From: Isurus oxyrinchus
Lineage: Eukaryota
Assembly (NCBI GenBank): GCA_026770705.1
Contig: JANJGN010000026.1
Coordinates: forward strand, 34,906,001-34,970,000
DNA length: 64,000 nt
Reading direction: 5' to 3'
Part shown: piece after piece, positions 1 to 64,000 of the stretch
How the letters are laid out: each line of letters starts with the position of its first letter
Numbering within the stretch: position 1 is the stretch's first letter
Program-made: the position numbers and the translations under genes
Notes under the pieces: generated by a model
The model's database searches: none
Seen by the model: the letters and a program-made list of their open reading frames with translations, nothing else
What the model was told of the DNA's origin: nothing

Positions 1-556
1 TAGGATTTATCTACAAGGAACTGAAATGAATAATAATCACACCTTCGAAAATTATACAACTTTGCTTCTCTCTCACAACTCAGTTTATACTTCTTTCCAT
101 ATTCCGAGCCTCATAGATAGCAACAGAAGTGTCAGAGTTAGTATATAATTCAGTGGTAAGCGAAATCTTCTTCAGCGCTGCGGATTGAAACCAGGACCGA
201 ATACATGAGCAACCGGATTGGAGTGGTCCTGAATGAATGTAAAAGGAAGTCGATAAACCTTAAACGTTTATATTAAACACGGGAAAAGGAAATGTGTGCA
301 ATTTTCAGAAAAGTCTGAAGACGAGTGGTCAGGAAAACTCAGGAAGGGAAAGGTGTCGAAAACCAAAAAGGAGAAATTAGGCATGGCAGGCCGATTTGTC
401 AATCTCATATCTATTAGAAATACAAATTGCAATCACAAACTAATGAGACAGTACAAGTGGACCTCACTAGTTGCTGTTATCAAGTGTTGTGTTTTATTGC
501 TATTTTCAGAATCTTCATGTCACTCTCACAGTGGAAACTGAATTACCGGTGTGTAT

Positions 557-569
557 GCGCCCTCTGGTG
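557..569 (-). promoter_or_regulatory. CTCF-motif-like site just downstream of V RSS
   Basis: Minus strand caccagagggcgc matches the CTCF core consensus; it lies ~25 nt beyond the nonamer. Confidence 0.6.
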
Positions 570-594
570 AGCACTGGCTGGAACTGCCAGTGAG

Positions 595-634
595 GGTTTT
601 TGTAAGGAACCCGCTATATCACTGCAGCAGTTTG
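595..634 (-). other. Degenerate V recombination signal (RSS): caaactg + 24-nt spacer + acaaaaacc
   Basis: Consensus nonamer at 595-603. The heptamer at 628-634 has lost the CAC. Confidence 0.7.
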
Positions 635-1174
635 GGGTCCATGGTACAGAAGTGCACGGCGGTATCGGGGATCAGTACGTTTGATAAAAATAACAAGATT
701 ACCGAGCAAACGATTAACGGATCGTTAGCTCGGTAATCTTGTTATTTTTATCAAACGTGGAAGGAAACCAATCATTGAGGTCGGTGTTCGTTTGCACATT
801 CCGACTAGTAAGACAAAACATGTACATTGGAGGATTCCCGGGGCGCTGACGGTACCAGTACACATTAGGGCTTAAATCACTTGTTTTCAAGGTGCAGGTC
901 ACTGTGACATTACTTTCTGCTTTTGCCGTTATTTTAGGAACCCGTTGTTCCACAGTGTGTTGGTAGCTCCATTCAAACAGAAATAATAATAACAGACAAT
1001 CAGCGCCAGCCTCCTATTGATCAACATAATCAGCAACACCGCCATCACTATTATTTTAACAACAATAACATCTAGGTTACAGCAGTCAGGAGGAGAATAG
1101 AGTTTTACTGGGAAGGGAATACTTACTGAGAAGAGATATGAAGATCAGGAGAGGAGCGAGATGGTTCCCCACAA
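635..1174 (-). pseudogene. TCR alpha/delta-type V segment pseudogene (leader ~1127-1174, V exon ~635-970)
   Basis: Minus frame HTVEQRVPKITAKAESNVTVTCTLKTSDLSPNVYWYRQRPG...KITELTIR, then ...DTAVHFCTMD after a 35-nt inverted insertion. The leader-like exon ends in gtaagt (1121-1126) but lacks ATG; the acceptor is degenerate. Confidence 0.85.
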
Positions 1175-1349
1175 TACTTCCTGAGTCTGTAACGCTGCAG
1201 TGCAAGAAATCCTCTGTCGGAGCAGAAATACAGACCCCGTCCCAATGCATTGCTGATCCAACCAATGAGAGGAATGGACCAGCGGCAGCAATCCCTCCAA
1301 TAACACAATCAGGTCAGTGCGGCAGCAGCAAACGGAAGCTGTGGGCAGG

Positions 1350-2170
1350 GATAAGCAGGCTCAATTTTGAGGGAAATGCGCGGTGACTCTCAGCTGCACC
1401 TGGAACTGGTGGAGCGGAAATAGCGACGGTTGGATTTCAGAAGTCTCTGACTACCCTCCGCCTGCTCACGGTCCAAGTGTCTGAGGTTATGACGAGAAGG
1501 AAAAGAGACTTTTAGTAGGTACCAGGGAAGCAAATCAGCAGAGGCATTACTGGAGGACAGACAGTGCAGGGTGGAGCTGAAGAAAGCAACTAGGAGAGCA
1601 AAGAGGGGATATGAGAAAGCATTGGCTGGTAAAAGTAGGGAAAATCCTAAGATATTCTACAAGTGTGTCAATGGGAAGAGGATAACCAGGGAAAGAGTAG
1701 GGCCCATAAGGGACGAAGGTGGCAATCAATGGGTGGAGCCAGAGGACATCGCTGAGAGTGTTGAATGAACACTTCACATCTGTCTTCACCCAAGAGAATG
1801 AGGATGAAGGTATGGAACTCAGGGAGTGAGACTGCGAGGTTCTTAAGAGCAAATTGATATAGGGAGTGACAAGGAATTGGAGGTGTTGGCGTGCTTAAAA
1901 GGGGACAAATCTCTAGGTCCGGATGATTTGTGAACAGAGGTAGAGAAATCTCTCGAATGAACAATAACTAAAGCTTAATATGACGGACTGTTCTTCCAGA
2001 CTGTTAACTCAGACAGACCAGAGGACATTCTTTGTCACTCCTGTAACAAAATGCAGAATTTGTCAACTCTGGGACTGGATGTAACATATGAAGTTTACAG
2101 CTACTTAAACATAGACTCACCGTATAACAAGACCATTGCTACCAGAAAGGAACGTGGAGAGTATCTGATT
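1350..2170 (-). pseudogene. Highly decayed V segment interrupted by a LINE fragment
   Basis: Leader-like exon (..RSFLVAMVLLY|gtgagt, 2121-~2170). Acceptor cag at 2041-2043, then GVTKNVLWSV*VNSLEEQSVILSFSY. Possible FR3 remnant VQLRVTA near 1380-1400. Confidence 0.4.
1490..1930 (+). mobile_element. CR1-type LINE ORF2 fragment
   Basis: ELKKATRRAKRGYEKALAGKSRENPKIFYK...DKSLGPD; homologous to the LINE at 18.7-21.0 kb. Confidence 0.85.
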
Positions 2171-2457
2171 TCGATTTCGACAGAAATTAACTAAACTTAG
2201 AAAGTTAGTTGATATTCTTGCCCTGATATTAAAGAGTAATCACGGATCAGGGGCAGGAGTCACTTATTGAGATGCTGTGGGGGAATGTTAATGAAAACCC
2301 AGCTCTCTGATAACGGCACAGGCGACAAAATGTCATAAGAGGCTCCGCTTTGCCAGCCGCTGGCAATTTAAAACATTGAAATGTGAACTGATCACCGATC
2401 CAGATGGTTTTCCAGACAAGCGATCCAGCTGGAATTTCAGAACCAATATTCTGAAAT

Positions 2458-2884
2458 ATGATCCATCCAATTGGGATATTCACCGTTTTCTTTCCACAGG
2501 GCTGTTCTGACTTAAGGAAACTCGGTTGGAAAATTACGCTTGTTTGGCATGTTTAGCTTGCATTCACTGGGCTCTGTGGTAGGACTGGATATCCCTAAGC
2601 GAACAGGGGAGCAAGAGCTGGTGGAGCCAGAGGTTCAAATCCAGCTACCAGGCACAATGACTGGATTCGGTGGTACCAGAAATTATCACTCTCGACAGCA
2701 GAATTTATAATCTCCCTCTATCAGGGCAGAGCAACCAAGGAGAGCGGACGGTTTGGAAAGTGTCTTGACAGGAAAAAGGTTATAATGCTGTTTGTGGGAA
2801 GAAAATGGTGGCTTCACACACAAGGGTGCATGGCTGCGGGAGGATACACATTGTGGAAACGGTTACCAATCCGGTACACCAACT
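2458..2884 (+). pseudogene. Decayed V-segment remnant with RSS-like 3' end
   Basis: Frame NDWIRWYQKL...EFIISLYQG...SGRF...HTRVHGCGR (D-x-x-x-Y-x-C-like), followed by cacattg (2847-2853) + 22 nt + acaccaact. Confidence 0.4.
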
Positions 2885-3069
2885 CGCATTCTTCTCAATC
2901 GTCGAGTTAATTACTTTCATCCTCACCATCTCGAGTATCACTTTGTCAGTACAACAAATGAGAATTGTCGTATTGTCTTATAGTGTCATCTGACAAAGAT
3001 CTGAAACGTTAATGGTTCTGATGTTGTGGGTAGACACATTTGTAGGAGCGCGAAAGGATCTGGGATTAT

Positions 3070-4537
3070 CCAGCAATCGTGATTTCACCAGGTGGTAAAG
3101 GTGTGTGTGTGTATATGTGTGTGTGTGTGTAATTCCGGCAGTGTCCAGCAGNNNNNNNNNNNNNNNNNNNNNNNNNNNNNNNNNNNNNNNNNNNNNNNNN
3201 NNNNNNNNNNNNNNNNNNNNNNNNNNNNNNNNNNNNNNNNNNNNNNNNNNNNNNNNNNNNNNNNNNNNNNNNNNNNNNNATTTTGACAGTGTTCAGCAGA
3301 AGGTAAATTAGTGAAGGTGTGTGGGAAAACCAGGGATGCATTGTGGATTGATATTATATTTCTGCTGTTTAGCTGTATACTTCTGGGATTTAGCTCCCTT
3401 GTTACACAATGGCCTAGTGAACCTGATGACTGTTGAAAATAACGTGTTAATCAATACCTCTGGAACCAGTTGCTCCTACTGAACTAGTCACCAGTTATCT
3501 CCAACGTTAAGTTTAAAGATCAGAAGTGTATGTGAGGAAATTAATCTCTATTGACAAACGGGTAAGTTTGTATTATTGCAGTGAATGAAGTTAGTTAAAA
3601 AGAACCCATTGCTGTGAGTTTGTTTATGTTTTGTGTGAAATCACCAGATTCAACATTTCAAATCAAGAATGAAACACAAGTTGATATCTGCAGGGGAAAG
3701 TTAGCGGTTTCTGTTTGCCTTTCACTCCATCGATCTCCTCTATCAATACACTGAATGGTTGCAGAATGGTATCTGCAAGATGCACTGCAGGAACTCACCA
3801 AGTCTCCTTTGACAGCACCTTCCAAACCCCCGGCCACTATCATCTAGAAGGACAAGGGCAGTAGATGGATGGGAACACCACCAGCTGGACGTTCCCCTCC
3901 AAGTCACTCACTATCCTGACTTGCAAATATACTGCCGTTCCTTCACTTTTGCTGGGTCAAAATCTTGCATCTCCCTCCCTAACAGCCCTGTGGGTGTACA
4001 CTGCTGCAATGAAAATTTCAATTTTTTGAATGAGTCTCTAGCAGCAATATGAGGGAAATTGCGCGCTCAAAATTTCTGAAATTTAACCAAAAATATCAGC
4101 AACATCTTCTGTGACCACCTAATGTGGCTATTTGAATGCATATGTGTGTTTGCGCTTGTGTGTTTATCTGTATGTATATGTGCGGTGCTCCGATGTTGTC
4201 CAGCAGATTACTCAATAGCGATTATGTTTCCCAGCTACTGGAAGAGTTTTTTATTCATTCATGGGATGTGGGCGACGCTGGTTGGGCCAGCATTTCTTGC
4301 CCATCTTTTATTGCCCTTGAGAAGGTGGTGGTGAGCTGCCTTCTTAAACAGCTGCCGACAGTGCTGGTGGGGAGGGGGTTCCAGGATTTTGACCCAGCGA
4401 CAGTGATGGAACGGCCATATATTTCCAGGTCAGGATGGTGTGATGCTTGGAGGGTAACTTCCAGAAGGTGTTGTGTGTTTGTGTGATTATGACAGTATCC
4501 AGCAGAGGGTAGCTTGCTAAAGGTCTGCTTGTGTGTT

Positions 4538-4608
<71 letters not shown>

Positions 4609-4915
4609 CTGTATATGTGTATGTGCGTGATTATAGCAGTGTTCAGCAGATGGTAGATTGCTGCAGAGGTGTGTGTTTGTGTCTGTGTGTGTGAGGTTAT
4701 GACGGTGTCCAGCAGAGGGTAAGGTGCCAAAGGTGTGTGTGTGTGTGTGTGTATGTGTGCGTGCATGTGTGATTATGGCAGTGTCCAGCAGAGTGTAGGT
4801 TGCTAAAGGGGTGTCTGTATGTGAATATGTGTGTGAATGTGGATGTGTCTGTGTGTGTGCATGTGTGTGTGTGTGCGTGTGTGCGTGTGATACTGAAAGT
4901 GTCCAGCAGAGCAGC
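3070..4915 (+). repeat. Minisatellite: (GT)n tracts alternating with gacagtgtccagcagagggtag core; interrupted by LINE/SINE pieces and an assembly gap (N 3152-3279)
   Basis: Repeated core at e.g. 4499, 4644, 4709, 4785; the same unit occurs at ~7490 and 23300-23620. Confidence 0.85.
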
Positions 4916-6045
4916 AAACTGCGATGTCGAATTGAAGGGCCGCATCAATATTAAGGGAACCGTTTCGTTTTCTTTGTGTAAAACAGCAGATGCTATAACT
5001 GGGACTTAGCGAACATTTACTCCATCACCGAGCTCCATGACCCAGTGAACACCTCAGAGCTTCCACCGATATTGGAGGTGGCAAAACAGAATTGGCGGAG
5101 GTTGCCAAGTAATTGCAGTGCAGTGATATCCAGGGCAACATTCAACCTCTTCATTCTGAAAGAGGTTCCGAACCTGAATCTTCACCATTTCTTCCTGAAA
5201 GGCAAAGGCAGAATATTTCAAACGTAAGGGAGTAACCCTGGAAAACAGGCTGACTCTTCAAACCTCGCTTCACTGTGCAATTTGAGTTCTCTAAATAATT
5301 TGGAAATAAAAGTCTAATGATGCCTACGGAACCATTGCCGATTGTCGGTAATAAACCCATCTCATTCACTAATGTCCTTTGGGGGCGTAAATCTGCCGTC
5401 CTTACCCGTTCTGGCCTACATGTGACTCCAGGCCCACATGAATGTGATTGACTCTTAAACGCCCTTTAGCAAGGGCAATTGGAGCAGGGCAATAAATGCT
5501 GGCCTAAAAGCGACACCCATATCCCATGAATGAATCAAAGCAAATGTTTAGAAGATCCATTTTCTTCCAGTCTCTCGGTGCAAAGATTTTCTACGTGCAG
5601 TGCCCGATAAACAGTAGGCGTTCGAATTGATAAAAGGTAATCACCACAGCTCAGAGACAGGTTAAACATAGCAGTTCAAATCGCTCATGAAACGCTGAGA
5701 ATCACAAATGCTTAGAAATAAAAGAACAGAGCATTCTGGAAAAAATAAAGTTTAGCCGGATAGGATGCCTCTCAGTGGAGAGAAAATCTGAGCTAACGTT
5801 TCTGATCGGGTGACTTTTTATCCGAACTGAAAAATCTGGAAGTGAAATAAGTTCTGTTCAATCGTTTGGCAGGACAAGGTTTCATTGTACGGGATCCGGT
5901 TAATCTCTGTAGCAGTGTAGGGTTCATGGTGGAAAGGTACACCAGTGGCAGAGGGAAGTTCCCAGCGATATTTAAAACAATCCTTGTGATTTCCTTTAGC
6001 AAAGCAACAGATACCTTTCCGGAGTCACAGGGACCAGGCAATAGA
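4915..6045 (+). repeat. Segmental duplication, copy A (paralog 23759-24886)
   Basis: Collinear, clearly alignable sequence (gaattgaagggccgcatcaata... vs gaattgaagggccacatcaata...), including a shared SINE piece and the preceding minisatellite. Confidence 0.9.
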
Positions 6046-6212
6046 ACGGGTGCCCTCAAATATATGACTGTCCTTTTACAGAGCGGACAGTTCCAATGCG
6101 AGCTTTGGAATGGGTGCCTTCACTTGAGTCACGTCATCAAATTGTTGAGGGCGGGGTTTAGAATGGGTGCCTTCAAATATGCAAGTGCCCTTTGAGTGAG
6201 CGGGCAGCGACA

Positions 6213-6678
6213 ATGCAGCTGCTCAGCACCTTGGTTGTGCGGGGGAGTATTTATCACAGGTAATTGTGAACTGAACATCAAGTCATCTTTTCTCCCGTTT
6301 CCTAGCCAAGGTTCAGGGTCATGTTTAATCAGCCACGGTTCATATCTTGCCCGCTCTTATTTTGTTTCCAGATCTAAGTGATGGTGATTCAGTCACTCAG
6401 CCGCTGTCCACACGTGTTAAGGCAGAGGGAGAAGGAGTGACACGGAGCTGTAGCTACGATTCTACAGCGAGCAGCTTTAGTCTATTCTGGTACCGACAAC
6501 ACGCAAGACACAGCCCGAGTATATGGTCAGGAAGGATAGTGACGGTGATGAATTTAAAGCAGATTTTGCTAAACTCGCTTGTCTTCGGGTCTCCAGACCT
6601 TCAAGAAAGTCATCTGTTTATCCATCTCGGGTTTGCAGCGGACTGACGCTGCCGTGTAATACTGCGCTTTCATGGACT
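6213..6678 (+). pseudogene. TCR alpha/delta V pseudogene (leader 6213-6259, V exon 6372-6678), paralog of the intact V at 15306
   Basis: GDSVTQPLSTRVKAEGEGVTRSCSYDSTASSFSLFWYRQH, then frameshifts. The leader is 47 nt versus 46 nt in the paralog. Confidence 0.92.
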
Positions 6679-6717
6679 CACAGTGACGGAATGCAGCCTT
6701 ACTCCTGTACAAAATTG
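6679..6717 (+). other. 23-RSS cacagtg-23-acaaaattg
   Basis: Perfect heptamer, exact 23-nt spacer. Confidence 0.9.
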
Positions 6718-8139
6718 CGACTGAACTGCGGAGTGGGATTCACTGACTGTTGAGCATTGTGGTGAATCTCAGGCACATTTAGCCTCTCAAAAACACACTG
6801 GAAGGAAACCAAATGAACCTCGGAACAAACTGTCACCCAACAGTTTTCTAAGAGAGGCTGAGAAAATAAACCTTCAGCTTCTCAACGGGCAGAGAGACAT
6901 AGAAGAGAATCCTATTGGATGGGAGCCATTCAGATCCCTTCCCTCACTGACCTGCTGCCGTGTGAGAACTGTCGATGCTGAGCTGCATGTCAGTGAACGG
7001 AAACACCCCAAGCTCGGCTACTCTCAATGCCCTGAGCGGAGTAATGGCTTTGCTGTTCGAGATCCGGGTGGAAGTGGGAACGCCAGGCCCAGTGCTGATC
7101 AACAGGAAAGCAAGTTTAATGGAGATGAAAACTGTTCCAACGTTATGAAGACTTGCTTGGGTTTGTTTTAACGACCATAGTCACTAACTTGCAAGATCTT
7201 CTGCCTGTGTAAAAAGTACTCTGATCCAGTGTCAGGAATATAAAATAATTTTCGTAATGTTATTAGAAATTATTGTTAAGTTGAGTAACAGTGGGGTCTG
7301 GGGTCTGTGCGTGAATTAATTCAATTAAAGGCAGATGGTCTGAAGACTTTGATGTATTGGAAGATAAGCTCGGTTTGAAAAGTGAACGTTTCAGTGGGTG
7401 TTTTCGAATGTGTGCGTTTGTGTGTGCGGGAGCTGTGTGTGTGTATCTGTGTGCGTCTATCTGTGTTTGCGAGTGTGTGTGTGATTCCGGCAGTGTCCAG
7501 CAGAGGGTAGATTTCAAAAGGTGCGTGTGCGTTTGTGCATGCGCGCAGTCGGCCGCTGAGACACACAAAGTGATAGGAAATCAAATTAATCTCGGATCAA
7601 ACTGTCAGCCAACTGTTTCTCGCAGCGGCCGAGAATATCAAACAGACTGCAGAATCCGATTGGACAGATTGACATGGAAGTGAATCATACCTGAAGAAAT
7701 CCTGTCCAATCCACATTGGTTGTTCACCTGTAAATCAGGGTTAATGGGGGAGGGAGACATTCTAGAGTGAGGAACACATCCTCAAACAGAATACACATTA
7801 GGGGCGCTCTTCCTTCACTGCCCCGTTCCTTCTTTGCCGCTGTCTCAGAATACTGGATCTTTCTCCCTAACAGCGCCGTGGGTGTACACCGCAGCAATAA
7901 AAACAACAAACTCATGAATGAGTCTCTGGTGGCGATTGAGGTAAGTTGCGCTTTCGCAGCTTCTGCAATCAAAGAAAAAAATTAGCAACATCTATTCCTG
8001 GCCACCGAGCGTGGCTATTTGAATATATATGCATGTGTGCCATTGTGTGTTCCGATGCTATCCAGTGGAGGGCGCTCGCTGATCACTTGACAGCGATATT
8101 TTTGCTCAACTGCAGAAAGAGTTTTTCTCATTGATCTGC

Positions 8140-8620
8140 CAGCTGCGGGCTGCACTGGCTGGGCCAACATTTATTGCCCATCCCTAGTTGCCTTTGAGGA
8201 GATGCTGGTGAGCTGCCTTCTTAAACGCTGCAGCCCATGTGGTGTAAGTGCATCCACAATGCTGTTAGCGAGGGAGTTCCAGGATTTTGACCCAGTGACA
8301 GTAATGCAATGATTATATATTTCCAAATCAGGATTGTGAGGTATTTGGAGGGGAACATCTAGGTGGTGGTGTTCTCATCTATCTGCTGCCCTTGTCCTTC
8401 TAGATGGTAGTGGTCGTGGTTTTGGATGGTCCTGTCGAAGGAACCTTTGCGAATTCCTGCAGTGCATCTTATAGATGGTACTTCCTGCTATTGCTGTGCG
8501 TCGGTGGTGGAGGTAATGAATGTTTGTGGTGTGGTGCCAGTCAAGTGAGCTGCTTTGTCCTTGATGGTGTTGAGCTTCTAGAGTGTTGTGGGAGCTGTGG
8601 GAGCTGTAATCATCCAGGCA
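8140..8620 (-). mobile_element. Shark LINE 3' fragment (HSLHHRRT.A..TIYKMHC family)
   Basis: Minus frame NIHYLHHRRTAIAGSTIYKMHCRNSQRFLRQ; the same family occurs at 3770-4000, 4255-4470, 11380-12500, 16170-16530, 16835-17010 and 48410-48710. Confidence 0.75.
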
Positions 8621-9398
8621 AATGGAGAATGTTCCGTCACAATCAAGCGAATATTTGGAGAACGGGCCCATATTCCCAATCGGGATGTTACCAACATTGT
8701 CAAAGAATTGGCACCTGGGTACCACAAACGGACAAACTGTGTGTTTGAATGATTATAATATCTTCCATTGTCGCAGGAGTATTTGACATAAGCGCAGAAG
8801 GAATGTAAAAAAGAAACCACGGGCCACACTTACTCTGAAGAGCGGACATTATTCACTCTGCTCAATTTCCCCCCTTATTGGCGATGAGAAAGATTATTTC
8901 TTCTTAGTGTGGTACGTTCAAGCTAGATCAGAACGGTCTATGATAAATGCGCTGCTATGTGCAGTTAACTATAGAACTAAGAGAGATGGATAACTGCATC
9001 GTTCACTGGTTACAGTGAATCCTCCAGTAAGATTTCCTCTCGCCCCGTCTAAGCTGCCATTAATGTGTTCTTTGTGATAAAATGTTCCAAGAAAGTAAGG
9101 ATCTTATATTTTTCCAGGAATTAATGACCTGAAGAACCTTCATTAAACCATTTCAGATGTTGCTACATAGACAGGAATTGGAGCAATCCCTCCTTTTACC
9201 TAATGCTCTGATATTGTCACAAATGGAGAGGCCATGTGCAGAGTCCCTCTCAGCTCTTTATATTTGATGTTCCGCAGGAAGTGACATCGGACCAATCCCG
9301 ACTCTTTCCCATAGGAAGGTGACATTAGTGCTTTTTGATTGGATATTGAGCAGCTCCCTGAGACACAGAAAAGACCCTGGGATTCTGAAGCAGCAGCA

Positions 9399-10450
9399 AT
9401 GTGGCTCTCTCTTAACGCTGGGATCTGGGGGCCATTCATTGGCGTTAAGAGGATGAAACATTTTTAGAAAGTAACATTAATTTCAGGATGAATCAACGTG
9501 AAAAGCAGAGAGCTGGTGTTATCCTTTCAACAGCCCGCTGTTGGACCACATTTGCAGTTTCACCAAAAGCAAATAGAAGATCAGGAGAAACTTAGGGGGA
9601 AAGTATTTACCAAGACGAGAACAGAATTGAGAGACAACATCGATGAGGAATAATTGGAGATGGTAGGGTTCTTCTCCACAGTTAAGTCAGGACTGAGGGA
9701 CTAGCTGACAGAGATCCGTAAATAGATGAAAGAGGTTGATAGGGTTGAAATGGAAAACTTTCCACATGTCATGGATTATAGAGCTACGGGGCACAAACAC
9801 AAGAGTGCGAAAAAATATCCAATGGAGTTTTCAGGAGAGGGTTTGCACCCACGGAATGGTTAGAATGTTCACTTCACCTTCACAAAGAGGATTTCGGGTG
9901 AACAGTGTCCCTGATATAATTGGACAGGTGATGGGAGAATGAAGAGGAGGATATGATAGTAGAGTTAATGAGGAGTGATGGAAGGTGATGCTGGCGATTG
10001 TAAACACCCGCAGGCACTACTTGCGCCCAATAACCTTTTCTATCGCCCCAATGATATCTCCGTCTAAGTAAAACTCTCTGTGAATTATTGCCGTCAGTTC
10101 AGTTGAAGTTTTAATCGCTGATTTCCGCTTTCTTTAACCGTGTGTTCCAGATCCGAGCAATTGGGATTCTGTTACTCAGCGGGAATCCTCACTCACACAG
10201 ACAGAGGGAGAAGGTATCACTTTAACCTGCACCTATACTGGCACTGGATATTACTTATTCTGATACCGTCAGTACCCCGGAAAACAGCCCGAGAATGGAG
10301 TCCAGATATACACGGAAGTGCGGAATATAAGGTGAATTTCGCTCAGAGCCGGTTTTCTGATACAACCCAGCAGTCAGACAAGTTGTACCGATTGACCATC
10401 CCGGAGCTGTGGCTGTCTGACACCGCGGTCTATTACTGTGCACAGAGTCT
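9399..10450 (+). pseudogene. TCR alpha/delta V pseudogene (leader 9399-9444, V exon 10151-10450)
   Basis: Leader MWLSLNAGIWGPFIG with donor mutated to TT. V reads DSVTQRESSLTQTEGEGITLTCTYTGTGYYLF*YRQYPG, then a frameshift, then RFSDTTQQSDKLYRLTIPELWLSDTAVYYCAQS. TGA replaces the conserved Trp (10261). Confidence 0.92.
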
Positions 10451-10489
10451 CACAGTGAAGGGAACGAGTGCAAACCTCGTACAATAAGT
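10451..10489 (+). other. 23-RSS cacagtg-23-acaataagt
   Basis: Perfect heptamer, exact spacer. Confidence 0.9.
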
Positions 10490-11379
10490 GCTGCAGCTTT
10501 CTGGGTCAAAGCTGCTGTCTGCTGAGTGTTGTTTTTCACAGACATGACACGTGAAAGCAATCCTGTGGGCAAAAAGAACAAGCACAATCCACATATACAG
10601 CAGCTGCAATCTTTCCGTTTGAATGCTGACCCTCTTCCTGTTGATTGTTGTGGAGGCTGAATTGGCTGCTCGCCAGTTCCCATTTGCCAGAACAATCTCC
10701 AACCCCTTTCCTGAAACCAGTTCTACCAGTTTACCGCTGCTTCAGGGACAGCTCGTGGCAAGGGGACAAGGAATCATTGTGCTAAAAGATTAGTCTGCAG
10801 CGTAAACAGAAGTATGCCAAGGGGAGAAGGGCATGATAATTATATGAACCTCATTAAATGTTCCGAAATGTTAAAGACATTTGAACATATTAATACAAAT
10901 CATGTACAATATAAGCCGCCCCTGTGGGTTTGCTGCCATCTGGCGGGAGAAATCAGAATTGTTCCTGTCATTGTTTCCTTCAGTTCAGAGGGCCGGTGTT
11001 TCGGAATTATGCGCCGAAGACAATCGAAAGACCACACAGGCGCCGGGGGCGATAAACATAACCACCATCCAATTACGTTCACGTTGAGCACTGGCTGTCT
11101 CTCTCTCTAATGATTGCATTAAGGCAATGACGGCAGAATTGGCGGCTCGTCATTACCGTTAAAAAAACAAACTCCCACCCGCTTTACTGGAACGAGCTCT
11201 GTCGGTTTCCGGCTCCTTCAGACAAAGCTGTAATAATTGGTTTTATATACCAGCCTGCAGGGGAAGCAGGAGTCCGCTAGCTGGAAACGATCGTAATAAT
11301 TATGAGCCTGATTAAATATTCCGCGATGTTAAAGACGTTTGACATCATTCAATGATTGTATTCTTTTTCGATACATGTA

Positions 11380-12510
11380 CGGGATGTGGGCGTCGCTGGC
11401 TGGGCCAGCATTTATTGCGCATCCCTAATTTCCCTTGAGAAGATGGTGGTGAGCTGCCTTCTTGAACCGCTGCAGTTCATGTCGTGTAGGTACACCCACA
11501 ATGCTGTTAGGAAGGGAGATCCAGGATTCTGACGCAGCGACAGTGAAGGAACGACGATATATTTCCAAGTCAGGATGGTGTGTGGTTTGGAGGATACTTC
11601 CAGCCGTTGGTGTTCCCATCTATCTGCTGCCCTTTCACTTCTAGATGGTACGGGTCGTAGGTTTGGAAAGTATTGTCAATAAGGGCCTTTGTGAATCCCT
11701 ACAGTGAATTTTGCTGCTACTGTGCATCGGTGGTGGAGGGAGTGAATGTTTTTGGATAGGTTGCCAATCAAGCGGACTGCTTTGTCCTGGGCGGTTTTAA
11801 GCATTTTGAGCCTTGTTGGAGCTGTACATATCCAGGCCAGTGGAAAGTATTCCATCACACTCTTGACTTGTGCCTTGTACATGGTGCACAGGCTTTGCGG
11901 AGTTAAGAGGTGAGCCAATCGTCACAAGATTCGTATCCTTTGACCTGCTTTCGTAGCTATGGTATTTATATGGCTAGTCCAGTTCAGTTTCTAGTCAATG
12001 GTGACACCCAGGATGTTGATAGTGGGAGATTCAGTGATGGTAACGCAATTGAACATCAAGGGTTGATGCTTCGATTCTCTCTTGTTGGACATGGTCATTG
12101 CCTGGCATTTGTTGGCCATGAATGGTAATTGCTATTTGTCAGTCCAATCTTAAGTATTGCCCAGGTCTTGCTGCATTTGTACATGGGCTGCCTCAGTATC
12201 TGCACAGTCACAAATGGTTCAGAACTTTGTGCAATCATCAACGAACATCCCTACTTCTGGCTTTACGGTAGAAGGGGGGTCATTGATGAAACAGGTTATT
12301 GATAAGCAAGTGTCACATGATAGCAATGTTGGTAACCTCTTTTATTACTTTACTGATGATGGAGAGTAGGCTGATGAGGCGGTACTTGACCGGAGTCAAC
12401 TTGTCTTGCTTTTCGTGTACAGGACATGCCTGGGCACTTTTCCATATTCCCGGGTAGGTGCCAGTTTTGTGGCTGTACTGGAACAGCTTGGCTAGGGGCG
12501 CAGCTAGGTC
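11380..12510 (-). mobile_element. Shark LINE ORF2 3' portion
   Basis: HLLTPQSLCTMYKAQVKSVMEYFPLAWICTAPT...NIHSLHHRCTVAA, plus the family 3' tail. Confidence 0.8.
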
Positions 12511-13224
12511 TGGACCACAAATGGCATCACGATGTGAGAAACTCTCAGGGGAGATCCAATCCAGCTGCCCTGGGAGCCAGCAGTGCCTTTTGCATTGACG
12601 GTGATCATGGTACTTTAACTCCTTGCAACAGGCTTATTCCAGGCAGCCTGTGGAGACCTCAGAGGGATAATGTCGCCTGCTCCATACCATTGCATCAAGG
12701 CGTTCACAGATGTAATGTTCTGAAGGGCTGGAAATTACATGGACAGCCATGCACCTTTATAAACAGGAAAGATTTACACTTGGTCAATGTGCAGCTGGTG
12801 TGCCACCATTAGGTGGCGTCCAGCGATCATGAAAGGCACTATATTCGTGCTTATATTTTTGTTATGAATTATAGGCGCAAAATAAAAAGTGTCGGATTGA
12901 GCCAATGAGCCATAGCTTTCCAGACTGACCCTAAATCCAAGCAGTAGGTGAAGCCGCTCAGCACCCTGGAATAAAAGAACTATCCATTCTTCAAAACCTC
13001 CCCTCCCACCCTCACTGCTGCTTCACCATAGCCCTGCATTTTATTTCCATTGGAGACCATGTCTCCATTGATAATAGATTAGACCCTGTCCAATTGTCCT
13101 ACTTAGGTTACCCTGGAGCATGACGCCTGTTGCCATGGTTTTCACACCTCAACACTGTTGTAATTGACGTGAACTGACAGAGCTTCTGGTCTACAAGGCA
13201 GGTGCAGTTTCATGTCAGGGATGT

Positions 13225-13765
13225 TGCTAAGACTCTCAATGAGTACTTTCGATCAGCACTTTCGGTCAGCTGCACACTCGGGATGGGCGAAGTGAACAAT
13301 TTCTGCAAGCTGTGGAACTCTGCAGAAAAACAAACTATCTTCTCTCAAAATCTGTTTGCCTTCATAACCGCAGGTAATTCTAGCAGGGTAAAATTGGGAT
13401 GAGTTGTGGCCGATACCAAGGGAAACAATACCTGCTGACGTGAGCATTACTATGGGCGCAAGCTAAAGCCACTCCCGCTCCTTCCATCTTAATTTCTGAA
13501 GGCAGCGACTATGTGAGCGAATCTCCATGACCCGGATCCCGAAATCAGGCTGAGAACGAGCAGATTAGATGCACACACATTAAAACAAATAGATTCAAAA
13601 GACGTTGGGAAGGAGGGTGAATAGACCCACCAACATCAGCACCCGATTACAAACTGTAATATCCACAGTAGTTCAGACAGTGGGAGAATAGAATTCTATT
13701 CGGCAGCAAAACATAGCGAGAAGTGAAATAATAATGAAGACCGGCGCTAGAGAGTTCCACAGATT
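13225..13765 (-). pseudogene. Decayed TCR alpha/delta V pseudogene
   Basis: GHGDSLT*SLPSEIKMEGAGVALACAH...PWYRP...IPSVQLTESA. The leader/promoter region 13680-13790 resembles 1081-1200. Confidence 0.55.
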
Positions 13766-15305
13766 GATTCCTGACTCTGTAACTCTCCGGGATGCCCGCG
13801 GTCGGAGAAGTGATGTAATTACCCGTCCCACTGGATTTCTCATTCATGACAAACAGGGAACGCCGACAGAAATATTCCTGATATCAGAGCGGGCAAGGCG
13901 GGACAGGCAGAGAGAGCAAACAACGGAAGCTGTTGCTGGGCCGAGGCAAGACAGATGTAATACATATACAATCTGAAAGGATTTCTCGCGTCATCCTTGG
14001 CTTATATCAAAGCGTTTGGATGCTAATTCAATTGAAAGAATCCAGTCCCAGGAGACAGACTACAGTACTTGTGTCACGTAACAGTCGGCTGAACAAAAGA
14101 CCAGGCGATAGAATAGTGGTAATGCTGCTGATGAGAGTAATACAGAGCATTAATACTCTGGAGATATGAGTTCAAAGCGAAACAAAGATCATGGAAGTGT
14201 CACATGGTTATAAAACCGCACCTGGTTCACTAACCTGCCTCGGATAAGGAAATCCGTCACTTTTGCCCATGTGACGGCAAATTCACAGCAATGAGCTTGC
14301 TTCATTACTGCGCCCGGAAATTTCCTCGCAGGCCACTCATTTGAATCAAGCCACCACAGAAGAATAGGACTGTGTGTGCATCTACATCATAGACAAGACG
14401 GCTCACCATCACCTTCGCAATGACATGTCGCAATGCGCGCTTAATTTTGCCCATGCCAGCTGTGTTCAATTCTAAAGAACGAATTGAAAATTATTTCAAT
14501 CACCACCCCATATGAGTGCCCCAATGTAGCCGTATCAGGCAGTGGCTGTGTGAAAACGTACCCTACAGCAATATCCTCAATGGAAGTGTTGAAATAAAAC
14601 TGGAGAACATTGATAAAACATATAAGAGCTCAAAATGCAATATCGAGATATCTTTCGTACACACAGGGAATAACGAATATGTTCTAATTGCGTTCAGTGA
14701 GAGTTAGGGAGGAGTATCACCTGGACAAGTTTAAGGGAACTCTTGGGGAAGAAGAGAGAGAGGGAGCCCCGGAGAATTGAGTTAAAACATGAAAAACCGA
14801 CATGAAATAGATTTCACCATTTCAAAACGAGAAGCAGTGCTTCATTTTCTACATTCTTGTTGTCAAGGAGAATAACCTTTTTCTTCAAAATGTGTTCAAG
14901 TTTACCATTTTCGTGCAATGACAAACAACCGCCCCTTTGCAGCCTCTTGATAGCTTAATTTCCACCATAGCTCTGCATAATCGGAAAGCCTGGAAACATT
15001 ATATCTGTTCCTTCTCCATCTTGATAACGTCCAGTTGGACTCCATCGGATCAGGAAGGATTTCTTCCCCAATCCTGCACTGTAAATCCGAATCGATTCCC
15101 TCTGTAAGGATAGTGAGTGTAATCCAGGTCAAGGCGCTTCGAGTTACTCTCTGCTCTCTCAAAACCTGGCGTTCTCGGCTCACCACAGGGGACACAGGAA
15201 GTGAGGTGTAAACATCCTGAGACAGAGCAACAGATTATTGAGGGCGGGGATTAGAAAGGGTGTCTTCAAATATCGAGCAGCCGTTTGGCAGGGCGGACAG
15301 CGACA

Positions 15306-15773
15306 ATGCGGCTACTCAGCATTTGGGCTGTGTGGACAGCGATTCTGACAGGTAAACGTGAAGGGAATACACTTCATCTTTTCTCTCTTTTCTCAGGCAT
15401 GTTTTCAATCAGATTTCAATAAGCTATCGGTCTTAACTTTACTGTTTTAATACATCTTTTCCAGGCGGGACTCATGGAGATTCTGTCACTCAGCCACTCT
15501 CATCAGATGTTAAGACCGAAGGCGAAGAGGTGACTTTGAAATGTAACTATGATACTACAAGTGACAGCTATACGTTATACTGGTACCGACAACACCCAGA
15601 CACACAGCCCCAGTTTGTACTGTACAAGGATAATTCTGGCAGTGAGAATAAAGCAGAATTTGCGAAAAGTCGTTTCACTGTAAAGCTCCAGATCTCCACT
15701 AAATTCACCAGTTTAACCATCTCGGGTCTGCAGCTGACTGACGCCGCCGTCTATTACTGCGCTTTCTGGGACG
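15306..15773 (+). CDS. Apparently functional TCR alpha/delta V gene segment (leader exon 15306-15351, V exon 15465-15773)
   Basis: Spliced open frame MRLLSIWAVWTAILTGGTHGDSVTQPLSSDVKTEGEEVTLKCNYDTTSDSYTLYWYRQHPDTQPQFVLYKDNSGSENKAEFAKSRFTVKLQISTKFTSLTISGLQLTDAAVYYCAFWD. GT-AG intron; Cys23, Trp41 and Cys104 present. Confidence 0.95.
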
Positions 15774-15812
15774 CACAGTGATGAAAATCAGTCTCACCCC
15801 TGTACAAAAACT
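15774..15812 (+). other. Near-consensus 23-RSS cacagtg-23-acaaaaact
   Basis: Direct read. Confidence 0.95.
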
Positions 15813-18502
15813 GCCTATGCACTGTTAGTGGGAACTCCAGTCTGTTGGGGTCTGTGTCGAATCTCGGGTAGATGAAGTGACAATGCTCAGCGGCGCTGCC
15901 AGCCGCTCAGACACATAGCGACGCGAAACCACATTAACCTCGGATCAAACTGCCGCCCAACTGTTCCCAGGAGCGGCCCAGAAAATCAAACAAACTGCAG
16001 AATCCGATCGGGCAGACAGACATGGAAGGGAATTTGACCTGACGTCCGATCCTCATTCGTTGTTCATTATCACCAGTAAATCAAGGTTAATGGAGGATGA
16101 GGGAGACATCTGCAAACAGGATGCAAACCGAACGCGATCTATGCTTGGTTCAGTAATCACAGGGCTGGACTGCACTAGCCATATAAATACTGTGGCTACA
16201 AGAGCTGGTCAGTGGCTAGGAATCCTGCGACGAGTAATTCACTCCCCTATTCACTAAAGTCTATCCACCTTCTGCAAGGTAAAAATCAGGAGTGTGATGG
16301 AATACTCCTCACTCGCCTGGATCAGTGCAGCTCCCAAAACACTCCAGAAGCTGGACACGGCTCAGGACAAAGCAGTCCGTTTAATTGGCACCACATTCAC
16401 AAACATTCACTCCCTCCACCACCAAAGCACCGTCACAGCAGTGTGTACCATATACAAGATGCACGGCAGGAATTCACCGAGACTCATTCGACAACACCTT
16501 CCGATAGCAGATGGATGGGAATACCAGCAAAAGTAGGACAGCATAAGGTAAAAAAAAATATAGATGCATTTCTGAAATTCAACTTTGGTTTATATTGTGA
16601 GTTGAAATAAACTACTCTAAATCCGGTACTGATTGTCACCTGTATTGAAAGGGAAAAATATAGATAAAGGAGTAGAGACTGGTTTCAAGGGAAGGCATCC
16701 CTGAAAATCATCGTGGAGCCTGAATTCTTCCTCCTCCTCATTGGTGTGAAGGAGCCCTCTTATGCGCACTGAATGGAATTCTCAGTGTGAGGCTTTCTAC
16801 GGGCTCCTGGAAGACATGTTCAATTGGTATTCATTCATGGGATATGGGCTTCGCTGGCTGGGCCAGCATTTATGACCTATGTGTAATTGCATTAGAAGTT
16901 GGTGGTAAGCTATCTTCTTGAACCGCTGAAGTTCATGTGGTGCAGGTTCAGCCACAGTGCTGTTCGGGAGGGAGTTCCAAGATTTTAACCCAGCGACAGG
17001 GAAGGAATTTCATGCAGTGAATAATACATGTGTCACAATTGCATTGGAGCATCTCAGATTGCAACCGTTGTGTAGATAGTTTAAGTACAGTTGCGCTGGC
17101 TCACTGTCTGTAAAGGCCACGTTGACATGTTTATAATATTCATTGACTGCATTGAAGCACTTCATGATCTATTTGGAAAACTGTAATATGATTTCATTTT
17201 TTGTGATGACCACTTTGAAACGCTTTGAACTGTTCTTTCAGATATTTTATGAATAAAGTATATTTTACCTAAAATAAACTGGATCACAGGAGGCAGACTC
17301 ACTGATGGGAATGGTATAATTACTGATTGATTTAGTGACTTGGTTCATTTATTACTATCATCTTAGCAAGATGCGTGGAAGACAATAAGTGATACCATAG
17401 GTAAAAGTTAGAAATGGTGGAAAATACTATCTGGAATGTGCAGGGACAAGAATTAAACGCTACTCCCACTGGGGGCGAGTACTGTCACTGATAATGTATC
17501 TATTCTTTTAGCTGGGAGGTCTCCTCTAGATCTGATCTGTTCACTGCACTTTGTCTTGTGCTACATGCGACTGCCGAATTGTCACCACAGCCGTTTCGGG
17601 TCAGTGCCCATCTGAGAGTCTTTGAAGAGTAACTCTGTCCCGCTGAATGGAAGGAGAAATTGCCCGGGTGAAAGTTTGATTTCCTCCACCAGGTGGCAGA
17701 CGAAGCCTAGATATCGCCCAGCTCTCTGCCTGGAGCAGCCCTCAGCCGCCGACCAGCCTTGGAATTGTCTATCAATCAATCTGTGCTTATAAATCCCATT
17801 TCGCTCCTGGAATCCACTCCAACTGAACGCATGGCATTCACCTGTCTGCTGGGTAACGGGAGTCGCTGTCCCACTCGCTGGTCCACGGGAAAAGCAGTGG
17901 AGAGTTCAGTTACTTTTACTGACTTCGCATCCATTCTGTCAATGCTTCCTCAGTCAATTCTAAGGGAGGTCAATGGCAGAGTAATTAATGCTGCTGAGTC
18001 CGCGCAATCACCACCACACATCTGATACAACAACAACCCTCAAACCCCCTCCGCCCCCACCTTCCCTTCTGAAGCAAATGTAGCTCTTTCTCATTTTGTG
18101 GCTATATTTGAATGGAGACGAATGGCAGCCGGAAAGCATCTGATGTGTTCCTGCTCCATCTCAGAAGATGGATCTCGCTCCTTTAGACTTCTGGGTCTCA
18201 AGCCAAACGCCACAGGGTGAAAGGTCAGCCTGTGCCCCAATGGCCAACTTAATGGCTTGTCATAGACAAGAGACCCTCTGCGAACTCGGCTGAGGCCGAG
18301 CGGACTCCGGCTTCGTGAAGATCCTGGAACAAAGATCTGACTCACCCAAGTCACAGCTATGTGCAAAGCAGCAGAAAGCATGAGAGCATTGGGTCCTGAA
18401 ATGCGATGAAATGCCACCAGAGTGCGTGTCTGCTTCAATTGGGCTTCAGCATGGCAGTGTGACCTGAATATTCGGATAAGTATAAGAGAGACTTGCATTC
18501 AG

Positions 18503-21117
18503 ACCCGGCAGAAAATGGCATCAGCGATTGCAATCGGAATTATCCCAACTGATTGAAACTCAGTGCAGTGCAAACACCATCGGTATGGGGGCTACCACTG
18601 GTGCAGACAAGTACAAAATCGCGGCCCAGAATTCATAACATTAGTGACTACAATACTGACGGGGTTGTACAGGCTTTATTTGCACCGTAGGAGAACAAAG
18701 AACAAACAACAAAGAAAAGTACAGCACAGAAACAGGCCCTTCGGCCTTCCAAGCCTGCGCCGATCATAGAGCTCGTAACTAAAACATTTTGCACTTCCCG
18801 GGTCCGTATCTTTCTATTCCCATCCTATTCATGTATTTGTCAAGCTGCCTCTTAAACACCACTATTGTACATGCTTCCACCGCCTCCTCTGGCAGTGAAT
18901 TCCAGATACTCACTACCCTCTGCTTCAAAAAACTTGCCCCGCACATATCCTCTATAGTTTTCTCCTCTCACCTTAAATCTATGTCTCCTATTAATTGAAT
19001 CTTCCACCCTGGGAAAAAGCTTCTGACTATCTACTCTGCCCATGCCACTCATAATTTTGTAAACTTCTATCAAGTCGCCCCTCAATCTCCGTTGCTCTAG
19101 TGAGAACAATCCGAGTTTCTCCAAACTCTCCTCATAGCTAATAACCTCCAGAGCAGGCAGCATCTTGATAAACCTCCTCTGTACCCTCTCCAACGCCTCT
19201 ATATCCTTTGTTAAGGTGGCGACCAGAATTACACGCAATATTCCAAGTGTGGCCTAACCAAGGTTCTATACAGCTGCAGCATGACTTCTCAGTTATTATA
19301 CTCAATACTCCTGCCAATGAAGGGAAACATGCCGTATACCTTCCTGACTACCTTATCCACCTGCGTTGCCACTTTCAGTGATCTGTTGACCTTTAGACCC
19401 AGATCCGTCTGACCGTCGATGCACTTAAGAGTTCTGCCATTTGCTGTATAATTCCTGCCTGTATTAGACCTTCCAAAATGCATTACCTCGCATTTGTCCG
19501 GAGTAAACTCCATCTGCCAGTTCTTCGCCCAAGTCTGCAACCGATTTATATGCCGTTGTATCATTTGACAATCCTTCTTTACTATCTGCAACTCTCCAAC
19601 CTTAGTGTCTTCTGTAAATTTACTAATTAGACCAGTTACATATTCCTCCAAATCAGTTACGTATGCAGCAAACAGCAAAGGTCCCAGCACTGATCCCTGC
19701 GGAACTCCACTAGTCACAGCTCTCCATTCTGAAAAGCATCCTGCCAATGCTACCCTCTGGCTTCTATGACCAAGCCAATTCTGTATCCACCTTGCCAGCT
19801 TACCTTTGATCCCGTGCAACTTTACCTTCTGTATACGTCTACCATGAGGGACCTTGTCAAAGGCCTTACTGAAATCCATGTAGATAACATCCACTGCCCT
19901 TCCATCATTGACCATCTTTGTCACTTTCTCGAAAAACTCGATCAAGTTAGTGAGACATGACCTCCCTTTCACAAAACCCTGCTGCCTTTCACTAATACGC
20001 CCATTTGCTTCCAAATGGTAGTAAATCCCGTCACAAAGAATCTTCTCCAATAATTTCCCTACCACTGATGTAAGGCTCACCAGCCTGTAATTTCCTGGAT
20101 TATCCCTGCTACCCTTCTTAAACAATGGAACAACATTGGCCATTCTGCAGTCCTCTAGGACCTCTCCCGTAGCCAGTGAGGATACAAAGATTTCTGTCAA
20201 GGCCCCAGAAATCTCCTCCCTTGCCTCCCTCAGTACTCTCGGGTAGATCCCATCTGGTCCTGGGGACTTATCCACCTTAATATTCTTCAAGACGCCTAAC
20301 ACCTCCTCTTTTTTGAACTCCACATGATGCAGGCTATTTACACACTCTTCCCTAGGCAAATCGACCGCTAAGTCCTTCTCGTTGGTGAATACTGATGAGA
20401 TGTATTCATTTAGTATCTCTCCCATTTCTTCTGGCTCCACACACAGATTCCCACCTCTGTCCCTGTGTGGGCCAACCCTTTCCCTGGCTACCTTCTTGCT
20501 TTTTACATATGTTTTAAAGGCCTTGGGGATTTTCCTTAATCCTAGTTGCCAGTGACTTTTCATGACCCCTTTTAGCCCTCCAGACTCCTTGCTTAAGTTT
20601 CTTAGTACTTTCTTTATATTCTCCAGGGTCTTCATCTGTTCCCAGCCTTTTAGCCCTTACGAATGCTTCCCTTTTCTTTTTGACTAATCTCACAATATCC
20701 ATCGTTATCCACGGTTCCTGAAACTTGCCATGCTTATCCTTCATCCTATCAGGAACTTGCCGGTCCTGAACTCTTATCAACTGACGTTTGAAAGCCCCCG
20801 ACATGTCCATTGTTGATTTGCCCTCAAACATCCGCCTGCAGTCTAGATTCCTCAGCTCCTGTCTAATATTGCTCTAATTAGCCTTCCCCCAATTAAGCAC
20901 CTTAACCCGATGACGCCTGTTATCCTTATCCACTAGTACCTTGAAACCTATTGAATTATGGTCAGCTTTCCCGAAATGCTCCTCTAATGTTATGTACTGA
21001 TATAACTAGAAGTTATGACATTCTCAGTATTGAGGGCATCGCGGCGTCAGACGTTGGAATGTTGGGTGTACAGTGAGACATGGTGGGGCCGAGACCAAGT
21101 GGGCCCATACAATACCC
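18503..21117 (+). pseudogene. TCR alpha-like V pseudogene split by a LINE (5' half ~18503-18691, 3' half ~20989-21078, RSS 21079-21117)
   Basis: 5' half QCKHHRYGGYHWCRQVQNRGPEFITLV. 3' half DITRSYDILSIEGIAASDVG..CTVR + catggtg-23-acaataccc. Confidence 0.7.
18692..20988 (-). mobile_element. 5'-truncated CR1-type LINE with reverse-transcriptase ORF2 (frameshifted)
   Basis: ORF 19289-20635 with KSPGPDG, YMDFSKAFDKVPH and GVPQGSVLGPLLF. 3' ORF ALERVQRRFIKM...RRLRGDLIEVYKIM; simple-repeat tail at 18692-18715. Confidence 0.97.
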
Positions 21118-21803
21118 GCTGCGGGTTCCCATCAGCCAGCCCCTACACAGGTACTATTATGTGGGCTCCTTTCAACAGGCTTCACCCATCCTATAAGGAA
21201 AGGATAACAAGATTATCCTGAATGTGCTGACTCCCTTGGTAGGTAGAGTATCATCGACCCCGCCCATTCCCCCGGAAAAGGGGATTAGAGATCATGGTGA
21301 GTGTTTTACTTGTTTTGTTACACACAAGTCCACAGGCTCCACACATTCTGTAAGGACATGGCTCCCTGGGCTGTCCTGATGGCGTTAAATGTTTACTGAG
21401 TTACGGCACCTCGGGAGCTCACTCATTTTGTAAGGGTTGTTTTCCACTGCATTTGAACATCCAGTGTCAGGCTGGTCGCTTGTGAGAATGATTCTCATAA
21501 AGAGATGTGCTTCCCCTCACTTCCCTCCTCGCGGAGCAGAAGAAGCTGCTGGTCTTCAGACAACTGATAGGTTCAGAGCTGAACCGCGGGGGAAATGAGC
21601 CGCGGGCTAACAAACAACCTCCTTATATCCGGTGAACAATATCAATTTCAAGCCAATGAGGAGCGGGAAAAATAAACACGTGACCGAGATATTGCATATC
21701 CATCATTGACTTTAAACAGCCAACATTTTAATCTCTTCACCCGATTCATTTTCTTCTGTTATGAGCTGCCTCCTATTATTGTATTGACATTCTCATAGCA
21801 ACC

Positions 21804-22240
21804 ATGTGTTGTGTCGCCCCGTTAAAGCTATTATCCGTCATCCTGGCGATCCGAACAGGGAGGTACAGGACAGGTACCCAATAACCAAGAGTGAGTTTTT
21901 CATTATTCATCTCGTTTTTCCAGTTTTTCATACCCTGAATACTTCTGCAGGTCGATGTCTCTCGAACCGTGTCCTTCAATCTCCCGCTTCGAAAACAGTC
22001 CAGAGCGGGGATTCGCTGCAGATGGACTGCAGCTACGAGGTGTCCGACTTTTAGGCGATGCGTTGGTATAGACTGCAATACGGCCAGGGACTGCAGTGGA
22101 TTATAAGGCGAGCATAGATTGGCAAATAGAGACGCGGGCGATATGAACTGAAACTTTCCGAGTCGGAGAAACGCGGCAAACCGCTCATTGAAGGCACTGA
22201 GGACGCCAATGTCACGGTTTATTAATGTGCGGCTGAGCCC
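21804..22240 (+). pseudogene. TCR alpha-like V pseudogene (leader ~21804-21858, V exon 21951-22240)
   Basis: NRVLQSPASKTVQSGDSLQMDCSYEVSDF*AMRWYRLQYGQGLQWII...VTVY*CAAE, with several stops. Confidence 0.88.
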
Positions 22241-22279
22241 CACACTGAGACAAAACCGGGCAGTCACTGTCCAAAAACC
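22241..22279 (+). other. 23-RSS cacactg-23-ccaaaaacc
   Basis: Exact spacer, one mismatch in each element. Confidence 0.85.
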
Positions 22280-23299
22280 TCGCTCCTGGGCACAGTTCCG
22301 GAAGAGAGGCAGCAATCTCTTTGATAACAGAAGGCGGGCCAGGCGGCTCAGAGCATGAGCGGCTAACGACAGAGACGGGCAGGGGTGCCACTGGTTGCCT
22401 AGTAAATCCAGGGCTGCCGCGGATTGTCTAGTAAATCCTACTGGAGAGGATCTTTCATCAGAGATACTGATGGTCACAGCAGAGAGTGTCGGACTGTGGA
22501 TGCAGTTAGTCAGTGCGGTCTTTCCTACGTGGGGAGCTCCATTGTCTGATTGTGTCCCAGGGAACCGAGGGGATCCTGAGTGTTTAATTTATGCCGTTGT
22601 GTGATGATTCTTAAAGAACATTAAGATAATCATACAGTAAAATCCGTGCTTAAATTTGCCCCAAATTATGACAAAACAGTTATCTGAAAGAATGTGCTTG
22701 CGATTGTCCTGCGGATGATATTTTACCGACCCCCACCCCCCTCTTCTATCTCGCAGGAAAATATTAACCAAATTCGAAACAAAAACAGAAAATGCTGCAA
22801 ACACAACCAGAAACAGTATGAAGGCTCCAGTCTGTGACCTTTCACCAGAAATCAGCAACTCCTCAAACTGAGTTCAGGTGGAATGTCGCGGACGTGAAAC
22901 CTTATATCTGATTCTCCCTGCAACAATGTTTTCCGACTTGCTGAGTATGGCAAGAATTACCTGTTTTTGCCCCCAAATGTATTTGAATGGGAGCATAAAG
23001 CTGCTGATGACAGAGTCCTACCAAGTGAGAGGCAGCAGCCATCATTAGTTGTAACTAGCTGTGGGTCAGAGTCCCACGCACGGCAAGACATTTGTAAGCC
23101 AGATGGGTTTTCGTGACAATTGTTTTTTTCCTGCAGATAATTAGACAAAGTTATTAAACTCAAGTTTTACCATTTGTCGTGGTGGGATTCGAACACTGGA
23201 CATTGTGCAATGGTGTTGGATTACTAGCTCATCGATAATTCCACGACACCACTGTAGCACACTACCTTAACGCAAAAGCAGAAAGGTTAAGGAGTATGA

Positions 23300-24886
23300 T
23301 TCCGCCAGTGTTCAGCAGAGGGTAGATTGCTAAAGTTGTCTGTGTGTGATTATGACACTGCGCAGCAAAGGGTAGATTGTTAAAGGTGTGTGTGTGTGTG
23401 TATATGTGTTTGTGTATGTGTGTGATTATGACATTGTCCAGCAGAGGGTAGATTGCTTAAGATGTGTGGGTGGGTGTGCGTGTTTGTCATGATCACAGTG
23501 CCCAGCAGAGGGTAGATTGCTCAAGGGCTGTCTGTGTGTGCATGTGGTAATGACAGTGTCCAGCAGAGGGTAGATTTCTAATGTTGTGTGTGCGTGTGTG
23601 TGATTCAGGCAGTGTCCATCNNNNNNNNNNNNNNNNNNNNNNNNNNNNNNNNNNNNNNNNNNNNNNNNNNNNNNNNNNNNNNNNNNNNNNNNNNNNNNNN
23701 NNNNNNNNNNNNNNNNNNNNNNNNNNNNNNNNNNNNNNNNNNNNNNNNNNNNNNNNNNCAAACGGCAAAGACGAATTGAAGGGCCACATCAATACTAAGG
23801 GAACGGTTTCATTATCTTTGTGTCAAACAGCAGATGCCATGGCTGGGACATGTGAAAACATAGGCCCTGTCACCGAGCTCCAATACTCAGTGAACATCTC
23901 AGAGCTTCCAAGCGATCTTGGAGGTGGTAAAACAGAATTGACGGAGTTGGCGAGTAACCACAGTTCAGAGATATCCAGGAAAATTCACAACCCCTTCATT
24001 CTGAAAGATGTTCAGAACCTGAATCTTCGCCATTTCTTCCTGAAAGACATAGGTAGAATATTTCGAAAGAAAGGAAGTAACCCTGGAAAACACGCTGACT
24101 CACCAAACCTGGATTCACTGTGCAATATCTATTCTCCTAATAATCTGGATTTGCAAGTCTAATGATGACAACGGAATCATTGCCAGTTGCAGTGAATAAA
24201 CCCATATGTTTCACTAATGTGCTTTAGGGAGAGAAATCTGCCGCCTTTACCTGGTCTGGCCTACATCTGACTCCAGGCCCACATTTATGTGGTTGGCTCT
24301 TAAATGCCCCTGAACAAGGGCAATTAGAGCAGGACAATAAATGCTGGCCAACGTCCTACTAAGGAATAAAACAAATGTTAAAAATATCAATTTTTCCCCA
24401 GTCTCTCGGTGCGAAGAGTTTCTGCCCGTGCAGTGGCCAACGAACACGAGGCAATGGAATTGATAAAAGCTAATCAGCACAGCTCAGAGCCAGGTTAAAC
24501 ATAGCAAGGGTTCAATTCCAATCCCACACAATGCAATAATCGAATGCCGAGAACCATAAATGCTGCAAATCTGAAATAAAAGAACAGAACATTCTGGAAA
24601 AGTAAAGGATAGCTGGTTAGGATGCCTCTCAGTGGAGAGCTAACGTTTCAGATTGATGAAATTTTATCCCAACTGGAAATGCTGGAAGTGACGTAAGTCT
24701 TCTTCAATGATTTGGTGGGATTTTGTGTGTTTCATTGTATGGGACCTGGTTAACTTTTGCAGCCAGTGTGGGGTCCATGGCGTAAGGTGTTGGCGGATGA
24801 TAGTTCCCATGGATATTTAAAGCAAACCCTGTGATTTCGTTTTGCAAAACATCAGATACCTTGTCTGGGGTCACAAGAACCAGGTA
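23300..24886 (+). repeat. Minisatellite plus segmental duplication copy B (gap N 23621-23758)
   Basis: Aligns with 4470-6045. Confidence 0.88.
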
Positions 24887-25359
24887 ACATTCTCCGGAAT
24901 ACTGGGGTAAGAGCGGGACAGGGGGATTCTCTCGATGTCCTGGGGCCACATTCCACCTTTAACAAACACCACCCAATGCAAACACATGCACCGACCTCCC
25001 AGTTTATCACTGTGCGGAAAGGAATGCAACAGCACAACTGGCAGAAAGAAAAGCTCCCCTCCCCCACCCCTGTACCCCAGAGTATTGTGGGAGGGGCTTT
25101 CACATCCTGATCACAATCCAAATGTAGAGTCAGAAAATTGCAGCCTCCTTTTATAAACCTATCTCTTATTCACACAGCACTTAGCCACCTATCCGGGAAC
25201 CATGCGGCCCATCAATGATCTCAGCGAAACTGCCCTGTACAAATAAACTCGATCCCCCTAAAATATTTCATTCCAGCTCTGAGGTCCGGTTTCCCAGTGC
25301 ACTCCAGGGCTGCAGTCTCCAGCTCCCCGTCATATAAACCCTCAGTTCCAGGCAGCAGA

Positions 25360-25842
25360 ATGATGGGAATCTTTCTTGCTTTCACCCTGTGTGAATGTTT
25401 ACCCCGTGAGTACCGATCAAACAAACCGACATTGTGTGGATTTAATAGTAAGCTGCCCGAGCCGATCCCAATTACAGACAATGTCTGGGGTTTAACCCCG
25501 TTCTGTGAATCTGCTCTGATGCTCCATTAAACTCACTCTGTTTAATTTCCAGGCTATTTCAGTCAGTCATTGACACAGACCTCGGCAGCGGTGACCAGGA
25601 AGGAGTGTCAGTCTCTCACCATTACCTATGTTTTCTATGGTGGTTTTTACGCTCGACATTTGACGGGCGGGGATTTCTTCAGAAAAACCCAGACCGGGAC
25701 AGAGCAGGAGCAGATCTCCAGCGGAGGAAGATTTGTTGAGACGTTGAATAAAGCACAAAAGACATTTTCGCTGGAAATTCGGGATGTGAGAGTTGAATAC
25801 ACTGCCACCTATTTCTGTAAATCTCAGTACGAGTACAAAGAA
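25360..25842 (+). pseudogene. NAR-TCR (IgNAR-like) V segment, cassette 1 (leader 25360-25405, V exon 25553-25842); open frame but canonical Cys23 replaced by Tyr
   Basis: SLTQTSAAVTRKECQSLTITYVFYGGFYARHLTGGDFFRKTQTGTEQEQISSGGRFVETLNKAQKTFSLEIRDVRVEYTATYFCKSQY. It has the VNAR-style short FR2-CDR2 (ISSGGRFVE) and a non-canonical FR1 Cys. TATA-like catataaa at ~25331. Confidence 0.9.
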
Positions 25843-25880
25843 CACGGCGACGGGTCTCGGTTTCCCGCGATATAAAAACT
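25843..25880 (+). other. Degenerate long-spacer RSS cacggcg-22-ataaaaact
   Basis: Direct read, immediately after the NAR-TCR V. Confidence 0.8.
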
Positions 25881-26209
25881 CTCACTGCAGATTATTACAG
25901 AATCAAATAAAAAAAACGGAGTTAATCTGCAGTTAAACCCCCCACGGTTCCGCCTCACACCGCCTGCCCCACAGTCTAGTGTATAATGAGACTGGATTAT
26001 TGCCGTTAACATCTTGAGTTTTATAAATGTCGAGTGTGTGCGGATGGCGATGTATTTGCCGGGATTGGTGTCAGTGAATGGGGATTGGGAATGACTAATC
26101 CCAGTTACAAACCTCTAACACCAGATGTGATCCTGGTCTAACAGCTGGAACCGGGAACCGCAGTCCCCGCTGTTTACCTAGTATACCCACAGCGCACCAA
26201 GTACCCAGG

Positions 26210-26282
26210 GGATTTCATGCTGACTTGTAACACTGCGTGTTTGGATGGGGAAGTCACAGTGGAAGAGACTTGAGCAAATATC
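26210..26282 (+). other. NAR-TCR D segment (coding 26238-26254, tgtttggatggggaagt) flanked by 12/12 RSS
   Basis: ggatttcat-12-cactgcg [D] cacagtg-12-gcaaatatc. Confidence 0.82.
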
Positions 26283-26598
26283 TCTCCACAATCACAATAT
26301 AAATTCTCCAGTCCCGGACAGTGAATTGTCGGGTTGATGTTATTGTTGCTATAATCTGGTTACATTTCATTGTAATTTCCACCATTCAGTTATCTTTCTT
26401 TAATCATTTTTCTCGGTTTATATGAAGAGAACATTTCGTTCCCGGGACCATTTACTCAGAGCTCAGGGCCTCACAAAGAACAGTTTGAACAGACAGAGAC
26501 TTTAAAATATTGAATATTGTTTATTTATTTATATCCGCTGAATAATTGGGCAGTTTCTACTGTCTGATGATGATTCCCCAGTAGTTTGAGTTGTCGGT

Positions 26599-26681
26599 GG
26601 TTGTTGTACCGGGGACACTGAGAGTGGTGTCACTGTGGTGGGTTACTAAATATTATTCTGTGGATGGACCCAGGAAAGCTG
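26599..26681 (+). pseudogene. NAR-TCR J segment (26638-26681) with 5' 23-RSS; 15-nt internal deletion
   Basis: ggttgttgt-23-cactgtg, then ...VDGPRKA|gtaat, versus VDGSGTVVTVTA in the paralogous J. Confidence 0.88.
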
Positions 26682-27399
26682 GTAATAACTCCAAACCTCG
26701 CCGGGTTACCGACTGTCCCTTGTAATGTTCACCGTCAGTTTATTATTGATATCGGTTGGGTTTGGGGGGATGTGGGAGTTGACGGAATCTGGACCATTAT
26801 TAGTTTAACGGGCACATTGGGGACAACATCAACATCTCGGACTCTCACACTTTGAATCGCTTTTAATGAGAGCAGATTGTCAGCAATCCGGACTCCACTC
26901 CCGGTGTTAATTGTGACCGAGGGAGCTCTGCCTGTCCCTTAGAGCTGGGGAGCGGGGTGACAGATCTCTCTCCTGGGTAGCAGTTTGCAGTCCGAGCTGC
27001 ACAATGTGAATGAGGAACCGGGTGAATAAACTCAACATAACTGCGGCCAGTTCGGATACCTGACCCGGGAGTAAAACAAACAAGTGACACAATGGACTTC
27101 AGATATAAGAGGTCCTGATGTGGGTCTACATGCAATTTTATTATTGGATAATCAGTGACTGAAATTAGTGACAATGCCCCCGCCATTTGTTTCAATTGTC
27201 TTCAGAAAACCAATTACTTTCCTCCCTTTCTGACCTCAGACCGAAATGTGAAAGTTTGGAACTGCAGACACTTTATTATCTTGAATGTAGATGTTTGAGA
27301 GATGGGATTGCTGTAATTTTTCTGTATCCCTGATTACTGTTAATGGAAACAACAAAATGCAGTGAGATAGTGAGGATAATGCATTAATCTTATAAAGGA

Positions 27400-28130
27400 G
27401 AACAAGAACATAGGGAGCAATTATAAACTGGGGCCATGTTCATTTAGAACCAGCAAGAAATAGATCAGCGAAAGGGGGAGAAGGATTGTATGACCTCTGG
27501 GCGCCTTCCAAAGTACAATCCGACCACGTGGTGGGTGAGCTTTATGGAGGGAAGGACTGAAATAGACTGAAATGCTGTGTAAAGTTTTGGTCTCATTACT
27601 GAAGAGAGAACCATCTGCTTTGGAAGGAGTGCAACAAAGGCTCACCAGACTGATTCCTGAGATGAAGAGGTTGTCCATTGTGAAATGATTGAATAGTCTG
27701 GGCCTGTATTCCCTAGAGTTTAGGAGAATGAGAGGTGATCTAATGAAAAAAATATAATATTCTTCAGGGACCTTGACTGGGCAGATACTGGGTCGCAGTT
27801 TCTCCAGGCTGAGGAGTATAGAACTCAGGGTCACAGCTTCAGAACGAAGGGTCATCCATTAGAACTGAGAATCGGAAAATAATCTTGAGAGGAACTATTG
27901 TTGTGAACCTGTGGCATCCTGTAACTCAGAGACCGGTGGGTGTTCAGTATCACCGTGTATGCAAGGCAATATTCGACAAATTTTTGGATACTAACAGAAT
28001 CAGGGGATATTGGGAGAAAGCGGGAATGTGATGTTGAGGTTGAAAATCAGCAACCATATTACTGAATGGCTGAGCATGTTTGAAAGGTGATCTGGCGCCT
28101 GCTGCTTCTATTCGATTCTCTACTTTGATT
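27400..28130 (+). mobile_element. CR1-type LINE 3' fragment in J-to-supporting-V intron
   Basis: ALEGVQQRLTRLIPEMK...LGLYSLEFRRMRGDL; a similar fragment sits at the equivalent position and orientation in cassette 2 (40480-41020). Confidence 0.8.
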
Positions 28131-29529
28131 TCCTACAGGCCTGAGAAAAGAAATCAGCAGCATTCCACATCTCTCTGGGAAGTTGAAGCCGGCTGGGCCT
28201 CTTTTTTCTGGACAAAAGGGAAACACTGGGAAAATAAATAGAAACCTTTCAAACAATGAGCGGTTTTAGTCTGGTGAAATTGTTTATTTGTGGCTGAGGC
28301 CAAAGCAATGGACCATCAAAATATTAACAGGGCAAAGAAGAATATTAAGACAAATAAATTTTAACAAAGACAAGTCAGAGTATGGAACTTGCTGTCCCAG
28401 GGAGTGCTTGCAGATATTACTGATATATTTACGGAACAGACCGACCCAGGGAGCTGGATGGAAATGGTCAGTTAAGTTTCGGTGGGGATTAGGTTGGAAG
28501 TGAGTCTATGCACAGGTTGAATGGCCCATTCCTCTTTTGCGTTCGTTTTCCTCCATAATGTTAAAATTGAGGGAAAACTCCGCCCAGTGAACCCGGGAAA
28601 GAATCAGTTAACGTACGGAAAGAATTGAAATTGTCAGAGCGCCGGAAGAGGCAGTTCCCAGTGAGTAACAGTAAAACCACTGCGGAAACTGAACAAACTG
28701 AACCCAACAGACAACTGAGAGAGTTTGGGACAAGTTCCCACGATTGCAAAAAGCGCAAACAGCACAAAGTAAATGTGCAAAAAGGAAATGTGAAATAAAG
28801 TAAATAAAATTAAATTAATTGTAAATATTTCAAATGAACTGAACTGCAGAAGATTGGACCCTATTGATAAAACTTAGAGAAATAGAGCACCAGGCCGAGA
28901 GAAATTCCCGAGCACTTATAAGCCACAAGAAATGATTGACCTTTGGCCACTGATGTTTGGCTTTGGCCCAATTGGTGCTGATGATTCCCATCGGTTTGTG
29001 TTGGGTCTTTCTGTGATGCCACACAGCTGTATTTCTCTCCAACAAACATTTTTTTTGTTTGGAAATCGGTTGCCTCATTGATCATAAAATATTCCCTCGG
29101 GTTTGTCTCTCACTAGGGATAATACACACAGGGATGTAATTTTATTCATAGAATTATCCGGCCCATCGTGTAGGCGCCGACGCTTTAGAAATGCAAACCA
29201 ATTGTTCCCACCGCCCATTAACTTTCCCCATCGCTCTATATTTTTATTTACATTTCCAGTACAGATCCATTACCTGCTTCAAAGTTACAATGGAATCTGT
29301 TCCCACCACCAATTCAAACGGTGCATTCTTCATGAGGAGACTTAGCTATGGAAAAAAAATCACTTCATTCCCTACTTTATCATATTTTAATAACAGTGAA
29401 TACGGTTCAAACAGGCTTCAAACCAATAAAATTACCACAAAAAGCAAAGCTATTCAAGCGATCGACAATTTCTCCTGGACAAACAGTGGATAAACAAAAA
29501 GATAATGTTCATTTTTTTTGATTCTCCAG

Positions 29530-29833
29530 ATTCCAGTTCCATAATTTCCCGGGATCCGCCTGTACAAACCTCTGTTGCTGGTGACACCATTACTTTAAAC
29601 TGAATATTCAGGGTTCTGTCCGTACACAGTACACTGGTATCGTCTGTCGCCCAGACAGGCTCCGGAATATCTGCTTCACAGACACACTTCAGGAGAGGAG
29701 AATAAAGAAAACGCAGTCGAGGGGAGAATTTCTGCTTCTATCAAATCCGTCGAGAAAATCAGCCAGTTAAAGATCTCCAAAATACAATAGAGCAACTCCG
29801 CTGTGTCTTACTGCGCACTGAGTCGGCGTGCAG
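29530..29833 (+). pseudogene. Leaderless supporting TCR-delta V of NAR-TCR, cassette 1
   Basis: DSSSIISRDPPVQTSVAGDTITLN, a 2-nt deletion at Cys23, then EYSGFCPYTVHWYR...GRISASI...IQ*SNSAVSYCALSRR. Extra CDR1 Cys (SGFC); no leader exon seen upstream. Confidence 0.9.
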
Positions 29834-29872
29834 CACAGTGATACAGTGCATGGAGAGAGCTGTAGAAAAGCC
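29834..29872 (+). other. 23-RSS cacagtg-23-agaaaagcc
   Basis: Direct read. Confidence 0.88.
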
Positions 29873-30248
29873 TGAACACGGTGGGATTACAGAAGGACCA
29901 ACAGTAGCTGAATCTCCTTCAACGCTCGTACAATAGCCTACGGGATGGTACCAACTGCTCTCAACACACAGCCCCCCTCCCTCCTCCCCACCCCGTGATG
30001 TTAACCTGGGTCCACCCGACATCACCACCCCCACAGCCTCCCGGCCCGGGACCCTTACCCCCTTTCCCATTCTGTCAGTATCGCCCTGTTTTCTCCTCCT
30101 GGATATTCAGGGATTTGTACCCTCCCCAATGCACCCAGCACCGCATAATAAAGTCACGTCCCGTGTATTCACCGGCCTGATCCATTTCCCAGACAGGGGA
30201 GCAGCTTTGCCCAGAGATGTGGAGGGGGTGGGTAACATGGATCTTGTG

Positions 30249-30307
30249 ATCGGGTTTAACCGCGTGCAACATACGGAACAACGGGACCAGGTTGATTGTG
30301 GAAACCA
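30249..30307 (+). pseudogene. Possible decayed TCR J segment
   Basis: ...GTRLIVET + phase-1 donor gtaatt. The FGxG motif is disrupted and no convincing RSS is present. Confidence 0.4.
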
Positions 30308-30645
30308 GTAATTCGGTCATTGTGGATCACTCCACATCTTTTATTTATTTAATTTTCATTCTCTTTCCCTCCTCTGAACTGACTTAGATGTTAAGCCACG
30401 GCGTTATTTCATGTGTCAGTGATGTAAACGGGATTTGGGGTGAGGAGCTGTCGTTGGGTGTCGGATGGGGGTGGGTGCGAGGGAGGGGGTGCTGATTGAC
30501 TGGATCTATCCCAGAAAGTAGATGGCAAACCTTGTGCATCGCTATTCCAATGGTCCCACCCCCCCACTCCCCCAAGGCTTTAACAGGCCTTTAATCACCA
30601 AGTCAGGCATTATTGAATGTGTGTCCGTGTATGCGTGTGTGGCTG

Positions 30646-30685
<40 letters not shown>

Positions 30686-31715
30686 TGTCTGTCTGTCTGT
30701 CTGTCAGTGTGTGTATGCACTGGCGGGGGAAGTTTCACTTGAGCTGGGGGGTTGTGCACTGCACTGGTTAAGGGCTCCAGTCTCGAAATATTCGAAGCTT
30801 CAATGTCCCCAAAGTACAGGGCCAGTCAGGATTCGGTGTGGGGGTCGTGGGATGGTACAGCCTGGACAGTGGGAACCATTAAGGACATAATAAATAGGAG
30901 GAGCATTGAGCAGTTCAATAAGATCATGACTGAGATTCGACCTCAATGTCCTCTTGGCCTGTCCCAATATCATTGACCCTTTAGCGCCACATCCCAAAAA
31001 ATCTATCCATCACCAAATGAAAATCCATCAATCACGATTTTGAATATGGGCAACTGCTGAACATCCTGAACCCTCTGGGCTGGAGAATTGCAAAGGCCCG
31101 CAGCCCTCTGAGTGAAGGGATATCTCCTCAACTTAAGCCAAAATGGCCGACTTTTAACCCTGAGACGAGGACCAGAGTATTTAAAGTGCCATTTGAAGGT
31201 GTTAGTTGTTTTGTGTGTGTATGCGTGTGCCTGTGTCTGAATTCTAATGTTAAGGAGATTCCGTGAAATTAGAAGTCATGTTTATGTTGCATTGTGTAAT
31301 GTGGCCCAAAACCCTATGCTCCATTAACCCAGGCAGCCATATATTGCATCAAATATCGTAGTGTCGAGGAACAGTTGCCGATGGTGGGGTGGGGGATGTA
31401 CATTGTCTTTGCTTCCAATTCTACTGAAACCCCACTTGCAGCATATTTGTAATGCGTTGAGAATTTCGTTTGAAAGTAAAAAAGAAGATTCTCCCCACTC
31501 TCTGCCTCGCTTGGATTTGTCAATTGGGAAATCTCGGCCATGATTTCTTATGGTGCGAAATTAAAGGAGAGCTGCGAATCATCTCCAAGATTGCAGGGTT
31601 TGAGGATTAACTGTTTAACCCAAGCAAACTGCAGAAAATAGCATTATGTGGTGGGACTTGGTGAACTGGCCAGAAGAGTGCCGAATGCCATTTGAAGTTT
31701 ATTGGCGTGTCATTG

Positions 31716-31804
31716 AGTTTTCAGATGGAGTTTTGTCATTGTGTATTCGAATGTTTTTAGACCATTAATATTCGGAACAGGAACCAAACTGACCGAGGAA
31801 CTTA
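31716..31804 (+). other. TCR alpha/delta-type J segment (coding 31744-31804) with 5' 12-RSS
   Basis: agttttcag-12-cattgtg, then open YSNVFRPLIFGTGTKLTEEL + a|gtgagt. FGxG motif intact; the C-terminal LTEEL deviates from the usual LTVEP. Confidence 0.82.
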
Positions 31805-31859
31805 GTGAGTATAACCTGTTGGTATCTATTTGAGAAGACTCATTCGGCAAACAGAAATT

Positions 31860-32790
31860 ATTGCAAAAAGGTGGGGGTGGGGGTGCGGGGGGCAGTGAAT
31901 TTCAAACTGACGTCCAGAATGATGAAGCTAGGGAATTTATTAGCGGGGTTGGGGGGGGGGTGGTAATTTGTGGAGGGGTGAATTTGGGCCTGGGGGGTAA
32001 ATTTGTGGGGGTAAATTTGCACGGTGTGGAATTTGCGGGGTGACAGAATCTGCAGGGGGAATTTACATAGGTGGAAAATTGCGGGGAGAGAGAATTTGCA
32101 CGGAGGGAAACTTGCACATGGGGGAAATTTGCATGGGTTGAATTTGTGGGGGTGGAATTTGCGCAGGAGGGAAGTTGCCGGGCAGGAAGACATTTGTACA
32201 AGGAGAAATTTAAGGTGGGGGAAATTTTCACAGCAGAAAATTTGTGAGGCGGGAGTTTGCACAGAGAGAAAATCGCACGAGGGAATTTGCAGCGGGGAGA
32301 TAATCTGGAGGGGTAAATTTGCAGGGGCAAGCTTGCAAGTTGGGAAATTTGCAGGGGGAAATTTTTCAGGGGGAGTAAATTTGCATGGGGGAGAAATTTG
32401 CGGGAGGTAGAAATTTGCACAGGGCCAATTTGCGGGGAGAAAATTTTGCATGAGGGGAAACTGTGGGGCTGTAAAGGAGAATAGAACCTACAGAGGCTGA
32501 ATTTGCGGAGGGGAATTTGTGGGGAAGTAAGTTTGCACAGTTTGTAATTTGCACAGAGGGGAATGTGCGGGGGGAGGTCGAATTTGTGGATGTGGTATTT
32601 GCACATGAGGGAATTTGCACAGGGTGGAAGTTGCAGGTGGGGGAAATTTGCACATGGAGGATTTTGCCGGGGGGGAGGGTGGATTTGTGGGGTGGAAAGA
32701 ACCTGCAAGGGGGATTTTGCACTGGTGGAAAACTGCGGGGAGGGGGACTTTGCAAGGGCGAGAATTTGCAGGGGCGTAAATCTGTGGAAG
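31860..32790 (+). repeat. G-rich degenerate tandem repeat (gggg-aatttgca-like unit)
   Basis: Dozens of G-run + aatttgc units; the long ORFs here are low-complexity artefacts. Confidence 0.9.
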
Positions 32791-33510
32791 AGAAAGAAAA
32801 AATAGAGATAGAAGAAAGAGAAAAAGAGACATAAAAGGAGAGACAGAGAAAGAAGAAACAGAATGAGAGAGACAGAGAGAAAGGGAGAGAGAGACAGAGA
32901 GAAAGAAAGAGAGAGACAGAGGAAAAGAGACAGAGAGAGAAGATGCTCAATTGAAAGAGAGAGAAAGAAGCAGAAAGGCGGAGAAAACTATAGACATTTC
33001 CTGAAATAGACGTGCATCTGACGAATGAGGGCTTGTGGTGTGACCAGCAAGAGGGTTAGGGTGTGACAAACGGAATAATAAATTAGGTGGGTTGTCGGAT
33101 GGATAAGTTGTTGGATGAACANNNNNNNNNNNNNNNNNNNNNNNNNNNNNNNNNNNNNNNNNNNNNNNNNNNNNNNNNNNNNNNNNNNNNNNNNNNNNNN
33201 NNNNNNNNNNNNNNNNNNNNNNNNNNNNNNNNNNNNNNNNNNNNNNNNNNNNNNNNNNNNNATGGATGCATGCACAGATGGACATATGGGCGGATGGACT
33301 TATGGATGGGTGGGCGGGTGGACAGATGGACTGAAGGAAGGAGGGAGAGGTGGATGGGCGGATGGATGGATGGACGGAGAAGAGGATGGATGGATGGATG
33401 GATGAATGAAAGGGGAGATGGATAGAAGGGCGACCTGATGCATTAATGGATGGCTGGATGTGCGGGCGGATGCAAAGGGGTGAAAGTGAATGACGGCTGG
33501 ATAGATGGAT
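32790..33510 (+). repeat. GA-rich and (GGAT)n simple repeats flanking gap N 33122-33261
   Basis: Direct read. Confidence 0.9.
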
Positions 33511-33639
33511 GGACCTAATCAATTGTTCATTTTAATTTAGATGAAGCTTACAACTGCTTTCCTTAAACTTCGGTACTTGGGCCAGTGATGTATGCATAAT
33601 AATTATTTGTAAACCGTAATCCAATAAGCATATTAATGT

Positions 33640-34530
33640 AATAAATTATCCCTGGTATAGTTGGTTCAGGCTTTGCAGATGACGGGGATCTCGCTTTGTA
33701 ATAAACAATGGGGAAAATGTAACAAACTTCAGGAGGACATGGACATTTCAATTTGCCTGAACTGTATCAGATGGTATTTGTGAAATGATGCATTTTGGTG
33801 GGAATAATGAGGATATCCGATATAAACTAAATGATGCAATTTGATCAGCGCTGTAGGAACAGAGAGATGGATACGGTGCAATGTGCTCAAAACTTTGTAG
33901 TTGGCAGTGATGGCTGAGAATCCTGTAAAGAACATTTTAAGTTCTTGCTTTTATCAAGAGGAAAAAGATGCTATGCTAAACATTTCTACAAAGCTGGTAA
34001 GGTCTCAGCTGGACTGTTATCTACGAATATCTGAACCACACATGATAAATGATTTGAGGGTCTTGGAGAAGGTGCGGGAGTGATTTACTTGGAAGGCACA
34101 ACTGATGAGGGGCTTTAGCTTTGTGGTGAGACTGGAGAATCTGTGGCTGTTCTCTGTACAACATAAAAGATTGGGAGGAGATTTGTTTGCGATATTGACA
34201 ATTATTAACTGTTTTAGTTGAATAAATGAGGGAAGTTGCATCTAGTGGTGGAAAGCTCCATAATCAGAGGACTTGGATTTAAATTCGTTTACAAAAGAAT
34301 CAGAGGGAATCCGAGCAGCCATTTATTTGCACTCTGAGTTGTTGTGCTGTGGAATAAGCTGCTGGATATGTTGGTGGAAGCAGCTTCAATATCAAATGTC
34401 AAAAACATAATTGGGTAACTGTTTGAAATGGGAAATTTTGCAAGGCAAAGGGGAGCAAACAGTGGAATGGGAACAATTTGGTGCCCCTACCAAAGAGGCT
34501 ACATAGACATGATGTGCTGTATGGCTTCAT
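33640..34530 (+). mobile_element. Old CR1-type LINE 3' fragment
   Basis: Degenerate FADD..., LVRSQLDC, VLEKV, RLGGDL motifs. Confidence 0.65.
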
Positions 34531-34624
34531 TCGATGATGGTGCGATGAAGGAAAGGAACGAGCATTCATTGATGTCTCTAGGAACTAAACATCCATTTGT
34601 ATTCTGTTCATTGAATATTCGAAG

Positions 34625-34968
34625 GTCTGTGATGCTCAAATATAATGAAGCAACCTGCATCATCAGTATTATGTATAGTGGAAGGACATATGGTGTTGCC
34701 CTGTTCATACTCCACGGACAGCCGCCGATATGATCTGTTCTAGCACAGAAAAAGTACGGGGGAGGCGCCGGTGCTTTTAATCAAAATGAATTCTGAGGGA
34801 GGGCAGGAAGCAGGGCGTGTTGGAGGCCCAGTCTATTCAATACCCCGAGTATCTGACCGTTTTTTCAGCTTACCCCTGACAGGTGTTGAGCTGAGTGTCA
34901 GTGGGATTTACTATTGTGTGCTGAATATTCGCAGTGATACAAACTAATACAGGCCCTGTACGGAAACT
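34625..34968 (+). pseudogene. TCR alpha/delta V pseudogene exon (34625-34929) with RSS cgcagtg-23-acggaaact (34930-34968)
   Basis: MKQPASSVLCIVEGHMVLPCSYSTDSRRYDLF*HRKSTGEAPVLLIKM...LTGVELSVSGIYYCVLN; TAG replaces the conserved Trp (34741). Confidence 0.85.
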
Positions 34969-35089
34969 ATCGTTGGGTTGCCATATAACCTCAACGATGG
35001 GAGTTCAGTGTGTGAACTCTGAATCTTCGCCTCTGAAAGAACCAGTAACTTCCGATTGGAAACAGTGAAAGTAGAGCCTGTTATAGGGA

Positions 35090-35415
35090 AAGCGAAAGCC
35101 AAGGAAAGTAGAAAGAAAGAGAAAAAGTGAGAGACAGAGGGAGAGAAAGAGAGGAAAATATGCCGAGACACTGAAAGATACAGAGGATGGAGACAAAGAT
35201 TGACGCAGAGAGCAGAAAGTGTGTGCGTGAGAGAGAGAAAGAGAGAGGGAGGGTGAGACTGCGAGAGACAACGGAGGGAGGCACAGGCAAAGCCAGACAT
35301 TTAAATGGAGAAGGAGAAAGCGATTGACAAAGCGTGAGAGGGGCAGACAGAGAAAGGGACAGATATAGAAAGACATAGAGGCAGAGAGAAATAGACAGAC
35401 AAAGAGAGAGAGAGT
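35090..35415 (+). repeat. GA-rich low-complexity repeat
   Basis: Direct read. Confidence 0.85.
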
Positions 35416-37442
35416 CCGCAGCTTATTCTATAAAACCCTCAGGTTCAGTTATTGATTTCCAGCTAATTGTGCTTTAATTTTGTCCCATTGTGTGATTTCA
35501 ATGTGACTAAATCCGGTTCTACTGATCAACGGACATCGAGCTGTCGGCAACCGCACTGCAGAAACCGCTCGTTTTACTGTGATGTTTGAAATAAGGAAAC
35601 TGAACAGTGAAAACGGTTAAAAGCTGCACGTTTCTCAGGCACTGGGGTTAGAAGGTTAGAACAGTGTGGTTATTGAGAGCGGCAGTCTCTAGCAATCCCC
35701 CTCACCTCCTTTTATTTATTAGTTGTTCTTATTGAACTATGAGAAAATGGGGAGATGTAACACAGAAATAGAAGGGGTTCATACACCCGCCCATTTTATG
35801 TCATTGCTTTGTTAAACACTACTGTATTTAATGTTTTTAATCAATTGCCTTCAATTAAATCCCAATTGTCTTCAAGCACCAATTTTCCAAGTTTGCCTTT
35901 TAAACCCCTCAACTCATCCCTCATTGTCACACACTCTGCCAAAATGTCTTTGTTTACATAAATTGCTCGTTATTTCCCTGTCAGTCCAACATTCTCTCTT
36001 TCTATGTATCTGAATCTCCCCGTCTCTGCATCTCTCTCCATCGGAAAAACCTATCTCTGCATCTGAAGACATAATATTCCTGTATAGGAACAGGAGGAGG
36101 CCATTCAGCCCTTCGAGCCTGCTCGACATTTACTAAGAGAATCTTTGATTTGCCCAAGAACTTCAATACCTTACCTCCATTTTCCTTAATCAACAAAAGT
36201 GGGAGCAGCACTGGTAAAGAAACTCGTAGAAATGGAGTTCAAACGCACATGAGCATTCATGTATTCAATTTTATGTTAATTTTCTCAATCACTGGACCAT
36301 CCTGCTTCACTGGAATTACCTGCCCAGCGTTCAATCAACTAGATGATTAGTTGGTTTCAAAACTTATTTTACCCCTAACCCCATCTCAAAGCATTACTAC
36401 GTTATGGTCAGCAATGCCCAGATGTTCTTCTGGCTTTACTTCTCACCCTAATTTGTTTCACTCCCCGTTACCTTGCTGTTCTTCGTTTTTTGCATTTGGC
36501 TTTATAAAGACAACAGTGCACCCTGTGGGAACTCTATTCCCTTATCCCCTTTACATACTTCTGGTGAAGTAATACTAGGTAATGCAAGCACTATTATTAA
36601 TATTCTGTTTACTATATTCCTTAATTTGTCTGCATATTTCTTTCTTCAACTCCCTTCAAGACGCAAATCAATTCAGAGATAGAGATATGGAAATAAAGAG
36701 CTACAGAGTGACACAAAGACACTCAAAGAGAGCGAGAAAAATGGAAAAGGAGAGAGAGAGAGACACCGAGAGACAGAAGGTCCAAATATTGAGTTTTAAT
36801 ATAACAGTTAACACTGCGCTCAGGTTGCGAATTCAGTCCCATCTTCCGGCTCTGATTTGCAATAGAGAAAGAAAAAAAGCATGCATTTATAAAGCGCCTT
36901 TCTTGACATCAGAACTTTACAAAACACTTAACAGTCAAAAAAGGCTCTAGAGTGTCTTTATGTGGGAAACATGACAGGCAATTTACACACGGAAAGCTTC
37001 CATAAACAACAAGGTGAGAATGACCTGGTGATCTACTTCTGTGATGTTGATTTGGGGGCGGGGGTGGTGTTGGTTGGGTAGGAGGGGGGGGATGAAAATT
37101 GATATACAACCTGTCAGTCAGTCATCGAAGCTACCATTTCCACTCATGCCTCGCAGAGATGTAAATTCCTGCGCATGTTTCAGATGGTTCCCTCATGTAA
37201 CTCGACTGTTCACGCGGAGGGTGTGTTGTGTCCCATACTATGTGGTCCAGGATTTATGAAGTTACTGTTGTGGGCCTGAGACTCTGTTGTTATTGTGTTT
37301 CTTATTTTGATAACATGTTGCCTTACCTGTTTGACACCGATATTCATGACCATTCAACCCACTGAGGAAATGGGGCCCTTGTTTCAGGATCCACCGGGCA
37401 TCATGGTGAGTTATGGAGGCAGTGTAATCCCCACCATGTTCA

Positions 37443-37780
37443 TGTATTTGTACAGATGTCTCCATGCTCTGTATCACCGCGCTATGCGTCGACTCAGTGC
37501 ACAGTAATACACAGTGGAGTCACTCAGTTGTGGTTTGGAGATCATTAACTGGTTACTTTTCTCGGCCGAATTGATAGAAGCAGAAATTTTCCCCTGGCAG
37601 CGTTTTCTTTCTTCTCCTCTCCTGAAATGTGTCGCTCAAGCAGGTATTCCTGTCCTGGAGATTGACAGTACCAGTGTACTGTGTACTGACAGAACCCTGA
37701 GTATTCACAGTTTAAAGTAACGGGGTCACCGGCAGCAGAGGCTTGGAAATGCGGACTCTGGGATACCAGAGAACTGGAAT
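37443..37780 (-). pseudogene. Leaderless supporting TCR-delta V, cassette 2 (exon 37482-37780; RSS cgcggtg-23-acaaataca at 37443-37481)
   Basis: DSSSLVSQSPHFQASAAGDPVTLNCEYSGFCQYTVHWY..., a 1-nt frameshift, then ISASINSAEK...DSTVYYCALSRR. CDR1 Cys retained. Confidence 0.9.
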
Positions 37781-40479
37781 CTGTAGGGTCAAAAATAAAC
37801 ATTATTTGTCGGCGTAACCACTGTTTGCCCGGGGGAATTTGTTAATAGCTCTTGATTTTGCGGTTTTCTTCACTTGGTGCCTGTTCGAACTGTATTCACG
37901 GTTATTAAATGTGGTCAAGATGATACATGAGGATGATAATTTATTTTGCAGAGCAAGTTATTCACATCTGGAATGCACGGTGAAAATGTGTGATAGGAGC
38001 AGATTCAACAGTAACTTTCAAAAGGATGATGGATCTGTGCTGGAACAGGGATAAATGCATGTCTACGGGGAAAATGTCTGGTTAACGGGGACAATTGGAT
38101 TGCACTTTTAAAGGGGCAGCCAATGCACAAGTGCCTGAATGTCATCCTTCCGTGTTGGATGTTTCTGTGATGTATATTAAATTTCTGTTTGTATTTTCTT
38201 TGGTGAGAGACAAACCCGAAGGAATGTCTTATTATCAATGACGTAATCAATTACCAAAAATAGTTAATCGGTAGCGACACAGCTGCGTTGCATCACTGCA
38301 CACAGCAAGATCCAACAAAAAGCGATGAGCTTAATGATCCGATTGGGCCAAACTGATAGTGAACATCAATGGTCAAAGGTCAATTATTTACTGCAGTTTA
38401 ACACTGCTCTGGAGTTTCAATCTGCCGTTCCTTCCATTTCCCTATTTTCATCCATCAACAGGGTCTAATTTATTCCATTTCCATTTAACTTGACATCTTT
38501 ACATTCAGTTCCCCTTCATTTTTACATTTCCATTGTGCTGTTCGCGCTTCTTACAATCGTGGGAACTTGTCCCAAAGTCTCTCAGTTGTCGGTTTGTTTC
38601 AGTCTGTTCAGTTTCCACAGTGGTTTTACTGTTACTCACTGGGAACTGCTTCTTCCGGCTCTCTGACAATTTAAGTTCTTTCCGCCCATTGACTGATTCT
38701 GTCCCGGGTGCTCTGGGCAGAGATTTCACTAGGTTTTACATTGTACAGGATATGCAGAAGATGAAAACGCTATTCGGTCCAACTGAGTAATGGTGAAATG
38801 ATGATTCCAGCAAGCAATGTTTGATTTCCAGGTCTGGATAATTCAGAGTTTCCAGTTCCAGTGATAAAACATGAAGCCACACTCAGAGGGACAATGAAAT
38901 GGGTGTGGACACTGTGTTTGGGACATGGTTTAAAGTTTACACTCACTGCCTTGGTGAAATCTTGTCATTGTGTATAAACTGCCCTGGATCAAACAACACG
39001 TTCTGTTGAAATAAGCCTTGCTCCTGGAAACTGAAGGGGAGTAGGACATGTGGCTGCTGAATAATCCAGGCAGCTACCCAAAGGGCAGAAAATGGCCTAG
39101 GAACGACTTCAGGAGCACAGGCCTCACACGGTTTCGGCCGAACGTACATCACTCAAACGTGGTCGATTGTTGAATCGACCTTTGAGTAGCTCCCGATGAG
39201 CTGCCGCTGATCCCCGATGTGCAATCGGAGACATAAACCTCATCTGATTCATCGGAAAAGAAAAGAAAGATCTACAAAGACCTTTCTGCTTCATACACAA
39301 GTTTTGCACGTTAAATATTGTCCAAATTCTTTCCGATTTTGAATACTACTGCCCTGAAACAGCGCAGAACAGCGCATGACATAAACATGTTTTGCCTCAG
39401 ATCTACCACAAATACAATTTGTATTTTAAAACACATTTAACCAAATGAGATGTCCCTTCAGCAGGTAGTGGCAGTGATCTGCGTGCAACATGAATTCTGA
39501 GAGGCCGATGTGGCCGATTACACGAGTCATCGTCTGCAATGTGGGAACACTGATACATATTGCTATCATTATTACTAATACTCAGATTGTGGTAGCTTAA
39601 ATTTAGGAGACCAAGGTTCTGTAAAAGTAATCGTACGGTGAAGGATTAATTGAATGATTTTCAATCAGTATTTGTTTGCAAAACAAGAACATAATTTCTT
39701 CTATCAACAGGTTTCATTTTTCTCCTTTACCTGTATTTTTATATATTTACATTTAGTTTCATTTTATTTTTCCATTTCCTTTGTACTGTTTGCACATCTT
39801 GCATGGGAAGGTAGCAATCGTGGGAACTTGTCCCAAATATTTTCAGTTGTCGGTTGGATTCAGTCTGTTCAGTTTCTGCAGTGGTTTTACAGTTACTTAC
39901 TGGGAACTGCCTCGTCCGCCCTTCGGACAATTTCTTCCGCCCATTGACTGATTGACGGGCTGTCTGATTGGAGTTTTCCCTAAGTTTTACTTTACACAGA
40001 ATCTGCCTGAAGAGGAATAATCCATTCGGCTCAAATGATTTATCCCTGTGTATTTACTGCAGACCAGCCCCCATCTGCCTGAAATCTAATTGTCAATTTC
40101 TAGTCAGCTCCCTGTGCCAGTCTGTTCCGTTCTCCCTTCTGTATTTTCAAGTATTCCCATAATTGTATCAATACTATTTGCTCCAACCACTCCCTGAGCA
40201 GCAAGTTCCACATTTTGATCTGCCTGTTTTTACACATCTTTTTCATCGTGTCTTTATTTGTTCTGTTTTTGACTATCTTATGTTAATGGCACTAGCTTCA
40301 CCCACAAATAAACGGCTATTCCACAAATACTCCAATGAACCCGTCCATTGCTTAAACAATTTCTATGAATTCTCCTCCTATTTCTCTGTTCTCCAGATAC
40401 AAGAGACCCGGCCTGTTCAACCTCTGCACAAAGAGGTGGATTGTTCCTGATTTCTTTTCTCAGAGGTGTAACAGATCAA

Positions 40480-41020
40480 AGCAGTTAATATAACAAACAG
40501 AAGCACGAGCGACCATGTTACCTTTCAAAAATTTTCCGCCATTCAGTAATAGCCTGACTCATTCTCGATCTCAACATCGCTTTGGCGCAATGTCCCCATA
40601 TCCATTGATTCTTTTAGCATCCCAAAATTCATTGAACACTTCCTTTAATACACTCAACTACAGCTCCCTGAGGTAGAGAATGTCACAGATTCACAACAAT
40701 GATTTCACTGAATAAATTTCTCTTCTTCTCATTTCTCATGGCCGAATACTTACTCTGAAACTGTAACTCGTAGTTATGGACTTAACACCCTGGGGAAATA
40801 CCCACCAAGAATCTATACTGTCCTGGAAGTTAAATGTTCCAATGAAATTACATGTCATTCCTCTAAACTCTTGGGAACATAGGCCCAGGCTACTCAACCT
40901 CCTCTTACAGGACAATCCCTTTATCTCACGAATCAGGCTGATGAACCTTTGTTGCACTAGCTCCAAGACAAGGAGGTCCTTCCTTAAGTAAAGAGATCAT
41001 AACTTTACACAACATTCCAA
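40480..41020 (-). mobile_element. CR1-type LINE 3' fragment
   Basis: ELVQQRFISLIREIKGLSCKRRLSSLGLCSQEFR. Confidence 0.75.
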
Positions 41021-41928
41021 ACTGGAGTCCATTTCAGTCATTCCTCCATGCACCTCACCAACTAACATGGGCTCGGATTGTAATTTGAATGGGCCAGAGA
41101 TCCTCCAATCCTTCTCTCTCTTTCGATTAATTATTTCTTACTGCTTCGAAATGAACATTCCCCCAGATTGTCAATGTTTCTTAAGGTCCCTGTTCTCCTT
41201 TATAAGATTAATACACAATCCTCAGTCTCTCAGTGCGCTGTGCTGTTTTAATTAACAGTAATCAGGGACACAGATAAATTACAGCAATCCCATTTCTCAA
41301 ACATTTACATTCAATATAGAGAAATGTCTGCAATTCCAAACCTGCACATCTGACAGCGGAAAAGGAGGAAATTGATTGGTTATATGATGGCAATTGAGAG
41401 AAGTGGCGGGGTCAATATCACTAATTTTAGTCACTGGTTGCCCAATCATAAAATTCCATCTGGACCCACATCAGGGTCTTATATCTGAAGTCCCTTGTGT
41501 CACTCTCCCATTTCTCTCCTGCGTCAGGTATTGAACGAGCCGCTGCAGGTATATGAACTGGCCATAGTTGTGTTGAGTTTATTCACTCGGTACCTCATTC
41601 ACATTGCTCAGGTCGGACTGCAATCTGCTGCCCAGTAGAGAGATCTATGACCTCGCTTCCGGGCTCTAAGGGACAGACAGAGAGCCCTCGGTCACAGTTA
41701 ACACCAGGAGTGGAGTCCGGATTGTCGACAATCTGCTCTCATTAAAAACGATTCAGAGTGTGAGTGTCCGTGATGTTGATGTTGTCCCCGATGTGCCCAT
41801 TAAACCAATAATGGTCCAGATTCTGTCAACTCCCACATCTCACCCAAACTCCACTGATATCAATAATAAACTGACGGTGAACATTACCCGAGACAGGCTG
41901 TAACCCGGCGGGGTTTGGAGTCACTTAC

Positions 41929-42020
41929 CGGCTGTGACAGTCACCACCGTCCCGGATCCATCCACATAATCTTATTTTCAGCACAGTGATCCCGCTCTCA
42001 GTCTCTCCGGTACAACAATC
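41929..42020 (-). other. NAR-TCR J segment (coding 41929-41981), intact-looking, with 23-RSS (41982-42020)
   Basis: gattgttgt-23-cactgtg, then DYVDGSGTVVTVTA + g|gtaagt. Confidence 0.9.
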
Positions 42021-42333
42021 ATTGACACCTCAAACTGCAGGGAAATCATCATCAGACAGTAGAAACTGCCCAGTTATTGAGCGGATTAAAATAAGTGTAA
42101 AATATTCAATGTTTCGAAGCTTCTGTCGGTTCAAACTGTTCTTTGTGAGGCCCTGAGCTCTGAGTAAATGGCCCCGGGAAGGAGATGTTTGCTTCATATA
42201 AACCGAGAAATTATCAAAGAAAGATAACTGAATGGTGGAAATTACAAGAAATATAACCAGATTACAGTGATAATAACATCAACCCGACAATTTCCTATCC
42301 GGGCCCAGAGAATTTAAACAGTGATCATACAGA

Positions 42334-42844
42334 GATATTTGATCCGGTCTGCCCCACTCTGACTGTACCGCATGCTGTACATATACAGAGCATTACAGTA
42401 ATAGGTGGTGCTGTTTCCAACTCTCAGATCCCTAATTTCCAGCGAAAATGTATTTTCTGCTTTATTCACCGACACAACAAATCTCCCCTCGCTGGAGATC
42501 CGCTCCCGGTCTGGGTTTGTCTGAAGAAATCCCCACCCGTCAAAGGACGAGAGAAAAAGCCACCATAGAAAACGCAGGTGATGGTGAGAGACTGACGCTC
42601 CTTCCTGGTCACCGCTGCCGGGGTCTGTACCACTGACTGACTGAAAGACCCTGAAAATTAAACAGAGAGAGTTTAATGGACCATCAGAGCCGAACCACAG
42701 AGCGGGGTCAAAACTCCGGACATTGTCTGGAATTGGGATGGACTCGGGCAGCTTTGTATTAAACAAACACAATGTCGGTTTGCTTGATCGGTACTCACGG
42801 GGTAAACAGACACACAGGGTGAAAAGAAAGAGAATTCCAATCGT
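42334..42844 (-). pseudogene. NAR-TCR V(D) segment, cassette 2: leader 42799-42844 (ATG lost), V-D exon 42362-42650, followed directly by the D-type 12-RSS (42334-42361)
   Basis: SVVQTPAAVTRKERQSLTITCVFYGGFFSRPLTGGDFFRQTQTG, a 10-nt deletion, then ISSEGRFVVSVNKAENTFSLEIRDLRVGNSTTYYCNALYMYSMRYS + cagagtg-12-tcaaatatc. Confidence 0.9.
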
Positions 42845-44159
42845 TCTGCTGCCTGGAGCTGAGGGTTTATATGACGGGGAGCTGGAGACTGTCGGCCCGG
42901 ACTGCACTGGGAGACAGGACCTCAGAGCTGGACCAAAATATTTAAGTGGGTGCTGAGTTGATTTGCACAGGACAGTTCCGCTCTGATCATTGACGGGCCG
43001 CACGGTTCCCGGGTCGCTGGCTAAGTCTGTGACTAAGAGACAGGTTTATAAAAGGAGACTGCAATTTTTTGACTCTTCATTTGGATTGTGATCCGGATGT
43101 GAAAAGTCCTCCTGCAATATTCTGGGGTACAGAGGTGGGGGAGGGGAGCTTTTCTTTCTGCTAGTTACGCTGCCGCCTTCAAATCCCCGCAATAATGAAC
43201 TGGGAGGTCGGTGCGTGTGTTTGTATCGGGTGGTTTTTGAGAGATGGCGCTTCCCGTCAGTCCCTCAGCCTGACCAGTAAAGCCAATGAGTTCGAGGGGC
43301 TGAACGGTGACCCGGCACTACACCAAGGAGGCAGGAACACCCGGGAGACTTCAATCCAACGAACCTTCAGTTAATCCCACACAAATGGGTTTGCAAGACA
43401 GCATTACCTGGCGCATTCATATGCAGCACTTTAGTGCGACATCTGTCACTTCATCAGCTGCATCAAGGGGCTTTGGACACAAATCTAAATATTCACTCAA
43501 ACACAAATGACAGGTCTGTGAAACATACAAATGCAGCACAAAGGAGCCACCCTCAGTCATAGAAACACATGTGGATTTTATTTTGATCCATCATCTGGTC
43601 CAACAAATTTGCCTCATATTTCCTTTCCATTCCCGTGCAGTTTTTCTCTACAGCGCTGTCCCCATGGCCTCTGATCACGATGAAACTACATTTATTGATT
43701 GACTTTAAGTCCGATATAAATGCGAAAACTCCAAAGCAACTTTCACGACGCCTGGAGGTGTTTAGGCGTCAGTGCTTGCTCACCGATTTGTCCTATTCTG
43801 TCTTCACTCCCAATTTAACGTATTTATTTCCACGTGTTTTACTGCGGTGGGAGTGTTTACTTCGAGGAGAGATTTACCCAGCAGAGAGACATCAAGGCAA
43901 AGGGACAGACAAGCTAAGAAGGTCAGAGCGAGGGAGGGGGAACCACCCAGTGAATTAAACTATCCGCAGCTCACATTCATTGGTGCGTTGCTGTCATCAG
44001 CTCGGACAGACAAGTGAATCTTCTCCTTGGGAAACGCCCCTCTCTGCCTCAATAAGTGGAGCCCGATCCTGTTCTGGGTTTCACTTTAATATCAGACTAG
44101 AGGGACCAACATATTAAGAAGAACCTGTGATTTTTTTGTCGAGCTCGAAACCAGATACC

Positions 44160-44625
44160 ATGAGCTCACCATGTCCCTTACTCCCAATAATTGCCTTGCT
44201 GCCTGGTAAGTCTATGTCTACATAGTCACTGTGTTTACGGGGTTGTATTTCCTCGCCAGCTTTGAACCATTCTGTATATGTGTTACAGGGTCGAATGGCA
44301 CAGATTCAATGTCCCAGGATCCGTCTGCATTAATGATAATGGAAGTACAGAGCATAATACTGGGCTGCAGTTACTCGCCTGCCGGCCCTGTCACAACTCT
44401 GTTCTGGCATGTCCAGTATCCCGGGGAAGCTGCGAGACATTTACTGAAGCTTGGGGAATGAAGAAAGGCTTCCAAGCTAACCAGACAGATTTTCTGGTTA
44501 TTTCCACAAAGGAAATATAGCGTCTCCTTTAAATATCGCCGGGGAACTTCTCTCCGAAAGCGCCGTGTATTTCTGTGCCCTGGAGCTCAGTGCTGCGGAG
44601 ATATTGCCGATCCCGTGCTGAAACC
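44160..44625 (+). pseudogene. TCR alpha-like V pseudogene (leader 44160-44205, V exon 44289-44585, RSS ctcagtg-24-gctgaaacc 44586-44625)
   Basis: MSSPCPLLPIIALLP|GSNGTDSMSQDPSALMIMEVQSIILGCSYSPAGPVTTLFWHVQYPGEAARHLLKLGE*...ESAVYFCALE. Confidence 0.88.
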
Positions 44626-44648
44626 TCACTGAGAGGTACAGTTAGTGC

Positions 44649-44662
44649 CCACCAGAGGGCGC
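44649..44662 (+). promoter_or_regulatory. CTCF-motif-like site just downstream of V RSS
   Basis: ccaccagagggcgc, 23 nt after the nonamer. Confidence 0.65.
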
Positions 44663-44864
44663 TCTCACACCGATAAACATAAGCAATAAAGCAGCCGCCA
44701 CAGTGAGGGCCACAGAAAGAGTCAAAACACATCAAACACGAAGAGCTGAGGAACACTTGCGCAATTATATTAATCAATTTCAACTCACGTATGTACCATA
44801 ATCGACATTCCTAAATCGATTTGATCGCTTTCATATATTTATTGCCGTTTGACACAGTTTCAGT

Positions 44865-45075
44865 GCCTGTTTGAGATATTGAACAACCAGATGATCGGCT
44901 GAAGCCTCGTCCACGCACAGGACACGTGTGCGGTTTCTCTCTGCTGTGAATGGTGCTTTCTCCTTCCATGTTCAAAATCCGATGATATTCAGGTTACGAT
45001 AAATTGGGTAACTCTTGACAGATCCTGATGTGATGCTTGGTTTGAGTTTCCGGACTCGAAATCCTACCCGTCTAA
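44865..45075 (-). pseudogene. Truncated C2H2 zinc-finger gene exon
   Basis: MEGESTIHSREKPHTCPVRGRGFSRSS from ATG at 44969; paralogous to 54786-55212. Confidence 0.7.
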
Positions 45076-45519
45076 AAACCTGTCAAAATGTTTTAAAATA
45101 GAAAAAAGTGAGAGAGACCCCACAAAAACACAAAGACAGGTTGTGAAATTGAGCTGAATGAATCTGGTGATTTGTGGGGCCGACACTAGGAAAAAGTGAC
45201 CATGAAAACTGCTGGACTGTCGTAAAACCCCAACTGGTTCACTAATGCGCTTCAGGGAAGGAAACATGCCACCCAGTCTGGTCCTATACAAGACTCTGGA
45301 ATATGGGGGGAATAAGAGTGAAAGAGAGCTGGGAGCAGAAGCAGAGAACGAGAGGAATATTATTTATATTTGTGCAAATCGACCAGAACTTTGACAGAAT
45401 CTCATGAATCCTCAATCTCCACCACCTAGAAGGACCAGGGTAGCAGGTGTATGTGAACACCATCACCTCCAGGTTCTCCTGCAAGTCACACACATCCTGA
45501 CCTGCCCAACACCCAGCAC

Positions 45520-45970
45520 TGGATGAGGAGAATTTTCCTCCATTTAAATATTGAGAAGGCTGAAGCCGTTGACTTCAGTCCCCAGTACAAACTCCACTCC
45601 CTAGGCACCGACTCCAGCCCCCTCCCTGTCAATTGCCTGAGGCTGAAGGAGATCCTTCAAAACATTGGTGTCATATTTGACCCCAAGACAAGCTCCACCC
45701 ACATACCTGCATCATCATGAAGACTGGATTCCACCTTAGTAACATCGCCAGAATCCACCCCAGTCTCAGCTCATCTGCTGCTGAAACTATCATCCATTCC
45801 TTTGTTCCCTCTGATATGTCTGGACTCTACTTCTGACTTCCTGACAATTCCTGATTTCATTTGCTCCACATTTGGTACCTGTAGCTGCCAAGGCCATAAA
45901 CTCTGGGAATTCATTACTAATCCTGTCCACCTCTCTATCTTCCTTTCCTCCTTTAAGATACTCCTTTAAA
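45520..45970 (+). mobile_element. L2-like LINE fragment (also 50170-50690 + and 53450-54300 -)
   Basis: FLHLNIEKAEA..., AETIIHSFV; other copies have VIQNSAAHVLT. Confidence 0.6.
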
Positions 45971-46534
45971 AAGACCTCTGCTTCCGGTACCCCATGAGTT
46001 CATAGAAACAATCACTATCAGTCCAGGATGGAAATTCAGAGGAGACAAATATTTTCTTGCTTTGAGTTTGCTGTGCATAAATCCTCCCCTTCTAACCCCC
46101 TGTAAAAGGAGTTTCCAAAATCCATCCCAGCATAGAAATTCACAGCATTCTCTCCTCCTCCTTCCTGGTCCAGGATGACCTCACATGTGTCCTCTGCACA
46201 TTGTCCCTCGTTGTCATCAGCAGTCCCTCGATTAGAGGGTGATGTCTACTCAGGGTTGTGAGTTTCTGCCATTGGTCTTCATGTGACTGAACAGACACGC
46301 AGATCTTTGGACACATGGGGCAGGTCATCTATGAGGTAGTGAGATCAGGAGAGCAGGATTTTCTTCCTTTGCTTGCCTTCTCTGCTGCTGCTTTGCCTCA
46401 TCAATAAGACATTATTGATCAGCTCAAAGGTTAATACAGCTTGATGGACAAGTTGTCATCATTTTGAACAATGGGTAACAAGCTCCTCCCAGTCATTACA
46501 ACATTGCCCCCTACAAAGATGCTGCTCATGCACG

Positions 46535-46855
46535 TGGCCATTGTGGTGGCATAGTGGCATTGTGATGTACTCGTATTCAAGAGACCCAGGGTAATGCTCT
46601 GGGGACGTGGGTTCAATCCCCACCACAGTAGATGGTGAAATTTGAATTCAATAAAAATCTGGAATTAAAAATCTAAAGATGACCATGAAACCATTGTCGA
46701 TTGTTATAAAAATCCTTACCTGGTCTGGCCTATCTGTGACCCCAGACCCTGCAGCAATGTGATGATTCTTAACTGCCCTCTGAACAAGGACATTTAGGAA
46801 TGGCCAGTAACTGCTGGCCCAGCCACTGACACCCACATCCCAGGAATGAATAAAA
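46535..46855 (+). mobile_element. tRNA-derived SINE with LINE-like 3' tail (other copies ~5280-5540, 24150-24360, 48190-48420, 60930-61270)
   Basis: A/B-box-like head (tggcatagtgg; gggttcaatccc), body gatgaccatgaaaccattgtcgattg, tail gctggcccagcc...cccacatccca. Confidence 0.75.
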
Positions 46856-46899
46856 AACGATGGGGCCTTTAGCCTGAGCTGAACACGGCTGCGGGTTTA

Positions 46900-47140
46900 C
46901 ACAACATGTCTCTGTCCATCGCTCGCTCCGCCCTGCCATCCCCCCCCGCCTTCACCCATTGTAGACCTCCCTTATCCGCACTGAACATGCTTCAGTCAGC
47001 CCGGCCTCCTCATTGGTTGCAGGGCCAGCCTCTCGCGTGCACGTGTCCCCCAGTCCCGCCCCCTTTTCCTATTGGTCCGGAGCAACGGTCAATTGTGACG
47101 GTTTCAGACGCTGAAAGCGGCCACAGACTCAGCCTGACTT
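46900..47140 (-). promoter_or_regulatory. GC/CCAAT-box promoter-like island, probably of the minus-strand ZNF remnant
   Basis: cccgcccc and two attgg elements; resembles 51240-51380 inverted. Confidence 0.5.
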
Positions 47141-47248
47141 GCTGACTTGGCAGCATTTTCTGTTTGGGAATTAGAGCTAGAGATGGATGGTCAGTTCCCC
47201 TCTGTCCGGGGAAGGGGGGGGGGGGGGGTGGGGGGAGGATTCACACTC

Positions 47249-47319
47249 ATTTCCCCAGTGCAGTGATTATCACATTTACTTTACATGAGAGAGACCCAGG
47301 TTCAATCCCGGCCGAAACT
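47249..47319 (+). pseudogene. tRNA-Val(TAC)-like pseudogene
   Basis: tttcc..agtgcagtgattatcac...ctttaca...ggttcaatccc; stems disrupted. Confidence 0.55.
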
Positions 47320-48964
47320 TTGTGTTTAAAATTATTACCGATGAGGAATTAACAATTAGTTTAGTTTCATGTCGAACAAGGTGACAATTACTAAAACAAA
47401 AACAAAAATACCTGGAAAAACTCAGCAGGTCTGGCAGCATTTGTGGAGAGGAGCACAGTTAATGTTTCGAGTCCCAATGACCCTTCAAGACAATTACTGC
47501 TGTCTCGTTCTTTAAAAGCTCTTCTTCACCTTTATACAGGTAACAATAAGTGAGAGAAAGCACAGTGACCCCAAAAAAAGATACTGCAGATGCTAGAAAT
47601 CCAACCTCAAAACAGAAAATGTTGGAAATACTCAGCAGGTCAAGCAGTATCTATGGAGAGGTAAACAGAGTGAATGTTTCACATCGGTGACCCTTTATCC
47701 AAACAGGAAAGAGTGAAAGATTTAATACTTTTCCAGCAAATATAGGGTCAGGTAAAAGAGAGGGGGAGAGGAGGAAAGAACAAACGGTCTGCGACAGGAT
47801 GGAAGACTGAGTAAATGATCAAGGGGATGATGATTCAAAGCAAAATTGAAGACTGCGGTTGAGTACAATTCTGCTGCTGCTGATGGCTCACAGCACCTCA
47901 TGGTTGCCTGATCTGTTTGAGATCTAGGGTTGTAGTACCAGACAACACAATGGAGGGTATCCTCAATGTGAAGAGGAGACTTTGTCTCCACAAGATCTAT
48001 GGTTCCGTGAATATGAGTATGTCAGGCTGTTGCTTAACTCTGCTGTGAGACAGCTCTCTCATTCTTGGCACCAGCCTGCAGATGACTTCATTGGGTTGAC
48101 AGGGCTGAGTTTGCCTTTGTCGCTTCTGGTGCCTGGGCCGATGCCGGGTGGTCTGGTTTCATTCCTTAATCATTTTCCGGTCATGGTTTGATACAACTGA
48201 GGGCATTTCAGTGTCAACCACATTCTTGTGGGTCGGGAGTCACATGTAGGCCAGACCAGGTAAGGATGGCAGATTTCCTCCCCTAAAGGACATTAGTGAA
48301 CTAGATGGGCTTTTATGACTATCGACAATGGTTTTGTTGCCAACATTAGACTTTTCATTGAAATTTAATTCCACCATCTGTCTTGTAAACTTTATTTTTC
48401 ACTCCTGGGCTTCGCTGGCTGGGCCAGAATTTATTCCCCATTCCTAGTTTCCCTTGAGAAGATGGGGTGAGCTGCCTTCTTGAACCGCTGCAGTCCATGT
48501 GGTGTAGGTACACCCACAGTGCTGTTACGAAGGGAGTTCCAGGATTTTGACCCAGTGACAGTGAAGAAACGGCAATATATTTCCAAGTCAGGATGGTGAT
48601 TTACTTGGAGGGGAACCTACAGGTGGTGGTGTTCCCATCTATCTGCTGCCCTTGTCCTCCTAGGTAGTTGTGGGTTTGGAAGGTGCTGTGTAAGGTGTCT
48701 TGGTGAAAGCCTGATGTTTTGGCGGGATTTGAACCTGGGTCCCTCAAGCATTACCCTGATCTCTGGATTACTTGTCCAGTAACAATACCACTATGCCAAT
48801 GTCTCCCCGATAACTGAAACCATTGTCTTCAGTCCCTTCTCCACTCCACAGCCACTGACTCCATCATCTCCCCAGCAACTGTCTGAGGCTGAATCAGACT
48901 TTTCACAACATCGGTGTCATGTTTAACCCCAAACTCATCTTCAAACCACATATCCGCATCATGC

Positions 48965-50160
48965 GAACATGCAAAATAGGAGAATAACTAGGTCATTCAG
49001 CCCCTTGAGCCCACTCCGCCATTCAATATAATCGTGACTGATTACTTGCATTTCAAATTCCACATTCCCATCTACCCCCGATAAACTTTGATTCCTGTGC
49101 CTAACAAGAATCTATCTACCTCTGCCTTAAAAATATTTAATGACTCTACCACCACTGACTTCTGAGGCAGGGAGTTCCAGAGTCCTCAGGGAAAAAAAAA
49201 TCTCCTCATCTCTGTCCTAAAAGGGTTCCTCCTAATTTCAAAACAATGCCCCTAGTTCTGGACTCACCCACAAGAGGAAACATCCTTTGCATATCCAACT
49301 TTTCAAGACCATTCAGGATCTTATATACTTCAATTAAGTCACCCCTCCCTTTTCTAAATTCCAGTGGAAACAAGCCCAGACTGTCCAACCTATCCTCAAA
49401 AGACAACCCGCTCATCCAGGTATCAATCTAGTAAATCTCCTTTGAACCACCTCCAATGCATTTACATCTTTCTTTAAATAAGGGGACCAAAAACTGCACA
49501 CTGTATTCGATATGTGGTCTCACCAATGCCCTGTATAACTGAAGCATAACATCCTTGCTTTGATGTTCAATTCCTCTCGTAATATAGAAAATCATTCCCT
49601 TAGCCTTCTTAACTACTTGCTGTACCTGCATACTAACTTTTTGTGCCTCATGCACTAGAACACCTAGATCCCTCTGCACCTTGGAATTCTGAAGTCATTC
49701 TCCATTTAAGTAACACTCTGCTTTTTTATTCTTCCTGCCAAAGTGAACAACTTCACATTTTCCCACATTATACTCCATTTGCCAGATCTCTGCCCAATCA
49801 CTCAGCCTATCTATATGCATCTGCAACCTCCTTATGTCCTCTTCACAACATACATTCCTACATATCTTCATGTCATCTGCAAATTTAGCCACAATGGCTT
49901 CTCTCCCCTCATCTAAGTCATTGATATCAATTGTAAGAAATTGAGGTGCTAGCACAGATCCTGTGGGACTCCACTCATCACATTCTGCCAATCAGACAAA
50001 GACCAATTTATGCATACTCTCTGTTTTCTGCCAGCCAGCCAATATTTTATCCATACTAACATGTTACATCCTACACCATGAGCTTTTATTTGTCACGATA
50101 ACCTTTGATGTGGCATTTTATCAAATGCCTTCTGGAAATCCAAGTACAGTATGTCTACAG
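48965..50160 (-). mobile_element. CR1-type LINE RT/3' region
   Basis: GSVLAPQFLTIDINDLDEG...KFADDMKI; QLYRALVRPHIEYSVQF; RGDLIEVYKIL. Confidence 0.92.
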
Positions 50161-51019
50161 GCTCCCCTTTATCATCACCAAGACTGCCCATTTCCACCTC
50201 AGTATCATCCAACTCCATCCTAGTTTCAGTTGCTCTGAGGCTGAAATTCTTATCAATTCATTTGTTAACTATAGACTTAACTATCCTAACGCAATCCCAG
50301 CCGGCCTCCCAGTTGAAACCTCCCTGTGAGCTTGTGGTCATTCAAAACTCTGCTGCCCATGTGCTTACTCCACCAAGTCTTGTTCACTCATCACCATTGT
50401 GCTTGCTGAGGTACAAAGTTTCCAGGCTAAGAAGCACTTAAATTTTACATTTATCATTTTTGTTTTCAAATCTCCTCATGATATTGCTCCTTCCTATCTC
50501 TGTGATCTTCTCCAGCCTCATACCCTCCAAGATAATTCTTAAAACCTATCTCTGACCAAATTTTTGGTCATCTGCCAAAACATTTCCTTCTGTGTGCTCA
50601 GTGGCAAAAGTTGCTTCATAAAACTCCTGTGAAACACTTTGGAGTTTTCTATTAAACGAAAGGCGCCATATAAACACACATTATTGTTGTTGATTTGGAC
50701 ATGTCACCATTCCTTCATCATCACTGAGTGAAATTCCTGTAACTCCTTATCTCACAGAAATGTGGGAGCAGTTTCATCACACAGATTGCAAAGGTTCAAG
50801 GTCAAGCATCATCTTCACTGGTAACAGTATTATACAATTCTATGACTCAATGATTCTTTACAGACATTCTCTGTTCATCAGCATGTTCTCTTGTTTTTTA
50901 AGCACTCCATGCTCAGTCATTATTTCCTTCATTTGCAGACATTTCCTGACAATCACCATTTTTAGAGACGCTTCCTAACCTTTATCACTTTCTCTCCATT
51001 TACAGACGCTTCCTGAATG

Positions 51020-51400
51020 AGCTGACATTGCACATGCGCTGGGGCCTCGCCGGACTCACTCCAAAGTCAGACCTGAGCGGGAGAAACCGGGAAGTCAGGG
51101 ATAATGTTTACGGTTTCTAGTCGCGTCCTAAGTAGAAAATATTGCTGGTTTTATTTTGGGCTTTGGATCCGCATTCGGTCTTTGTAAACCCTCCATTTTA
51201 AACCCACTAGATCCAGCACTCTTAACGTCCGTCGCCATGACCTGCGCATGCTCAGATCACAAATGCCCGAGACTGATTGACGTCAACTCGGGACCAATAG
51301 GAAGAGGGGGCGGGACTGGATGACCAACCGAAAGTGGCTAGTCCTCCAACCAATTGGAGTGAATGAGGGGCGGGGCTGAATCCGGATCTCCCTCATTGCC
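51020..51400 (+). promoter_or_regulatory. CpG-rich promoter-like region (gcgcatgc, tgacgtca CRE, CCAAT and GC boxes), probably of the plus-strand ZNF pseudogene
   Basis: Motifs read directly at 51243-51375. Confidence 0.55.
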
Positions 51401-54400
51401 AGAAACTGCATCATTTTGAAAGCTGATTTGTCTCAAACTCCTGGAGAAAACTGGACCTTTCTGTTTGTGGCTTTAAACAGATGAACCTGTCCACACCTGT
51501 GGGTCTGGAGCAAACATTTCAACATTTGTTGCTGAAATGGATTCAGTCAGGACAGACAGCAGGAATTATTTCAGGAAATGACAGGGCGTAGTGATTGTTT
51601 CTCTTTGAATTTGGAGAAAAGTGTGAATTAGTGGAAGAATTCGCAGGCTGCTTAACTCCCCTTCCGGGTTTGGAGCCATTTAATTTCAGCCGATTTGTTG
51701 TTCCGGCATTAGCCGAGAGAGTTTGAACAGCTCACACAATGGGAGAGAACAGTCAGAACCGCCGGATACACCTATCCTGCCTGATGTCAACTCAGAATGA
51801 GCTGGAGAGCCGTCTTCACTCACCAGGTGTCTGCAGAGGAGTTTCTGGCTCAGAGGCGGGAATGTTTCATTTTTATTAATAACCCTAAATCCCTCAAGTT
51901 CCATTGAACTGGCAGGGCCTCTTCATTTCTATATCCATTTCATTGCTTAAATAAAGCCTTGATTTTATGTTTGCAGCTTAATGGTGACACTTACATAATC
52001 TAAACACCTCCTTCCTTGTGGGAGTGCAGAACTACAGTAGCTGCAGAAGCCACACCCTTTGTCTATTCTCTACCAAGCCTCTACTCAACCCCTCAGAATC
52101 AAACTATTCCTATCTTTGTCCAGTATTTTCATTATCCTACAATGAAAGGCCTCTGTTTATAATGCTTAGTCATTGTGAATCTAATAAAGCTGCTCCAATA
52201 GTGATTCTAATTCAGTTTGCATTATGTTTAATCTTGGACTATTGTGTCTGCCGCTATTTCTGTCTCATCTTCATGTTCAGTCTGGCTTCCCTGGAATGAA
52301 CTTTCTGTGGTCGTCTGTGTATATTCTCTCAGTGCCCAAGTGCCTGTGTTAGTTGATGTTTAATACTTCGTCAGCAGCCTCTCAATTCAAGGATGACATC
52401 TCCTCAGGGTGGTGAGTTTCTGCCATGGATCTTCTTGTGAATGAACAGACTGATTCTTGACCTGCAGATATTTGGACTCATGGGGCAGGACATCCATGAA
52501 GTATTGGGATCTGGACCACAACATTTGATTCCACTTCTCTGCTGCTGCTGTGCCTCATCATGAAAACACTGTGACTAAGAGTGTGATGCAGCTTGATGGA
52601 TAAGTTGTCGCCATTCTGACCAGTTGGTAGAAAGCTCCTCCAGGTCATTAAAGTCAATGCTGCTGCACTTCAAGGTGAACAGGCTGCAGAAAATTGGTTT
52701 GTATTTCATGAAATATTGAAGTTTCAGGGGTGATATGATGCTGTTTTTTAAAATGATCAATGTGTTTGTGAGGGTAGATACAGGGAAAACATTTGCTCTG
52801 CAGGCAATTCGAGAACAAGGGGGCAGAATCAAAACAGTAGAACCTGGAGAGAAATCAGGAACAACGTGTTCAGACAAGCGTGGTGGGAATCAGGACCAAC
52901 CTCCCCAAAAAGCTGTGAATGCTGGAGGTCAATTGAATTTTTCAAGACATGAATAGATTGAATTTTGTTAAGCAAAGATATAAAAGTAATTTGATCAAAG
53001 ATGGGAAAAGGGAGTTGTGTGAATAGAATGGTGGAGCAGGTTTGAGGGGCTGAATGGCCTGCTTCTGTTCCTATGTGCTGGTTGCTACGCCTATAGCAAT
53101 GAGTACCCAAGAAAGGTGGCAGTTTGTAATGTCCATGTGGGCTGCAGTGTGTTCAGCCATCTGACTGTGAGCTGCCTCTTCTCATCCAGCTCTCGGGAGC
53201 AGTCACTTTCCTCTCGGATGGAGTTTAAAGGAAGGACCGCCCCATCTGACACAGGTGATCCTTGAGATTTCAGTGCCACTAACAAGACCAGCAATGGATA
53301 TTGCCCATCCCCATTTACCTGTGGGCAAGATGATGTTTGACCTTCTTGAACCTCTGCAACCCGTGTGAAGGTGCTCCCACAATGTTGTTAGAAAGGAACC
53401 TTTCACCCTGTGGTGATTAAGGAACAGTAATATATATCCAAACCAACAATAATTTATATTTATACAGCATCTTTCATGTAACTGAATGTTCCAAAGCGTT
53501 TTGTAGAAATATTACAAAACAACATTTGACACCGAGCCACATAAGGAGATATTAGGGCAGGTGACCAAAACTTTGTGAAAGAGTAAGGCTAAGGAGTATC
53601 TTAAAGGAAGAAAGTGAATAGAGATGTGGGGAGGTTTCGGGAGGAAATTTCAGAGCTTGGGACCTCGGAAACTTAAAGAACGGCAACCAGTGGTGGAATG
53701 ATTAATTGAGGATGGTTGAGAGATCAGGATTAGATCAGCAGAGAGATCCCGAAGGGTTGAGGGCTTGGAGGAGATCACAGAGAAAGGGGTGATTGCAGCC
53801 ACAGTGGGATTTGAAAACAAGGATGAGAATTTTAAAATTTTGGTGCTTCTTAAACGTGAGCCTTTATAGGTCAGCGAGCACAGAGGTGATGAGTGAGCAA
53901 GACTTACTGCAAACAAACACATGGGTAGCAGAGTGTTACATCACCTCAAGTTTACTGGGGACGTGAATGTGGGAGGCTGGCCTGGGGTGCGTAGGGTAGT
54001 TAAGTCTAGAGATAATAAAGGAATGGATGAGAGTTTCAGAATTGGATGAGCTGAGACTAGGACAGGGTTCGGTGATGTTACTGAGGTGGGAATCAGCGGT
54101 CTTGGTGATGATGCAGATATGTTTGAAGCATGACATCAAGTTTGAGAAGAATCTGGTTCAGCCTCAGACAATTGCCGGGGAGCGGGGAGGAGCGAATGGC
54201 TAAGGAGTGACGTTTGTAGGGGGGACTAAAGACAATGGCTTTAATTTTTCCAATATTTAATTGGAGGACATTTCTGTTCATGCAGCACTGGATGCCAGAC
54301 AAGTCAGGATGGTGTGTGCATTCACATACACCTGTTACCCTGTTCCTTCTAGCTGGTGTAGATTCAGGGCTCGGGACGTTCTGTCAAAGTTCTGGTCGAG

Positions 54401-54785
54401 TTGATATGAATTCCCTCTCTTTCACCTCTGCCACTCTCACCTCGCTCTCTCTCTCTCTCCATCTCTCTCTCCCACTTTTTCCCTCTGAACCTTACCCTCT
54501 CACGTAACTCTCTGTCGCTCCTTTTGCATATCTCCCTTATTTTCTCTATCTCCATCTTTATCTCCCCCTTTCTCCTCCTATAGAGGTCTTGTGTAGCCCA
54601 GACTGACTCTGATGAACATTAGTGAACCAGTTGAATTGTTTTATCAATCCAACAGCTTTGAATGTCTTTTTCCCTCGTGTCAGTCCCAGAAATTTCCAAC
54701 ATTTCTGTTCAATTGTACAACCTGCCTTTGTGTTTCTGTGGGTTCGCTCTCACTCCCTTTTTTCTGTTTTACATCATTTTCACAG

Positions 54786-55212
54786 CGTATTAAGAGGGGA
54801 AGATTTGCAGTCAGGAAACTCAAACCAACATCACACTAGGATCTAACTGAGTCATCCAATTTATCGTAGCCTGAATATCATCAGAGTTTGAACATGGAAG
54901 GAAAAAAGCAACGTTCACAGTGGGGAGAAACCATACGTGTGTTCTGTGTGTGGACGAAGATTCAAGGGATCATCTGACCTGTCGAAATACAAGTGTAGTT
55001 ACACTGACGAGAATCTGTGGAAATGTGGGGAATGGGAGGAAGAATTGAGCCACTCATCTTAGCTGGAAATTCACTAATGCAGTCACACTTGGGGGAAGTT
55101 ATTAACCTGCTCCATTTGTGGGAAGGGATTCACTCATACATCCATCGGCTGAGACACCAACAAATTCACACTGGGGAGAGGCCATTAACCTGCTCCGAGT
55201 GTGGGAAGGGAA
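54786..55212 (+). pseudogene. C2H2 zinc-finger pseudogene exon (ATG 54894)
   Basis: MEGKSNVHSGEKPYVCSVCGRRF...CSICGKGF...[19 protein letters not shown], with stops and a frameshift. Confidence 0.88.
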
Positions 55213-56115
55213 AACATCACAGCAAGTTAACTGTCTAAATGCAATGGGAGAGAAGGGAATTGACCACCAGAAACCCAAGGGTCCAATGCTTTCCCATCAA
55301 ACATCAATAACATCATTCACAGATTCCATTTCTTCCAAACATTGTGATCTATTTTCCTCAGGATGTGTTCCTGGATTTAATATTGACCTGCTTTGTAACC
55401 TCATTCTGAAATGAGATTCACTTCAATCTCCAACACAAATTGAGTTACAAACCTGACAGACAAACAATGGAAAACAAGTCAGTCGGTAACACAAATCCCA
55501 TGGTGCTCATTTTCAGATTCACAACAGTCAACTTTTAAATAAAAAGATGGTATTTCAGTGAAAAGATTTTGAAAGTTGTTGTTTTTATTTGTGACTCCCT
55601 CACTCGGGTATTCTGTGAATGCTGCTCGGAGGTTTAGTGACCGGGATATAATCTACCAGTGTTTTCCTGAGTCTATGCTCGGTGTATAGGGAGGTTTAGC
55701 CCGTGTTGGAGTATCTTGCATCCCAGTGATGGGCAGTAACCTGCTGATTGAAGCTGCTGACGCCACTTTCTGCTGGCAGCGGGTGATCGGAGAGTGTGGG
55801 GCCGGAATATTGCTGCTTCCCCACCCTTCCCTGTCCCACTCACTGTGGAGCTGAGGAAGACAGAATCACTGATGGGTTTGTTTGAATCTCAAAACTTCAT
55901 ATATTTCCAATGGGTTATATAGAGGTACATGGCAGGTCTGATCATTTTCTCTTTACATCTTAAATATTTGTAAGAATGCAACTCTTCGTGTGGGATCACT
56001 GAATAACAAAAGCACAAGCCTCGATTGTAGATTATTTGCTTGAAGCCAATATCCACGTTGACAACCCAGAGCTGTGGGGTGATGAATATGATGGGCTGAC
56101 AAACAGTGAAATCTT

Positions 56116-56189
56116 CATCCCCGGGTGGTCTCGAACCACCAACCTTCCAGTTAACAGCCGAACATGCTGACCAATTGTGCCACAGAAAA
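56116..56189 (-). tRNA. tRNA-Asn(GTT), likely pseudogene
   Basis: tctgtggcacaattggtcagcatgttcggctGTTaactggaaggttggtggttcgagaccacccggggatg; CpG-decay type changes relative to canonical vertebrate tRNA-Asn. Confidence 0.8.
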
Positions 56190-57970
56190 AGTCGCAAGAT
56201 CGATCCTTAAAGGTTCAGATGCCGCTATCAGAATGATCATTGTTCTCTCCGAGTTTTACTTTTCCAAAATAAGGGTGAAACATTGATTTGGATACATGGA
56301 AATAGTCTGATCCCACCCACTGCAGCTACATTCATGTCACTAGGAGCCAGCTCTCCTACAGCCGGTGCCATCTCCCTTCGAGCTTTTTGGTGCCTTGTCT
56401 GTCACCAAGTACTCTGATTGTCCCGAAACCAATATTCAGATTAAATTGCTGATGTGCAGTATGGAGAATCCTTTCAATGTCTCAGATCAGTTAATTTCAA
56501 TGATAGCATCAGAGTCATTGTTCTCGTGCCTTAAAGAAGGGAACGGTACCTTGAACGGTCAGTCGGACAGTTCACCCTTCATTCTCCTCTAATCCTAGTT
56601 CCCAAAGAGTTTTGAAAGATTCGCAAAGCTGGAGACTGGGTTTTCTGCTTTGGTTCCTTTTCCATCTTCCCAACTGCCAGCTGGCAATATTTTCTAAAAT
56701 CTCATTGCAATTTTCCACCTTACATCATGTCCATAGATGAGGAAATTCAGTTTCGGGGAGATATTATAGAGGCCGCGATTGTTCCTTTTCGAGCAAAGGA
56801 GGTTAAACAAAAATTTCATGGAGCTTTTGAAAGTTATGGAACAATATTGAAAGAGGTGCAGGAGTTTTGCAGTGCCCATGCGCACTGTGTGATCATTAAT
56901 AAAGTTTCCTTGACCCAATGACATCAAGAGTTGGGCTTTAGGTTCCGATATAGTTTTTGAACCATAAATGTATTTATGTTGCTGATTTCATACCGAACTT
57001 TCCAAAGAGATTGATTCAGATCAAGCATGTCCTCGTTTTTCTCAGTCGCGCTATACAATCTAATTCCTCTTGCTCTACACCCTGTGACAGAGACTGTTAT
57101 AGAAAAGACGGAAAGGTTTGCTACAGCGATAAAAAGCCCTGGTTAGATCACACCTGGAGGACTATGGATAGTTCTGGGAACGGCACCTTATAAAGGATCA
57201 ATATTTGCCTTGAAAGTTTCAGAGGAGCAGCATTAATTGTGTTGGTGGGTTTGGAAATTGAAAGTTGTCCATCCGCAGCTTGTGGCACTATTTCCCCTCA
57301 ATGTTCACTTCATGTTCATGTTGAACACGCTCGAGGCTGTTATTGGCTGAACAAGTCTTCTGTGTTATAACTAAACAGGCTGTTATCCGGCGCTCCCGCT
57401 CCTGCCGCCCGGGTTTGGCCTTCATCAGGGAATGTTGTTTTCTTGTTGCTGTGTGAACTGTCACAATGAACTGATCCTGGAGTCCCTTTCCCCCAGGATC
57501 TAGAAAACCCGTCACTTCTCTTCCTTCATTCTCATTCTTTCATTCCCAGCTTGAGTCGGTTCTCCTTTCGGGCTCTTTAACAAATCCATTTGGACAGAGA
57601 AGTGGCAGCTGAAATTTAATGGAAGGAAATGTGAAATGATTCATTTTGGTCGGAGAGGAGAGGAAACAGAAAATAATGTTACAATTTTAAAGGGGCTCCT
57701 GTGTTGCACAGTGAGTGGTTCGGATCAGGAATGTATCAATTCGGCTCAGTTCCACGAGGGGATGGATGCATTTTTACCATCGCAAACTTCATTCACATTA
57801 GTTGTGTAGCTTCACATTAAAAAGGTTCAGGGAGAAAAAGCAGGCTGGGAAGATGCAAGAGGAGATTATTTCTTTCTGTATGTTTTTACACTGGAGGCCG
57901 TTCAGTTACTGAGCGTTACAAAGTGGACGGCGATTGAAATTTCCAGTTAAGGCAATGCGAATTTTTAGAC

Positions 57971-58052
57971 GTCGCAGTGGCCGAGCGGTCTAAGGCACTG
58001 GATTTAAGTTTCAGTCTGTATGGAGGCGTGGTTTGAAATCCCATCGCTGCCA
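57971..58052 (+). tRNA. tRNA-Leu (AAG/TAG-family body), likely pseudogene
   Basis: gtggccgagcggtctaaggcactggatttaag...ggaggcgtgg...aatcccatcgctgcca; B box damaged. Confidence 0.78.
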
Positions 58053-59066
58053 GAGTTTCAGACTGTCTGTATTTTCAATCAATTTTGCCACAGCCTTCAG
58101 TCATTGAGGTGGAGAGGGCTGCAGCACAGAAAAAGGCCCTTCGGCCCATCGAGTCTGCGCCGGTCAAACAAATACCGAACTATTCCAATCCAAATACTTC
58201 TTAAATGTTATGGGGGTTTCTGCCTCTACCACTCTTTAAGGCAGTGAGTTCCAGATTCCCACCACCCTCTGGGTGCGAAAATTCTTCCTCGCATCCCCTC
58301 TAAACTTCCTAACCTTTACCCTAAAATCTGTCCACCAAGGGGAAAAGTTCGTTCCTCTGTGCCCTATTATGCCCCTCATAATTTTATGCACCTCAATCAT
58401 GTCCCCCTGTGTGCGCTCGGTGCGCAGTGCTCCATACTGGCGGGAAGTTCGAGAAGAGGCAGCAGAAATTGCAGGACAGCCAGGAATAGATGGGGCTGCA
58501 TTTCTTCATTCCCTTCTGTAACCACTCTGTCATTTTATGTACTGAACATTAAAAGGTACATGGCGACGATATACGGAACTGACTTGCTTATATAATGGGT
58601 TTGAAACCCTTTAGAGTTTCCTGATACAGGTGAAAATCCGACATTTTGAACCTGCAATCTACATTTAGTAGTTTACATTTCTCACTGTTCCTGTTTTAAG
58701 GATGAGTTACAGAATTAATTATCTATTAAATGGACTAAAAAAACTTTCAAACGCTTCCCTGTATTTTTCATTTCCGTTCATCTGTTGGCATTCACCAAAT
58801 TTGCAGTTGGAAATGGAACAAAAACGGAGCCAATTTGGTGACATCCTTGCTTTCTGGATGTTTGTCTCTCCTTAGGCTGCTGCCACCTATCGGTGTCAAT
58901 GTCTGTGTGTGTTCCTCTCCGTGTGTCAATGTGATTCAGTTCCCTGAGGGGGATGAATGCATTTTTACCATCATAAACTTTACTCACTTTCATTGTGCAT
59001 CTTCATGGTAAATGGCACAGAGAATAACAGTAGGTTTAAAAGCTGGAAGAGGACTTTAACCTTTCT

Positions 59067-59145
59067 GGCGCGTTTGGCGTAACCTGTGGTTAATATAGTG
59101 GACTTATCAAGCTAGATGCCGTGAGTTCGATCCCTGCTGGTGCCT
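59067..59145 (+). pseudogene. Decayed tRNA-like sequence
   Basis: ggcgc...tggttaa...gagttcgatccc...ggtgcct ends pair; isotype not assignable. Confidence 0.35.
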
Positions 59146-59149
59146 GTGG

Positions 59150-59960
59150 ATAAACTTTAGCAGATGGAAGCGGTGGAAATGTAAACTGTGGGGAGGAGTA
59201 TCTCGGCTGTGAAGAGATTTAGGCACGTCAGGTGAACAAGGATAGAACATGGGAGAATACTTTCCAGATGTGCAAAGCTATTACGAAGGTCTGACAGAAA
59301 TTGAAAAAGTGCTGAACCATTTAGGCACCACAAGGAAAACTAATAGAATGTTATCATTTGCTGTGAGGGGTAATTGAAGTAAGAAGGTTATACTTCAGTT
59401 GTACAGGACAGTGATATCAGGAGTACAGTGTAGGGTATTGGCCTCCTTATTTAAGGAAAATGTAAATGTGTTAGAAGCAATTCAGAGAAGGCTTACTGAA
59501 CTAATACCAAGAATGGGCGGCTTGTCTTGTGAGGAAAGGTGGCAGGTTAGGCCTGCATCCATTGGAGTTTAGAAGGCTAAGAGGCGACTTGATCGAAATC
59601 TTTCAGATCCCGAGGGGTCTTGACAGGGTGGATGCGGAGAGGATTTTGCGTCTTGTGGGAGAATTTAGATCTAGGGGTCACTGTTTAAAAATCAGGGGTC
59701 GCTCATTTAAGACAGAGATGAGAGAAGTGTTTTTTCTCAGAGGGTCGTGAGTACTTGTAACTCTTTCTTTCAAGAGGCAGTGGAAGCAGAGTCTTTGAAT
59801 ATTTTTAAGGCAGAGCTAGATTGATTCTTTATCAACAAGATGGTGAAAGGTTATCGGGGTGAGCAGCAGGTTTCAATCAGATCAGCTGTGATCTTATTGA
59901 ATGGTGGAGAAGGCTTGAAGGGCCGAGTGTCCTACTCCTGCTCCGAGTTCATATGTTCAC
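59150..59960 (+). mobile_element. CR1-type LINE 3' fragment
   Basis: LGLHPLEFRRLRGDLIEIFQI...RSRGHCLKIRG. Confidence 0.85.
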
Positions 59961-60365
59961 ATGTTCTTTGAGTCCAGACTTCTTCCAGGCTCAGTGCACA
60001 AAGGCCAAAAAGTCAAGGATGATTGAAATTTTCACTGAGCAACATGTAAACTGACAGTGGATTCACTCGGTGCGATGATGTGTTCCAGTTCAAAATGTGC
60101 AATCATAGAATCAATTCATATTTGTTGTTTTGAACCCAATATTTCTAATGGGCTGGATGTAATGCACATGTTTGATCTAATTTATACCATTTACAAAAAT
60201 AAATATTCGAAAACTATTTGTGTGGGAAGTTACTGGATAACAGCAGGCCTGGAAATGGAGCAGAGAGAGACGATCCCTGGGGTGATGTTCAGTGAGTTTG
60301 GAAGAAAGGTATGAGAGGGAATGGGGTAGGGAGAAAAGATCCCTGGGGCGATGTTCCGTGAATTC

Positions 60366-60577
60366 AAAACAAAAACAGAATTACCTGGAAAAACTCAGGA
60401 GGTCTGGCAGCATTGGTGGAGAAGAAAAGAGTTGACATTTTGAGTCCTCATGAACCTTCAACAGACCTAATCATAGTTCTGTTGAAGGGCCATGAGGACT
60501 CGAAACGTCAACTCTTTTCTTCTCCGCCGATGCTGCCAGACCTGCTGAGTTTTTCCAGGTAATTCTGTTTTTGTTTT
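60366..60577. repeat. ~104-bp inverted repeat of a dispersed (probably Penelope-like) element
   Basis: Arms 60366-60469 and 60474-60577; single arms also at 47394-47490 and 61598-61700. Confidence 0.8.
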
Positions 60578-61834
60578 GGATTTCCAGCATCCACAGTTTT
60601 TTGTTTTTATTTCCGTGAATTTAGTTGTTTATTGCGCCTGGCAGGTCGCAGGGCCTGGGAATTTCCACGATTTGTGCTCCCTGGTGTTCCTAAGAAGCCC
60701 CAAACTGTGGTAATAATTTGCAGGTTTACTGCTCGATAACGAGTCTGTGTCAGATCGGCCCTAGTCTCTAGGAATCTTTCCATGGTTTGGGTCAGCGGTT
60801 CAGTCTGCGGTATTTGTGTATTTTTTGTTATTAATTTATGTGATGTGGGCGTGGCTGTCTGGGCCAGCATTTATTGCCCATCCCTAATTGCCTTGAGAAG
60901 GTGGATTGTGACGTCTCTGCCTTGTGAGTATTTAATTGGACAAGGTACAGAGAGTCCAGGCGAATGCTCTGGGCGCATGGATTCAAATCCCAACATGACA
61001 GCTGCTGGAATGTGAATTCAATTATTAAAACCTGGGATTGAAAACTAGCCTCAGTAATGGTGACCGTGACAACTATCACCGATTGTCGTAAAAATCCATC
61101 TGCTGCACTAATGTCCTTTAGTGAAGGAAATCTGCTACCCCTACCCGGCCTGGCCGACATGTGATTCCAGCTCGACAGCAATGTGACTGACACTTAACTG
61201 CCCTCTTAAATGGCCTCGGAAGCTGGGCTGTTCTGGGCAGTCTTGCCAGCGACACCCATACCTCATGAAAGGGTAAAGAGATGAAACAAAACCTTTTACC
61301 CCCTATCTAACCCCCTGCTGCACCGACCCTGGGAGTGTTTGATGGGACAGTGTAAAGGAAACTTTCGTCCTCCATATACTGCCCTGTATGGGCCTCTGAT
61401 GAAGCAGATCACTGCTGTTTACAATTACTTGACTTGTGACTGTGACAAACCTGAGTATGAGTGAAATCGCCGAGGCTCCCCTCGCTGTGCAATCATTCTG
61501 GCTCTGGGGTTTGCCATAAAAAGGCAGAGGTAAAGGCATGTTAACACTGATGGGTTGCTGGATGGCGCAGTGACTCTTTCACTGAAGGACATTGGGCTCT
61601 GCAGAAGAGTCATGAGGACTCGAAACATTAACTCTTTTTTTCCTCCACAGATGCTGTTGGGCCTGCAGAGTTTTTTCAGCATTTTCTGTTTTTCATTCTC
61701 ATCCCAAACAGGAAAGATTAAAAACACCTGCCTGGGAGAGGGGAGGAATCAGTGTAATAGGGGTATAAATGGAACGGTGTCAATGGGCCTGGGGGAAAGA
61801 AGCTCAGCAAAGTCAGTTCGTTTCACAATCATTA

Positions 61835-61840
61835 TTTATT
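61835..61840 (-). terminator. Candidate polyadenylation signal of membrane IgH transcript
   Basis: AATAAA on the minus strand ~450 nt after the TM2 stop. Confidence 0.45.
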
Positions 61841-62292
61841 GACAATTTCGGAGAACATTTTCCAGAAAAGTTTATTTTAAAGTCAACTGGACTGAATCTG
61901 ATGACTGAGAGTCACACTGAGAACAGAACACATTCGCTCTGAGTTGCCAGCTGTATCTACAGCTGTAACAGAGACCAGAAAGAGAAAACAGGAGATCAAC
62001 ATAAAGGGAAGGGAATAATTGTGAATGAGGAATGAGAAAATCTACTTATTTACACATGGAATTCAAACTACTGGGGAATTATAAGCTACAATTACATCAC
62101 ATCCATAATTATCTCGCACATTTCAAACAGAGAAACGGAAATACCGTCCATGACTGTCTTAGCTACAAATTCTGAAACATGAACTGAAGGTGTTTCATTT
62201 TTAGATTCACTGAGAGGACATATTTTAAATTCATAATACAGAAATCTCAATAAAGAGCTGAGGAAAATCTACGGTGTCCAAAATTCAACTGG

Positions 62293-62301
62293 TCACTTGA
62301 T
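62293..62301 (-). CDS. Ig heavy chain membrane exon TM2 (IK-stop)
   Basis: cctcttttgcag|atc aag tga, 138 nt downstream of TM1. Confidence 0.85.
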   Translation of the reverse strand: MK

Positions 62302-62439
62302 CTGCAAAAGAGGATAAAATAGTGAAGCAGATGTTTAGAATGTGGGACATTTATGTTAGTGTCTTAATCAATGAAACATTGACAGATTTTTCAAACTGCT
62401 TCTGTCAGTTTGAAGTGTGAGTGGATTGAATCTTCTCAC

Positions 62440-62567
62440 CTTCACCAGAGTGACGGCAGTGCTGTAGAAAATGCTCAGGAAGAACAGGATGATGAATGTG
62501 GAAGCGGTTGTCCAGATGTTGCCGTTATCATCCTCAGAGTCTTCAATCCAGGTGTGGTCTGTGGAAT
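62440..62567 (-). CDS. Ig heavy chain membrane exon TM1 (shark IgM/IgW/IgNAR type; isotype not resolved)
   Basis: tag|(D)STDHTWIEDSEDDNGNIWTTASTFIILFFLSIFYSTAVTLVK|gtgag: acidic spacer plus the conserved antigen-receptor TM motif; open frame, phase 1 to phase 0. Confidence 0.95.
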
Positions 62568-63119
62568 CTACGGGGATATAACGGAGCGGATAGAATTAGA
62601 TTGTTTATTAATCGAGGATATCTTTTAAAAAATATTCTCTTTACTCTTTCCTAAGTTATTAATGTATTCTCTAATTTAATGTTCAATGTATATCTACTTT
62701 TAAGCTCGTGAATTTCAGCAACCTATCTCTGTAACTATCTCCACAGCTGTTCTTCCTTTACAATCCTCATACAGTCCGAGTCGCAAAATATGGAAAATTA
62801 TCTCCAGTATCAGTTTATTTTCGAACAATTTTGTACGATCTATTATTGGAGAATGTTATGATGGATAGCGAGAGAGATTCACTGAGCAACCTATTTCGAA
62901 ACTGTGGACGTTGCTTTTTAAAATCTCGGCCGTGATTTCCCATCTTGTTTCTTTATTTGTTTTGGAAATGTTTGGTGCGTCATTAACTTAAATCAGTTTC
63001 TCAGTAAGAACATTGTTTCAGTGTGCTTTTTGCATCATTTTGTAAGAGGGACAATTTCCGGAGGATAAGTCGGTTAAAAAAGTACATTTGAGTTATACTT
63101 TCTTCAATAGCCTGGCGTT

Positions 63120-64000
63120 TGTGTCATGCTTTAGCTTTTGTGTATGTGTGCATGAGTATATCTTGCCTTTCATCACTCTTTGTTTCTGTGTCCATATGTG
63201 TGTATGAGTATTGACGTGTGTTTATTTGCCAATGAGTGCTGACTTGTGCATTTTTGTGTTTGCGTCTGCATGTATATTTTGTTTTTTTGTCAATATGTAT
63301 ATATGAGTGTGTTATTGTGTGTGTTTATGCATTGATATCTAGGTTTATTTATTACTATCTGTGTTAATACGTGTTTATGCGTTCTTGTCTGCTAATATGA
63401 GAGTTAATGTTTCTTTTTGTGTTCCACGTATGTGTCAGCATATTAATGTCTGTGTCACAGCGTGTGTGTGTGTGAGTGTGTGTGTGTGCGTGCGAACGTG
63501 TGTGAGAGAGAGTTTTTTATGTGTGCATTTGTGTGTTGATGGATATTTAGAACTATGTATCAATGTGTGTTTATGTTTTCGTACATATTAACGTGTGTTT
63601 TTTGTGTTCTCCTGTGTATAAGCATGTTTCATGTTTGTGTCTACATGTGTGCCTGTGAATGTGTTAGTCTCTTCCTCTATCTGTTTGTCTGTCTGGTTGT
63701 CGTCTGCTCATGTGTGTGCATGTGTCCATGTGTATCGATGCACTTGTTTTAATCTGAATGATAGTGTGTGTCTTTTTGTCTGTATTTCTGTCATTATGAA
63801 TGTGTGATTATGCATATTTGTGTCCTTATATGAGTCTGCTTGTCTGGTTTTATCTGTTTGTGTGTGCGTGATTGTGTATGTGTGTGTGTGTGTGTATGTG
63901 TGCATGCGCGTGCGTGTATTTGTGTGTGTGTGCAATTGTGTATGTGTGTTCCTGTGCCTGCATTTGTGTGTGTATTTGTGTTTGTGTGTGATTGTGTGCA
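63120..64000 (+). repeat. TG-rich degenerate microsatellite (IgH intron)
   Basis: Direct read. Confidence 0.9.

Follow-up and report, generated by a model that had tools for sequence, protein, structure and literature searches.

Introduction

The IgNAR type III gene, in which D1 and D2 are joined in the germline, is an expressed functional Ig gene with a developmental role. Germline joining has so far been seen as something peculiar to cartilaginous fish and their cluster-type Ig loci. In the excerpts of PMC4279169 used here, the partly (VD-J) or fully joined Ig clusters of these animals are attributed to RAG expression in germ cells, and the germline joins of shark Ig genes are described as possible because the V, D and J lie within about 1-2 kb. 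The same excerpts describe the fully joined IgM1gj of nurse shark as an expressed functional germline-joined Ig with a developmental role. Among the TCRs, marsupial TCR-mu has a germline-joined V, V-mu-j, in a TCR chain with two V domains, and the joined state is ascribed to germline V(D)J recombination in the excerpted part of PMC3457774. The doubly rearranging NAR-TcR of sharks has two V domains as well, and both of them need full V-D-J rearrangement (Criscitiello et al. 2006, as related in portions of PMC1845163 and PMC5931798).

Here we describe a NAR-TCR cassette, hereafter cassette 2, that carries an inherited V-D joint. The closest known system is that of the partly joined VD-J Ig heavy-chain clusters of sharks and skates, followed by IgNAR type III and IgM1gj and, among the TCRs, by TCR-mu. 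As in the VD-J clusters, the V-D joint of cassette 2 is inherited, the J is still unrearranged, and neither the D 3' RSS nor the leader intron has been lost. Unlike the VD-J clusters, which have their own constant exons, cassette 2 sits among TCR alpha/delta V segments, its J splices to a second, rearranging V-delta, and the cassette is a pseudogene. With IgNAR type III and IgM1gj it has in common the NAR V lineage or the same CDR3-restricting phenomenon, whereas the join in cassette 2 is a V-D join, is linked to a TCR and is dead. Like V-mu-j, the joined V of cassette 2 belongs to a TCR chain of two V domains and was joined in the germline. In TCR-mu, however, it is the membrane-proximal supporting V that is joined, fully and without introns, which points to retrotransposition; in cassette 2 it is the membrane-distal NAR V, only the V and the D are joined and the leader intron is intact. 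In comparison with canonical NAR-TcR, the first rearrangement step is already germline in cassette 2. The cassette is a NAR-TCR addition to the germline-joined antigen-receptor genes of cartilaginous fish already known from Ig. We found no description of a germline-joined NAR-TCR in the full-text literature searched; key NAR-TCR papers lie outside the coverage of that literature, and a prior description is possible.

Results

Two NAR-TCR cassettes in the window

The window, by which we mean the whole stretch of 64 kb that was analysed, contains two NAR-TCR cassettes in a tail-to-tail inverted duplication. The two arms, 24963-29891 (+) and 43239-37423 (-), are 73-88% identical. Cassette 1 lies on the + strand (25360-26681), and cassette 2, its inverted paralogue, on the - strand (42844-41929). 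A tblastn search of the window with the V exon of cassette 1 as the query found these two NAR-type V exons and no others. Each arm follows the same plan: a leader exon, an intron, a NAR-type V and a J with a gtaagt donor are followed, 3-4 kb past the J, by a leaderless supporting V-delta that starts at a splice acceptor and carries a CDR1 Cys (Table 1). Near the symmetry centre of the duplication (~33650) there is a run of N (33122-33261), which is either an assembly gap or a masked run, and the linkage of the arms across this run is putative. Judged from their divergence, collapsed haplotypes are ruled out as the source of the two arms.

Table 1. Elements of the two NAR-TCR cassettes and their positions in the window.
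Element	Position	Strand	Details
Cassette 1, leader exon	25360..25405	+	ATG ATG present
Cassette 1, NAR-TCR V exon	25552..25842	+	unjoined; open frame; Cys23 replaced by Tyr
Cassette 1, V RSS	25843-25880	+	heptamer CACGGCG (25843-25849), 22-nt spacer, nonamer ATAAAAACT (25872-25880)
Cassette 1, V-D interval			329 bp between V RSS and D 5' RSS
Cassette 1, D 5' 12-RSS	26210-26237	+	GGATTTCAT, 12-nt spacer, CACTGCG
Cassette 1, signal-to-signal segment	25843..26237	+	395 bp; V RSS, V-D interval and D 5' 12-RSS
Cassette 1, D	26238..26254	+	17 nt
Cassette 1, D 3' 12-RSS	26255..26282	+	CACAGTG, 12-nt spacer, GCAAATATC
Cassette 1, D-J interval	26283-26598	+	316 bp
Cassette 1, J 23-RSS	26599-26637	+	GGTTGTTGT, 23-nt spacer, CACTGTG
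Cassette 1, J remnant	26638-26681	+	GTVVTV core gone by a 16-nt deletion
Cassette 1, supporting V-delta	29530..29833	+	leaderless; 2-nt deletion at Cys23 codon; in-frame TAG; 23-RSS at 29834-29872
Cassette 2, leader exon remnant	42799..42844	-	ACG ATT (42844-42839) replaces both ATG; gtgagt donor from 42798
Cassette 2, leader-V intron	42798-42651	-	retained
Cassette 2, VD exon	42362..42650	-	NAR-TCR V and coding sequence D-derived by position
Cassette 2, Cys104 codon and VD coding joint	42362..42397	-	TGT (42397-42395) and 33-nt joint CNALYMYSMRYS
Cassette 2, D-type 3' 12-RSS	42334..42361	-	abuts VD exon; CAGAGTG (42361-42355), 12-nt spacer, TCAAATATC (42342-42334)
Cassette 2, D-J interval	42021..42333	-	colinear with cassette 1 26283-26598
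Cassette 2, J 23-RSS	41982..42020	-	GATTGTTGT, 23-nt spacer, CACTGTG
Cassette 2, J	41929..41981	-	..YVDGSGTVVTVTA, gtaagt donor; in-frame TGA and TAA in 5' part
Cassette 2, supporting V-delta	37482..37780	-	leaderless; CDR1 Cys; 1-nt frameshift; degenerate heptamer CGCGGTG (37481-37475)

The closest database matches in a protein search were two-V gene models of ~230 aa from Cetorhinus maximus, Carcharodon carcharias, Mustelus asterias and Scyliorhinus canicula, with E values of 1e-15 to 1e-13 and 71-76% identity over the V pieces; these best hits point to a lamniform or related galeomorph shark. In a multiple alignment, the family blocks AAVTRKECQSLTITC and ERISSGGRFVVSVNKAEKTFSLEIRD were conserved with other cartilaginous-fish NAR-TcR V sequences. 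[quoted passage not shown] Cassette 1 shows all of these traits, namely a hydrophobic leader with ATG ATG, the a-b Cys in RKECQSL and DFFRK without Trp. The corresponding positions of cassette 2 read DFFRQ, a CGT (Arg) codon in place of the a-b Cys, which is a lesion of the pseudogene, and ACG ATT in the leader exon, which is recognisable by homology but non-functional in this copy. The own J with a splice donor is present (..DGSGTVVTVTA directly before gtaagt, at 41981-41929), and so is the leaderless V-delta with a CDR1 Cys, the motif being SGFCQYTVHWY in 37780-37482 (-) and SGFCPYTVHWY in 29530-29833 (+); both of these supporting Vs are frameshifted. With its leader, its a-b Cys, the missing Trp, its own D and J and its leaderless V-delta with the CDR1 Cys, cassette 1 is like canonical NAR-TcR. 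On these sequence features, the assignment of both V exons to the NAR-TcR V family is firm.

The V-D junction of cassette 2

Cassette 1 is a split unit, in which the V, a 23-type RSS (22-nt spacer), a 12-RSS, a 17-nt D, another 12-RSS, a 23-RSS and the J follow one another. A first-pass annotation of this DNA had reported that in cassette 2 the V runs straight into the D-type 3' RSS, and all the elements, coordinates and counts that it listed were confirmed in our analysis. The 12-RSS abutting the VD exon of cassette 2 is homologous to the D 3' 12-RSS of cassette 1, with the CAC of the heptamer mutated to CAG. A MAFFT alignment of the two cassettes opened a block of 403 gap columns in cassette 2, which begins after the GTACA close to the V end and reaches to the D region. 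The homology ends at GTACA (~42376 in cassette 2), 5 nt short of the V coding end, and restarts with the opening base of the D 3' heptamer. Where the 17-nt D would be expected, cassette 2 has 13-14 nt that cannot be aligned. The same alignment bears out the earlier statement that the missing piece is the 395-bp signal-to-signal segment. From Cys104 to the heptamer there are 36 nt in cassette 2, versus 27 + 17 = 44 nt for an untrimmed V and D, so that the net loss of coding ends at the joint is 8 nt.

The coding ends are thus kept to a few nt in cassette 2, which has lost the V RSS and the D 5' RSS together with all the intervening DNA. The removed pair of RSSs, as read from the paralogue, consists of the V RSS with its 22-nt spacer (23-type) and the D 5' RSS with its 12-nt spacer, which is a legal 12/23 pair. 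The pair retained in cassette 2 is a 12-RSS (42361-42334) and a 23-RSS (42020-41982). Cassette 2 has also kept its leader intron and its D-J interval, both colinear with cassette 1, and its J donor. The identity between the cassettes is 86.6% in the V exon, 86-87% in the introns, 85.7% in the D-J interval, 82% in the J RSS and 74% in the J. With an intact leader intron and D-J interval, the change was a DNA-level event and not the return of a retrotransposed RNA copy.

The last 13 nt of the VD exon are inferred to be D-derived by their position. Their similarity to the D of cassette 1 is not significant, and the global alignment of this part to the V end plus D is ambiguous. The earlier description of the joint as ending in a D-like sequence agrees with the position of these nt, which fits a D, and is not demonstrable by similarity. 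The VD joint behind the proposed Tyr-rich, hard-wired CDR3 does exist, and this label describes a pseudogene with drifted sequence. A palindrome, GCATGC (42375-42370, -), lies at the presumed V-D coding joint. It fits P nucleotides and is weakly suggestive; a 6-nt palindrome is expected by chance within the junction at ~15%. P and N nucleotides are not scorable at the joint because the junction has drifted.

Polarity of the change

An ORF of Chiloscyllium punctatum (P0015) reads from the V end across a whole RSS, made up of a heptamer, a 22/23-nt spacer and a nonamer, into the flank, and it aligns without gaps to 25669-25908 of cassette 1 (..YTHSDRPRLPVAQKLSLEVITETN versus ..YKEHGDGSRFPAI, a stop and KLSLQIITESN). 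In three other shark V ORFs (P0012, P0013 and P0014), the heptamer comes directly after YYC.AQY... According to the excerpts of PMC1845163 and PMC5931798, NAR-TcR V domains are made by V-D-J rearrangement. Because P0015 aligns through the V RSS without gaps, the split V-RSS state is ancestral, and cassette 2, on this sequence comparison, is derived by a deletion. Conservation in position and length with the bamboo shark covers the V 23-type RSS and extends ~30 nt into the 3' flank (25843-25908; KLSL.IITE.N), which is unusually deep for a non-coding flank.

The junction in other samples

The presence of the junction was examined in Logan contigs of six runs (X1-X6) over 41000-43500 of the window; such contigs report presence and not the share of cells. 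In run X5, which comes from another sample and study with the same species label, contig 22 spans 42334-42495 with 4 mismatches and no gaps, reaching from the nonamer across the RSS and the entire joint into FR3, and contig 21 spans 42223-42355, extending into the D-J interval. In run X6, which carries another species label, contig 30 spans 42218-42463 with 7 mismatches and no gaps. The depths of the junction contigs resemble those of their neighbours (2-3.8 versus 3-6 in X5, and 6.3 versus 5.5-8.6 in X6). The two runs have in common two substitutions, at 42392 and 42411, that are not in the window, so that these contigs do not represent the window's own DNA. Somatic V-D joints are clone-specific, and the same 36-nt joint is found in three sources; the joint must therefore be inherited. 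We conclude that the V-D junction is inherited and is neither a somatic rearrangement nor a misassembly. The V-D join is later than the inverted duplication and earlier than the divergence of the two species labels that carry the junction, as can be seen directly.

With a divergence of 2.5-3% from the window, the contigs of X5 and X6 may belong to a close paralogue of this locus, in which case the joined form is still present in other animals. The contig depths (2-6 in a 142-Mb run with adapter read-through, and 80-100 in 3.7-Gb runs) are unlike those of plain whole-genome shotgun sequencing, so that RNA or enriched libraries are possible sources of these runs. In the case of RNA, the V exon, the RSS and the D-J interval of the dead cassette would be transcribed as a single unspliced stretch.

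Decay of cassette 2

The first-pass annotation had regarded the joined copy as dead because of the missing ATG and a 10-nt deletion. Both lesions were found, the former as ACG ATT and the latter as a frameshift near 42506, and the verdict holds with further damage in the RSS heptamer, the J and the supporting V-delta. The a-b Cys has changed to Arg and the heptamer begins with CAG. The CAC of an RSS heptamer is essential. The 5' part of the J contains TGA and TAA, and the supporting V-delta has a 1-nt frameshift and the heptamer CGCGGTG. The cassette 2 unit thus reads as a pseudogene in every part and not as a working receptor gene. Cassette 1 is probably dead as well, despite its open V frame and its ATG, as suggested by the replacement of Cys23 by Tyr (TAT) and the deleted core of the J.

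The V exon shows no greater conservation between the copies than the introns do (86.6% versus 86-87%), and the codon differences in the V are 23 non-synonymous versus 7 synonymous. These facts indicate that the copies have evolved neutrally for most of the time since the duplication.

Discussion

The junction of cassette 2 is most probably a V-to-D coding joint that was made by a RAG-type 12/23 recombination and became fixed in the germline, with the action of RAG read from the geometry of the breakpoints. The first-pass annotation had proposed that the process known from Ig clusters joined V and D in a NAR-TCR cassette in the germline, and this proposal is supported by the breakpoints at the coding ends, the legal RSS pair and the shared junction. 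By analogy with the known germline joining of shark Ig genes, cleavage would have taken place at the V 23-type RSS and the D 5' 12-RSS, and the signal-ended segment of ~395 bp would have been lost. The two coding ends would then have been processed, with a net loss of 8 nt, and ligated. This would have left the VD exon abutting the D 3' 12-RSS and facing the J 23-RSS ~340 bp away. A VD-J gene of this type would need one more join only, and its CDR3 would be partly fixed.

There are other possible interpretations of the junction. A RAG-independent germline deletion of ~400 bp, by replication slippage or by the repair of a random break, may by coincidence have taken out the V RSS and the D 5' RSS along with the V-D interval. 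Both cassettes are decaying and have suffered other small deletions (10 nt in the V of cassette 2, 16 nt in the J of cassette 1 and 1-2 nt in the supporting Vs), and the D-derived part of the joint is not provable by similarity. The remaining deletions, however, are of 1-16 nt and not of ~400 nt, and both breakpoints lie within a few nt of the coding ends; by our own rough estimate, breakpoints placed at random within +/-200 nt would do so with a chance of ~6e-4 (<1e-3). Breakpoints away from the coding ends at a microhomology, which the first-pass annotation had named as evidence against a RAG-type join, were not what we found at this junction: they lie at the coding ends, and there is no usable microhomology at the two boundaries by which a RAG-independent deletion could be explained. 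The only 5-mer shared by the boundaries is AACAC, which holds the CAC of both heptamers. A microhomology deletion via AACAC was rejected, since the D 5' heptamer would stay in such a deletion, yet it is absent. We therefore regard a RAG-independent deletion as improbable. Slightly less probable again is that the join arose in a different NAR-TCR cassette, VD-joined in the germline, and was copied into cassette 2 by gene conversion or unequal recombination. The 2.5-3% difference of the X5 and X6 contigs from the window, which could mark a paralogue, would agree with such a donor, but the identity to cassette 1 is even across the junction (86.6% in the V and 85.7% in the D-J interval), without the step of a conversion tract. 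Moreover, the copying would still require a RAG-type germline join somewhere.

The tissue of the assembly is not on record, and the N gap at 33122-33261 lies near the centre of the duplication; a somatic V-D rearrangement of a lymphocyte, or a misassembly, in the reference might be considered for these reasons. This explanation is effectively refuted by the identical 36-nt junction in two other samples, one of them with another species label, each with substitutions of its own, and we give it almost no weight. Decay of the germline type is also seen on every element of cassette 2, and arms that are 73-88% identical are not collapsed haplotypes. It is just as implausible that cassette 2 is ancestrally D-less and that cassette 1 gained a 395-bp insert flanked by RSSs, for example by RAG-mediated transposition of a signal-ended fragment. 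The segment does have inward-facing signal ends at both borders, as an inserted signal-ended fragment would. An insertion is, however, contradicted by P0015 of Chiloscyllium punctatum, which has the V 23-RSS and its 3' flank at the same position and with the same length, and it disagrees with P0012, P0013 and P0014, which end in a heptamer just after YYC.AQY.., and with the published origin of NAR-TcR V domains by V-D-J rearrangement (PMC1845163, in part).

On the reading of the junction as a RAG-type join, cassette 2 is probably a fossil left by RAG acting in the germline on a cassette linked to TCR-delta, RAG again being deduced from where the breakpoints fall. It would extend to a TCR-linked gene the process of germline joining hitherto associated with Ig clusters, and would provide a dated trace of RAG at work in germ cells. 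That such a gene was reached is likely due to the V-D-J unit of NAR-TCR being a miniature cluster, from which a germline join removes nothing else. A passage of PMC12227049 presents the view that the Ig and TCR genes of the shark antigen-receptor complex share mechanisms, and the joint of cassette 2 supports this view as given there. The functional interest of cassette 2 itself is limited because this copy is a pseudogene without present function.

Gene models of other sharks bear on how general such joins may be. In ten RefSeq models (P0001-P0010) of Cetorhinus, Carcharodon, Mustelus and Scyliorhinus, a leader, a NAR V, a CDR3, a J and a supporting V are contained in ~230 aa, and the models end by reading into the heptamer of the supporting V. 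Paralogous loci have common CDR3 motifs, AVSLWW[DE]T in 3 Cetorhinus loci and [DG]TREYD in 2 Mustelus loci. These predicted models suggest that several shark species have NAR VDJ exons that are fully joined in the germline. When the read-through ORF of cassette 2 was used as the query of a protein search, in a database with few shark ORFs, no orthologue with the same CDR3 was obtained, and a protein search with P0011 in such a database gave 7 candidates only. We tentatively propose, at somewhat less than even chances, that the NAR-TCR cassettes of galeomorph sharks have been hit repeatedly by germline RAG, the reason being that each of them forms a compact, Ig-cluster-like V-D-J unit in the TCR-delta region. 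The hits would have given a graded series of split, VD-J and fully VDJ-joined cassettes, some of which would be intact and encode semi-invariant, innate-like chains, with cassette 2 as a decayed member. If intact relatives exist, as the RefSeq models suggest, one would expect NAR-TCR chains whose binding loop is hard-wired in part or in full.

Two further observations concern the surroundings of the cassettes. The best-conserved part of the cassettes is a stretch of ~55 bp upstream of the leader exon (25304-25359 and 42900-42845, with CATATAAACCC), which is 91% identical versus ~86% elsewhere, and it may be a candidate promoter element. [quoted passage not shown] Those near 10.4 kb and 44.5 kb have a frameshift or stop codons, and the V ending near 15760 looks intact, with ..LTDAAVYYCAFWDA followed by CACAGTG, a 23-nt spacer and ACAAAAACT.

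Follow-up and report, generated by a model that had tools for sequence, protein, structure and literature searches.

The window analysed here, a stretch of 64,000 nucleotides of Isurus oxyrinchus contig JANJGN010000026.1 (C26:34906001-34970000), carries near its end the membrane exons of an immunoglobulin heavy chain gene. The TM1 exon (62567-62440, minus strand, 128 nt) is open and bounded by AG and GT, is entered in phase 1 and left in phase 0, and encodes an acidic spacer, an immunoglobulin transmembrane helix, and the first cytoplasmic Lys. The coding part of TM2 (62301-62293, minus strand), with an AG acceptor before it, adds Ile-Lys-stop. The AATAAA at 61840-61835 (minus strand) is, as predicted from the sequence, the likely polyadenylation signal of the membrane transcript, and a second AATAAA lies at 61876-61871 on the same strand. 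TM1 matched the membrane tail of an IgM-type gene model from Chiloscyllium (P0035) at 84% identity over 45 residues (75.9 bits) and is therefore not a chance reading frame. It is in phase with a cryptic donor in C4, and the spliced membrane frame is open to the TM2 stop. The clean TM1/TM2 exons with splice sites seen in the first-pass annotation of this DNA were thus upheld by the AG/GT boundaries, the correct phases, and the P0035 match.

The intron between C4 and TM1 runs out of the window (in-window part 62568-64000, minus strand), and the first-pass annotation had placed IgH constant exons just beyond the end and proposed that the next window be annotated for C exons and V-D-J segments. 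We annotated the following stretch (C26:34970001-34990000) in window-relative coordinates and found a complete leader-to-TM2 gene, every segment on the minus strand. An open leader (80420-80375) is followed by V (80246-79942, with a 23-type signal), D1 (79511-79495, flanked as 12-D1-22), D2 (79122-79110, flanked as 12-D2-12), and J (78719-78672, with a 23-type signal). After a J-C intron of 11 kb, rich in simple repeats, come C1 (67959-67663), C2 (67449-67162, 288 nt), C3 (66810-66502), and C4 with the secretory tail (65794-65403), so that the predicted constant exons occupy 67959-65403; every exon of the gene is open, with AG/GT boundaries and matching phases. The V-D-D-J segments are germline-unjoined, carry recombination signals, and precede their own C1-C4. 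An isolated TM fragment was thereby ruled out, and the link of a full IgH cluster, and not of orphan exons, to TCR V and NAR-TCR segments was borne out.

The cluster is a shark IgM minicluster, intact and germline-unjoined. C4 with its tail showed 93% identity to Triakis IgM, 87-88% to the IgM of nurse shark, and 42% to a longer Heptranchias heavy chain. C1, C3, and C4 showed 77%, 70%, and 94% identity to the corresponding Triakis IgM domains, and the VH, which is conventional, 78% identity to Triakis IgM VH. The penultimate residue of the secretory tail is Cys. An IgNAR cluster combines a NAR-type V with five C exons, and an IgW cluster has C exons of the IgW type; both isotypes were ruled out by the conventional VH, the two D segments, and the four IgM-type C exons. 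In the same comparison, a database protein labelled Aeromonas veronii (P0033) showed 93% identity to shark IgM C4, and host contamination of that record is likely.

C2 could be aligned to the Triakis domain but is shorter. The exon measures 288 nt here versus 315 nt in the neighbouring cluster, and it has lost seven residues of the A-B loop in frame and gained an extra Cys. None of the nine database IgMs aligned had this deletion, and a Trp conserved in all nine is replaced by Leu, whereas both canonical cysteines and the core Trp are retained. Of the 40 places scored, 7 matched the short exon over its entire length. A search for it in other species gave 58 candidates, of which six were matches (the best at 65%); the loop loss was not found in the two of these six that were aligned, a blank that is weak evidence.

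The cytoplasmic tail, KIK, had been read correctly in the first-pass annotation, but not its unusual character: TM2 encodes Ile-Lys-stop in all seven IgM copies examined, the 89%-identical neighbouring cluster included. Database membrane tails (n = 7) end in KVK in five cases and in KIE in two. KIK as an anomaly was thus ruled out, and the tail is the norm among the I. oxyrinchus IgM copies examined.

On their other side, the membrane exons face T cell receptor segments. The nearest TCR alpha/delta-type V (44303-44587, plus strand) is broken by a stop and a frameshift, and its end at 44587 lies 17.2 kb from 61835. NAR-TCR cassette 2 (37477-42657, minus strand; V at 42657-42380, J near 41980, supporting V at 37781-37477) lies 19 kb from the membrane exons and on the same strand as the IgM gene, so that the spacing of about 17 kb and the shared strand given in the first-pass annotation hold. 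Its NAR V is frameshifted and has no recombination signal, and its supporting V is frameshifted as well. At 42380-42330 (minus strand) the end of this V directly meets D-like sequence with a decayed 3' signal; joining of V to D in the germline or a simple deletion may account for this. In NAR-TCR cassette 1 (25546-29838, plus strand), the NAR V has Tyr at the first canonical Cys, the J is degenerate, and the supporting V contains stops. Both cassettes being broken, they were ruled out, for this copy, as functional acceptors of the IgM VH.

A single TCR V of the window (15476-15812, plus strand) combines an open frame, both Cys, and a 23-type signal. It is open in four of four full-length copies, and some of the putative passengers are therefore not dead. 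Only 1 of the 10 V-like segments of the window is canonical, a count corrected by hand with an antisense duplicate at 605 excluded. In the flanks, approximately 5 of 14 V segments upstream and 9 of 47 downstream were intact by a rough pattern test, which accepted the NAR V at 25546 because of a non-canonical Cys and rejected IgM VHs that are intact. A map of 464 kb around the cluster placed another IgM cluster between -108 and -89 kb (window-relative) and a NAR-TCR cassette at -43 kb. TCR alpha/delta-type Vs lie on both sides of the IgM cluster of the window and in both orientations, and the 464-kb map revealed no TCR constant exon. An orphan, broken IgM TM1 fragment lies among TCR Vs at window-relative -4613 to -4488 (minus strand) and is present in the copy at C26:35.38 Mb too. 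A further recurring arrangement on C26 pairs an IgM membrane exon with a NAR-TCR V at a distance of about 65-67 kb, the V being on the other strand and on the 5' side of the IgM gene, near 31.04/31.10, 33.55/33.61, 34.80/34.86, and 39.24/39.30 Mb.

We then compared the window with five paralogous stretches, two on C26 and one each on contigs C151, C140, and C210. All five were collinear with it, at 95-96% mean identity and with identical gene order. Between 44,600 and 62,300, three of the stretches covered 17,681 of 17,701 bases, and the other two, which share a deletion, about 15,375. The match to C26:35.38 Mb extended from window-relative -7 kb to +93 kb, which were the limits of the stretch compared, and the duplicated unit therefore measures at least 100 kb; it includes the whole window (1-64000) and comprises TCR Vs, two NAR-TCR cassettes, and the IgM cluster. 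The V pseudogene at 44303-44587 has eight copies in the genome at 97-100% identity (the next match being at 78%), seven of which adjoin the same seven short-C2 IgM genes. The collinearity, the seven short-C2 copies, and the pseudogene copies beside them make it likely that IgM, NAR-TCR cassettes, and TCR Vs were amplified together as one unit.

The same comparison bears on the possibility that a misjoin or a collapsed repeat set the IgM gene beside TCR segments in the assembly. The region is highly repetitive, and over the IgM gene some of the copies located on small contigs hardly differ from those on C26. We nevertheless consider such an artefact very improbable, as the sequence contains no N run from 33,262 to the end of the downstream 200 kb, the junction recurs in collinear form at three sites of C26 and on three further contigs, and comparable interleaving in other species is tabulated in Table S1 of PMC12227049. 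A misjoin between 45 and 62 kb in particular, a possibility raised in the first-pass annotation, was ruled out by the five collinear paralogues and the absence of an N run.

The copies are not equally distant from one another. Within two pairs the IgM gene was 99.1-100% identical and the NAR region about 97%; their members may be alleles, redundant contigs, or converted copies, and the independent copies may be as few as four of the six compared. The window copy was 97-98% identical to its siblings at the TM and C exons but 94% over the J-C intron and V-D-J, where the siblings were 97-99% identical to one another. Its J-C intron showed 93-94% identity to other IgM lineages versus 91% to the siblings, with no close donor. 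The window copy is thus likely mosaic in the germline, and its breakpoint would lie near C1 or within the repeat-rich intron (window-relative about 68-80 kb). On a larger scale, the 29.6-40.0 Mb interval of C26 contains at least 23 IgM membrane exons (23 were among the 40 best matches), and among the scored matches the IgM C2 exons on C26 begin at 24.0 Mb and the TCR V paralogues span 23.9-40.2 Mb.

The C2 changes (the loss of seven residues, the extra Cys, and the Trp-to-Leu replacement) could impair the protein. A rival reading is that the cluster is a recently duplicated IgM that is non-functional or impaired, with a short C2 that harms folding and frames that are open only through youth. 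Besides C2 itself, this is favoured by the difference of just 2-3% between unit copies and by the label "pseudo?" that several interleaved IgM genes carry in Table S1 of Flajnik (PMC12227049). The IgM exons were nevertheless open in all six unit copies examined, none of which had a stop or a frameshift, while flanking Vs of the same age varied in their breaks among the copies. The pN/pS ratio over the C and TM exons was below 1 in all six pairs of four copies (0.40-0.78), on small counts (Nd 11-22, Sd 7-15), and that over V was 0.72-3.6, on very small counts. With both canonical C2 cysteines and the core Trp kept as well, we regard impairment as unlikely. The open exons and the low pN/pS over C and TM would rather fit, on small counts, the retention of IgM amid decaying passengers.

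Evidence for expression concerns the VH family. A sequencing-run search listed no run recorded as RNA for this stretch, the best shares being 0.25-0.28; the RNA-like contigs we used came from four runs of one sample, guessed to be RNA. For this VH family they showed leader-V splicing, a V-J joint with added letters, and loose ends running from J to C1. The long pieces differed from the window copy, and the support is therefore at the level of the family only; the window IgM copy itself may be expressed too. The loose ends at V resembled IgH junctions or germline sequence. No TCR-delta junction was seen in these contigs, in which the loose ends have just 30 letters and are hence uninformative on chimeras.

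The first-pass annotation had suggested that adjacency to TCR segments gives a cis route for IgH-V/TCR-delta chimeras, which require the joining of a VH to D-delta, and we determined where TCR-delta D segments lie relative to the VH. The query came from the C-terminal portion of a gene model of basking shark in which a NAR-TCR V comes first, and the putative label C-delta draws on that model and on the anatomy of the locus. A C-delta-like exon was found at two places, C242:617 kb and C26:29.90 Mb, each in a delta-like core (C242:582-641 kb and C26:29.88-29.94 Mb) with an IgH-like V, a 12/23 D, a row of J segments, and C. The two cores are mostly 89-93% identical and are therefore paralogues. 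In the stretches compared, a long J-alpha-like array follows the C242 core only, and J-alpha-like segments were not found after the C26 core in the 110 kb compared. Two side observations concern NAR-TCR genes: at C242:500-550 kb, NAR-TCR V-J and supporting V segments form a dense tandem array whose orientation is opposite to that of C-delta, and Mustelus NAR-TCR gene models have two different C regions.

The IgM VH ends at C26:34,985,942. The nearest D-delta found on C26, at 29,928,782, is on the same strand and follows 5.06 Mb downstream, and at least 10 further membrane exons of IgM genes separate the two. Under the 12/23 rule, two 23-type segments cannot join. The Vs 17 kb away therefore cannot accept this VH, because both bear 23-type signals, and for the same reason the transcription of the IgM gene toward the local V array, to which the first-pass annotation had drawn attention, is irrelevant. 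The 23-type signal of the VH is compatible with the 12-type 5' signal of D-delta, and the two segments share the minus strand, with the VH upstream; by the signal rules, deletional joining is therefore possible. The physical linkage behind the proposed cis route thus stands, but not its derivation from a 17-kb adjacency, since the neighbours are mostly broken Vs and D-delta is 5.06 Mb off.

The proposal can be put more strongly, namely that the cluster, by its closeness to TCR segments, is privileged as a cis source of VH for the chimeras, and that thymocytes would open this VH and loop it to D-delta as they do a TCR V. The compatible signals and orientation and the surrounding TCR Vs accord with it, and so do the nurse shark chimeras of IgM and IgW V with TCR D-J-C (PMC5931798) and the proposal of linkage as the cause of chimeras (PMC12227049); adjacency could add a shared opening of chromatin in thymocytes. 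We nonetheless find this version doubtful. Apart from the 5.06 Mb and the intervening IgM exons, both delta cores have, about 5 kb upstream of D, an open IgH-like V of their own with a signal, which is 60-61% identical to this VH, belongs to a separate family, and is a nearer source of Ig-like V domains. The cluster is also not special among the IgM membrane exons of C26, and rearrangement is described as usually confined to one minicluster (PMC12227049).

The reading we prefer, with a probability of roughly 0.85, is that the exons of the window are the membrane tail of an intact IgM minicluster amid TCR alpha/delta Vs and NAR-TCR cassettes, one of seven copies of a unit that likely spread by segmental duplication. 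In B cells, V-D-D-J joining would take place within the minicluster, as in other shark IgM clusters; the membrane form would arise by splicing of the cryptic donor in C4 to TM1-TM2, and the secreted form by read-through into the secretory tail. The TCR V and NAR-TCR segments around the gene, mostly broken, are likely passengers of the duplication. Joining of the VH to D-delta in cis would be possible in principle, given the compatible signals and the same orientation, as a 5-Mb event that every IgM VH in the array could undergo and that would not follow from the 17-kb adjacency. More tentatively, the IgM and TCR alpha/delta V arrays may form one region of about 16 Mb that grew by the copying of composite units, in which every newly copied IgM cluster carried TCR Vs along and makes its VH available over a long range to a duplicated delta core, and in which one unit spread a distinct, expressed short-C2 IgM subclass to seven copies.

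As first stated, the observation adds little, as IgM interleaved with TCR V and NAR-TCR segments has already been published for several elasmobranchs. Coordinates of such IgM clusters in great white shark, catshark, and stingray are given in Table S1 of Flajnik 2025 (PMC12227049); in great white shark, the table has IgM at 8,945,355-8,964,498 and the start of a NARTCR cassette 39 kb further. Cis linkage as the basis of the chimeras (transrearrangement) is likewise proposed there. The snapshot of Ig-TCR mixing claimed in the first-pass annotation is therefore right as to a mixed locus, but not as a new layout. We found no publication on co-duplication of IgM with NAR-TCR or on short-C2 IgM in literature that covers the field incompletely; these are the sole parts not found in print, and they may already be described. 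The co-duplicated unit explains how the interleaving likely spread, IgM clusters having been copied along with their TCR neighbours. The seven-copy short-C2 family, at known distances from D-delta, provides markers to separate distance from neighbourhood in the choice of VH for TCR-delta.

IgH-V/TCR-delta chimeras and TAILV are reportedly described in Criscitiello 2010 and Deiss 2019. Background on both is found in PMC12227049, PMC5931798, and PMC6795676. Like TAILV or orphan VH near D-delta, the VH described here is signal-compatible with D-delta and lies on the same scaffold as a delta core; unlike them, it belongs to a full IgM cluster with its own D-J-C, 5.06 Mb from D-delta, which rules it out as a TCR-delta-resident IgH V of either kind. 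In the elasmobranch antigen receptor complex (AgRC; Flajnik et al. 2025, Sci Adv, PMC12227049), a single chromosome carries entire IgM miniclusters that are separated by TCR alpha/delta V exons and NAR-TCR cassettes; here, too, IgH clusters and TCR alpha/delta genes share one scaffold, with TCR V between clusters. The accessible portions of that paper give gene models only, and the unit co-duplication, the short-C2 IgM family, and the two delta cores described here do not appear in them. The closest counterparts of the gene itself are the shark IgM miniclusters of Triakis (P0029), nurse shark (P0031/P0032), and horn shark (P0034, the membrane form), which have the same leader-V-D-D-J arrangement and four C exons, a secretory tail inside C4, and a cryptic donor to TM1-TM2, the splicing of which is predicted from the sequence for the window gene. 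Their C4 is 85-93% identical to that of this cluster, which differs from them in the seven-residue deletion of the C2 A-B loop and in a membrane tail that ends in KIK versus KVK or KIE.
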